Source: Paecilomyces variotii (Eukaryota). Taken from it: a stretch of DNA of 64,000 nt. A model generated the notes under the pieces. It was not told the origin of the DNA. It saw nothing but the letters and a program-made list of their open reading frames with translations, and did no database searches. The first letter of the stretch is position 1. Each line of letters starts with the position of its first letter. The stretch lies in assembly GCA_004022145.1 (NCBI GenBank), contig RCNU01000011.1; one strand, written 5' to 3'. The position numbers were made by a program, and so were the translations under genes. Positions 1 through 64,000 of the stretch are shown here, one piece after another.

Positions 1-860
1 TTTCTAGATCACCAAATGGCTGGTCCCCGAGAATGTACTGGAGCGGTACTCCCCTGGCCCTCTCGCGGCACATTGACCTCAAATAGCTTCTCCATCCCGT
101 CGCTCCGAATCGATTTGTTCGCTGTGAGGATTTCTGCACGGCCCATTCGCGTAACCAGCGTAGTTCATTTTGTGCTGAATCGTGAGTACGGCACTCCCGT
201 AAAAGCAGCGGCAGCAGATGATCCTGCTGGTAAGCTCGCAAAATGGCGGGAATTGGTAGTCGTGGCATGAGAAAGAACAGATAGATAGTGTGGTGAGATC
301 TATGGTACTCCACGAAAGCTTCTGAAAGTACTTAACTAGTTAGTAAGTTACTTGAGTACTTATTATTAAAGCCAATAACTCATTCATATTACTTTCCTAT
401 AGATTAAATCAAAGTACATAACCAACTAACTTCAATATTGACTAAGAAAACAATATAAGACAATATTAAAAATATAATCTGCACTATTGAATTCAAGATA
501 CGAGTTATAATGATACACGGCCTGTTGCTTTCACGCCTGTTGTCAGGTCACGCAGCTCTTGGCAAGCTTTGCGGTCTTGGCGCGAGGCGCATGCAGTAGA
601 GCCTCTCTCACCTTGACCTCATACGTCTTGTCGCGTCTGTATTGATAGAAGGTCTCTGCTTCCTATTGTTATCAACGGCCTGCTCGTGTCTTCTTCTAGA
701 CGCCGTTTGTTGTTTCTTTCAACTTTCCGCTGACCGAGCTTCTCAAATCTCGAACAACCTTGTTATCTACACCAACCTTGGACCATCTACCCAACCTCTT
801 CGACCTGATTTGCCAGCACTCATCTACCACGACATCCAGCAACTCAGTGATCCCAAAGTC

Positions 861-1978
861 ATGGAACAGGCTCCACAGGGCACCGGGCAACAACAGAACC
901 GGCCGCAACCTGTATATGATATCAGAAACGGGGGCCATTATGGTTCGCTCTCCGCACTTTCTCTTATCAATGTTTACCCTTGAAATCTGATTAGTCTTAC
1001 TAACCATCGTTCTTGGTATAATCATAAAGCTAACAATGGTAATGCACAGGGGCGAGCGCGGCGGTACGTTAACCTTTTCCAATTTTCTTGAACATTGACA
1101 ATAGAATTCCTGGAATCTGTTCGGAGCCTGGTGCTGATGATGCGTCCTTTAGCTGTCAGCGCAAGGATATGCGCCCGTCGCGGAGCTATACACCGGCACT
1201 TGGGCAAATGTGAGTTGCTGAGGAATCATGCGCTTTGTCGTCCAGCCTTGTGTGCTTGGAGAGTGGGCGGACGGTTGTCTGACATCGATGGTGGTTATAG
1301 GTAAACCAAGGCCTCCAAGGAAATTCTCGCGATATTCTCACTACTTATTGGCAACACACCATCAACCATCTCGAGACAGATAACCATGATTATAAGATAC
1401 ACCAGCTACCTCTGGCGCGCATAAAGAAAGTGATGAAAGCCGATCCAGAGGTGAAGATGATATCTGCAGAGGCTCCTATACTTTTCGCGAAGGGCTGTGA
1501 CATATTCATTACTGAATTGACCATGCGAGCCTGGATTCATGCCGAGGACAACAAACGACGCACCTTGCAGCGGTCCGACATCGCTGCCGCTCTTTCAAAG
1601 TCCGACATGTTCGACTTTCTGATTGACATAGTACCCCGAGAAGAAGCTACTTCGCACACAAAACGGTCAAGTCAGACGGGTGGCACTGCCGCGCCTGCAG
1701 CGGCTGCCCCTGCAAGTGCAGCCGGACAACTGCCGCCCTCACAGGGAGTTCAGCATCAACAACACCACATGGGTGCACCAGATTACGGCTCACTTGGCCA
1801 GCATGCTCTGCCTCAAGACCAGGAATACCGACACCAGCCAGCAATGTACCCGGGAGCAGTACAGTCAGATCCAGCCGCAGCATACGGACAACCGCAACCA
1901 CAGATGTTTGAGGGGATGTATGCTGCGTATCCCCACCTTCCACCACAACAGGTACGATTTCTATTCATCGAGCCATAG
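861..1978 (+). CDS. hapE: CCAAT-binding complex subunit C (NF-YC / HapE / Hap5), spliced
   Basis: ATG 861. Exons 861-942, 1050-1063 (14-nt micro-exon, GASAA), 1153-1209 ([19 protein letters not shown]), 1301-~1951. Histone-fold motif [44 protein letters not shown]. The true 3' end is uncertain because a GTACGA donor at 1952 probably leads to a short last exon. Confidence 0.95.
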
Positions 1979-2358
1979 GCAATATTATAGCCGAAGGCAG
2001 GCCAATTATTCGGGTTTACTAATGAGTTGGTTCTGAATCAAGTGATTATTCGCGGATTGTTCGGATAGTGCCATTTCAGTCCGATTATTCTAAAGGACAC
2101 AGCCCGGTGCGCTTAATGAGAGCAGTACGCCTAATGTGGTGGGGACTGAGAATGATCAATGACTTTGGAATGACCCTATATGCAGAAATTTATTGCGTGC
2201 ACGTATTCTAGTTTCTATCAGGAAATTTAAGTTGCAAAGTTCTATTTGCGAATATGCTCGTATTCGAGTAAGATAAGTAAGCGTTAAATTGACCACATGA
2301 GGCCGTACTGTAATGACAAAGGCTGTAAACATGCCGTTCGGCAGACATTACCGTTTCA

Positions 2359-5122
2359 CTAAGACTTCATACCAAATCTCGAGGAAAGAGCCGAGAATTT
2401 ATCGGTCTTCGCAGGGCTCTGGACGGTGCGGGTAAGTCTAATCGCTTGTTAGCATATGTCCGAGTCCCAGTCAGAGATCGCGATGCATACTTTTCCAGCA
2501 AAACGGGCCCGTTAATCGCATCCACACGTCCGTACTTCTTGTTTCGTGTTGAAATATCATAGAATTCGTCTGTGTTCTCTGCCTGCATCAAATGCACCGT
2601 TTGCTGTAACTCGTCAAGATTCTCTCGGAGAATTGGCACGCCGAGACTGTCCACAAATTCGGCGAGATATTCTACATCCTTCGCTAGAGCAGCAACGCCA
2701 TTTGGATTAATCTTTTTCACCTCTGCTGAAAGGGGCAGTGACTAGAACTCCAGGTCAGTACCCTGAACATCATCGGTAAGCGGAGATTGGAGCTGATACC
2801 AGAACCATGTTCGCCGCGTGACTAAGAGCGTCGAAATAGATCAGTTCCTTGATCTCAGTAGGAAGGCCAAGGAGCGTTGAGTTCATTATGTTTGAAAGAA
2901 ACCGTGTAAGTGTCTGCATGTAATTGCTCGGCTCCGTAGGGGGGGACGGCGCTGTCCAATCGTACTCTGCAGTTTCGATAAGGTCATCAATCTTCGAATT
3001 AACGACCTCAAAGATACGCTTTTCTGCTGCTTTCTTATTGCTCCTGAATTTATCAGTCGCCTTTAAAGTGACAACCCCTGCAGTCGAGGTCTGTGCTCGC
3101 GCGGCAGCAAGGAGAGTCTCCAATTCCCGACAGGCAGACTCAAAGTGCTCGAGATTAATGAGGATTTGCACTATTTGCCCAAGATACTGCGAGCTAAGAC
3201 GCTCAACGAGAGTCTCGCACACTTTATCCGACAGAAGTTCGTCCAGCGCCTAGTCAGTTTTGTGAGATTAGAAGCCTGTCCTATATAGGTGATGGTGTCA
3301 CATTCTTACATCTTTCAAAGTCTCATCGATTACATCTGGATGGGGGAAATCATCACTAGAGAAAAAATAGAATTGATTTAAGAAGTTTCGAATGTCGATA
3401 CAGCACAACGGATACATCTGCGAGAAGGGTAGGACACACGGGAAACTACTGGTAATTAGCAAGAGCCATGCAACAATCAAAGCGTACTACACTCACGTCT
3501 GCTCTTCCTGTGGTTTGTCCGGAGTGTACCAGCTCACATTGAGAACTTTGTCATATTCCTCGGCGTTTTGAATGGGCATCGGCATGTAGTCGTCGGTCGA
3601 GACGATCTGACCATCCATGAGCATCGACAGCGGTGTTAGAAGATGAAGTAGGGATATACCTCTTGAAAGTCGTCACTGAATCTCTTCTTGAGTAACTCCG
3701 CGTACCTCTCGAAAACGGACAAGAGAAAATTGTCGAAAGCACCGACAGGAAAATTCCATGTCTAATAAGAATCAGAAAATGTTCGAAGAATCACCATGGT
3801 TTGAAATAACGAACATCCATCGCCTGCATGAATAATGTAATAAGGTTTTTGATTTTTAGAAGGCTCTCAGCATTGTCGACTTCAGGGAGCGCCTTCGATA
3901 TCAAACCAACAGCTGCGTGACACATGGACTCCCAGAGTTCGTCAACCTGGAAGTGGTCAAGTATAAGCATGGAGCTTTTCAAGGCGAGGTATTATCTGAT
4001 TGGATTGGTACACTCACATCCACGGGCGATCGCAAGTTTGGGACTTTCTCCATCGTTGACCGCTCTACTATGGCAAAGCCAGACATTTCCTCTAGGAGTG
4101 TGTGCAAACTAGCACCATCTTCGTCTAGGAGAGATATTGAAGTGGGGAGTAAGAGCTCCTTCTGCCGCCGTCGCGTGTTGGCATATTCGACTCTGAATCT
4201 ATCCATCTGGCCCAACGATTGGTGTATATGGAGACATTCGAAAAGTGGCGTGAAGTCGACTTGCAAGTCATCGTTCTGAAGCAGGTCATACTCCTCATGC
4301 TCGTCAGAAACCAATTCAATGGCCGAGTTAAGCTTGAATTGTCCTATATACGGGTTCTTCTCTGCTCGCTCCTTCTGCCTTCTCTTTCGCAAGTCCGTGT
4401 GGTAGAGAGATATTTCACCCAAGTATTGTGACATTTCGCGAATGCGATAAAGCCATGTGTTTAGGTCTGACATCACAGCCTCGGCTATGGCTCTTTGGGT
4501 CACAGGCACGGATCTTTGGATCATTTCAGCAATTTTGTACTGAGTAACACCCTTGAGATGAACGTTTTGGAGCTCATCGAGGGCTCGCAGCGCCGCATAG
4601 TGATTCCTCTTAGCAAGAAGGTCATGAACCTGATTCGCCAGGCGTAAAACCTCGAGGCAGTCCTGCAGCGCTCGGGACGTTTCGTTGATATTTTGGCGGT
4701 GCCCTCGGGATTCCACCAGTGCCTTCTTTTGTTCCGCCAACCGTTCTGTGCTGGCCTGAATAGACTGATTAAGGTCTAGGATCTCCGAAGTCAAGCTCAC
4801 AGTGCCCTCACGGATACGTAAGAGTTGATTGACGGATGTAACGAACTCCTGGTGGTTCGTGTTGCACATGGTCTCTATCTCCGCTTCTTTGTCGCCAGCA
4901 AATTTGGAGAGCGACTGCAGCAACTGGGAGGTTCGATTTCCATGGCTGTATTCTCGGATTGAAGGTATTAACTGGTCAAGGTAATCAGAGTCAGAGGGAG
5001 AAATGATGATCTAGGTTCCATCACGCAAGTTAGCAGACTCCATTTATTAGGATCAATGAGTAGACACTGACCTGATTGAGCACATGAAGGGGATCTTTGT
5101 GGCTAGGCACAGCAGAAGGCAT
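2359..5122 (-). CDS. sec15: Exocyst complex component Sec15, multi-exon
   Basis: ORF pieces 3979-4923 (KEAEIETMCNTNHQEFV; VDFTPLFECLHIH), 2770-3222 (QIVQILINLEHFE; IFEVVNSKIDD) and 2367-2720 joined by GT-AG introns. Start MPSAV at 5122, end SRFGMKS* at 2359. Confidence 0.92.
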
Positions 5123-6999
5123 CTTGACATCCACTATAGCTAACCTGCTGTTTATTCTGTCGGCCTGAGTTATGATTGTAATGACAATTAGGATATTGAG
5201 CAATTAGCCATCCAATATGCAGGAGCTTGAATGTAAAGCAAAGTGTCTAATTGAACAGCACAGTATATAATAGTGATGTCAGATACTTATGAAAGATACT
5301 CACAAAAGAAGTCCATAAAGAGTGAATAGAGTATTTGAGATTCTGGACCCCGTTTGTCGCAGCTCATTGCTAAGGTAGACTAGGGCGACCGATAGGGACA
5401 GTTTAGCCGCTTCCGCTCTGTCACGACTCACCGCCCTGGCATTAGATAGAGGGAGATAAGATAACGCTAACCAGGTAGGTAACTACCTTCATAGTATAAG
5501 ACATCTAGTTAGGTACCTATACTAGCGAGCATAAAATATTGTAAATTCATAGCAACAGGTCTGAAGTTGCTCAACGAGTATCAACAATGATCAGCCGCCT
5601 GTTATTACCTACAATGTATGCCTAAGTAGTGCGGCTCTCTGGGAAGTTACGAAAGTACGCATCTTATCGTTAAGTCCTTGGAAATTTCGTCCTTTGGGAG
5701 TAATTCGAATCAGGTGTATGTGTATAAGGCCACATGACATCGTTTCTCCTTTTCTCTTTTCTTGTATTCAACAGTGCCACGGTGCCATCTATGGCCGGAG
5801 TGTACTCTCTCGCTGCCCCTCTTTCCACTGCTCCTCTTTCCACTGCTTATTACTTGGTTACTTCAGTGGGTAAGCCACGATGAAGCGTAGTGTTCCTCCA
5901 AGACTTGCTGATCTCCTTGCTGGGTTGGGTCACATATGCTGTCTTCCTACCACTCTCATTGTCTAGGCTCTATCTGCCCGAGATAGTTTCTCCAGCTCAA
6001 TAAGTATCGAGTTTTGGGTATATAACATAGGTCGCGGCGCGATTGACCAGACACGAGCGACTCGCAAATTCTATGACCCATGTTATAAAAGTCCAGTCCC
6101 AGTTGTCAGTACGAGAGGATTATGTAGAATATTCTCAACGGCGTACTGCATTGGAAATTTCAAACGGACCTGTATGCGTTCTTAAGGTTCAGTCTATAAT
6201 TCTTTCCTTTGCCTTCCACCACGCAGAATATCACTCACATTGCATCGAATCGTGTCATATGCATTACCTCAGGCTTGCTTATGATCTACAGTCTAGTTAC
6301 GCTAGATACCCTTTCTATAGATGTACGTTCAAACAGCTGAATATCTACCTATGCCGCCGTAGCTCTTCTGTGGTAAACGCATAGGCCCTGATGCTGCTCT
6401 AGGTTGCTGTAATGTGATTGCATAGAACCACCTGTTAGAGTCCATATCCTATGCTTTTGTATGTGGAAATCTTTCTATATCCTCAGAACTGCTATATAAC
6501 CTCGCAATTTTCTTTCATAACTCTTCAATTGATCAGAAAATATGTTACTTTCTATGCTTTATATTCTCCATAGAGGGAAGTTTTTAAGGCATTCCTATAG
6601 GACTTGCAATCAGAGGTTTAGAGAGTGAGAGTGAGAGTGAGAGTCAAAAATAACTTCCCTAGCAACGCAACGTCACAACGTAACCCTGCTGTTTTTCTTC
6701 TTTTGTTATCTTTGTTTCCTCACTTTTACTCTTATCACACGTGCTGTCTGCTTCGTCTGATCTCACCCAGGATCTTACACACTTCGTCCCATGTCCATGT
6801 GTTTTCTCTACTGCTAAGTCAAAGTTAATAGCTGTGAGTACAGCAGTTTTTGATACTTTAAATACGTGTTTTTTGACTCTAACCCTGTTATTTCCTGCCA
6901 CCAGTACACTGGAAGACACAGACTCTTCAATTCACGTGGCCCTAGTGTCCATATTTTGTTCCTATCCTGGCTGCAGCTCACTGAGAGCCAGTCTCTAAG

Positions 7000-9807
7000 A
7001 TGAGGACAGAAGATTATATGCATCCTAGTAGCAGTCCCCGTACTTCCAATGGTGGCGCTTCTCATCATGATTCCCCTGACACCAAACTCACCACGTATTC
7101 TCCGGAGGACCTGCGATCGAAAGGTGTCTCGGGGCCTACAGCCTGCAGTGCATCGAGCGAGGACGAGCTAAGGGAATTCTATGCAGCGTGAGTATCCACA
7201 GAGTCAATTAAAATACAGTTTCTGAGCTGTTGGGCTAATAATTATATGTAGACTTGGTCCAGACCCTTTCATCGCTCCCCCCACGGGCCATGGTCGCGTG
7301 CAGCTATCTCCTACGGCCTCAAGTTTCACTCCCCTTGGTCCTGCCAGTGGGAATGATCAACCTTCTGCCCGACTGCTCAAGTCCATTGGATCTGGAGTGA
7401 GATACCTGGCAGCCAATTCGGAGCCGGACCACGGCCTGCTGCGTAAAGGTAATGAGAGGCTTCCAGATCAGATCATCTCCGACTTTGGTCCTATTGGAAA
7501 AGCGAAAACTGGCAATGAGCATAACCATTCTTCGCCCATTATTATTGGTCAGTTTGACCAGGAGAGACGTAGCCGCGCATTCGTTATTGAAGACGTTCCA
7601 ACTGGCTTGTCTTACTTAACCCTTGCTGGCTTTTTCAGTGTAAGCATGTGTGTTTTCCTTAAGCTAATACTCTTAACTAACTATTACAAGCGTCGTGAAT
7701 TCAGAACCCTCAAGGGTCCGGTACTCTCAGAGCTACGGTCGAAGGGTAGGATTTCCGTTGCATTCACGGATAGCCGCGAAGCGCAAACCGCGATGAACAA
7801 GATACATCATCTCCGGCCTGAGTGGCGTATTCATCCGCTCACTGCGAAGGAGTACGCTCAGCGGCACGAGATGTCTCTTTCGAACCAGGTCTCCGATTTC
7901 GAGGGTCAGATCTTCGTCTCTGTGTATTATGATAGCCGAGACCCCAATCTTCATGAGCAGGGTGTCGCTCAATCACTTAAAGATCTGGCTGAGACTTTTG
8001 GTGACCTGAAACTATTCCACGCTGTGCCCACAGGCCAGGATAATGTTAGCGACTTCCTCATCGAGTTCTTTGACACACGAGATTCAGAGAACGCAGTGGT
8101 GACCCTAAATGGGACATCTGTCAATGTGCGTTACGTTAAGAACCCTCATCATTATCAGAAGACTGACATAGTATCAGAGTTGTTTATTGGAGGTCAAGTT
8201 CTACAAACCAGATGTCAACGATAGTTCTAGTCGGAACTCGGTTGCGACCCCAATGAGGCAGATATCTCCCCTTCGAGGGACTGCAGGAAACCACCTGTAT
8301 CCTTCCAGTACTATGGGCTCCCTTAGCAGAGTATCGCACAGCCCTTACTTCGAATTGAGCCCTACTGGGCGCTCTACAGTACCACGCGGAGAACGAGCTG
8401 GTCTGATGGAATGGACCCGATTTGAAGAGCGCAATGTCTATCCTCCCCGGGCCGAGATTTCCCGTTACTCTGACCCTCGTTCTACAAATCAGAACTTTGT
8501 TGATGTGGAAAGAATTCGATGTGGACTTGATGTCCGTACAACGGTTGGTAATTCAACTTCCATAACTTGGTATTAGACAACTGACATCAGATAGATCATG
8601 CTTCGTAATATCCCCAACAAGATTGACCAGGTAAAACCGGCTTCACACTATTTACTTTTACTGTACAGAAAGATATCTGATAATTTATAGGCTATGTTGA
8701 AAGAAATTGTCGACGAAACAAGCCGTGGGAAATATGACTTTATGTATCTACGTATTGGTATGAGTAGGAGTACTTGCACCCGTGGGGAACGTATCACTGA
8801 CTTACACCTACAGATTTCGCGAATAATTGCAAGTCAGTAACCCACCTTACTGTACGCTCAGTGAGCATATCATAACATCCTTTTAGTGTCGGTTATGCAT
8901 TCATCAACTTCGAAGATGTGAGTTCTCATATGCACACAAATATCCTCTCTTCTTGTCTCGTTTTCTTTCTCCTTACCCCGCCGAGTTCGTACTATTGCTA
9001 ACTTGAGTCTAGCCAATTGATATTATTGATGTGAGAATCTCAATGTAATAGACTTCCTAGGAATACTGACTGAGGCACTTAAGTTCGTAAATGCACGATC
9101 TGGCCGTAACTGGTACGCACTCACCATGAAAGACTTATATTACTGATCCATGCTAATTTTCTGATTATGAAGGAACTGTTTCAACAGTGATAAAGTTGCG
9201 GAGATATCATACGCCAGTAAGTTTCAAGTTTCAATAGAGCCGTGTTATGATCTGCTACTAAACTTTACCTAGCGATCCAAGGCAAAGACTGCTTAGTGCA
9301 AAAATTTCGCAATAGCTCCGTGATGCTAGAGCATCCGTCTTTCCGTCCCAAGGCAAGATTACAGTTTTCCGCTGGCAAATAACTTGTTCTCTGATACATC
9401 TCAGATCTTCCATACCGGTACTGGCCCTCTCGCTGGGACTGAGGATCGATTCCCGGGACCAGATAACCCTTCGAAGATGCGCCGCAGCGTCGAGAATGCG
9501 GAGCATGTCGGTATGTAGTAGCCCGAACAGCTCGATGCATACCTAGCTTGTTCTGCGATTGACATATCTACCAGGTTTATTCGCACCGCGTGTCGGCCAG
9601 CAGTATCGTGATGAGCAGCGCCGCCGCCGTTCACAGTATGACCGTGGAACAACTGCCGCTGAACGTGAAATTGTCTATGTTCGGACCTGCACCCCAAGGC
9701 GCACCCCTGCGATGATGAGCGGACCAAGGAGCGCTCCCTTAACCCTCCCTGTCTTCAAACCATGGTACGAATCTCAGTCCTCTCCCCGGGGACCTAAGAC
9801 TTCTTGA
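7000..9807 (+). CDS. mei2: Mei2-like RNA-binding protein with C-terminal Mei2-type RRM3, many small exons
   Basis: The spliced RRM3 reads DVRTT-IMLRNIPNKIDQ-AMLKEIVDETSRGKYDFMYLRI-DFANNCN-VGYAFINFED-PIDIID-FVNARSGRNW-NCFNSDKVAEISYA-TIQGKDCLVQKFRNSSVMLEHPSFRPK-IFHTG, the Mei2 signature. Upstream RRMs lie in ORF 7298-8224. Confidence 0.9.
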
Positions 9808-10551
9808 AGATCGAGTCACATGTCCATGTACCCTGCAGCGATGTCGCTATTTTTTGCGCCGCTTGTTGAATACTCTAAGTTGTTGAGAAGCCTTGAGGTG
9901 TTTCTCCGAGTTACCTTCTACATCCCTTCAGTCCATTCTGTGATGTTTTCTGCAGTCCGTTGGTTTTCGAGGAACCCCTAACCGAAAAAAAGGAAAGAGG
10001 AAGAAGCGAAGGAAGAAAAAGGAAAACTTTGTTAGGCCCTTTTTGGAGCTCTGCTGCGGCATCTCCAAGACTCTAGGCGTCATGGATGGACATATCTTGT
10101 TTGGGTGTTAAGTAGCTCTTCCTCGGCTCGCGCGCTGTGGAGTATTCCTTCGGTAATAACAGCTGATTTCGATGATTTGTAATGACACATGACAGTAAGC
10201 TTATAATTACATGCTGTAGACTCGTATAAATACTGGTATGATTTTTTTTTGAACTGAATATGGTTCTTGGGCACTGTACTTATATATACAAACTCTCGGG
10301 AATAGTTACCATATTTCGCTTAGCTTCCATGCGGAACCTACCTTTGCTACGCTTGCAGAGATCTGCACTCCGATCCTTCGGTAACCGCAACTTTGTTCCA
10401 ACTACACCGTGACAATTATTGCAACTATGAGCAAAAAGCTCTATGCATGTGATGGGGAGGTCTAACGACTGTATTCCAGGCCACGGAATTCCTGGACCTT
10501 GCTCCTTCGTGTCAGGTTGAGCTCAGTCGGTAATACGCGCGATTCATCACG

Positions 10552-11271
10552 ATGTCCACCAGATCTCCACTGGCAGGCGATGAAATTCGTACGATCCACT
10601 CCATGACCCATATGATTTATCATCGCAACAAAAACCAGCACAGCGGCGCCAAGTGGTGGAAATGGCTTCGTATATTGAAAAGCTCTATCTACAATCTTCT
10701 GATGGCACTTGAAGACGACATAACTGGAAATGCTGTTGCAACTTACGAAGACCACCTTCGAAGGCGTCTTATTCCCAGATGTTACCTGTATGTTTAATGC
10801 ATTTGCGCTTCTCTTATTCGACATGTTACCAGTATTCCATCCGCAGAACTGACTTTATATCGTAACAGGGCCTTTTCTGCAGTTGTCGCAGATACGCAGT
10901 TCTCCGCTCTTGGCACGGTTTTATTAGCCATAGTTGCTCGCGTCGCAGGAGTCGTTGGGATACAAGAAGAGAATTTGCAAGAATCACCCGTTGCTTACGA
11001 TGAAGTCGATAAGCCCTCATACGGCGTGGCTTTGGGCCAACCTCAAGACATAGGGGAACCAGTTCACCGAGCAACTAATGCCCCGGCACTTACTCGTCAG
11101 CAAGCGGATGATGAGTTGACTGCCGCAAGAGTACGACGTCCGAAAAGTAAAAGCGCAAGTGACGATCAAACCTCAGCACCGAATCCATCCAAGAGCAAAC
11201 GACATGAGCCGTCTACTCGCAAGAAGCGAAAGAAGAATGCTATAGATGACCTCTTTAGTAATCTACTTTGA
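10552..11271 (+). CDS. RNase MRP subunit Rmp1-like protein (2 exons)
   Basis: N-terminal IYHRNKNQHSGAKWWKWL motif, then an intron (~10789-10868), then AFSAVVADTQFSALG, and a basic tail KKRKKNAIDDLFSNLL. The family call is from recollection of these motifs. Confidence 0.7.
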
Positions 11272-11388
11272 TCAGATGAAATCCATGAAGCTTCTATTAA
11301 CTCAAATATTCTGAGAGCGTCATGTTGCGTTTGTGGGCACCATCGAGTGCCAAAGAGATAGTTTGTTCCATTGGCATTATCATCTAGA

Positions 11389-14344
11389 TTAAAAACACAG
11401 TAATGCAAGACTTTCACCTAGCACATTAATCACAATGTGATGTGCTGCAACCCAGGCTGCAGTGTAGAGAAATTTAGGAGAGAAGACTGTCCAGATAAAG
11501 AGATGTGTCCTTAGGACTGTGCATGCTGCCATGACAGACAACAGCATCATTGTAGAATGGAAGGTCAGGACTGCCAAGTGGTTTTGCCTGTCTACCTTGC
11601 CCCAACGTGGGTGAATAAGGTGTGTCGCGGACACCCACCATACTGGTCCGGCCCAATTACTCATGAATGTTAGGAATCCGACTAGGAGAATGTTGTAGTT
11701 GCCAACCCCATTATAGGCGCTGGATAAGTCGACGGAAGATATCGCATTTGATCCACCGAAGGCGAAGAAGCTCACATACTGTGAAATCAGTGATATGATG
11801 GTGATCTCTAGTCCAGTGAGGTCCATAGTTTCAAGAATGGATTTCTGGGCTCGGAGGACCAAAAACAACGGGATGTTTGTTGCTCTCGATTGAGTTATCA
11901 GAAGTAAACTTAAGGCCTCGTGTAGAATAATCCTTTCACCTGCGGTGCCGGTGTTAGTAATTTCGCGGCCAAGCAAGGTGAAGACGTACGTGTGTTTCCA
12001 GGACGGCGCCTCGTCCTCTCAGATACAGTGCATAGTATAACCAATGCGATGCCAAAGAAGACAAGTCTCGCTTGCATTATTAGCGATATCCTGCTCGCAA
12101 CTGTATCCACAAACTTGCTCATCAGGGGATGGTCAAGGAGCGCTGGCGAATCGGCTGCTGTGAAAGACATCTTGAATGTCAATGCCAGGCATGTTACTAT
12201 AAGGGATATTGACCTCTTAATGACCGCAAATCTGGATCCAGAAAAGGCAGAGATCATCCGACGGCAAGAGTCAAAATACGTCAGAAGGACAAGAGCCCAC
12301 AATAATGTCGGATGAGAAGGTAAGAAGTTTCGTGCAATGTCGGGCTCAGCTGAAAACTTTTGCCCCGTCTGATTCCAACGTCTCATTAGTCGATAAGTGA
12401 GCATAAGAGCAATGGCATGCATTCTGGGAAATTGTGATTCAGCCGCATCAGATCTCGCCCTGTATTCGAAATCCCGTTAGAAGTGAGAATGCAATCAATA
12501 CCGTTCCACTTACGACCTGATATGCAGATAGAATATCCACCCAGTGGCGACCCAATACCAGAACTGTTGCTCCTCCTCGACATAGCTGCTTGCAAACATC
12601 ATTGAGCAATAGCCTGCGATACTAAGAATTAAGAATACGCCAGTACGGCTTGCTTTCGACAGCGGAGTAAAAATCGCGGGAAGAGAGAGTAGGACGGCGA
12701 TCCCGGAGAACAATAGTCCCTGATAAAGTCTGGAAAGATCATAATTGCTAGCTGCATGGCTCATAAGCTCTTGCGCCATATATGAAAACCGGAACAGGTG
12801 GGACTCGATCTCAGCAAGAGTATCATTGCGCCCATCCGACGCCATGAGCATGTCGGAAATTTGATGCCAAGCGCACTCGAGCTCTTCAATATCGGACACC
12901 TTGGAGTCACAGCGGTGGAGTGGCGGCGTATTGTCAAACGCCCTGTTCGGAAATGCGGCTTTAACGATTCCTAGCATCTGGCTACAATTCTCCAAGAGAA
13001 GCTGGACTCTTTCCGAAACTGGGAAGTATTGATCAGCTTGAGGACTCGGGTTTTAGCACGGTTTCCGGCTATCTCTCACCATCATCCCACATTGTGAGAA
13101 GCTCCGGGATGAACACGCCCAAATTGTTTGTAGAGATAGGTATGCCAAGCAATCCTGCCAATGTAGGGGTTATATCTGACTGCTCGACTCTGCGATAGTA
13201 TTGGAAATCCTCAACAGCTTCCAGGGGTGATGCATTTTCGAACTGCTTCTGCGCAAATTTCGGCGACATGAACACAAGGGCTGCTGATGTCTCACCCGCA
13301 GACGAACCGCCATGATTACCAGCGTCATTCATCCCGTGGTCACCACAGAGAACAAGAAGTGTCGACTGAAGATGTTCGTGAGTATCTATTGCGGTATAGA
13401 TTTCTTTCACAATATCATCCATTTCATGTTGTTTCGGGAGCATATTCGGGCTTCGAGCGTATTAGTTAAGTTGGAGTAAGAGATGAACTCGACTCGTCCC
13501 ATACCTCTTCGGCCCAGCCTTATGGCCGATATGATCCAGACCGAGATAATGCATGACCAGAGTAGACCAGTCATCCCGCGCAAGTTCGTCGGGAATATGG
13601 CGAGTCACATTATTGTCTACCTCAGTGAAATCCTAGCATAAATTACGTGAATTCAGCATTGATATAGACTTTATCACAGAATCTGATTTTACACTGACCG
13701 ACACAAAAAAGCTCGTAGTTCCATCCGCTCTGTCAAACATTCCTGGGAACAGCTTCAACCAAGTATCATCTCCGTACATGACGAGGCGTCCTTCATATCT
13801 AGCCTTAAGCTGTGATAGCCACGTATCTTGATTGGCAAGGGTCGAAGTCGTATCAGACTCGGCTATGTTCAAGATTACGTCCAAGAAGGATGGCACTGAA
13901 CCGGTGGTGATAGCCTTCAGACGAGGCATAGTCACCGTTGGAGGACTGGCATGAGCAGTGAAAGGAAGAGCGACACCGGATCGGATCAAGCTATACAGTT
14001 AGAGCGTTGCCAAGGAATATTATCTAGCTCATGGTAGCCAACCTTTGCGTGAACGAGAAACCCGACGCGTCGGAGTAGACAAAATCACTGTAACTGGGCG
14101 TTAGCAGAGTGCAGCGCTCTATAGAAGGGCCAATGGAGTGCTACCTTCTTAAAGCATCGACTACCATGAATATGAGCTTGTTATAGATTTGTGGCGGTCT
14201 ACGGTATTCCCTTGAGTCGTCAAATGAAGCGTGCCCTTGCAATAACGGCTTGTAGGGAAAGAAGCCAGTCGCGAATATGACCATAGCGATCAGTACCAGC
14301 AAATTAGCGACAAGAGTCGCAAGCTTCATAATTGAAGGAGCCAT
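11389..14344 (-). CDS. gpi7: GPI ethanolamine-phosphate transferase 2 (PIG-G/Gpi7)
   Basis: Motifs FATGFFPYKP, KLIFMVVDALR, PPTVTMPRLKAITTGSVPSFLD, GDDTWLKLFP, CGDHGMNDAGNHGGSS, multiple TM segments and C-terminal RTHLFIWTVFSPK. Confidence 0.92.
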
Positions 14345-14840
14345 TGCGCCCTGAATCAAACATTGGCGTAATCGGTAGCACCGTCAGCTCAGGGTATATT
14401 ACAATGCAGATGCTACGATACCAACGCCGTACTTATTCCGCGGCATCTATTAGTTCTACCTGTCAACATGATCTACACCGCCTTCCAAATTCTGCCGAGT
14501 CGTTCCAATGCATAAGAGCAATCAACTTGTTCTTGTTAACTACATTCTACGTTTCTTGAATATACACAAAATACAGTAACAAATGTATACTAATGCCGGG
14601 AAGTTTGAATATACGATATTATTTAATCTAATATACTTATACTCAGGACGCCCATTGACAACCGGACCAAACATCTGGGACCATTCGTCGGTTCGGAGAT
14701 TGTGTCGAGGTTGACCTGAGGGGAAAAGGCACGAAGTATTCATGATGATTGCCAATGTCGATGTATCACTTCCAATAACAGCCCAGACGCCAGCGCCTTG
14801 TCAACATAATAAAGCAGATCCTTAAAGCTCACCACCCAGA

Positions 14841-15421
14841 TCACTTTCTCTTGGAGGCCCTCTTTTCTTTGTGAGGGTTCCGCGGAAATACAATCGACGA
14901 ACGGGGCTTCTTGTTGCGACGCTTTTGCACACGACCGTTCTTTTTCGAGGAATGTGTCTTGGTAGTAGATTGATTCACTCCATCGATATCCATTTCTATT
15001 TGGCAACCATGTCAGCTGAACTGATCCGGTATCATTCTCGTAGGGGATACTTAGGGGAACAGAAGAGACGAGAAAGGTGCCAAAAATTTTCTTGCTATAG
15101 AAATGAAAGCAAAAGGAGTAATGTAATGGCTTACCAGCATCCGAGTTCTGCCCTTTGTGGTTGGCAGCATCTGCATCTTGCTTGTCTGGACCATGATTAG
15201 AGGACTCTGGTCTTGTCTAAACTGTTGGGGTGAGACATACCGGTAGTATTGTCCACTTCCATACCAGCTGCATCCGTATCTTTCGGTCGGGGCTGAGCTG
15301 CTAACTCCTGCAGCTTCGCAGAGAGCCTTGCCGTGCGGGCGTCCACGGCAGGCCCAAAAACTGTAGCTCTCAGCTTGGCCCTGTTGCGTTTCTGCACGCT
15401 GGATCGAATGCTCTTGGCCAT
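14841..15421 (-). CDS. Small basic DUF2423 (YBL028C-like) protein, 3 exons
   Basis: Begins MAKSIRSSVQKRNRAKLRATVFGPAVDARTARLSAKL. Introns start GTATGT (~15240) and GTAAGC (~15134). Last exon EMDIDG...VQKRRNKKPRSSIVFPRNPHKEKRASKRK*. Confidence 0.75.
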
Positions 15422-15909
15422 TTTTTCGAGGAGGGTACAAAAATCCTCTCAGCCCAGTTAGAAGCGAAGAATAGCGATGCCTGGATTCTGCGTGAAATGA
15501 AAGTGAGAGCTTAAATCCGAGGACTTTTTTTTTTCTTGGTCTTCTTTTCCCGCTAGTTTTTGTTCCGCTCGGAGCGGCCTGTGGCGATAATAATTGAACT
15601 TGTAGTTAATTAACAAGGTGGGCTGCGTTCCCTGTCTTATGTCATCATATCACCTCAAAGTAGTTAACTGACTGCCTCCAAACCGCCGATACAGTGTATC
15701 GCATCTGTTAAGCAGATGTCTGGGATCTAGCTGCCCATCGTTTCGATTCCTGACTATTATTTATGGAGGGAACAGATCTGAAATGTCTCTGCGTCAAACC
15801 ATCACGAGGAAATCTGCCGTCTCGAGCCACCACCTATCGTGACAAGCCCTGGTGGTCCCCAATCTAGCTACTCAGGACCTTTTGTTCACCCTCTCTTCTT
15901 CTCTCGACA

Positions 15910-17883
15910 ATGGCCTCTCCAGGGCAGGCTCCCGATTTCCAGAGCATCACCGCCCTGATCAAGACGCTTACCAATGTTCAACTGAAGGATATCCTCCGAA
16001 ACGAAGGCCTCACCGTTTCTGGCGTTAAGGTGTCGCTGCAGCTCCGCATTATTGACTGTCAGTTTATCAACCCAACACACCACTCCCCTCGTCCTTGCCT
16101 TGAAAACCCCTCTACCTTGTTCCTTCTCAGACTCGATTCCTTCGCTCCAGGCTTACATTTGCCGCTTGCTAACGTGCTGGATAGATATTGAGAGACTCTA
16201 CCAAGGCGGACATATCGATCGCTATAATCAGCTCAAAAAGTTCATCTATGCCACTGCTCACCGGTCCCTGCCTAGCTCTCTGAGTCTGTCGCCATCAGCA
16301 CATCCAAATAATCCTAGTTCCACACTCCAGCCCACCTCTGCACAGAGTAGGCAGTCCTCCCTTGGGTCAGGGATGACATCACAACCATTCTCGACAGGTA
16401 GGTCTATGCGCCTGCCGTTTTGTTCGCATTAGCTCACTATGCTCCAGGCCGTTTGACTTTCAAAGATAGTCCATTTTATACCATCCTAGAGCCTCTTACC
16501 CCGACTATGGAATGCAAAGGTGTGAGCGCATTCTGTTAATCCTTCAAAGAACTGAAGTGCTGATGAAATCTCCAAGTCCGAGAACATACAAGGGATAGTG
16601 TCGAACTTAGGGTGGTTCTTAACACGTCTGTTGCTGCAAAACTACAGAATGATCCGAACGTTAGAGTAATGGTCTACTGCGCCGCAGATACTGGTCTCAA
16701 TCAGTACTCGAAATCAGACATTGCATTTCCTCATCAGGTTGAATTAAAGGCGAATCTCGACGAGGTTAAGGCAAACCTCAGGGGCCTCAAGAACAAACCT
16801 GGGTCAACAAGACCAGCTGATGTGACAAACCATATCCGGAAAAAGCCAGGCTATCCTAACCATATTGTCATGACATACGCCCTGACCCAGAAGGCAAGTA
16901 TTTCCCCCACGGCCAAAAGCAGTATCAACAAGTGTACAGTGGTGTTTTATGCGTGTCATTCTGCTAACCTCCCATACAGAAGTTTTTCGTTCTCGTAAAC
17001 CTAGTTCAGCGACATCCTGTTGAGGAACTCGTGGCAAAGCTGAAAGCGAGAAAGACCATCTCCAAGGAACAGGTAGTCCGAGAGAGTGCGTTATATTTTC
17101 CCCGGAATCATGCTCTTTGCTCTGACCTCTTCTAGTGAGAAGCAGAGCGGAAGACTCAGATATCATCACGACTTCCAGCATTATGTCCTTAAAATGCCCC
17201 CTATCGACCCTGAGGATCGAGGTCCCATGCCGATCGGTCATATGTACCCACAACCAATGCTTTGATGCGTCTTCCTTTCTTCAACTACAGGAGCAAGCAC
17301 CTACCTGGACGTGTCCTGTCTGTAACAAAGCCACGAGCTTTGAATCATTGCAGATTGATCAGTATGTTATCTCTTTTCCCAATTCGAAATGCGTGGTTAG
17401 ATCTAACAGGCTAGATATGTGGACGATATACTCCGGTCTACTCCCCCAGAAGTCGATCAAGTCATAGTAGAGCCCACTGGCAAATGGTCGAATCCAAAGG
17501 ACGAAGAATCAACACCACAGGGTGGTGGAGTGACACCCGCCACTGATGACGACGATGACTTAATAGAGATTAAAGAACCCTCCACGGTGCCGTTAAAACA
17601 GGAACCCCTTCCAGTGCATATTACACTGCAACGGACACCTGCGCAGTCACGGGAGCCATCGACTACCTCGTCTGCTACGAGACCATCATCCAACAAACGA
17701 TCAGCCGCCCAAGTGATCGATCTCACAGGCAGTGATGATGAGGAAACTCCACCTAGGCAACCAAAGAGGCAGGCTCTTAGTCTCCCGGGCCAATTGTTCC
17801 CTCAACACAGATTGCAGGGCTCTTTTGGCCACACTTCGGGGAACGGGGCGGACTCGAATTTCTCTTACCAAAACGGCTTCTGA
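15910..17883 (+). CDS. sizA: SUMO E3 ligase, Siz/PIAS family (SAP, PINIT, SP-RING/MIZ zinc finger)
   Basis: SAP-like LTNVQLKDILRNEGLTVSGVK; PINIT-like IAFPHQVELKAN...NKPGSTRPADVT; SP-RING SLKCPLSTLRIEVPCRSVICTHNQCFDASSFLQLQEQAPTWTCPVC; SIM VIDLTGSDDEE. Contains a GC-AG intron at 16894-16979. Confidence 0.92.
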
Positions 17884-18681
17884 GTCCCCCCTTCCCCGGA
17901 GGACAGCCACTTACATTACCTCGTGATCTGATACAATTATTCATGGTTATACGGCGCGCATGGTCTTTTATGGCGTTAGATGGTGCCGGAAAACGGATGA
18001 TCTACGGATATTTTCTTAAGGTACTGATTACCGCTAGGATGGTTGGTGATTGATTTCGGTCAAGCACTGGAGTACTTGTCCCCTTTCAGACATGTTAGCT
18101 GCATGTCATTAATCTTCTTTGACGACTGCTAGCGCGGGAGCATAACTGAAGATGGCTGATAAGTCCCGAGTTTCTTTCATGACCTGATGATCAATCGTGC
18201 TATATTCTCTGTAGATAAACAATTATACCAAGAACTCTGGTTTTGCAATCGATTTCTGGGCTGTCTCTACTGCAGTAATCTGAATGGAACTAGTACGCTG
18301 TCTTTATCTACCTACCTAGGTAGGCACCTAGGTATCTAGATACTAAACTACTGCGGGCAATCTGCCGAGGCCGGGGCTAAAGGCTAAATTCACCTACCCA
18401 CTCATTCCGGACCCCGTAAGTACCAGTGCCTAGGCGTTAATATTATTTACTAGGCCTAGGTACTACTGATCTCCGCGACATCACCTCAGGTACCTACTAC
18501 GAACAAGCGCGACAGTGGTGTGTCACAAGGGAACCAGAAGAGAACAATTTTTGTCCGCGCTGCTGTCTGACCTAAATCCAGGCGGGCTTTCCGCCTCATC
18601 GATGATCTCGGGGGTAACTCTACCGCCCATTCCACCACCGTCACTCGCGTCTCGCACCATACTACCTCATACCCCAATCCA

Positions 18682-19563
18682 ATGTCTTTCGATACTCCGT
18701 TACCTCCATACAGCGCGTCTGATCCTCACGCCCGATTCTTAGGCGCATCATGCCTCGATCTGCTTCTTATAGAGATTGTGCCGATGGCGGAGCGTCTGGT
18801 GCGGGAACTATCGACTTCCGAGGACGGCATGGATGACGAAGAGCAAAAGGAAGCGACGTTTTTTCGTCTGGAATCATTAGGATACAGAGTCGGACAAGGT
18901 CTTGCTGAGAGGTGAGAGAGAGAGAGGAGAGAGAGAGAGAGCATGTGCTGTCCAATGTTCCTTTGAACATGAACAACACAGCCTGACCCTCCCCCCTCGC
19001 GAGACGAGTTGATAAGCAGGACTCAATTCGCAACCTGCGCTTATCGTTCGTATGCTGACTGACTGGTTTCGATTTTTCTTTTCAAAATAGATTCTCTCGA
19101 GATCGACCGCGATTCACAGATAACCTCGACGTCATCAAATTCCTATGCAAAGATCTATGGACGATTCTGTTCAGGAAACAAGTGGATAATTTGAAAACGA
19201 ACCACAGGGTGAGAATGAGCGCCCGGATGATATGACAGAGCTGGAATGTCGAATATACGGGGGCTGACATTGACGTCCAGGGAGTCTTCGTTTTAACTGA
19301 TAATTCCTTCCGGCCATTCAGCAGGATGAGTATGGCCGTACGGAGTGACGCCGTCGCAAGAGCCCAAGCCGTGAGATCGCCCATCTAAGCAGACCACATT
19401 TGAATTGCCAGGCTAACTAACGTTTGCTTAGTATTTATGGTTCCCGTGCGGTGTAATACGCGGCGTGCTGGCCAGCATGAATATAAATGCTACAGTACAA
19501 GCAGAAACGTCCGATCTACCGGGGGCGACCTTCCAGATCAAAACCATCCTTCCAAAGCCGTGA
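18682..19563 (+). CDS. trs33: TRAPP complex subunit Trs33 (Bet3 family)
   Basis: Spliced sequence [16 protein letters not shown] / [39 protein letters not shown] / [10 protein letters not shown] / [11 protein letters not shown]...[10 protein letters not shown]. Confidence 0.9.
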
Positions 19564-19844
19564 GCTGCTGGACAGACTTCTCGCGCGCTTTCATTTACAC
19601 ACTATAGCCTGATGACATATGGAGAGACGAGTGGGAACGATGGAGTTCATGATTTAAAACTCATGCTAGTTTTCTAATTTTCGGCGAGACCCCGCTTAAA
19701 CACACGTCTCCAGAAGTTTGAGCTGTTAGAAATTACAGATAAGGGAGGGCCTCCCGATTCTGTTCTCTGAATTCAACTATCGGCTGTCTTAAAACGCCTT
19801 CGTGACAATTCATTCAATGGTTCATCGTGTCAAGGACCTAATAC

Positions 19845-19851
19845 TCAAAGC
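19845..19851 (-). other. Predicted alternative terminal micro-exon of MDH (G-CTT-TGA) giving C-terminal PKL
   Basis: Donor GTAAAT at 20017 overlaps the AAG-TAA stop. Branch GCTAAT at 19879-19874. Acceptor GATAG ends at 19852. Confidence 0.75.
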
Positions 19852-20013
19852 CTATCTTCCCAGCGTAGCAGCCATTAGCACGAATCCTCCGAACAGCTTT
19901 GGGAAATTCCATTGATGACACTTGATGGGGTTGAATATATGTTATGGTGATACAGGAAACAATGAATCTAGGGAGGATGCACTGAGAGATAGCCAGCGAC
20001 TGGGAGTGGATAT

Positions 20014-21431
20014 TTACTTTGGGGGAGGGTTGTTGACGAAGTCAATGCCTTTCTCAATGTTGCCCTTGAGGCCCTTGATGGCAGCCTCCAACAGCTTCTT
20101 CTCCTGGTCGGAGACGCCCTCGAGGATGTTGACAGCCTTCTCAGCACCGTTGGCCTTTTCAATGGTGTTAGCATTGTGAACCCGAAATCAATGAGCGTCA
20201 TTGAGGATCTACTTACTCCCAATTCCACGGGGACGGAGAAGAACTCAACGCCAGTCTCCTTGGCAATAGCATCACCGCCAGGGACACCAGGCAGGTAGAC
20301 GTAAGTAGGCTCTAGGATGTTCTTCTCGCCCTTCTGAGCCTTAATGACACTCTCGGCAAATCTACAAAAACCGTTAGCGAACAGCTCATCATTGACTGGA
20401 AAGCTGGGTGTCGCACCTGAAACCAGCATAGGCCATGGAGAGGGTGGCAGAACCAGCACCATCCTTGGCCTTCACGACCTCGTCACCGCCAAACTGGACA
20501 CCTTGTTCATAGTCAGCTAAATGAATTCTGGAACCTCGCCTTTCAGGTGCACTTACGGTTCACCAGAGCATCGTACTTGTCTGCAGGGATCTGGAAAGAA
20601 GGCTTGGCCTTGCTGAAAAGAGGGACAATGGTCTCTCCGGAGTGTCCACCGACAACGGGGATGAAAGTCTGGGATGGGTCTGCCTGACCACTGTACTCCT
20701 GAACGAAAGTCTCGGCACGAACAACATCCAGGGTAGTAACACCAAAGAGGCGCTTGGGGTCAAAGACGCCCGCCTTCTTCAGGACCTCTGCGGCAATGGG
20801 GACGGTGGAGTTGACAGGGTTGGAAATGATGAGGATGAAGGCCTTGGGAGCAAAGTCTGCGATGCCCTTGACCAGGGTCTGGACAATGCCAGCGTTGACC
20901 TTGAAGAGGTCATCACGGGTCATACCCGGCTTTCCTGTACGGAGAAATCAGTCAGAGCTCGAGCTGATACATATACAGCGTCCAATGGAGGGAGACTAAC
21001 GGGGAATGCCGGCTGGGATGACGACAATATCAGCGCCAGTAAGGGCATTCTTGAGGCCATCATCCTTTGGCAGGAAACCAGAAACCTTCTGTTCAGATGT
21101 GAGCGCCATGAGCAAGCAGAAGGAGTGGTGAAGGAATACGTACGGCTCTGGAGGAGATATGAGAGAGATCTGCGGCAACACCAGGAGTGTTCACCACATC
21201 GTAAAGACCGAGCTCATCGACCAGAGGGCTGGCTTTCAGGAGCAGAGAAAGAGGCTGTCACGGCGCAAGGTCAATCAGCGGATTATTCAAGAGATTGACA
21301 ACGGTATAGAGGATCGATTCCTACCTGGCCGATACCACCAGCAGCTCCGAGAACGACTGCGAGTTTGTTATGTTAGCAGCTGCATGGCTACTACAAACTC
21401 AGAGAGGGAAAAACCAACCTGCTTTAACCAT
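20014..21431 (-). CDS. mdh: NAD-dependent malate dehydrogenase without mitochondrial presequence (cytosolic/peroxisomal type)
   Basis: [86 protein letters not shown]. The unspliced 3' end reads FVNNPPPK* (TAA at 20016-20014). Confidence 0.95.
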
Positions 21432-22426
21432 GATGAAGGAGTCTGAAGGGTTCGTTTATAATCTGGTTGTACGGGTTGGATGTCAGTAGAGGAAGCAGGA
21501 GGAAATGATGGATGACAGCAATGTTGACGGGAAACCCGAGGAGCTCGAAAAAGGCGGGGTGGGAGGAGGAGAGGAGGGGCACTGCGGCCAGGGACCAAGG
21601 GAGGAAGGCACGCGGCTGATCGGATACGTAGACTAAACGCCGCAACAGAGGACGTACCAAGAGGACAGGCAGCAATTGGGATGGTTAATTATGTCGTGTT
21701 GGCTTCTGCTTGACTGCCAACCTTAAATCTGACTTAATATGGTGGGAGGGGACTACGAGTATATATATACCTATATATATATATATATGCATTATTTCCA
21801 GGACAAAGGGAAGGCGATCGGGAACGGACAACGTGTGGGGTTGACGGGTGCGGGCGAACGCTCGCTGGACCATACCAATGGTAGATACAGCACAGAGGCA
21901 ATTGTTACGAGCTTTCATGGAGGCTTGTGTCATCGCGGTCTTGGACCTCTCGCCAATAACGAGGCTGACTCTCTTTCATGACCCATCCTGTCATCGGGTA
22001 AAGGCGGATGAGGTTGGCAGTCTACGGGAATGGCACGGAAGAGAGCTTACTAGGGGATTCACAGATATTGGCAAGTCCCGAGGCAGATCAACTCCGTCCA
22101 TGGCAAGCCGGATGGAGCTCCCGACCTCGGCCAAATACATATGTAATACCATGCTTCAACGGTTGGCCTATTTTCCGTGACGGAAGAACAAAAAAGAAGA
22201 CACTGGATTTTCGCCCAGACACCGACAATGAGGACCCAACAGGACAATATCTAAGTCACACTGAGACTAGATTCAAGGCATGTCTTGTCGCCTTTCGTTC
22301 CATTACACCACCCCTAGAGGGACGTGACCCAGTAACAGCCAGCCTGGTGACTTCCCTGAATATGCCACCCTTCCGCTGGATTTTTTCCTTTTCTCGGATT
22401 GTTTTGACGGTCGGTTGAAAATGTGT

Positions 22427-23253
22427 TTACGCAGACTCCTTCTCGGCGGCTCTGGCCTTGGCTCCCCGGACCTTGGAAGGAGGAGACACCTTCTTGGTGC
22501 GCTGGGAGCGACGGATGGCGCTGACACGGGCAACAGCCTCCTCGCGGAGGTCAGCACGGTAGCCGTTCTTGGCAGTGTTGTTGGCGACACCCTTGTAGAT
22601 CCTAGAAAGAGAGGTATCAGCACTGCCCGCAGCGATGCTGATGGCATGTGTCCTGAGACACCGCACTTACTTGCGGTTGGAGGCGTTAGGGCCCCAAGTG
22701 ACGGTGTTGATGCTCTGAGCAGGTTGCTGGGGCTTGCCAGAAGTCTTGGAGATGAAGACAACGCCGCCCTTCTCGGTGGGCTGGACACCAACAGCCTATA
22801 AAAGAGGTGTAAGTACCCGTATCGTAGGGATTCATAGCTCCAATGTCGGAGGCACGGGCCATACCTTGTTGTTGGAATAACCAGCGTACTAAAATGATGA
22901 CGAGTTAGCGCTCCAATACTTCGTGATGCCGGAATTCTGGTTTATACCTATCAGGTACATACCTTGAAGGAGTTCTTGTTGATCAGGTTCAGAGGGTCAC
23001 GAGAGAACTGGACACCACCGGCGCTGGGGCGCTTGACCAGAAAAGCATTCTGGTTGCCTGTACATCCAATGTCGAATTAGTCCTATCTCCTATCCCAATG
23101 TAACTGCCGGAACAGGGCGTCCTGGAAAAAAGTGTCGGCACATGCATAACTGCGGAGGCGCAACATTTATCCCGGGTCTCTCAAATAAAGGTGGAACGTA
23201 CGGGTGATCTGCCAGATCAGGTCGTTGGAGACGTTGGATCTCTCGGTGGCCAT
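22427..23253 (-). CDS. rpl28: 60S ribosomal protein L28 (eL28), multi-exon
   Basis: Spliced sequence MATERSNVSNDLIWQIT / NQNAFLVKRPSAGGVQFSRDPLNLINKNSFK / YAGYSNNK / ...KGVANNTAKNGYRADLREEAVARVSAIRRSQ. Confidence 0.93.
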
Positions 23254-23761
23254 TTTGACGGTCGGGATTGTCCTGGTGATGGAAAGGGGACAATAAGGGC
23301 GATTAATGTCGTTCTTTCTTGTATCCTTCGACGAGATAATTGTGTGCGCCGGCGCCCAGAACAATAACGGTAACTAACTGGGGCCGCTGCGAGCCCTGTC
23401 CAGCTCGCTAATTTAGCCCCTTTTAGTCTAGTGCAACAAGGCATTTACTCATGCCTGAAATTGCAGGCTTCAAGGCCGTGCTCGGAAGTCGGCGGCGTGA
23501 TCACGAGTAATAATACGACGACGTTGCCTGCTTTTGTATCAGCTCAAACCACCGGCCTCTCTTCCCTAAATACCCCAAGAGCTTATCATGGCAATCGTCC
23601 ATCTGCACCGCCAGATGCAGATTGTGTATCGTATCACAGCATAGGATATCTGGCATACTCCGCCGCTGTCTGACCTCATTCGCTTGAGATACCTAACTAG
23701 TCACGTCACATCTCTCGATTCCTCATTTCCTCACTCTCGTTTTACCCAGCCATCTTACACT

Positions 23762-24203
23762 ATGGGCTACTATTTACTCTATACCCTGACTCTGTCCGTT
23801 CTGGTCTTTGGGACTGGTAAGCTTTCTTTCGGCTCTCCGAAGTACGCGTATCTGATGGTGGTCCGAGCTGACGGTTCAAATAGCGCTTTATCTTACTCGG
23901 TCCCGATGGATGCCGCTGATTCCAATACCTGATTATCTATACGACCGTCTGCCTGACAGCTTTACCGCTGATATTGAAGCTGGATTTACATCAACCGATT
24001 TCGACCTATCTGCCAACGTCGCGGAAGGCGACTCTAGAGCGGGGCTAGACCGGAAGGCGAAACGCGAGATTCGAAGATTGATGAGGAGCAGGCGCGTCAA
24101 TTTCGACGAGGCTCGTCGGTTATATACAGAGCAGCGATTTGCGAAGAACAACATCGGACCCGATGGTCGGCCCAGGGATCCTAAATTCGTCTCGTTCTCA
24201 TGA
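23762..24203 (+). CDS. Small fungal membrane-anchored protein, DUF2015 (YCL012C-like), 2 exons
   Basis: Hydrophobic N-terminus MGYYLLYTLTLSVLVFGT, then an intron (~23817-23884), then YDRLPDSFTADIEAGFTSTDFDLSANV...DSRAGLD...FDEARR...NNIGPDGRPRDPKFVSFS. Confidence 0.8.
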
Positions 24204-24721
24204 TTCGCGAACTTTATGCACAATGCATCTCACATATGGCCTGTTCTGAGCAGACTGTATCCGCGTGACACTGCAATGATATGACCCAAATACCCTTTGG
24301 CCTTGGAGACAGAGCGCCTGGGATCCGGTGTCATCCCTCTGACGGCTAAAGCCCTTGACCTGCGGAACTATCAAAAAAATCCCCAGTGCATGACGCATCT
24401 TTCCCTTTTTCTTATCTTCCTTCTAAGTTCCCCTTAACAAACAATTCAGTACCCAACGATTCGTACACATTCCGGGCTGCGTCTTTCCACTGCTGTTCCA
24501 TGCACTCGTTCCACCATTTCAGTCACATGTACTAATCATCGCGTCTGGTTAAAGAGCGAAATAGAAGGTCTTTTCAAGCGCTGATATCCACTGCTGAGTA
24601 AACCCCTGTGCGCGGGTTTCTGGGATCAAGAAGATCACCTATCCGACGCGGGGTGAAGAAATTGGCGCAAACCCTTTTTCTGAAGGTAATTGATTTAGCC
24701 TCTGCAAGATAGGCAGCTAAT

Positions 24722-25916
24722 TCAGCGACCTCGGCCGTATCCTGGTTGTTGGAAACCGGGTGGTAATGGTGGAGGGTGTCCATGAGCGCCCATTTGCGGT
24801 GGGAATCCAGCAGGGCTGCCAAATCCAGGAGGTGGTATAGCCCCCTGGGGTGGAAACCCAGGCTGCTGACCAGCGTTATTGAAGCCGGGAGGTACAAATG
24901 CCTGTGGTCCTCCATAACCCGCCCGTGAGGGAGGTGGTCGTGCCGGGAGACCGGGAGGCAAAGCAGCAAGTGGCTGGGGAGGATGTATGGGCTTTTGTTG
25001 CTGCGCAGGCATTACGTTCTGGTAGCCAGCATTTGTAGGGGCGCCTCTTCCGACGCCAAAATCGGGGGTTGCACCGTTCGGGGGGCGAGCACCGTCGCTG
25101 TTAATTGTACCTGCTGGTATCATAGGAGCCCCTCCACCCACTACCTGTGGGGGAACTGGCTGAATCTGAGGCTGAACGTTATGTTTCCGTGCTTGTGCAG
25201 CGAGCATACGCTCTGCTTGATCACCGTGTCGTTCGCCCTTGCCATCTTTCTTATATGCGTACTGAACCGAAACCTCCTTGTTCATCAAATATTGACCGTT
25301 CATGTTGGCTATCGCTGCATCGGAGGCCTCGAAATCAGCGAATGATACAAAACCATAACCCTTCGATAGGTTGGCTTCATCGCGAGCGATCTATTGGAAG
25401 TTAGCGCATATTCCAGTAATTTTGCAATTAAGTGCGTGAATATTTACTTTTGGTATTGAGATAAGTGTCCCAAAGCGGCTGAAAGTATCGTAGAGCACTT
25501 GCTCCGTGACCATCGGAGCCAAGTTGCCAACGAACAGTTCCGCGCCGACCTCGACCGTCTTCTGTTTGTCTGCAGATGCTTTATTCACTCGTATAGGCTT
25601 GCCGTACAGGCGGACTCCATTCATTATCCGCGCAGCATATTCTGCATCTTCCTCACTGATAAACTCGACAAATCCGTAGCCCTGGTGCGTTTGGGTGACT
25701 CGATCTTTGGGAAGATGAACGTTAACAATGCGACCAGCCTGTAACATCAACTCCCATACGAGACTGTCTGTGACCCGTTCATCCAGATTTCCGATGTACA
25801 CAGTCGCTTCCTTGTCCTGTTCCCTATTGAATTATCAGCGCTGCCCAAGGACCAGTGTCTTTCTAGTTGGCTTTGAGAATTAAGAGGTGATCGTACCAGT
25901 GCCTTCCGCCCGACAT
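24722..25916 (-). CDS. sf3b4: Splicing factor 3B subunit 4 (SAP49/Hsh49): two RRMs plus Pro-rich tail
   Basis: MSGGRHW / [54 protein letters not shown]...; [24 protein letters not shown]. Confidence 0.95.
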
Positions 25917-26341
25917 GGCGACGATTCAATTGGCACCCTGCCTGAGGTTAACCACACAGACGAGAGAACTCCAAACGTATAAGCACGCGATAGCAGGAAA
26001 AAGGTAGCTGTGATTGTGCTGCAGTAAGCTGGTGAACGTGGGGATACCTGCAGAGTGAAAGTTGCAATGCGGGTTGGGAGCTCGGGGCGATCGTTGGTTA
26101 AGTGACGGAAGCTTATCCTTGCCTGTGCCTTGCGGCTCTAAAGAAATTTCGGCTCGGCGACTCGACGTATCTTGCTTTTAACTGCGGTCTCCGTCACTAC
26201 AACTCATCCACATCACCTTTACCCGACGTCTTTTCACGCCATCATAATTCGCTTTTGTTTCTTATAGTCTAGTTCCCTTCCTGAACACTCAAATTTGACC
26301 CGCCGTGTTTCTTTTTCGTTCACCAAAACACATTGCCCAAG

Positions 26342-26750
26342 ATGGTTCAGTTCTCAGAGGAAACCAAGGTCAGTGATGCTGTTTATATTCTCGCGAAGGC
26401 AAAGTACACTGACTCAAGGGTTTAGGAGCGCATCTCGAAGATCATTGACGTCTCTCGAGTCGCTATCCATTAGTGAGGCTCACAGCAATTCAGGTTTTAT
26501 GGAAACGTGGACTGACAGACGACCGTGTCTATAGCGGATACCTGCCTCTGATCATGTATCTCGGTATGCTACCTCCTCTGCTATTTCTGAATTTCTTCTC
26601 CGCCCTTCATTGTGCCATTACTGACATAGCACAGGCTACACCTACAGCGAGCCCCGACCATCGCTCTTCAAGTACCTATCCCTCCCGTTCACACTCGAGG
26701 TCAGCAGCACCTAACCTTCCATCAACAGGCTCTTCTCGCCGCTCGCATAA
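26342..26750 (+). CDS. tom7: Mitochondrial import receptor subunit Tom7 (5 tiny exons; missed by the ORF track)
   Basis: Manual splicing gives MVQFSEETK/ERISKIIDVSRVAIHY/GYLPLIMYL/GYTYSEPRPSLFK/LFSPLA*. Confidence 0.9.
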
Positions 26751-27344
26751 GATCCGACATGTAAGATAAGGATATGTTGTAATGATTGTCAACCGGGAGC
26801 CAGCGGCTTTATAGTGGCAATATGATCGACCTTTGAACTGGAATCTCTCTTCTCAAATGCCGCGTGTTCAGTGGAGGCAATTTCTATGTCTAGGCCACCC
26901 CAGCATATGGCTAATTATTTGTACTTTTATCTCATACGAAGCTCTTTCTTTTTTGGTGTCGTTGGTGCTTCGACATGATTTTATCTCCGTACGCGCCCGG
27001 CCTACCCAACCACTTCGGGCGCGCGGAAAACAAAATGGAATATATGCACAAGTATCCACTGGAATATATATAATGTTAAAGCTCTAAATAATCCCCTGGA
27101 TGATTTGTGGGGGCTGAGTCAGTTGCGCTCGTAAACTCCTCTGCCGGCTGGTCCGGGGCTGCGTCAATCTGGAAGCTACTTAACTAAGTAAATGAACTTG
27201 AGCTAGTTACTTGCGTAATAACCTTTTTAAGCTTCTACGCGCCCAGATACCTATAGACGTCCCCAGTCGCAAACTTCTTCCACCCCGTTTCAGCAGCACC
27301 ATCAGCTGAAACTACATGACCATCAAAAACGTGTCATCAAGTCC

Positions 27345-28447
27345 ATGACCGATAAAAATGCATTTTCGCCATCCGTGGTTGAGGCTATAGCGGGGTTTAC
27401 AGCAGGGGTGATCTCGACCCTTTGCTTCCATCCTCTCGATTTGATCAAGACTCGACTTCAAGGTATGGCATACCATATTCTTACCAATGCACACAATTAC
27501 CATCTTCGAACAATAATCGCAACGAGAAGAGAACAACTGAACTAACCAGCGTTATTGCAAAACTTCTAGTGGATCGGCAATCGTCGTCTCGAATCGGCAA
27601 TTCTCTGAGGGTGATCTCATGGATATATCAGAATGAAGGCGGTATTCCTGCCTTCTATCGGGGCCTCAGTCCCAATATTATAGGCAATTCGACCAGTTGG
27701 GCGTTCTATTTCCTCTCGTACGGCAAGGTCAAACAGGTGATGCAGACGCTGCGCGATAATGAACAGGATGTCCTCGGCTATTCGGATTATTTCATTGCGT
27801 CAGGAACAGCTGGTTAGTTTTGACCGTCGAGGGGGAAATCACCCCAAGGATACCTGAGAGAAATTTGTTAATAGACTTCTTCAGGTCTCTTAACTGCCGT
27901 TATTACAAATCCTATATGGGTCATAAAGACGCGCATGTTGTCGACCGGCTCGCATATTCCCGGAGCATATAAGTCTTTTGCATCCGGAGCGAAGGAGATA
28001 TTACGTACGGAAGGAATTGCGGGTTTCTACCGTGGTTTACTTCCTGCTCTTTTTGGCGTTAGCCATGGGGCGCTGCAGTTTATGGCTTACGAGAAGTTAA
28101 AACTGTACCGCCTTGAGACAATATCTCAAAGTACCATAACCACCACCGCAGGATCGGGCGGTATGGCCCAAGGCCTCAGCAATACCGACCTCCTCCTTGT
28201 CTCGAGTCTGTCGAAGATATTTGCTGGATGCATTACCTACCCATACCAGGTTCTGCGGGCTCGGTTACAGACTTACGATGCGGCCCTCATGTATCGAGGC
28301 GTTGCGGATGCTACCGTGCAGATATGGCGCAGAGAAGGCATCAAAGGGTATTATAAGGGACTCGGTCCTAATCTACTGAGAGTCCTTCCCAGCACGTGGA
28401 TGACATTCCTTGTATATGAAAACACCAAAGCTTACCTAACGGGTTAA
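27345..28447 (+). CDS. flx1: Mitochondrial carrier, FAD/folate transporter (Flx1/SLC25A32-like)
   Basis: Three carrier signatures HPLDLIKTRLQ, NPIWVIKTRML and YPYQVLRARLQ, plus GNSTSWAFYF and GVSHGALQFMAYE. Confidence 0.85.
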
Positions 28448-29085
28448 CAGTGAATAAAAAGACTACATGCCTACTATACAGCCAGGGACTCAGCCAGAAG
28501 AGTAGCCATATCTTACTCCTGGGTGTCCAAGAACAAGGACACTGGTTCATAATGCGCTTCTTGGACGGGTACTCTAGTCATCGTTTAGATGCCTTTTGAC
28601 AGTTGGGCGCGTCAACCTAGAACCCGACAATGAGTGCTACTCGTATGTAGTCTTTCGATGAAGAATTTGCCTTCCCGTTATCCGTTGCCTTCTGCCCAAA
28701 TATCAAAGTAATCCGCCAGCACCAGATATGTAGCCAGAGGGATGGTTTGAGAGCTACCCCTGTATGCACGAAATTCCTATCTTCACGCCGTGACCGAAAA
28801 GCTGTCTTATGGGGGCAATTATCGTTAGGGACAGAGATATATGCATACGTTGAGCTCCGCAGCAGTGCTGCACTTCCCTGATCTCACAATCATCAAGATT
28901 TAAGCCAGAAGCCAAAAGAAGATCATCGGCAAGGACTCGAAAATGGACGTAACTCTGAAGCTGGAGCCAGTCTTTATGTGAGATATATATATCTAGTTAA
29001 TGAGAATCCATATTCACACCTCTAGGGACAACACAACCCCCGTCGATCCCTCTCCGGTCAGAAAGCGACTCCGCTGGGCCTTTGA

Positions 29086-30540
29086 TCAGGCCATACCGGA
29101 TCGTATTTGCACATCGTCGTCGCTACTGAATCCTTCATGCGAGGATAGCTCGAACCTATGGTGATGTATGCTGCTGTCGTCGTGACTGATACTTGCCCTC
29201 CTGAGCCTGTGTTCCCCATCCACCGGTGAACTTGATTTGGTACCGGAGGAAGAAGAGATCCGACGATCCTTGCCTCTGCCTTTGATACCTTTGTTGCTGT
29301 TCTTGTAGAGCTCCGCGAAGTGTTCCCAGAGCTCTCGATCCTTGGGAGTCATCGGGTCCCCTTCACTCATGGAGGAGAATTTTATCGTGAGGTTCCGTAT
29401 TGTCGCTGCATGGAACTTGTTCTGGTGCGACTGTTGTTGTTCTATAAGCGAATGCTAAATGGTATGGGGAGATGCAGAAGATCCAAACCTTGAGGTTTCC
29501 AAGCTGTGTAAACTGCTTTCCGCAATCATCCAGGCGGCAGGTGAAGGGCTTCGCCTGTTCGTGTGTGATTTTATGAGCACGCACATTACCCCGTTGAGCG
29601 AATCGCTTCTGGCAGATATCGCAGGAGTAGGGCTTTTCGCCGGTGTGTCGTCTTTCATGGGTCTGCATGATGGAATATCGACGTTAGATCCTTTGACTTG
29701 ATACTTTCCAAGAGCCACATCACACATACCTTGAGATTTCCTAGCTGCGAGAAGCGTTGGCCGCAAGACGGTTCCTTGCATACCTGTGTGATGAATCCAG
29801 ATTGTGTGAGTAATTTCATCTTTTATGTTTAGCAGACATACGTCTTCACTCACAAATGGTTTGTCGCCAGTATGAGCTCGCATATGTATATCAAGATGAG
29901 TCTTCTGCGAGAAGCTCTTTTTGCAATGGGGCAAGGTGCATTCATACTTGCGTTTTGACTTCTGATTAGTCGGTTTCGAAGTAACTGGGCCTTCCAGCTG
30001 TTGGTTCGAATACGGCGGCGTGTAAGTGGCATTTCCAGCGTGAGATAGCTCTTGAAACGATGGCAGTTGGTGAGAGGGCTGATGAGATCCGGCTGGAACG
30101 GACTTGGATTGTATCGCTTTCATCAGCATATCGACCTCTGTCGAAAACGCCGGCTCAGTGGCCTTACTTTGCTTTCCCTCATTCGATGTAGGTCCAAAAG
30201 CAAGAGTATCCAGTCGAAGGTCGGGGACCTGGTCGGGTCTGAAGGATGATCCCCTGGATTCCCCCGGGAGAATGTTCCTTCCATGACGGATATTCGGGGG
30301 CGAATGTGGGTGAGGAGGCTGTGATCTGGGCCCAAACAGCTGTTGGTAATGTCCTGGAAGGGTGTTAAGGATGTTGTGTCCGTATCCATAGGGCGAATGA
30401 CACGGAGACGCATATGTGACTGGGGAACTGGAATAGAAAGGAAGAGCATGGTCCATGTTTGAAACCATTAGACGCCGGCTCGACAGACCCCCAATATTGT
30501 GAGCAGAAAGATCGTATGGAAGGGGAACTCCTGTCTCCAT
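29086..30540 (-). CDS. azf1: C2H2 zinc-finger transcription factor, Azf1-like (4 fingers)
   Basis: Fingers [63 protein letters not shown] and [15 protein letters not shown], followed by the [14 protein letters not shown] motif typical of Azf1. Start at 30540 (METGVP) is inferred. Confidence 0.85.
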
Positions 30541-33500
30541 TTTTGGTAGCAGAGAGGGCAGAGCCGCTCGCAACGCTGGCAGGTGTAACGCTTTCCCCAA
30601 CCAGATCAACGTCGAAAATCAGCCACACCACAAAAGCAGGGTGAAACGAAAAAATACGGCAGGTGATATTTGAGGAAGGTAGGGGAATATGTTTGTGGTC
30701 TTCTGTGTCTTTCTCTCCTTTCAGTGGAAACTGAGTGAGGATGAAGAGCGTTCTCAACACACGGAACAGCCACTCCTGAGGACTCTCGAAGACCACAGCG
30801 GTGCTTTCCAGTTGCAAATAGCAGTTGCCTCAGATCACACAAGAGAACCTGCTGAGATTTGAGTCCGTGATACCTTGGGAGGGTCGACTTCTCGATGACA
30901 GTGTAAGCGCGTATCTGAAGTCCACGGTGGAGATCTACAACTAGATATAGGGAACCAGCGGGCCCCGACAGCGGCAGTCAACAAGTGGGTAGGGGACTAC
31001 ATGGCGGACCAGGCATCTGGGACTCATTAGACAGGTTGGGGCGGTTCGGCATCTCCACAGGCCATCTGTTTTGTCGATGTACATGTATGTATGTACATAC
31101 ATACATACCGAGCGGACCCCAGGGTCTGCGACGGACCGGCATAGGGCAGGAAACAGCCAAGAGCTCATTAAAACGGCGGGTGCCCAAGCAGGTGGACTTC
31201 CTAGCGTGCAGATAAGCCGCTTAAGGAACGCCGGCAGACAGGACAAGTGGGTGATTTGCATCGGACCGGGCTGCCATCTCTAGATACAGTGGCTATAACA
31301 CTGCGTGGAGCGAGCGTTTCTTGGAATGCCAGGCCAATCGCGGAAGACCAGGCTGTTCCCGCTCCTGGAAGTCCAGCCGGGCAGCCAACGCCATGGGATA
31401 ATCCGTGCAGCATCAAATGAGACTAAGAGGCGTTCTCACCTGTTGTTCGCGCCGGGAGCCTAGGGCACGTCAGCTACTGGCCTTGTCCGGTTTGGGGGCA
31501 GCTGGAGAACGAGTCTTTCTTCCATCAGGTCCAAGGAACGAAACCGCAGGCAAAGATGGCGCCCAGGCTATTAGCTCGTTCTCGTGGGGTCCTTCCCTCG
31601 GATCGTTGGAGATCAGAGAAGAGAAGCTAAGCTGGAAGGTTTCGACGAAACAAGCTAAAGGATCTCTTCTACGATGTACGGAGTACAGTATATTCAAGGA
31701 ACGTTCGCTGACTGTGTTACAGGCCCACCATAACATGCTTATCATCAGCGGGCAGCATCGAGATGGCCGAGAGGAATGGAATATTCTATGAATAATAGCA
31801 ACAGCCAATAGCCAATAGTCCGTTATACAGCACACAAGACCATTCATCGATATGTCTCCGATGTTGAATACAGACTCATATATCTCACACATCTCAGAGC
31901 AATAGAATGTCTCGAGTCATCCACCCACTGGACGGATTGGTCTCCTACCATCGCTTCCGCGAGCCATCTAAACTTGGAAGAGCAAGCAATGAACCATTGT
32001 TTGGACTCCAACGAAGATCGCTTAGAATGAGAATGACACAGTCGGAAGTCCGATACGCTGCGGTAGGCCCACCGTGTGAGGCGGAAGGAGGTCGAGAAGA
32101 TTCCTGTCCTGACAGTCGAATCTTCAGACTGGCCGTCTCAGATCATGACAGCGCGAACCAAGCATGGCTGGCGGGGAAGAAACATGCCCACTGTAGGGAC
32201 TTCCATGATCGACAGGCAGGCGAGCGCCTGCTCAGACGCTAAGGACGGTAAGCGTGGGCGTTCGACTTATGATCTCGCGAGAAAAGAGGGTTACGGACCG
32301 CAGTTAGCGCTGCTGATAACTACTGGTTCTCTACCCAGACGGAAATGCCGACGATGCATAGATAGATTCTCTGCTCTAGTTTAAGATCCCCTAAGGTCGG
32401 GAAGCGCGGAGGCATGATGATGGAGCAACACTCTGAGTCTGACCTAACTTAGCGGGAAAGGCAAGGATAGTCATAGCTAATCTACCAGCCATGAACATGC
32501 GGTACTGTGGGCAAAGACTTACAGCGGCCAACTTGGGGGCTGGAAGACGGTAAAGAGTGGCAGGGGGGCAGACAATTTCAGGAGGTTTGCGGGCTTGCTT
32601 GGACAATGAGAATGAGACGGTGAGAAAATGGTCGATGTCAGATCACAGGCAGTGGATCCTGCTGCTGCAACACCTTCGAGATCTTCCCCCCTCTCCCACG
32701 CATGACAAAGAGGCAGCAGCCGTCAAGGCTGCGGATTTGCAGTCACGTATTATATTGTTGCGTTTCATTCTCATGGAAGAGTGTCGCTGATTAGACGGAC
32801 CAGGACTTTTCGACATCATGGCGCATACAGTGCGGGTGAAGAGAGGATAGACTATGGCAACTATTATGCCCTGATGACTCCTCTTCATCTGATGTGATAT
32901 CCATGTACGGAGTAGTAGCCCTCTACACTCCCTTGCTCCGGATTCTGTTACTGACACAGAGCACTAGTGAACTAAGTTAGCTAACGTTAGCACGATGGGA
33001 TGTTGTCATCCGGTCCCTGTAACTCGGGCCTCGTATGTTCCTGCAGCCATGCAGGTCGTCTTGCGATAGAGCCGCCAGGAGCTCTGAAGCGCCACGGCTC
33101 CAACCGAGCGAGGGCCGTTCTGTAGAGAGCGTCGAGTACTCGCTACATTGAGTAAAAAAACAGAGAAGGCTGTGTGCCGCTCGTGCGAGACACGTTCTAA
33201 CCGCCGGGCGATTGTTCCACCATCACCACCACCATCACGCTTTCCAACTCGTTTCTGGCAGTTCTCAATTCGACTCCATCCGGGTCACACGAGAACTGGT
33301 TCTCGCTGGCAGCAGGACGAGATTGACCGCCGAACCGCAATCTCAGATCTTGCAGATCGATCGCTACGAGCAACCTTATGATAGAACTACTTCAAAGCAT
33401 CAAGGTCTCGTATTTACGCTAGGGAAGACGCAGGCGGGTCCGTGGGGGATGCTGCGGTGTGAGAAGAAGAATGGACTCTGCGGTTTGGGGAACTTGTCGT

Positions 33501-34589
33501 CGCCACGTCGCCGTTCTGCGGGCTTGAGAAAATAATCCTTAGCCGCCAATGGCACCAGAAAATTCGAGGCCGAAAACCCATCATTGGAGGAAAATCGCCC
33601 TTGCACCAGGTGACCCCCCGACGACAGTGCTAAAACAGAGGCTCTTCAGCCACACCCGGACCATGTATTAGAATGATATTCACCAAGATCCAGCTAAAGA
33701 TGAAACGCATCTGAACTACTTCGTCACAGTGCTTTTTTCTTTCTTTTCTTTTTCTGAGAGGCATTTCTCCACGAAGTTAAATGGAATTACAGCCGAGCTT
33801 CTTCCTCGCCGACTGACCCAGCCGTTCCCCAGTCCGAACATGTTGATACGAGAATATCATCCGGGCGGTTTAAGTAGTGGGTTCTAGCATGCTTCTAACT
33901 TCGGAGTCTGAGTCGACTCCGACCTTAGAGTGAAGAGACTATTTCACAACCCCTGTTGGAACATTCGCCGACAAAAAATCACCATTGGTTAACAGAGTCG
34001 CACCTCGCGAAACTCCATCCACGGATATGACATGGATAAAATTGTGAACTTTCTCTCTTTTCCTTATTTATCCGTTTCGCGGATATGCCCGCCTTGCCCT
34101 GGCCACGCTGGCGTCGATCCTATTCGTATCCCTATAACCGCTCTCCTGGCGCGGTTCCTCGAAAATAAAGAAGACAGAAGAAAAGGTTCTCTTGACATCA
34201 TATCAGAAACGCAAAGATGCCCTGACGGGTTACCGGAAGACGGAAAGAACTCCGATAATCGGGGTGACATGCTCAGTATGGTACTCAGTACTTACCAGAC
34301 GACCTTGATTGACATTATTATACTCTAGTGTATGGCAGAGTACACCTAACTGCCTTATATCTGATTGGACATTTATTCTCTTTGCCCCTGCATAACGTTC
34401 ACATGATCCGCCACAGTTTTTTTTTTTCTTAATTTAATTTATTTTACCGCCTCTCAGCCCAGATTGCAAGGTTAACTGAACAGAACATGTCTCACTAGCG
34501 TGGTAGTCACCCAGACTAGATAGAATAATACTATCATAATACACGAAATATCAACATGTTACCCTAGCACTTATTTAACCAGGATCGAA

Positions 34590-34870
34590 TTAGAAATTAG
34601 TTAGTTAACTGTAACTATGTAGTACTTAGTTAGTCAGTTGCCTAACTTATTATTATTAGTTATTATTATAGCCCTTGAATAATAAATATAAGACCAAGAG
34701 CTTCGGCTTCTTTTCCCGCAGGAACGCTTACATGAAATGCATAGTATAACGCTATTATTATTATTAGTTATTATTATCACTTACTGACTAACTAGGCAAC
34801 TAGCTTGAAAAATGATAATATCTTATCAATCTATTTATCCTAGGCAGGTAGAGACACTAGTTAGTTAGGT
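34590..34870. repeat. AT-rich low-complexity island with direct and inverted repeats
   Basis: TATTATTATTAGTTATTATTAT at 34648 and 34756; inverted pair AGTTAGTCAG (34628) / CTGACTAACT (34784). Confidence 0.6.
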
Positions 34871-35552
34871 GTTATCCTGAATGACTAATTCGGATATCAT
34901 TGAAAATCAGTAGCTATGTGTATACAAAAGTTATTACTTCCCAGGACCATCCTACCAAATCTACATGAAGGTACCATGGAATAATCAGCCAGAGTGAAGA
35001 ATACACAATGGACTTACTGTACTAAGTACGGCTTTTACTCCCATTAGTGGTCTCATCAAGCGCCAGGTACCGCATGTTAGGGACAAGAGCAAGAAATACA
35101 AGTTCGTAAAGAAAAAGCCAGAGTTATTCAGAAAAAGTCATACGGAATTCATACGGATTGCTCTTCCCTCTTTTTTGAAGATACCAAGTATTGAAGACAA
35201 GCCAGTTCGTAGGATGACTCCAGAGGAGCAACGGACGAGACAAGCTAGAACCAGACCAACCAAGAAGGGCGGCAAAGGCGGACCATTTAAATCGAACATC
35301 AACATCATTCCCAGCTTAATCGCCCACTCTCCTTTTGTTGCCCACAGCTCGGTAGAGCTCCGTGAGCAAGGCTGGCCCGAAGAGAGACTACCGAAACGGG
35401 GGAGGTTGACCCTTCTCCAAATTCCCCGGACAATGAAAATGCGCGAACCCGAGCAGAATCGAAGCCAAACACTGTGAGAACACATGAAAACACACAAGGA
35501 AGAAGAGATCACAGTTGCGCCGCCGGTGTCCCCCAGATAACAAACACATCAT

Positions 35553-37905
35553 CTATCTGCCAGTGTACGAGGAGTATCTGAAGTTGACCAGTTAGCACGG
35601 ATCATTCCGATTGTACAGGGGATTCGTTTAAGTGTCAGTCTTACGACGGAGGTGCAAGGTATACTAACCTCCAAATCCTTGCACGCATGTCACCACTTCC
35701 GGTCGCAAAGAGGTTGTTCGTGGGGCTAGGTGCCACGGAGATCACTGCGCAAAGTGTCAGTTGAGAAGTCTGGTGCAAGAGATGAATGGAAACCCACCAG
35801 AGTTCTTGTGACCCTGAAGCATCATCTGGGCTGCTCCGGTTATGGGATCCCAGAACTGGACTCCGCGGTCCTTCGATCCACTCATGACCCAGTGTCCGTC
35901 GGGGGTCAGGCAGACACTCAGAACAAAGTCCTGAAAAGCACATGTCAGCATCGTCGCTTCAAACAAACCACTACCGGCCTCAATGAAGCATATCACCCAC
36001 CTTGTGTCCCTCGAAAGTGCGGACGCATTTGCCGCCCTTGACGCCGCTTCCCGGCAGAAGACCCCGGGGCGCGGTGAGTTCCCACATCTTGATGGTCTTG
36101 TCCAAACTACCCGAGACAAGGTCACGGCCGTTGGGTGCGAACGCGACCGAGTAGACACTGTCCTTGTGTCCGTCGGGGCTCTCGAGACGCTCCACCAGGT
36201 ATCCTGTCGTCGTGTCCCAGACACGAACGCTCTTGTCGAGAGAGCCGGCCGCAACGTAGTGACCGTCGGGAGACATGGCCACAGTGGTAACACCATCCTC
36301 AATGCTCAAGGTGTACACAAGCTTGCCGTCCAAAACATCCCAAAGGCGCACAGTCTTGTCACCACTTCCGGAAGCGATGTAGCGGCCGTTACCAGCAAAG
36401 TCAAGGGAGTAGATGTCTTGCTCATGTCCGGAAAAGATGTGCTTAATAGAACGAGTGGCAATATCCCAAACCTGTCAGAACAAGAAAAAAAACCCAAGTT
36501 AGCAGACTGGCAACAAACAGACAACACTAATTGCAATCAACTTGATGGCATATCCTACCCGAATCTGCTTATCCTCGGCACCAGTGGCCAGGTACTTTCC
36601 ATCCGGACTGAAGCAAACGCTACGGATGTAAAGGTCACCGTCCTTATCTACGCTTTCATCCTGCAGAGTCGCAACATTCTGGCCGGTGGTAACATCGAAG
36701 ATCTGAGCCGAACGGTTGCATCCGGTCGCAACGTACTTGCCATCGCGGCTGAATCTCACGCAGCAGACGACGCTGTCATGGACAAGATGGTGCACCAGCT
36801 CGACGTCCAGAACTCTCTGCACCTCCGGGTTGAAAACCGCATACCAGTCGGGACCCTCCCTCTTCTGCGACGCAGGCAAGTCGTCAGGGTTCCAGTTGGC
36901 GAGACAGTTTCCGGGACGCTCCCGCACGAGAGCCTGACTGGGAGGCGTCGGACGAGGGATCTGAGGCGAAGCTCTAGGATCGGAATAAGCGAGCTGGTGG
37001 CTCTGCTGGGGAGTTGCGGGACCTGGAGGGCGTGCTCCTCGCTTTCCGGGACCGGGGGAAGCGGTTGGTGGGGGAGGAGGACCGTAACCTGAAACAAACG
37101 ACACCGACACCTGTCAGCCACGCAAAGAATCGATCACACACCCAATTGCAACATACCGTTCACAGCAGCACCGGGCTGGTATCCCCCAAAAGAGCTCTGC
37201 GGTGGCTGGGGCGGTCCTGGCTGGGCCCCGGGGGCAGGCTGTTGAAGGGTATGCTGGGGCGGCTGCTGATCCTGGGGAGGGGGAGGGGCAAGACCGGGAC
37301 CACTACCTCCTTGGTTGGCCATGATGCCGCCAAACAGATTACTAGGACCGTGGCCCAAGGCGGGCGGTGGTGCCTGAGAAGGGCCCGCGTGCGGTGGAGG
37401 GCCTCCAACATGAGAGGGCACTGTCTGAACACCGCGCGATTCCAGCTCATGTCGCAGAACTCGAATTTCGGCCTCGTAGCTGTAGTTGGGGGAGGGCGAT
37501 GGTTAGCAACGAGCTTAGCGCGTGGAAGGAGACGAGGTGACATACTCTGCCTTCATCTTGAGTTGGGCCTGTTCTAGCTGATAGACCTTGGATCTGATCA
37601 TCTCCATCTCCTGAAGCTGTCCGGTCACTATAACGAGACGTCAGTCACTGGAAAAAAAAAGATCCTCTGTCACGCGTCGAACCCATGGAGCTCGTGCGCG
37701 TACGATCTCATGGGAGCCGTCGCGCGGGGCAATCGGTGGTCTATGGGGCAAAAGGTGAGAGGCAAACGAAGGGCAGATGCGTACATTGATGCTCGAACTC
37801 TCCTGTGCTTCTCGATTGGTTTTCGAACTCCTGGCGCAGCTGGTCCAACAGCTCCGTGAGGCGGCTGTTGGAGGCCGGCACCATTCCACGATGTGCGTTG
37901 TACAT
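35553..37905 (-). CDS. rcoA: General transcriptional corepressor Tup1/RcoA (Tup_N plus WD40 repeats)
   Basis: [105 protein letters not shown]. Confidence 0.96.
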
Positions 37906-37927
37906 GGCGGCAGTCACAACAAGCAAG

Positions 37928-38134
37928 CTGTCAGGTTGATATTATATTATCAGGCGACACGATCTGGTATCGCCGCCGCTCGCGATGAAGTCCAGGCGAA
38001 AGGAAACCGGAAAGGGCCTGCGAGGGGATGTCAGTGCTGTCGCATTACCGCGCGGAGGGCCGGTCGGGACCAAACAGGTCGGTCGCTTCTGCGTCGATGA
38101 CTGGCCAGGGAGAAACGAGAAGACGTAAACTGAC
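37928..38134 (-). other. Predicted intron in the Tup1/rcoA 5' leader
   Basis: Donor GTCAGT at 38134 and acceptor CTGACAG ending at 37928, 22 nt before the ATG. The only upstream ATG between 37906 and 38529 lies inside this interval. Confidence 0.6.
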
Positions 38135-40107
38135 CGCGAGAAGGGTTGGGCGTCAGGGCCACGATGGACCGCCCTGATGGGATGCGGCTGATGTTTTGGC
38201 GCAAGAAGCGAAAGGCGGGCGGGCAGCCGACCGTTCAGCCTCCAACGAACACCCCGTGCACCGTTCAACCGGCCCGTCCCAGTTGAAGAATTGCGGATGA
38301 TGGCAGTGCAGCGCAGCGCAGCAGCTCCCAGGATCGGATTGAGGGAGAGCTGGCGGGTTGAGATAGATTGAGAAAGGGTGGGAGCTGGTAGTTGGCAGGA
38401 TGAGTGGAAGGCGGGCACGACAAGATCAAGACAAGACGAAAGAGAGAAAGATGAAGAGAGCGAAGAAGTGGTTGGCGGCGGTGGTCGGGCGGTGGAGCAA
38501 GAGCCGGGGAGTTCAGTTAGTGAGTTGAGCATTTCACTAGAATCACTAAACTAACTGGTTATGGAAGAAGTAGCTGGAGAGCCAGGGGATCCATGGGTTG
38601 CTCGACACTAAGTAGTATTATTTTATATATTCAGTGCAGAATTAATTATTATTCTATCTCTCTATGGTATTATGGGTAACTAGCAACGCAGCTGCAGAGC
38701 AAGTCACAGTCACAGTTACACCTGCATGCAGGCTAATATCTTCAGGAACCACCAGTAATACTCTTAACTATAGGAATCATTTTTATCCTGAATATATTTA
38801 ATTTAACCAACTAAATTATGTTCACTCCTAACTGGTTATTTATCCCAGTTATGACGCTGCTGAGATAATCAGTATCCCGCCGGACTGGGGATAGCGTCAT
38901 CAGCGGACAGCCAATGAAACTCTCGGATAGACGCACAGACCATACTTCCCGTTCCGGGTTCCAGGGTCACGTGGATCGGGGATTATCTCGGATCGGAGTG
39001 ACACTCAGTAGAGTTAACGAGGGACCCTCCAACACAGCGCCTGCATTCTGTAATTATCACAGATTCATGATCCAGTTGGGACAGACAGGATTACCGCCAC
39101 CAGTTATGATTATGTTTCAATCCACCAGAGTCATGCTGGGAGGGAGGAGTGGACAACTGCGAATGTCACATACAACGATGGTGCTTCGGATGCCAGCCCG
39201 TATGGTTAAACAGTTCCTGTCAAAAGCATCAATATCACGAATGTGCAGGATATATATATATATTACTATTGTCCCTCCTTAATACTTAAGTTAACTATAT
39301 ATTCTGATCAACACAGCAGTACAATCAAGACTGTCGAATGAGACGCGGGGAATCGTCTCGGAGCCCGAGGAACGCGACATTCCGTCCACGCCAGCCGGAT
39401 GGGATACGGTAGACCTCCACAGCTTCGATGGATTGACGTCTCCTGGTCGTTTTGGTTCGAGACAGAGAGATGGATGGATGAATCAACGGACAGCTGGTCA
39501 TCCACGGCCATGGGCTGCCCAGGGACATTCTATGATAGCATTATTATCGATATTGCAGCAATCTACAGTAAAGAGATACCGAGAATCATAGAATCGAGCC
39601 ATAGATACCCCGCATTCAAGAGACAGTTGCGATCTGGGACAAAGATAGATGATAACTAGTTGTCAGGATCATAATAATTAATCAATCATCCCCCACAAAA
39701 CATTCACCATCACATCACATCACAACAACAATAATACATAACAATGAATATCATTATTATCGGAAAGAAAGGCGATGTCTCCTTTTCCCACCCGGCTTCT
39801 CGCTTTCCGCCCTGGTGTGACGCCCGCCCGCGCTCCGAGGGCTCCATGCGCATCAGGATTGGCTGTCCCAGCATTATTAGTTAAGCTCGCCTTCAAGGCG
39901 CCAGAGATCTGATAATAATAATAATAACTGTCCTTTCTCCAGTCCATCAGTCTTCTTTCTCTCATTGTCGCCGTCCATTTCATGCCTCAATTATTACTCT
40001 GGACGTGAGACATTGAACGCGCCAACTCTTGTCTTTTTTCTTTTCGTTTTTAAACCCTCCCGCACTACCATCCCCCTCCGGGTCTTCTCTCGACCACCGG
40101 CGCAGCC

Positions 40108-41229
40108 ATGGATATCGTTCTCGAGGTCTGGGATACCTTCATCGGGGATCGCATGTACTCGGCCCTCCTTCCAGCATCGTTGTCGTCCACGGTTTCGTTG
40201 CCTGCCGCGTTCAATGGCGCCAACAATACCCTCGCCTTGTTCGGGGAGCCCGACTCCTATGTCTATGAGCCGGCCACCCAATTCTTCCGCCTCGAGCCCT
40301 CCAAGTACGCATACATGAGCGCCTGGCCAAGAGACAATATCTACCGTCAATCAGTCAGCTTCTTTTTGATCACATGGTAAGTCGCCATGGTGCGCCGCGC
40401 CCCTGACGTGCGGCACCCACTAACCGCTGGTTCCGTTAGGATCTTTGGCATCATTGTCTACTTCATCTGCGCATCTCTATCGTACATGTTTATCTGGGAT
40501 AAAACAACTGTCAAGCACCCCAAGTACCTCAAGAACCAGATTCGCAAGGAGATCAGACAGACCATGGAGTCCATGCCCTTCATGTCCCTCCTGACCGTCC
40601 CTTTCTTTGTCGCGGAAGTCAGGGGCTACGCCAAACTCTACGACAGCGTCGCCGAGGAACCCTTCCCATTCTACAGCATCCTGCAGTTCCCTCTCTTCAT
40701 CGCTTTCACCGACTTCTTCATCTACTGGATCCACAGAGGCCTGCACCACCCGCTCGTCTACAAGAGACTCCACAAGCCTCATCACAAGTGGATCATGCCC
40801 AGTCCATTCGCCTCCCACGCATTCCACCCGCTGGATGGCTGGTCCCAGAGTGTCCCGTACCACGTCTTCCCCTTCGTCTTCCCGCTTCAAAAGGTCGCCT
40901 ATGTCGTTCTCTTCGGCTTCATCAACTTCTGGACTGTCATGATCCATGATGGCGAGTATGTCGCCAACAGCCCGGTCATCAACGGTGCTGCGTGCCACAC
41001 CATGCACCACCTGTACTTCAACTACAATTACGGACAGTTCACCACGCTGTGGGACCGCCTGGGAGGCAGCTACCGCAAGCCCAATGAAGAGCTCTTCCGT
41101 CGGGAGACCAAGATGGCCAAGGAGGAGTGGGAGCGACAGACCAAGGAGATGGAGACCATCCTGAAGACGGTCGAGGGCTCCGACGACCGCCAGTATTCGG
41201 CGGACGCAGACACGAAGAAGACCCTGTGA
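40108..41229 (+). CDS. erg3: C-5 sterol desaturase (2 exons)
   Basis: Begins MDIVLEVWDTF. Histidine boxes HRGLH, HKPHHKW and HTMHH, plus FASHAFHPLDG and NYGQFTTLWDRLGGSY. Confidence 0.95.
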
Positions 41230-41691
41230 TATCAGACTCGATCTCCATGCATTGGTGGCGGGGCGGAGAGCACAAAAAAAGAAAACGGGGATGGAATGAG
41301 TTCCCGTGGCCACCACCCAAAGCGCTTATGATGCCTGCGCTTTGCAGCAGCCAAGACGCGCAATTGGCGGTTTTGAGCTTTGTTACGAGCCTTATGTCGA
41401 CTTTCCGTTTTATTATTTTTGTATCATAACCATTACTCGATTTGTAATTAGATTAGATTATTCCACCTCGGCGCATATCGTCGCTGGATAGCTCACCGTG
41501 CTGATACGGTCACTTGGGACCAACGGAACAAAATATAAAACCCACTTAATAATATGCTACTACAGTTGCCTGCATTATGAAGACTCGTAGAACACATCCT
41601 TAATTGGTAAATTGGTATATAAATCTCATAAAAATCTATCCTAACGCGATGCCCAACAAACGGCTACTACTAGGTACATGTGAATAGTAGC

Positions 41692-43325
41692 TCATAGCTT
41701 CTGAACTCTCTCAGTGCGGTTATTGAGCTTCAAGAACCAATCCAGATACTTCTCCTGCAGAGCGGGCGCCATGCCCGTGTCAGCGTAAGTAGGCGGCTTT
41801 CCACCATTGAGATAAGTCGCGATGGCAGTGTCGGCGTGAGCCTCAGCATCATAGCCGTAAACCTCCAGCACCGTCTGGGGATCACCGTAGAGGTTGCTGC
41901 TGCGGACGTAGTATTTGCCTTCGAGTTCAGGAGCCATGACGGCATCACGGGCCTGCTGCTGAGGGCCGTCGGGCAGATGCCAGATGGCGCCGTTGAGGAA
42001 AGAGACCTGCTGCTTCTCAAAGGCCTTGGGCATGCGCTCCTTTTCGTACAGGTTGACTGCCTCGCGGAGACTGAGCTTGCCGTCGACCACGGCGCCAATG
42101 CACTTACCCAGGAACGCGCCGTCTTCCATCGAAGTGGCGGCTCCCTGGGCCATGTGGTTCACCATGGAGTGAGCGGCGTCGCCCATCAGGACGACGTTCT
42201 TCTGGGGAGATGACCAGGACTCGAGAGGGCCAGTTACCATCAATGGCCATCGGGACTATAGAAACAAAAAACAGTCAGCATAACGTGTTTAACATAGACA
42301 TATATATATGTATATATATATATAGTCAAAGATGATGCTTCTCGGCCACACTCACAGTGTTAGGAATCATATCCACGATGCGCTTGATACGAGGATCAAA
42401 GTCCTTGTACTCATTGCGCATCTCTTCAATAGGAACATCCAACTGCGTAGCACGCAGCTTCTCAGGACGGTGATGAGACAAGACCAGGTTGAAGTCCTTG
42501 CCCGCGGAGATAGGATAAGTGATAATGTATGCATTGTGAGCCATCCAGACTTCCATAGTCAACTTTTCGATGAGCTCCTTGGCCACGGGGTCCTTTCGGA
42601 TCTGCTCATACGGCACAATGGCACGGTACGCGCAGTTAGTCGTCGGGGGCTCCGGACGGACATCAGGGAAGAGCGTCCTGCGCACGACACTGTTGATTCC
42701 ATCTGCGCCGATAGCCAGGTCGAATGTGTATTTGGCGCCCTTCTCGGTTTCCACGTTCACGGCACCATTTGCGGTCTGGTACTCCACGCGGCTGACTCGG
42801 GAGTCGATATAGATCTCCGCACCGAGCTTCCTTGCAACGGCAGCCAGACCGTCGTGGAGGTGAGCGCGGTGAACAACCCACCATGGCCGGGAGAGAGTCT
42901 GTTCCAGGGTTGCGATCTTGGTGTGGCCGACGAGGGTACCGTCTTTGCGGCGCATGTTCAGCTCTTCGAATTGTACAAGGTTGTCTCCGATGACCTCGGC
43001 GACGTTCCATCGTTGAAGGAGGACAGAGACATTGGGTGTCATTTGGATACCGGCACCGATCTAATTGTTGATGACCTTCCTGTTAGCCAATACGCTCGTA
43101 TATGTATACATATATATATTATACACCGGTGGGCGCATACTTCACCGAGTTGCTCTGCGGCCTCCAGGACCGTTACTCGTGCACCAGCACGTCGAAGGGA
43201 AATGGCTGCGGCGAGACCACCAATTCCTGCGCCTATCAGGCCAACATGAACTTCGCGGGGTGCCTGTCTCTAGTAGTCAGAACGAAAGTCCGCACACGTT
43301 GGAAACTGCTGGGATAACTCACCAT
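41692..43325 (-). CDS. FAD-dependent monooxygenase (salicylate hydroxylase-like group A flavoprotein)
   Basis: First coding exon is the ATG alone (43325-43323), followed by a GTGAGT intron. Then RQAPREVHVGLIGAGIGGLAAA, IGAGIQMTPN, GADGINSVVR, LMGDAAHSMVNHMAQGAATSMEDG. Ends RTERVQKL*. Confidence 0.9.
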
Positions 43326-43798
43326 GATTGAGTTCTATAAACTTGATCCGGAGTGCGTGAGGGAGGTAAACAAGTACTGTACAATGGAACAACGACGAGC
43401 TTTTGCACTTGTCGAATTCTTTGCTTGCTGGTCTTGAAGCTGCTCTTTAAAACATTCGCCGACCATGCTATTTATTCCGCAGCTTATCTGGTGAGCTGGT
43501 ATTCGGACGATCGGGGAAACCGGTTAGTCGGGGAGTTAGGGAACGGGGGGGTTCTTTTCCCCTCTCTCTACCAGGAGATCCTGTCGAATCTCGATGGAGT
43601 CGATTGCGAAATACCGAGGATATTCCTAGTCTCGGACATAAGAGGCGGCATATTTAGTTTTGAGTACAAGCTCCCTGTTTTGCCCCAGATTGTCATTATC
43701 CCACATCCGATCTATCCATTCTCGGCCGTCAGACAAAAGACCAGGGGTATCATATCATTATCTACTACTATCTACACTTGCAAAACAAAATCGTCGAA
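43326..43798. promoter_or_regulatory. Bidirectional promoter of monooxygenase/hydrolase with CGG/CCG motifs (candidate Zn2Cys6 sites)
   Basis: 473 bp between divergent ATGs. TCGGGGA occurs twice (43511, 43528), TATTCCG/TATTCGG at 43473 and 43500, and an inverted CCGAG-N12-CTCGG at 43614-43635. Confidence 0.55.
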
Positions 43799-44867
43799 AT
43801 GGTTCCACCCAGAAAGACGCTTACTGTGCCTCACTTGGGAGGGACCAGTGTAGGCTATCGGCTCTCTTCAGCTGTTCCTTCTAAGCCTACACTGGTGCTT
43901 GTAATCCCATTTACCACGACGGTCGACTACTACATTCCCGAGTTTGAGAACGCCGAGCTTACATCCAAGTTGAACTTGCTTGCTGTTGAGCCTCTTGGAC
44001 ATGGCGAAACCCGGACGAAGAGTGAGACCTTCACTTACTGGGACACGGCCCATGTGATTCTCCAGCTGCTGAATGCGCTTGGAATCGAAAAGGCTTTTGC
44101 CTTGGGTACATCCCAGGGTGGTTGGATTGCCGCTCGAATGGCCCTTTTGGCACCCGAAAAGGTTCTCTCCTCTAATATATATATATATATATATACATAC
44201 ATATTATCAATAACGTACTAACTGCCTTATACAGATCCAAGGGATCATCCTCGTTGGCACGAGCATGGATGGCGAAACACCCCGGACCCGCGACTTGGGA
44301 TGCTGGGACGGCGCCGCTGCCACATCTGGCCTGGTCACATTGGGCGGGAACCTCGCTCCTGCGCATGACTTTGAACCTGGCGATGCGTACTACGACTTCC
44401 TCATGGAAATCGGCTATGGCAAGACGGTTCCTCGCCAGACCAGAGACTTCTGGGCCGAGACGATCAAGAAGATCTACCAGGGCGACGACGGCAAGAGGAG
44501 AATCTGCCAGGCTGCGACTAACCTTGCGACGAGGGATAGTCTGCATGCACGGTTGCCGTATATCAGATGTCCTGTGCTTTGGCTGCAGGTGAGTGGACTC
44601 TGTTATTTATTAAATATATTGCATTCTATAGGGAGTATCCGGCTAATTCGGCATTCATTCTGAAACTACCAGGGCACCGGCGACGTTGTCTTCAGCGCCG
44701 CGAACGCGCAGGAAGAAATCAAGCTATTTACGAACTCGAAAGAAGCGAAGCTCATCACGTTGAAAGACGGTGTTCACTTCCTCAGCTACACGCATGGGAA
44801 GGAATTGCATCAGAACATCCTTGACTTTACTAGCAAGTGGCAGGGTGCGGATCCAGCGAAGCTGTAA
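43799..44867 (+). CDS. Alpha/beta-fold hydrolase with C-terminal PTS1 (AKL), 3 exons
   Basis: EPLGHGET, nucleophile elbow GTSQGG, CPVLWLQ/GTGDVVF, DGVHFLSYTH. Ends SKWQGADPAKL* (TAA 44865-44867). Confidence 0.88.
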
Positions 44868-45835
44868 ATGATTGATTTTGAGAAAAACTTCAACTAGGTA
44901 GTCAGCATTTCCAGTGCGACTTTGTGTGGATAGGACAGTGATTATTATTATTATTGATATCCCCCACGGTACTACTACTATGCAGTGATGAATGAAATAA
45001 ATTTTTTTTTCAGTGAATTAGTCATATATGCATGAAATAAAAAAAAATAAAAATAATAATAGTTAGTAGTTGTATGTATGTAGAAGGACGATGTCGGCGG
45101 CACTGAGAAGCCGTCGGGCCTCGGGCCGACGGGTGTAGGGGAAGCTGTAAGTTACAGCTGTAATTATTCATTAATATTATTATTCATTATTATTCATGAT
45201 TGATATTTATTACTCCAGTTGGGAAGTTCACAAACCGGCGGGTCTCTCCGGATGAGTTCGAGCTTAGAAGTGGGAACTGTACTATAGATAATGATGCAAA
45301 GCATCGATCCGATCGACAAGATGCAAAACTTGAAGCGTCACGCGGTGTTGTCAGTTAGTTACCTAGGTAGCTAGTTATCTATTTAACTAGTAGTTATTGT
45401 CGCCCATGGTTGTTATTACTTCCAATACTAGGTAAATAATATCCAGCTCTTCGACACTTTCCGTAACCTACTTAGTTAGCTCTTATTCTTAATAATGAAT
45501 CCCAGACTGCGGGGTGAAACGGGGATGCGGGGAAAGGTTTTAGTCGCCTTACTTAATAATACAGAATAATAATAGTTAGTTAACTAACTAGTTCATCACT
45601 TTTTTTGCGGAGAAGAGCTTTTTCCGCCAGCGCGTCATATAAAACAAAAAACCAACTCCAAAAAACCAGCCCAATACAAAGACGAACCGTTCCCCTTCCC
45701 GTCTCTCCCCGTCCACCCCCGAAACAATCCAAAACGAATGCGCCAATTCCCCGCAAATACTACTTTCCCCAGATTATTGCTTCCATCCCGGAGACTTTTT
45801 TTTCCCTCTATCGTGCCTGATTTGATTGATGGGTC

Positions 45836-48822
45836 ATGATTCCATCGTCGTCTGCGAAGCGGGACAACAGCGACAGCCCTAGCCCGGGCAGACAGGAAAC
45901 ATCCCCTGGTTTCCGACATCCCCAGCCCGATCGCAGCAGCAGCACCACCAGCTCAGCCCATCCCAGCAAGAGGAGGAGAGTCGCGTTGGCCTGCAGCACG
46001 TGTCGCAATCGCAAGTCACGTGTATGTATGTATCTTCTCTGGTGAGATCAGTTCGTTGTTGACCATTATTGTCATCTAGTGCGATGGCAGCCGTCCCAAG
46101 TGTTCGTTGTGCAGCGAGCTGGGGTGCGATTGTGTCTATCAGCAGGTCGGGTCTTCGTCTAACCTGACCGTCGGGAAAGAGTATGAATACCTACTTATAT
46201 ATATATATCCTTGTTTCCCTTGTTTCCTTTCCTCTCTTCTTCTTGTTCCTGCTTATACTTTGATCAAGAGCTGGCTCATCTAATCCGCCTTCCTGCCAGT
46301 TACGTCGCGCAATTGGAACATCGAATCGAGAGCATCGAGGAATTCATCCGACCCTTGCGCCAGGCTCGCGCCGCCAATGAGCCTGACAAGGCTTATTCCG
46401 TGCAAAATGGGGCAAGCTACACGCCAGATGACACCAGCCACTGTACGAGGGAAAGTGATTCCGTCGCGCATGTCACCTCCCAATCGGTCAATCCTAATGC
46501 AGGTGAGATGGGGGAGGTGGATGTTTCTGAGAACTCGATAGATGGCATGGGTGCGATCAAGTTCACCGATGAGGAAGACTGCGGTTTCTTTGGTAAGATA
46601 TAACACTTGTCTGGACTGGCCAGCTTGAGCTAGTCGAAGAGACCTTTCGAGATGCGCGCTAACGACCGACCAGGCCCATCTTCCAATATCGCTTTCATGC
46701 GTCACATCTCACGGGCCATAGCTCGAGGGAACACGAGGAATCCCTATGGCCCTGCACTATCGCCCTACGACAGATTCGGCGGCGGCATGATGAGCGTCTC
46801 ACGCGCGCAACCAACGACGGACAATCTCGGCAGAAGACGCAGCGGCAACGCTGCCGAGGGAGTGAATATCTACGCCTTACCCCCCGAGGCCCGCACGTGG
46901 AATCTGATCAGGAAATATTTCCTGAAGACCGGGCAGCTGTTGCCGTTCATTCACGAGCAATCATTCTGTGAGACGTACTTTCAGATGAAGAGAGATAATT
47001 TTACCAAAGTCCGCAGGACGTGGCTTGGCCTGCTGAATATCATCTTGGCCATAGCGACGAGTCTTTCCACGGAAGGCGACCTGCCGGCTGAGAAGAGGAT
47101 CGAGGAGTCAGACATCTATTACCAGAGAGCCAATGGACTCTGTGATAGGGAATCCCGACGGAATACGAGTCTTGAGATGGGTAAGTGAATTGCTGGAATA
47201 GTCTATTCTTGATCTCACTAATTGATCCTCTACCAGTACAATACCTCCTTATATTAGGACAGTATCTGCAAGGAACGCAGAAATCGGTACAAGCGTGGAC
47301 CACCCATGGACTCGCGGTTATCGCTGCCTTTCAGCTTGGTCTTCATTCTCCGGATGCCAATCAGGGCTTCTCCTCGCTGGAACGAGAGATAAGGAAGCGG
47401 ACCTGGTTTGGCTGTATTATGCTTGATCGGTACGCTCCGATATTCCATCTGGACCACGGCACGCTTCCACAGGCTAACGTCAGATTAGAACTCTTAGTAT
47501 GACATTTGGTCGACCCTGCATGATCCCCGAATCCTACGTCAAGTTGGGTATGCCAGTCAAGGATATGCAAATGCTGGGCCCTACACTGCAGATCGAACCA
47601 GGTCCGCAGAGAGACGCCTATTTCTTCACTGCTGCCATGTATGCCCCTGCTGAGATCTAGTATACGCAAGACCAAACCGCTAAATGATATCTACAGAAAA
47701 CTTTACGTCGTCATGTATAACGTCATTGACAAATGCTACGGACAGAACTTGGGATTCGAGCATGCTCCGACAACCGTTCATGTGGTATCTCAAGTTCTCG
47801 AAGGCGAGCATCAATTGGAAGAGTGGCGAATACAGCTACTGCCCACGTTAGGACTGAAAATCTCACACAAGCCGTTCACGCCAGAAGATGCCGAAAGGAT
47901 GGATCCAAACAACGTCATCGCGGAGCGATTCAACATTGTCTTGTTGCTGCGCTATCACAACCTCCGCATTCTGCTCCACCGGAAGTTCCTGGAGAAATTC
48001 CTCGACGCCTACGGAGCAAGCGACAGCGGAAACGAGGAGAAGAAACTCCTACAACAGGTAGGAATCAGCAGCGTGCACAACTGCGTTGAATCCGCTATCA
48101 TGATAATATCGACCGTTCATACCCTCGCGTCATCACCAGGATGGAAGAGGGAACTGTTAGGAGCGTGGAACTATTCTCTATACTACAGTACGTCGAGACC
48201 CCTCTCTTCTCTATTCTCTCCCTCAGACTCACAAGAGTTAGCATTCAATGCCGGACTCGTCATCTTCGGAGCGCTACTCGTCTCCTCCAAAGAAAGTATC
48301 CACGACCCGTCTCAATGGAGCATCGTCGACCGAGCTCGCCCTTATCTAGACATAGCTGTCGATGCGCTGAAGCGGCTCGACAGCGGAAACCGCGTCATCG
48401 AGCGCTGCGTCGAATACCTCTCTCAAATTTCAGTCGTACTGATGGCTCTGAGTAAGTTTATATTCCTCAACCTCGATCCTTTAACTCCTCGTTGAGATAA
48501 AAAAAAAAAACACCTTTCTGACATCCATCTACCAATAGCTTCCAACGGCCCAATCCCCAACACCAGTTCGGGCATGTACCCTCCCAGCTACGGCCCCAAT
48601 CTAGGCGCCACACCCACTTCTCAAAGCATGTCAAATATGCCGGGCCGATATAATTTCAACAACCAATCCCCCGTGGGCGTAGACCTCGGAGAATTCATGA
48701 TCGATTCCGACTTGGATTTCCTAGGGAAGTTGTTTGATTTGAACCGAAATGTCGTGGATGCGCATGGTTTAGATAGTGCCGAGCCAACGGATGCGCAGAG
48801 GGGTTCTTTCAGTGTTGGATAA
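45836..48822 (+). CDS. Zn(II)2Cys6 transcription factor with fungal-specific TF (middle homology) domain
   Basis: KRRRVALACSTCRNRKSR/CDGSRPKCSLCSELGCDCVY; GPSSNIAF; LPFIHEQSF; AFQLGLH...EREIRKRTWFGCIMLDR; acidic C-terminus DLGEFMIDSDLDFL. Confidence 0.92.
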
Positions 48823-50429
48823 GGGTAAACATGTTTCTTTCTTCTTTCTTTCTACATGTTCATATTGATTACTTATTCGACGCGAATTAAAAGGGAAAGA
48901 GAAGGAATTTCAAGGGCAAAGGAGAAGGGAGTTCACGAGGTCTATTTCAATCCATTCATCGACGAAGTCATATATATTTCCTTCTTACCCTCGAAGATCC
49001 CCAATGCACATTATCAAGTAAAAATGAGGAACAAAAACACCGACAGATAGATCATTAAGCATATAAATAACAAGCCCCAAACCGTCCAAACTCACCATTT
49101 TTCTTCGTCTTCTTGCATTTTTTCGCTCCGTAGCGGTTTACCATTCTCGTTCACATAAGTGTATTGCTTTGTAGATAGATGTATTAGCGCGGAGCAGAAC
49201 TATGTCCCTTGTTATTTAACAGGTGACGCATCGGGATCGTTATAAACGGGGTCTTTCGGACCAGGGTTTTCGTGGATCCAAACTGTCTGGATGGCGATAG
49301 ACTTGGTCTCCGGAGTCCGTGGTAAGCCTAAGTAGCCTTGAGAGTTGCGATTTCCGCCCGCGCCGCAGTCAACTTCTCTCTGAGCTGAATTAAGGCGAGC
49401 CGAAGCTGCCTGTTCATGGTGACATCCGCGGTAGAGCCCATCCTGCTGTCGCTTGCTGAAGATGTCACTGACTGGTGCGACGCTGAAAATGCTGTAGAGC
49501 CTCGTCGAAGTTCATGTGGGGTAAAGTAACTAGCGATAGGAATGAATAATAATAAAAGTCAAGGTAAAACCGATGGTGGCATTTGGACCCATTTTCCTCG
49601 GCGGTGATGAGGGTGACTACTTATGGTAGGTACTTAACGAGGGTGGTGGAATAATAATAATTTCTCGACCGTTAACTCGATTCCATCCTTTGTTTCCCAC
49701 GAGACTTGATCCCGCTCCACTCTTTCTCCTCCTAAACCGAAGATTTTTTAAAATGCGTGCATATATCTGTCCTTGGGCATTGAATTCGTAGGGCCATTTC
49801 GCCGCCCAGGCACACGGACACTATTTTCACCATGACGTACACCCACGCATTATATAAGTAGTTAGCTTGATATGCTGTGTTGGGGTGGGATGGGTAGCTG
49901 TAGATTTCTGGGTCTCATAGCGTGTTGACGAGTTTCCAAGAGTTAAACGAGACAATATCACGGCGTAGGATGCGGTTCTTTACCAGGACCATCGTCGAAC
50001 TGCCATACTGAGATATATCAAGATGACAATCTTGCTGTTTCGCTAATTGGCATAGTGGTACTTAAGACAGGAGTGAGAGGTCTGGTACTTAAAAGACAGA
50101 AGAGCAACCCGAAGTAGGTAGGATACCATTTTGAGGGGAATTGACTCCCTGGCGGATAGTTGTGCGTGAATTAGCTGGGGCAATATCCAGACAGACATAA
50201 CATGGTCAATAATCCCAATAAACTCTTCTGTAGAAAGAAAAAAAAAGGAAAGAACAATATCCTACCCATCCCCTCCGACACGAAAGGTCGACCAAACAGC
50301 GCATGGAATGGCAGCACCAATTAGTTTTGACCCTGTCGTCGTGACGGCAATCTCCTGAATGCAATACAATATGCACGCTAGGTTGGTCCTCGAAAGACCC
50401 AGGATTGACATAGGCCTCTCTCTCAAGGT

Positions 50430-51576
50430 TTAAAGCTGTCCTCTCTGAAATAGTATCTGAGGATATTCAGCCAGGCATGGTCGACTTGTTCCTCGTACAC
50501 GCCCGGTGTTAAACCAGCAAGACGTGTCCTCATAGGAGCGTTTCTCATGTAATCTGATGGCCGTCCCATTCGCGGTCTTCAACAGCTTCTTCTTTGGTAA
50601 CAAGACAGGCTCTGGCTGTGTCTGTGCCCTTTGGCCACAGTACATTTGTCCGCTCACGGTTTGCTAGTAAAAGCTGCCATTCCCAGTCCTGTGAGACATA
50701 TTGATAATCCCGGAGGACCAGATTCAGCATGGGAAAATCCCATCAATGATATCCCGAATCAATTTGGGCGTGTTTGTTTAGGGGGCCAGTTGAGGCGCGC
50801 AAGCTGCAATTTCTCGATATCGATACTTATCGATATCGATATAAGTATCCGTTCCCGGGTTCTTACTGTAAATTTCATCAAAACGACAAGCCAACATCTT
50901 GAACGTCTCCCTGCGAAATTATTGAACCACCACCACAAAGCATCCTGGGTGATAATTTAGGGATCGAAGCTTGAAATCATCCAATCTCTCAAATAACTAG
51001 ATCTGGGTGAGACACCCGAATCTTGAAGGCGGGTAAGAGGACCTCTGCCCGGCCGGATCCCTGGGATCACAGTCCCAGATGATCAAGTTCTTGCCGGTCC
51101 CAACTTCGGAGCGAATCACCGCAACACCCCAAACATGCCAGCACTTCGTATCCCAATGCGGATCAGCGACCCAGTTTTTGCTGGGAGTGCTGCAGACGGC
51201 GAACCAGGCCTGCTTTCCCCCTTTCGGGGCTTTCCAAAAGAACGAGTATATATCGCGGACATTGATATCCGGCAACAAGTTGCATTAGTTGGTCTTTATT
51301 TTACCGTCTGGTAAGGAGAGCACGTGTGGATACATATAAGGGCCATCAGGGACCGTGTTGAAGTCAGACAGGAAGTCAGCAATGGTATCGGCTGAAGATT
51401 GAGGATCTCTGTCGGCGGGATAGCGGCCGTTTGGGGTGCAGCTTCAGACTCCATCGGAGGGTCTGAAGCCGGAACAGACAGAGTAGAGGCCATGGAGGAC
51501 TGACTGATCGGTCAGGTACAGGTACATACATTCTTTTGCCCTTTTGCTTTGACCACGCTTTGGTCAAGGGTGACAT
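50430..51576 (-). pseudogene. Probable decayed coding sequence (fragmented ORFs of unknown family)
   Basis: Protein-like fragments on one strand (IYSFFWKAPKGGKQAWFAVCSTPSKNWVADPHWDTKCWHVWGVAVIRSEVGTGKNLIIWDCDP; LRDYQYVSQDWEWQLLLANRERTNVLWP) interrupted by stops. I could not build a coherent gene model. Confidence 0.35.
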
Positions 51577-52819
51577 CTCTATTCACCCGGGGAAGGCTTA
51601 TAGATGCAAATTTCAGAATTATATAAATAAATAGCTGATAAGCGTATTCAATGGTCCCCCAGACAGTACTTTGAGAATAGATGTATATCAATAATCATTG
51701 TGAAATTTCAGGCTACTTCGATATCAAGGACTAGTATACGGATCGTCTTCGGATCTCTTCATTGCATGGTATGGCTTGAGAGAGAAAAAACGATAGTCAA
51801 TAGTAAATCTGCTGGAAATGCAGAAAAAAGCATCATAAGCAGTAACTGGAAGTGGGCAAACATGCGTCATAACCATAACCTGTTGTTCAGACTGTTTATG
51901 ATAATTCGAATGTAAATACGGGGTTTACCTCGCGTCTATATATAGAGAGAGAGAGAGAGAGTCAAGTAGACAACTACCACCTCCACTAGCCTACTAATTA
52001 CATTAAATACAACAACCATTCACTTCCGCACCCCTTTAGGTTGTGATCAAGGGAAGATATCAAAGAAAGAAAACAAATCCCCAAGCAAAACTCCAAGCCG
52101 AGTATTTATTCATAAGCATAAGTGACAAACAGAAGACAAGATACAGTGTATTCAATAATCGCCCAAAGGGAATGAATGAATGCCTACCTCGCTAGGGAGG
52201 TGCTGGAATTCTCCTATGCCCTGCCTTCTCAGCATGCTTCACTCATGGGGATGGGATGAATACTTAGCCTAAGCTAATTTACTGGGGTCCAAGCATGAGG
52301 AGGTAAGGAGCCTCAGCGTTGTCAAGGTCAGGAAGTTAGTTATATTATTCATCATGCGGGCCAGTTCCATGTTTTGCTGCCTAGAGCATGCCTCTATCCC
52401 GACTTGGTTGTTCATGAAGAAAAGGAAATATACAAGGTCCATTTCACCAATGACAGAATATTTAAAGAGGATTTCCATTTCTGTCTGTCCCTCTCGAACC
52501 TTTCCTGATTTACGCTATCAAAGTACTGTAAAACAAAGAAAGAAACACAGACACAAGCTCAGGAGTAGCAGGTATGAAACCTTCAAAACTCGCAAATTCT
52601 TCTTCTCTTCTAGAAGAATGAAACATCAAGAGGAATCTTCCAAAGCACAGAGACAACGACAATATGAATACATTTTCGAGAGAACTGGAAAAGAAAATAC
52701 AACCGATGCGTACAGAGAAATACAATGTAGACAGACGTCTCTCCTCATGTGAACTATGTTTTCCTTTTTCTGTCCCTTTCCTCTTCTAATGGCCAACACA
52801 TTCCATGTCCCATGCTCAA

Positions 52820-55680
52820 CTACGAGATTTCATCCGTGCCATCGGCTGCAGCGTCGGGCAGTTCCTCTTCTTTAGACTCCGGGGCGGGCTCAGTAGGAGC
52901 TGGCGCAGTTGTACCGAGAGGCTTTGCGTTAGCCATGGCTTCAGAGATGAATGATTCCTCGACAGCTGCTTTTCGTCTGAATACTCGCAACCACCGACGG
53001 CCCCACTGGCGAATGAGCTCGTCCTCTGGCAGGGTGCCACTTCCATCGCCTCTCTCCATGAGCTGGTCATTGTTACCGCCCGCGACTGAGACCAACGAGT
53101 CCTCCAGCAGCTTGAACAAGGTCTGCATATCGGCCTTTTCGCGGTTCAAAGTCTCGTCCACAACGCTGAGCTGCGGCTCGTAGAGGCCGGGCTGGATACG
53201 AGCGATGACGATCTGGCGAATGCGGTTGGTGACCTTTCGAATCGTGGCAGCGACCACCTCGTAGATGTGGCACTGGGCAAGGATCGTGCCTGCGGCCAGT
53301 CTGTCAAGAAGCGCCCACTCAATGACGGATAAAGGAGTCAAGATGGTATAGTTGAGGAGCTTGTCGACTATGTTGATGGCAATGCCGGGCTGGTCGGCCC
53401 AGTATTCCATAACTGAGGTGATGATCTGACGACGCGCAATAGGTGATCGGGGTCCAATCGCAAGAAGGCGTTCCTTGTTGCGTTCAATGCACGAGAGCAC
53501 GTGAGACAGAGACTTGGCTCCGACAAAGCAGATCGACGTGACGAAAGCATCTGTCGAAGGAATCATAGGATCCTCCACTCCGTGTTCTTTCGCCTGCTGT
53601 TCAATTGCCTCGATGACCGGCTGTATTTCCTCATCGGATGCCTTCTGTCTGATAAGCTGCATAAGTTCCCTGCCCTCCTTGGCATAGGGTGTTGCTGAAG
53701 ACTTTAGCATATACTCTGGCACAGCCTCCTAGTTGATGACTTACTGTCTACTGCGTATTTGAAGTCTGGTGTATCCTTCTCCTTGCCTTCCGTTATAAGT
53801 GAATGGTAAGGTTCCGGGAGCGTTCCCTTGATACGCTGCGCAAAACTCAAACGGATCTCCTTGTCAAGCGCGCCGTTAATAAAGGCCATCTTGGGATGGA
53901 CAGCAGGAAGGTCAAGATCGTCAATCCTGTTCAAAGTTAGTATACGCTAGCAATGGAAGGGAAATCATGCGTCAGAACTCACCATTCTGTCCACTTCCAT
54001 GTGAACCCAAAGTTACTCAGGTGATGAGCGAACCAATCAAGGAAGCGGTGGCATAACTCCAAGTCTATCGTCTCGATGTTACGATACATATAGCGAATAG
54101 CACGTCCCAGACTGGGCGCAATGGCAGCCGGTGCAACCTTGCAGCACTCCGTGAGAACAGAGTGGTAGTAGACGAGCTTATGTTCTGGGTTAGGAAGCTG
54201 GAATAGCTGAGAGAAGACAGCATCGACTGCCACATCTTCGGGTTTCCACGTCGTACGGTCTCCAGCGACCTCGCGCAATCTGTCAAACGGAGTGGCACGC
54301 TTGACAAAGATGTGGGGTGTGAAGTAGCAATCAATATCGATCAAGAACTTGGCCACCGCAATGCGATTGAAGTCCAGGATATTGATTGTGTCAACCAGTG
54401 CATCTCTCAAAAGAGTGGACGCAATATCCGCTCTCGTGGGGACAGTCACAAGATCCTGGCTGTCATAAACAGAGAAGTAGATTTCGGGGAAGATAGGCCT
54501 TGGGCCAGGCTTGACTGGATTCGGCACAGTGATCTCAGGGAAAGCATGCTTGGCTGCAGACTGCAGAGGATCGGGGCCATCGCTTTCTCCTTCAAGCGCG
54601 ATCTTCCAGGGACGGGGAAGACATGCGAGTTCCCAGGCGTTTTTAGATTGTTCCTGGAGCTGGTTCTGCAGCAGACTTATGATGGTCTGCGGTTCATGTC
54701 CACCTTCTTCCGGCTGAGCGAAAGAGTCGACCAAAGCAACCAAAGTGTGAGGAGTTGAGGCAATGATATCCGTTTTCTCGAGGAGAGCAGAGGCGTGTGA
54801 TTCAAAACCAGTGGCAGACGACGCCATCACGTACGGAATAGTGAAGAGGATGATCTTGACTAGCTCAAGACCCAGAGACTATAGAAGCGGTTAGTTACGT
54901 AGCTCGTAGATTTAAGGGGAGAAGAACCACTCACGTCTTCCGAAGAAGCAGTCTGTAGATCAACGGCACGTGCGAACAATTCCTCCAGAATGGGGAAAAC
55001 TCCGTCTCCTTCATAGAGACCTTGGAGACAACCAAGAAACCTCAGGATCAGCTTGACTTCACGCCAAGCTCCAATGTTGATATATTTCTGCGCCGCCTCA
55101 CGCGCCTTCTCGAGCACTTCCGTGGCCAGGGCGGAATTCTTCGAATTAGCAACCAAGATGATTGCTGCGACGAACGGGATCTTGAATGGTTGTTCCAAAA
55201 CACTAAAGCCATCACATATCAGCACCAGCATAACCCCAGAAAGTCATCCTAGACACCCCATGCACTCACAGTTGAATCGAAAGTTCGAGGAAGCTGCTCT
55301 TCACTTCTTCATCTTCAAAGTTCTCCGTGACCATCTTCGCGATGCTCGCGACATCATCCTCAGCTCTTCTAGCGGCCTATTTATATCGCGCAACATTGTT
55401 AGCGCCTTCAGTCTCTCTCTCTCCAGCAGAACAATGGACGATTTCGTACCGATTCAGCAATTGTCAATAACTGTCTCCGAACTTTGGCAACCAGGGGCTC
55501 CTCATATCTGCGTCTCTGCTGACGACGGTCGAAATCATCATCGTCTGAAAGCGAATGTCAGCGATTGAAGAGTATTTTCCTCTTGTCGATTTCTCATAAG
55601 CGCCGGAGCTGACCTCTGTAACGTCTCTTGCGACCACCACCACCACGGCCGCCGTGGTTCCGGCGCTCGTATTCAGCCAT
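52820..55680 (-). CDS. cbc1: Nuclear cap-binding complex large subunit (CBP80/NCBP1/Sto1), MIF4G-like
   Basis: N-terminal NLS MAEYERRNHGGRGGGGRKRRYR; EQPFKIPFVAA; WREVKLILRFL; APAAIAPSLGRAIRYMY; FLDWFAHHLSNFGFTWKWTEW; LDKEIRLSFAQRIKGTLP; GAKSLSHVLSCIER. Confidence 0.92.
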
Positions 55681-57372
55681 ATGAACCGTACCACCGCTTT
55701 TAACGCGACAGCTGGACTTGGGATATGTAGTTTATGCGACGCTGCAAACTCAGGTATAATGTAAACAGGGCGCTGGTAGCAGTATCCGTCCCGGATGCTT
55801 GCTCGAGACCTAGAAATCACGTCATATTAGAACGGGAATTCTGAACCCAGCTTTTAAGAACGTGCCAAAACTTACTAACCCTTGCACAATTTGCACTGAT
55901 CACTGAGCTCCAATTCAAAGAAAGACGTATAATTTATGTGCTAGAGGCGATTCGAGGAGCAAACACGCTTAGCCCCGTCTGCTCGGATGTGGTCTCGTAG
56001 ACGACAAAGGAAGCTGGCAGCAGGCCGGATCGTTAAAGAAAAAGCGCGCCTCCTGTACCCCGGCGACTCAATGTATAGTCCTCAATGCCTGGTGAGCACC
56101 ACAAGGAATGAGTGTCGCCAATCCAAATAGTTACGCGCCAGTTCGAGCAGTTACAAGATCGGCGTTTTATATGACCCGTTCCGACACTGTCATAACAAAG
56201 CACGTGACATGAACTGTTGTTGTACAGGAAGTGTCCTCTTAATGCTATTACTATTATCGCCAAGGGTGCTTGGTAACTACTGCAAGACAGAAGATGCCAA
56301 GATTCAGCCATCAAGATCCAATAGACTAGAATGTCCTCGCATTTGCACCAGTCGCGTACTAGAAGCATCATCATACGGAAGCAGGTCAACGGCAACTGGT
56401 TATTCTTGATTTACCTCGCTATCACATCTTACACAAAGGGGAAATGCGATCAGGCAGCATTTTTGAAGTTCTGAACCTGCTCAAGTGAGACGAAATTCTG
56501 GAGAATAAGGCTATCCAGGATTTTAAAAGCCGCGGACAAACATTAATGCATATATGGATCGAGTCGAGGCAACGCAAATCATAGCAGTAGAAGTGGAACC
56601 GGTGATCATACATGTCTGAATGAGAGACCCGTTGGATAAGTTCTTCGGAGTCTCTAAATTGAAAAGGTAGCCGCTTTGGGAATTACATAACGTGCAAACG
56701 CCCCAATCAATAATGGCCTCCGGCCAAGCCAAGCCAAACGAATGAGGTTCAGGACAATAAAGGCATGAGAAAAAGGCAAACAAAGGAGAAATAGCGCTGC
56801 AAGGCCAGGGATCTCCAGATTACTGGCGCTTATATCCTGGCACATTCACAAACCGTGGCAAATATATTCGGGCCATGTTCCATATGACGAAATGCTCCGT
56901 GGGAAACTAAGTCCCCGTCCTCCACCCTGGAGGATCCTCATGCATTGTCCTCTGATGAACCCTGATGATCCGGATATGAAGCTAAGCAGACCTAAAACCC
57001 CGTAGGCAGACTTGCGCGGAAGGGGTATCACTTTTTCCTCCCAAAGGCCACTCCTCAAAGACACCTCGGAAACTCCACGCTATCACGTCACATCCCCCTC
57101 TGCATGAAGCTATAACGATTCGTTGCCCAAATTCCCGTCATGACATGGATGGTACTTTTTGCTCTTTTTCTTTCCTTCTCCCAGGGAATCGATTCCCAGT
57201 GGTACGCCAATTATGAGGCCTAAGCACATCTGAAGACTCGTTTCGAATCGAAAGACCGCCCGATGCATGAATGTGGGAACTCCGCGTGGCATGAAATCAG
57301 AGATGATTGCGCACCGTATAAGAGACAGCACTCCGAACAGGCGTGTACTTCGTTACGTCGACGCGTCTTGAA

Positions 57373-58986
57373 TCAGTCGAGACGGGCCATCATTTCTTCC
57401 TTCGTAAGAGGCGTAAAGTTATCGATGTCGAGCCCGCGAGCCTCGAGGGCGGGGCGTGCGTGAGGAGGAACCAGCCGGCTATTCAGTGCCGGTGCAATGG
57501 AGAGTTCTAGGAGAGCAGTTAGTGACAGCTGATATTTGCACATGGAACAGAGATATATATACCGTGACGAGAGAAATCAAACAGCTTAGGGAGTTCCCTA
57601 GGCGGGTTGTTGGGGTGACGTGAGTCAGGCAAGCGCGTGTTTGGATCCCGCAGCTCGTCGAAGAAGGGATGGCACATGGCCTCGATCGCAGACAAACGCT
57701 GAGTTGGCGTGTATTCCAAAAGCGCCGAGATGAGATCGATGGCTTCGGGAGAAGCTCTGCGGAAAACCTTTGGAAGTCTCAGTCAGTACCTCAATGGGAC
57801 TACGCAAATACGTATTAGAGCCTACCTTATTGAAGGGATGTGGCTTGATTTGAGGGAACTTGTGCTCCATGTAATTGGGGTTCATGGTCCGAATCTGCTC
57901 GCGAGTGGGAGTACCAAGAACCTTGATGATCTCCACAAGTTGATCGATACCGGATTCACCAGGGAAGAGTGGCTGGCCCAGCATCAATTCTGCCATGACA
58001 CATCCAGTAGACCACACATCTATTTCCCGTTAATACGTCTGACCCTATCTCCTAAAAGTGGATACGTGGTAATTACCGATTTTTGTGGTGTAGTTAGTGG
58101 CACCGAAGATCAATTCTGGCGCCCGGTAGTAACGTGAACAGATGTAAGACACGTTGGGCTCATTCTCGACAAGGATCTTGGCTGATCCGAAGTCGCAGAG
58201 CTTCAGGATACCGGTATTAGGGTCTAGCAGCAGGTTCTGGGGCTTGATGTCTCGATGGCAGATTCCCTGCGAGTGAATGTATGCCAGAGACCGGAAGAGT
58301 TGGTAGATGTAAAGCTTCACTTCGAGAGTCGGCATGGTAGTCTTCATCTTGTTGAAGTACCTCGAGGCACGGTATACGGTCTCTGGGACATACTCCAGCA
58401 CCAGGTTCAGATACACCTCGTCCTTCTGCAAGATACCCACGAAACGTTTGGTTAGCAACTCCATGGCCGGAACGACAAAAAGACATTGGCTCACATACCC
58501 TTTCCCCATTGGAGTAGTAGAAGGCTTTGAGCTCCACGATGTTGGGATGGCGCACGATCCTCATGATCTGCAACTCACGGTTCTATGGAGAAAGGCGTCA
58601 GTTCGGTTCAGAGCGTAGGGGGGTTATGCATTGTAGCTGCGGTATGAATCATTTGTTAGTCCTTACCTTGAACCGCTTGTCCTGGAGCACTCGCTTGATG
58701 GCGGCATCCTCACCACTTGGGGTCAGTTTGGTCTGAAAGACAACACCAAACGAGCCATTGCCGACGATCTTGCATTGTGTATATTGCATCTCCTTCGTCT
58801 CTCCGGTCAGTCCGTCTTGGACCTTTTCGCGTATGACCTCTGGTAGATCATCACAGGTATTGTCAGCGGAGGAGCTTCCTTAACAAGATGAGAGGGGGGG
58901 GAGGCATGTCAATTGCGAGAGAAAGGGATCCAATTCTTACCCCCCATGCGCAGGCTCGAGAATACCCCAGGCCGAATTTGTGACAT
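57373..58986 (-). CDS. gskA: Glycogen synthase kinase-3 (GSK3/Rim11/Mck1 family)
   Basis: [91 protein letters not shown]; ends EEMMARLD*. Confidence 0.96.
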
Positions 58987-61900
58987 CACGTGGGGTCTCG
59001 AGAGAGTTGGCGACAGATACCAAGGAGTGTTCTATATCGACAGGGCGGAGGACTGCACTTTGAGGGTCGAAGACGAGTCGAGGAAACACCAACGGTAGTT
59101 GAGCGATCCGTTTTGGGCAGATTGGAGGCGGTGGAGAAAGCAGCTCAGGTTGCCCTTTGGGTAGTTGAGCGTTCGCAGGTGGATGTTCAGGTGGAGGTGA
59201 AGGTGAGATGAAGGTTGGAAAGCGGGCTCGTGGGCGGACGAATTGCGGAATGGAAGGCTCAGACCAAAGACCCAGCAGTGTCAGGCTGGAGGACGCCAAG
59301 AGTGTAGCCACACGACTGCCCAAGGGATCCAATACCAGTGAATCGCACGGGATTGCGCACTCGCCTGGGCTGCGAGAGACGATCGGGGACGCAGAGGACT
59401 GTCGAGACGCGCTGCGTGGAGGTTTTGCTCACGACGAGCTTTGGTGGTGCAGTGTTCAAGCCGTTGGGACCTGAGAGGAGGGGATGATGGGTCTGGGTTG
59501 AAGAGAGAGGGCGAGCGAGCAGGAGGGCAGGTGACGTTGATGCAGCGACGAAGCCCAACACGGTAAGGCTGCAGGAACGCGGGAATCAGAGTGCCCCGTG
59601 GGAGCAGGAAGAGGGGGGGGGAAGAGAGCAAGTTGATCAGAGGTAGAACTGAGAAAGAAGAAGAAGAATGAGAAGCAGGTCAGGTCGGGACCAGGTAAGT
59701 GAAGTGCAGACAGACGAGCTGTGAGCAGTCGTAGAGTGAGTTGAACTACTATTCTGCCAGATGGGGTGTGTACTGTACGAGTAGGAACCGACGGTTTGGG
59801 GGGCGCGCGGGAGCGACTCTCGGTGGGTGGTGCGGGCAAAAGAAGAAGAACTGCTGTGGCAGTGCGGGTGGTGGAGATTGAATGTCAGGACGCAGTGAAG
59901 CAGACTTTCTGTTTACGGAATCTGGCAGTCACTAAGGAAGCCAAAATGATGGAGAGAGGATAGGGAAATTCGATGACGGTGTTTTTTTTTTGTGTGTGCG
60001 TGTGTGTGTGTTTGTTCCTTGTCGTATTATTATCGACGACCAACAACCGGGGGAAGCATGATGGCATTACAGTCACTTCGTCCGGAGGGGAGGCCAAAAA
60101 GAGGGGACGTGGAGTGGTGTCTCCTGTCCGGTACAATACCGTACCTGTAATTCATTACCAGCGGATGTTCTGCGGGAGAGCAAGGACCGGCCACAAGGGC
60201 GGAGGAGCCGGGGGAGGCGAAAACACGCAGAGGGGAGAAAACGGGGTAAAAAGTGAGTCTTTCGCAGCGCAGATTCAGAAATGACGGCGGTTCTGGTGGA
60301 GACCAACTTCGGGATCTGGAGTGCCTGAAGCAAGAGGCTTTTCTTTTCTTCTTCTTCTTTTATTATTATTTGTATTACCATATTACACTAGTTCTCCTGC
60401 CTTCCTGGGGGAAATCATTCAATCGCTACGGGTGGGAAATTCAAGGAAGAAATGACAACGTTTGTATGTACTTATGGTCCTCCCATGTTTTCCCTATTTC
60501 CCGGTCAGGCCAGAGCCGAATGCTGGAAGGAAAAACGCCGCTGATGACAGATGGACGGCCGGAATTAGTATTTACCATCATAACAAATAAGTAGTAAGTA
60601 TGGTAAATCATCCCAAATCATCTGGAGAAGATCCCTGGAGAGGATCGGCCAGCTGCCGGTCACCGACGATGCGGCGGCCTGTGGGAAGCAGAGAAAAGAG
60701 GGGTTGACAGGCGACGTGCCCCCTGGTCAAGCGATATCAAGGGCAAACCAAACATAGTATCTAGTGTAGTAGTGGCAGCTAAGGATGCAAGTCGTGTGCG
60801 CTTGGATATGCCGTTCGCTCGTCTGGGCCAGTGCCGCCAGGAGAGCCCGGCTGCCTCCGTCGCAAAAAGCGCGCGTCCGTGCTGCGCGGCGACTGGCCCA
60901 GCCGGCTCCAGCAAACCGATCATCTATGGTAGGACGTTTCTATTACGGAGGGCCGTGGATATATTAATATTAATCTTGAGCGTTTCTCCGCTTCATGTCG
61001 GGTGACCAATTGCTGTGTCCACCACATCCACTCCCGCTATTGGCAAGCGTTGCGTCCTGTATCTGCTGTGTACCATCCAGGGCACGTAATAAATCATATA
61101 CTCTAGTAGTAGTAGCTCCACGGGTCCGTGTTCCGTCAAGGAACACGTTGGAAACAGGCGCACACAACAATTGCGCCTCTGATTGAATTGGATCCCGCGG
61201 AGCTCCCTGGGCGGAACCTCGGGGCGGACCTACGCTGAAACAATTCCTGCTCAGGAGGTCCGGTTCGAAACTAGATAATAATAATAGGCGATACGGATGG
61301 ACCAATCCTGTTGGGATCTGGCTATTGTATTTTATTATTTACTGCTGGTCCAGACGGTTCCAGCATTCGAGCTCTCCATATGCCCGGACCCTCAGGGACA
61401 ATGGCACGCGACTTGTCACCGCCTACCATCTTACTACTATTTTGGAATAATACGTCTATTGACCCTATTCTTTTTTCGTTACCTAAACAAGGTCCTCCTA
61501 GTATAGAGCTATATCGCTAATTCGTACTACGGTAGATGTTTTGGAACCCACTATGGTAGCTCGTGTCAACAGAAGAATAGCCGTTGCGAGAGCTAAAATA
61601 TATACTCTATCTATCTATATCCAGTCCCATTGAGGACTCTTCACGCAGACGGTCAACTGACTCACCTTAGTCCTCAGCATGAGACGTGGCGTTCAAACGC
61701 CTAACGGCGGGTATGTATTTATTCTTTTCTCGCTCGAGAACCATGGCGTCCGAGCAGTCGAGTTATAACGAGAAAGGCAACTGCTGAAAACCGGGCATTG
61801 CTATCGACAAATTGCTCCTCAAAAAGTGGCTGGTTGCTCACATAACCAAGGGAGATATCTTCATTGTGGCGGTTTCCTGATCGAATTCCGTATACGAGCA

Positions 61901-64000
61901 GCAAGAAGGTAGAGGCATTGCCAACAGTGGCACGGATAAGCTATATTTGCCCGCAATATTCTGGAACTGCACGTGAGTTATTATTTTTCCAGAAAAGGAC
62001 AGAAACGAGGGATCACGTATACAGAAAATTTGCTGGTGATGCTTTGAAGTTCTAGCGCCGTGGCTGAAGAGTCTGGGCTTCTATCGTCCACCGTTCCCCA
62101 CGGGACCGTGGAGGCATCTTAGTAGGCCTGGAGAAAGGGCGAGACTCCTTTGGACCCTGCACCATGGTATGCATGGACATTGGACAGTGACCTATCGATA
62201 CACAGTAGAGTACTCACGGGGAGCTTGCGGAAAATCTCTATTGCTCATGAATCGAAATATTCCCTCGTGCTCGAGGTCATTTTTTCCGTTTTGAGGCAAA
62301 ATCTTCTGGCCGTCAGCTCTGTTGATCATTTGCGTCCCTGCACTCTTGCTTTTTTTTGGAAGGCGAAAGTGTTTCAGCCAGAAGGAATTCCAATAGAAAA
62401 TATTTGTCTATCGATGTAGGTAAAAAGTGGCGTGTCAAGAGGTAAATAGGGGTAGATAGGTGTGGCACGGACATCTCTGCAGAGATGCCCACTATCCCAA
62501 AAAAGACTGAGAATAGCTATGACTGTGACGATTCTAACATCACCACCATGCGGTGAATCACTGGACGGGCCGGTCCAGCAAACTTTTGATCTAACGATGC
62601 CTGGGGCATGCATCTATCCCAGTCGAGTTGTTCGGGGGTAGGGGGTCTGAATCCACGAGACAATTCCATTATTCTTGAAGACTGCTGTTCCTGGGCTTTG
62701 ACCGCTAGAATGATCAGGCCAGCTTTTTACTACTCGCACCAACCAACACCAACCAACGTTCAACAACCTAACTATGGTATGTATGAGACAGGCAGAAGGC
62801 GTCTGTCGAATGCGTCTATCGGCACCCAACATCTCGGGGATGGCCAGTCTCATGAGATTCGATTCGCAGAGGCAATAACCCCTGCAAATCATCGGTGTCG
62901 ATTTCCTTGTGGATGAGAGCAGTGAGAACCAAGATCTTTAGATCCAATATTACCTACTGTACACATGGTGCACCGTGCTTTCCCGGTAACGAAGCATACA
63001 ATACCTGTACGGAAAAGCGATTACGGTACCGGAGGACGGAATCTGATAGGCTTCCGGGGGATCATGATGCATTCATCTGCAGGTCATGTGAACGGTGGAC
63101 CCGCCACCCTGGCCCCAATCCATCCTGGCCCCAAGGAACGGGCAGCAGTAAAGTTATAAAGAGTATGAAGCAATTTGAGAATAATGGAGCACGGTGGAAA
63201 GCATAAATTTTCAATATGGATACGTACAAGAGTCCCTGCAGCAGGCCCTAACGGCAGTTTCATAGGGTAAACGATAGTCGACCGTTCTTTTGCTCCGGAC
63301 GAAGGAGATGACTCTCTTCAGTGGCACGAACCACGTTCGACAAACCGTGAGATTGACGTCGATATAATAGCTAATTAATTGGCCGCTCCGGGCTCTCTCA
63401 GGGCCCAACTTTGGTTCAAACGGGGCCTGTATGCCATTCGGGCCTCGTGATCGCCGCGCCGAGGAGAAGTCAGCAGATCACTGGACATTTTCCGTTGAAA
63501 AAGCCTCTCTCAGGTGACCGACTGGTCTGGCGTGCTCAATTGGTAATCCCCCATGGCAACTTGATAAGTTAGAATTCCTGGATGAATATAGGTGAACTTG
63601 CATCTCCACTCTCCGCTCTCGTCGGGGGCTTTCTTTTTAGGAGGACAGTCGAGCGTCTCAACCTCAACATAATGCTAATGGCGGACAACGTCACGTTTCC
63701 GGGCAATGTGCTGGGCGAGCGGAAAACAGACTCGGATTGGCCAGGTCTCCACTCAGCACATGCCGACCCAGCAGTAGTAGGAGGGCTATAGCACATCCGC
63801 TAAGGGGCGCACTATCTCTGTCCGTTGACTCCGTTTACTTTGCTCTACTTTGCGGTGGAGCGCGCAGAACTGGCGGTTTGTAACGAAGCAATGATCATGA
63901 ACGCTATCAGATCGTGCTGGACGTTAACATTCCTAGTCCGGAGTAGTATGAGAAATCTGCTGGAGACTGGAGTGGCTGCTAGATACTCTAGTTATCATTA

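Follow-up and report, generated by a model that had tools for sequence, protein, structure and literature searches.

The malate dehydrogenase (MDH) gene of Paecilomyces variotii gives rise to three mRNAs and two proteins through a terminal intron that is either retained or removed at one of two acceptor sites. The gene is located on the minus strand of the window, which here denotes the whole stretch of 64,000 nucleotides (contig RCNU01000011.1) that was analysed. RNA contigs show three mRNA forms and fix their boundaries exactly, and related loci show that the design is conserved. We propose, with a probability of about 0.75, that processing of the terminal intron has three outcomes and that a minority of the enzyme, ending in PPPKL, would be directed to peroxisomes via Pex5, with the rest staying in the cytosol. 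An event of this kind is not new and has been described for the orthologous gene, the MDH of Aspergillus fumigatus (Hurtig et al. 2020).

Translation of the exon model (Table 1) yields an NAD-malate dehydrogenase of 330 aa with the C-terminus ...FVNNPPPK. The model shares 327 of its 330 residues with the closest database match (P0001), a protein of Paecilomyces variotii that is recorded as 'hypothetical protein', contains the Pfam domains Ldh_1_N and Ldh_1_C and ends in PPPK. The protein database search was performed using MDH exon 5 as the query and was restricted to longer proteins. The next-best matches with this query came from Thermoascus, Rasamsonia, Talaromyces and Aspergillus, and proteins of the A. 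fumigatus group showed 86% identity over exon 5. The best matches were proteins of Eurotiales and Onygenales, several of which their sources call 'malate dehydrogenase, cytoplasmic'. The seven constitutive introns of the gene are 55–70 nt long, and all of them carry G at position +5.

The donor of the terminal intron overlaps the end of the reading frame. The G of GTAAAT is the last base of the final AAG codon, its TAA terminates the reading frame when the intron is retained, and position +5 is occupied by A, in contrast to G in 7/7 constitutive introns. Removal of 166 nt joins 20018 to 19851 and produces AAG CTT TGA, and the protein then ends in ...PPPKL. The preliminary description of this DNA had predicted exactly this gain of one Leu upon removal of 20017-19852, and translation bore it out; the positions that it had assigned to the AAG and TAA codons, the donor, GCTAAT, GATAG and G CTT TGA all agree with the minus-strand sequence, in which G CTT TGA directly follows the GATAG ending at 19852. 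It had missed the proximal acceptor, an AAG at 19858-19856 that is the first AG past the branch site and lies 4 nt ahead of the distal TAG. Removal of 162 nt at this site produces AAA TAG, and the translated product, ...PPPK, is identical to the protein of the intron-retained form. The TAG at 19854-19852 has two roles, as the distal acceptor and as the stop codon of the proximal isoform. GCTAAT probably serves as the branch point, in which case the branch A would precede the proximal acceptor by ~19 nt and the distal one by ~23 nt.

Table 1. Coordinates of the MDH gene and of its terminal intron in the window (a slash marks the cut at an acceptor)
Feature	Position	Strand	Basis or remark
Malate dehydrogenase (MDH) gene, lacking an N-terminal presequence	20014..21431	-	Open 993-nt CDS, 8 exons
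MDH exons 1-4	21431-21419, 21356-21325, 21254-21144, 21088-21001	-	Exon model
MDH exons 5-8	20934-20557, 20501-20417, 20361-20217, 20154-20014 (including TAA)	-	Exon model
Final Lys codon AAG	20019-20017	-	Sequence
Stop codon TAA of the retained form	20016-20014	-	Sequence; inside the donor
5' splice site GTAAAT	20012..20017	-	Sequence; both RNA joints begin at 20017/20018
Long intron, distal acceptor, 166 nt	19852..20017	-	GT..AG joint in RNA contigs of X3 and X13
Short intron, proximal acceptor, 162 nt	19856..20017	-	Joint in RNA contigs of X3, X13 and X9
Putative branch site GCTAAT	19874..19879	-	Sequence and CTAAT alignment block
Tandem acceptors AAG/ATAG/	19852..19858	-	Sequence and RNA joints; proximal AG ends at 19856, distal AG at 19852
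Start of the 3' exon of the distal isoform, G CTT TGA	19845..19851	-	G completes AAG; CTT = Leu; TGA = stop
MDH mRNA, two sites of poly(A) addition	~19796 and ~19653	-	Loose T-runs in X9 contigs

The chance frequency of this arrangement was estimated from 5000 dinucleotide-preserving shuffles of the 446 nt located 3' of the stop codon. At least one AG acceptor yielding K-L/M-stop was present in 355 of the 5000 shuffles, a chance rate of 7%, and a tandem pair giving K-stop and K-L/M-stop as in the window was present in only 3. The terminal-splice motif by itself is weak evidence, and it is the RNA that lifts the case above chance. A second K-L acceptor, located 409 nt 3' of the donor, was rejected as a chance occurrence, in agreement with the 7% rate in the shuffles; it lies past both poly(A) sites and has no supporting joint among the RNA contigs.

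A peroxisomal form could also be imagined to arise by readthrough of the stop codon, in the style of mammalian MDH1, instead of splicing. Readthrough is a known source of PTS1 signals in mammalian MDH1 and LDHB and in fungal PGK according to Stiebler (2014), and the leaky stop context given there is TGA-CT, whereas that of the present gene is TAA-A. The in-frame extension past the TAA comprises 24 residues and ends in ...FPVSP, which is not PTS1-like. Readthrough was rejected as the source of a PTS1 on account of this extension end and this stop context, and we consider it extremely improbable. Alternative splicing of the terminal intron is the preferred source of the PPPKL form.

RNA data were available from 20 runs that contain the stretch, and four of them (X1, X3, X9 and X13), one per study, were compared; all consist of contigs and not reads. 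Joints of the constitutive introns were present in the same runs (7/7 in X3 and X9, 6/7 in X13), and X3, which is labelled 'RNA?', is shown by these joints to be RNA. The junction of 20018 with 19851, which the preliminary description had predicted, was present in the contigs of two studies, with the segment 19852-20017 skipped at a depth of 28.9 in X3 and 100.9 in X13. This distal joint was not seen in the contigs of X9 or X1, and as contigs drop rare variants, its absence from these runs does not follow. The proximal joint, which skips 19856-20017, had a depth of 62 in X3, 155 in X13 (2 contigs) and 60.8 in X9, and the proximal acceptor is used at least as often as the distal one. The retained intron was represented by contigs unbroken over 19826-20046/7, with depths of 88 in X3, 93.3 in X13 and 125.3 in X9. 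Contig depth places the share of the distal form at ~16% in X3 and ~29% in X13, with none seen in X9, and these shares are rough because each contig has one depth figure and the joint contigs have short sides. Read on the minus strand, the skipped segments are all bounded by GT and AG, and they are therefore part of the MDH transcript and not of the transcript of the convergent neighbour.

These results modify one claim of the preliminary description, in which the retained and the spliced mRNA stood for two different proteins. Retained and PKL-coding mRNAs are both present in the RNA, and to this extent the claim stands; the 162-nt splice, however, also gives PPPK, and owing to this acceptor 4 nt upstream, 'spliced' is not equal to 'peroxisomal'. 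Polyadenylation always upstream of the 19852 acceptor, which would have spoken against the proposed splice, is not what the contigs contain: poly(A) ends were found at 19796 and 19653, both 3' of the acceptors, and the genome has no A-run at either position. The alternative poly(A) sites in X9 give 3' exons that extend ~56 and ~199 nt past the distal acceptor. The metatranscriptome X1 contains the whole gene as a single unspliced contig of 3167 nt at a depth of 65 (19631-21600), which means DNA carry-over or abundant pre-mRNA and is uninformative on splicing.

Both joints might instead be assembly artefacts, arising from chimeric or collapsed short contigs of an mRNA that is never spliced at this place. 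All four runs are represented by Logan contigs and not by reads, and the joint contigs, which have 29-30 letters on their shorter side, carry the flag 'between: not known'. Such an origin would nevertheless have to reproduce exact GT..AG ends, on the strand of the gene and at the predicted bases, for both joints, and to do so repeatedly, as the distal joint recurs in two studies and the proximal joint in three. Joints of constitutive introns occur alongside, several of them in X13 with equally short sides, and environmental transcripts from relatives contain spliced forms of both kinds. The counterpart in A. fumigatus was published from RNA-seq reads (PMC7491326). An artefact is accordingly judged very improbable, and genuine splicing at both acceptors is retained as our reading.

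Database proteins record the same alternative ends. The C-termini of 120 listed matches were surveyed, and the 110 that keep the C-terminal helix were used as the full-length set; among these listed matches, 96 end in K, 12 in K-L and 2 otherwise. The K-L group includes proteins of Histoplasma (PPTKL), Coccidioides (PPQKL), Malbranchea, Monascus and several Aspergillus species (PPPKL). Both versions are on record for Monascus purpureus (PPPK and PPPKL) and A. udagawae (TPK and TPKL), so the splice is already modelled in some annotations. The expectation that an ORF-based annotation would miss the isoform is thus correct for P0001, with its PPPK end, and too broad for the orthologs in general, 12/110 of which already end in K-L.

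Environmental relatives were collected by scanning metagenome contigs with P0001 as the query, which returned 80 loci. The 38 loci below 70% identity were set aside as probable paralogs or distant MDHs, and the 42 loci with at least 70% identity were analysed; one of these stops short of the C-terminus, and 41 were hence assessable. Thirty of the 41 loci encode a K-L/M-stop end or reach such an end via a terminal splice, although many loci are near-duplicates and the set corresponds to ~10 independent lineages, not thirty. Fourteen are unspliced, with a donor formed by the stop together with the G that ends the last AAG, and with acceptors 4 nt apart (NAG/RTAG/ as in the window) that give K-stop and KL-stop; four are unspliced with a single acceptor giving KL-stop. 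Seven are apparently spliced at the proximal site (AAR TAG), and there the next TAG would give KL-stop (4) or KM-stop (3), the K-M ends from the distal site being SKM or PKM (L004, L023 and L025). Five have the K-L end within the record itself.

The remaining 11 loci do not fit the design. L008 and L037, which are one sequence present twice, have tandem acceptors with the distal product KLERSVI-stop, the stop after Leu having been lost. The distal site gives KF-stop in L017, L012 reads KLTRS-stop, and L010 has TAA in place of the distal TAG. Nothing comparable to the tandem design was found in L005, L015, L020, L026, L027 and L058. Judged from these sequences, L008/L037 and L010 look like lineage-specific losses.

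The length of the intron ranges from 47 to 270 nt in the fitting loci. An alignment of the window with L001, L002, L016 and L019 showed that only the donor, CTAAT and the 3' block TAG/RYTNTRR are conserved, with little similarity elsewhere in the intron. The conservation among relatives that had been anticipated for the 3' ends of orthologous genes is thereby found, both in the fit of 30/41 loci and in this 3' block. The window and its nearest relatives have GTAAAT or GTAAAG as donor and introns of 136-171 nt. A near-consensus donor (GTGAGT, GTAAGT or GTAAGC) together with a short intron (47-88 nt) is present in L011, L013, L021, L055-L057, L066, L069 and L073. From this contrast in donor and intron length, the balance between retention and splicing may differ between lineages. 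Among six weaker loci, a K-L acceptor is present in L028 and an SKL end in L030, L033 and L036, and L029 and L031 have neither. L034 resembles the species of the window itself, and its sequence ends ahead of the acceptor.

The proposed mechanism begins with the donor over the stop codon. The unspliced mRNA ends in ...PPPK-TAA and encodes the cytosolic enzyme, and much of the mRNA would be left in this state by the weak donor. When the intron is removed, one branch site would be shared by two rival acceptors. Choice of the proximal AAG rebuilds the last codon as AAA with TAG immediately after it, giving ...PPPK, and choice of the distal TAG, 4 nt further on, rebuilds AAG and adds CTT-TGA, giving ...PPPKL. 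The PKL end would then be recognised by Pex5, and a minority of the enzyme would be imported into peroxisomes. Incomplete and variable splicing is in keeping with the A at +5 that weakens the donor, with an intron that exceeds the others two- to threefold in length and with the presence of two competing acceptors. In both spliced forms the stop codon would be a few bases past the junction, with no exon junction expected 3' of the stop.

The classical PTS1 consensus is S/A/C-K/R/H-L/M, and a Pro at -3 is outside it. The PTS1 predicted here, PKL, differs from this consensus at -3. In Histoplasma, a related fungus that also belongs to the Eurotiomycetes, mNeonGreen-PKL was sufficient for peroxisomal localisation (mBio 2026, PMC13343957), and three proteins end in PKL in the tables of that study. 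We infer that the PKL form would be imported in a Pex5-dependent manner and would help to re-oxidise NADH inside peroxisomes or take part in the glyoxylate cycle; the redox-shuttle role that the preliminary description had assigned to the PPPKL isoform is likewise plausible. If import holds, a single MDH gene without a presequence could serve peroxisomes and re-oxidise the NADH of beta-oxidation.

It is also conceivable that the splicing is real and that PKL has no role in targeting. The intron would then act at the RNA level, through 3' UTR length, export or stability, or its splicing would be noise, and the additional Leu would be a tolerated by-product. That the most used splice, the proximal one of 162 nt, alters no amino acid is what such an explanation would predict, and the K-L/M-stop outcome is indeed absent in 11/41 related loci. 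A neutral by-product, however, would not readily account for a frame after the distal acceptor that is kept as R, then YTN or ATG, then stop in 30/41 loci while the length and the sequence of the intron drift, or for a tandem design with such a coding outcome that arose in 3/5000 shuffles. Published work bears on both sides. In the searched supplementary tables of the peroxisome proteome of Histoplasma, malate synthase is the only entry retrieved by 'malate', and MDH is not listed (PMC13343957), and Yarrowia lipolytica without the peroxisomal isoform had no growth phenotype according to PMC3372373. Against this, the sufficiency of -PKL as a PTS1 comes from the same Histoplasma study, and yeasts in which the intron is lost have two genes, one of which is PTS1-ended, as described by Hurtig et al. 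(PMC7491326). An exclusively RNA-level or neutral origin is therefore considered unlikely, and peroxisomal targeting of the PPPKL minority remains our preferred reading.

Two extensions of the targeting reading concern the use of the acceptors. The three-way choice might act as a regulated dial, in which growth conditions, for example fatty acids or acetate, alter how often the weak donor and each acceptor are used and thereby set the peroxisomal share of MDH; this is tentative, and we regard it as somewhat doubtful. The proximal acceptor could be kept as a decoy that caps the peroxisomal share. It is retained in 14/18 unspliced relatives that have a K-L acceptor, though it leaves the amino acids unchanged.

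Paecilomyces and Aspergillus belong to one order. The closest known system is the MDH of A. fumigatus, for which Hurtig et al. (RNA 2020, PMC7491326) describe three mRNAs. The one that keeps the intron is the most abundant and is the annotated form; use of a proximal AAG acceptor leads to a protein identical to that from retention, and use of a distal UAG, 4 nt further on, extends the protein by one residue to a 'putative' PTS1. The two cases share the orthologous gene without a presequence, the same three mRNAs and acceptors 4 nt apart in that account, and they differ in genus and in the tail, which is NTPPK(L) there and NNPPPK(L) here. The arrangement was inferred by these authors to be ancestral to Saccharomycotina and A. 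fumigatus, and they argue that gene duplication took over from splicing in yeasts (PMC7491326). The added value of the present analysis is modest, namely that independent RNA data confirm the A. fumigatus event in another genus of Eurotiales. It also extends to environmental relatives, in which the combination of a donor over the stop codon with tandem acceptors is widespread, including K-M variants and a few apparent losses. Adding the PPPKL isoform is a useful correction of the annotation and not a discovery.

In Y. lipolytica, the last intron of MDH2 has two 3' splice sites 4 nt apart, and the distal one makes a PTS1, as in the present gene; the isoform from the distal site was located to peroxisomes by YFP fusions, and the mechanism was termed an 'exclusive innovation' (Kabran et al., DNA Res 2012, PMC3372373). 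Both forms were reported on all carbon sources, with ratios from 0.9 to 5 (PMC3372373). The Yarrowia products end in ...AN and ...AKI, the account by Kabran et al. includes no retained-intron form, and localisation was shown there. In the Paecilomyces gene, by contrast, the donor overlies the stop codon, so that retention also leads to a cytosolic protein. Passages on MDH in the reviews PMC3798809 and PMC8124512 mention Y. lipolytica alone for MDH splicing, and those in the review PMC9549241 name no fungal case.

Other systems reach a comparable outcome by different means. Saccharomyces cerevisiae has near-identical enzymes for the two compartments, the cytosolic MDH2 and the peroxisomal MDH3 ending in SKL, encoded by two genes in contrast to the one alternatively spliced gene here; MDH3 is described as part of a malate/oxaloacetate NADH shuttle (PMC3798809, PMC9549241). 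Cryptic PTS1 signals of fungal GAPDH and PGK arise via alternative splicing or readthrough (Freitag et al., Nature 2012), and there too a minor isoform of an abundant cytosolic enzyme gains a PTS1 that is hidden from the annotated ORF, although the enzymes are other than MDH. A small share of mammalian MDH1 likewise acquires a PTS1, by translational readthrough at UGA-CU (Stiebler 2014; Hofhuis 2016), whereas readthrough of the present gene yields no PTS1.

The genes that neighbour MDH in the window were also recorded. The convergent neighbour contains a 61-nt GT..AG intron at 19371-19431 (+) with the branch region CTAACTAAC, and a joint of 19370 with 19432 is present in RNA contigs of X3 and X9, with flanks covering 19341-19370 and 19432 onward. 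A contig extends without a break over 19432-19851, and MDH and the convergent gene therefore abut or overlap at their 3' ends. One upstream reading frame of this neighbour (18571-18915) has a weak, below-cut-off Pfam match to a TRAPP component (E 4.8e-4). Upstream of the TRAPP-like gene, the reading frames at ~16567-17467 (+) have Pfam matches to PINIT (E 6.7e-32) and to the MIZ/SP-RING zinc finger (E 1.5e-23), which identify a gene for a Siz/PIAS-type SUMO E3 ligase.
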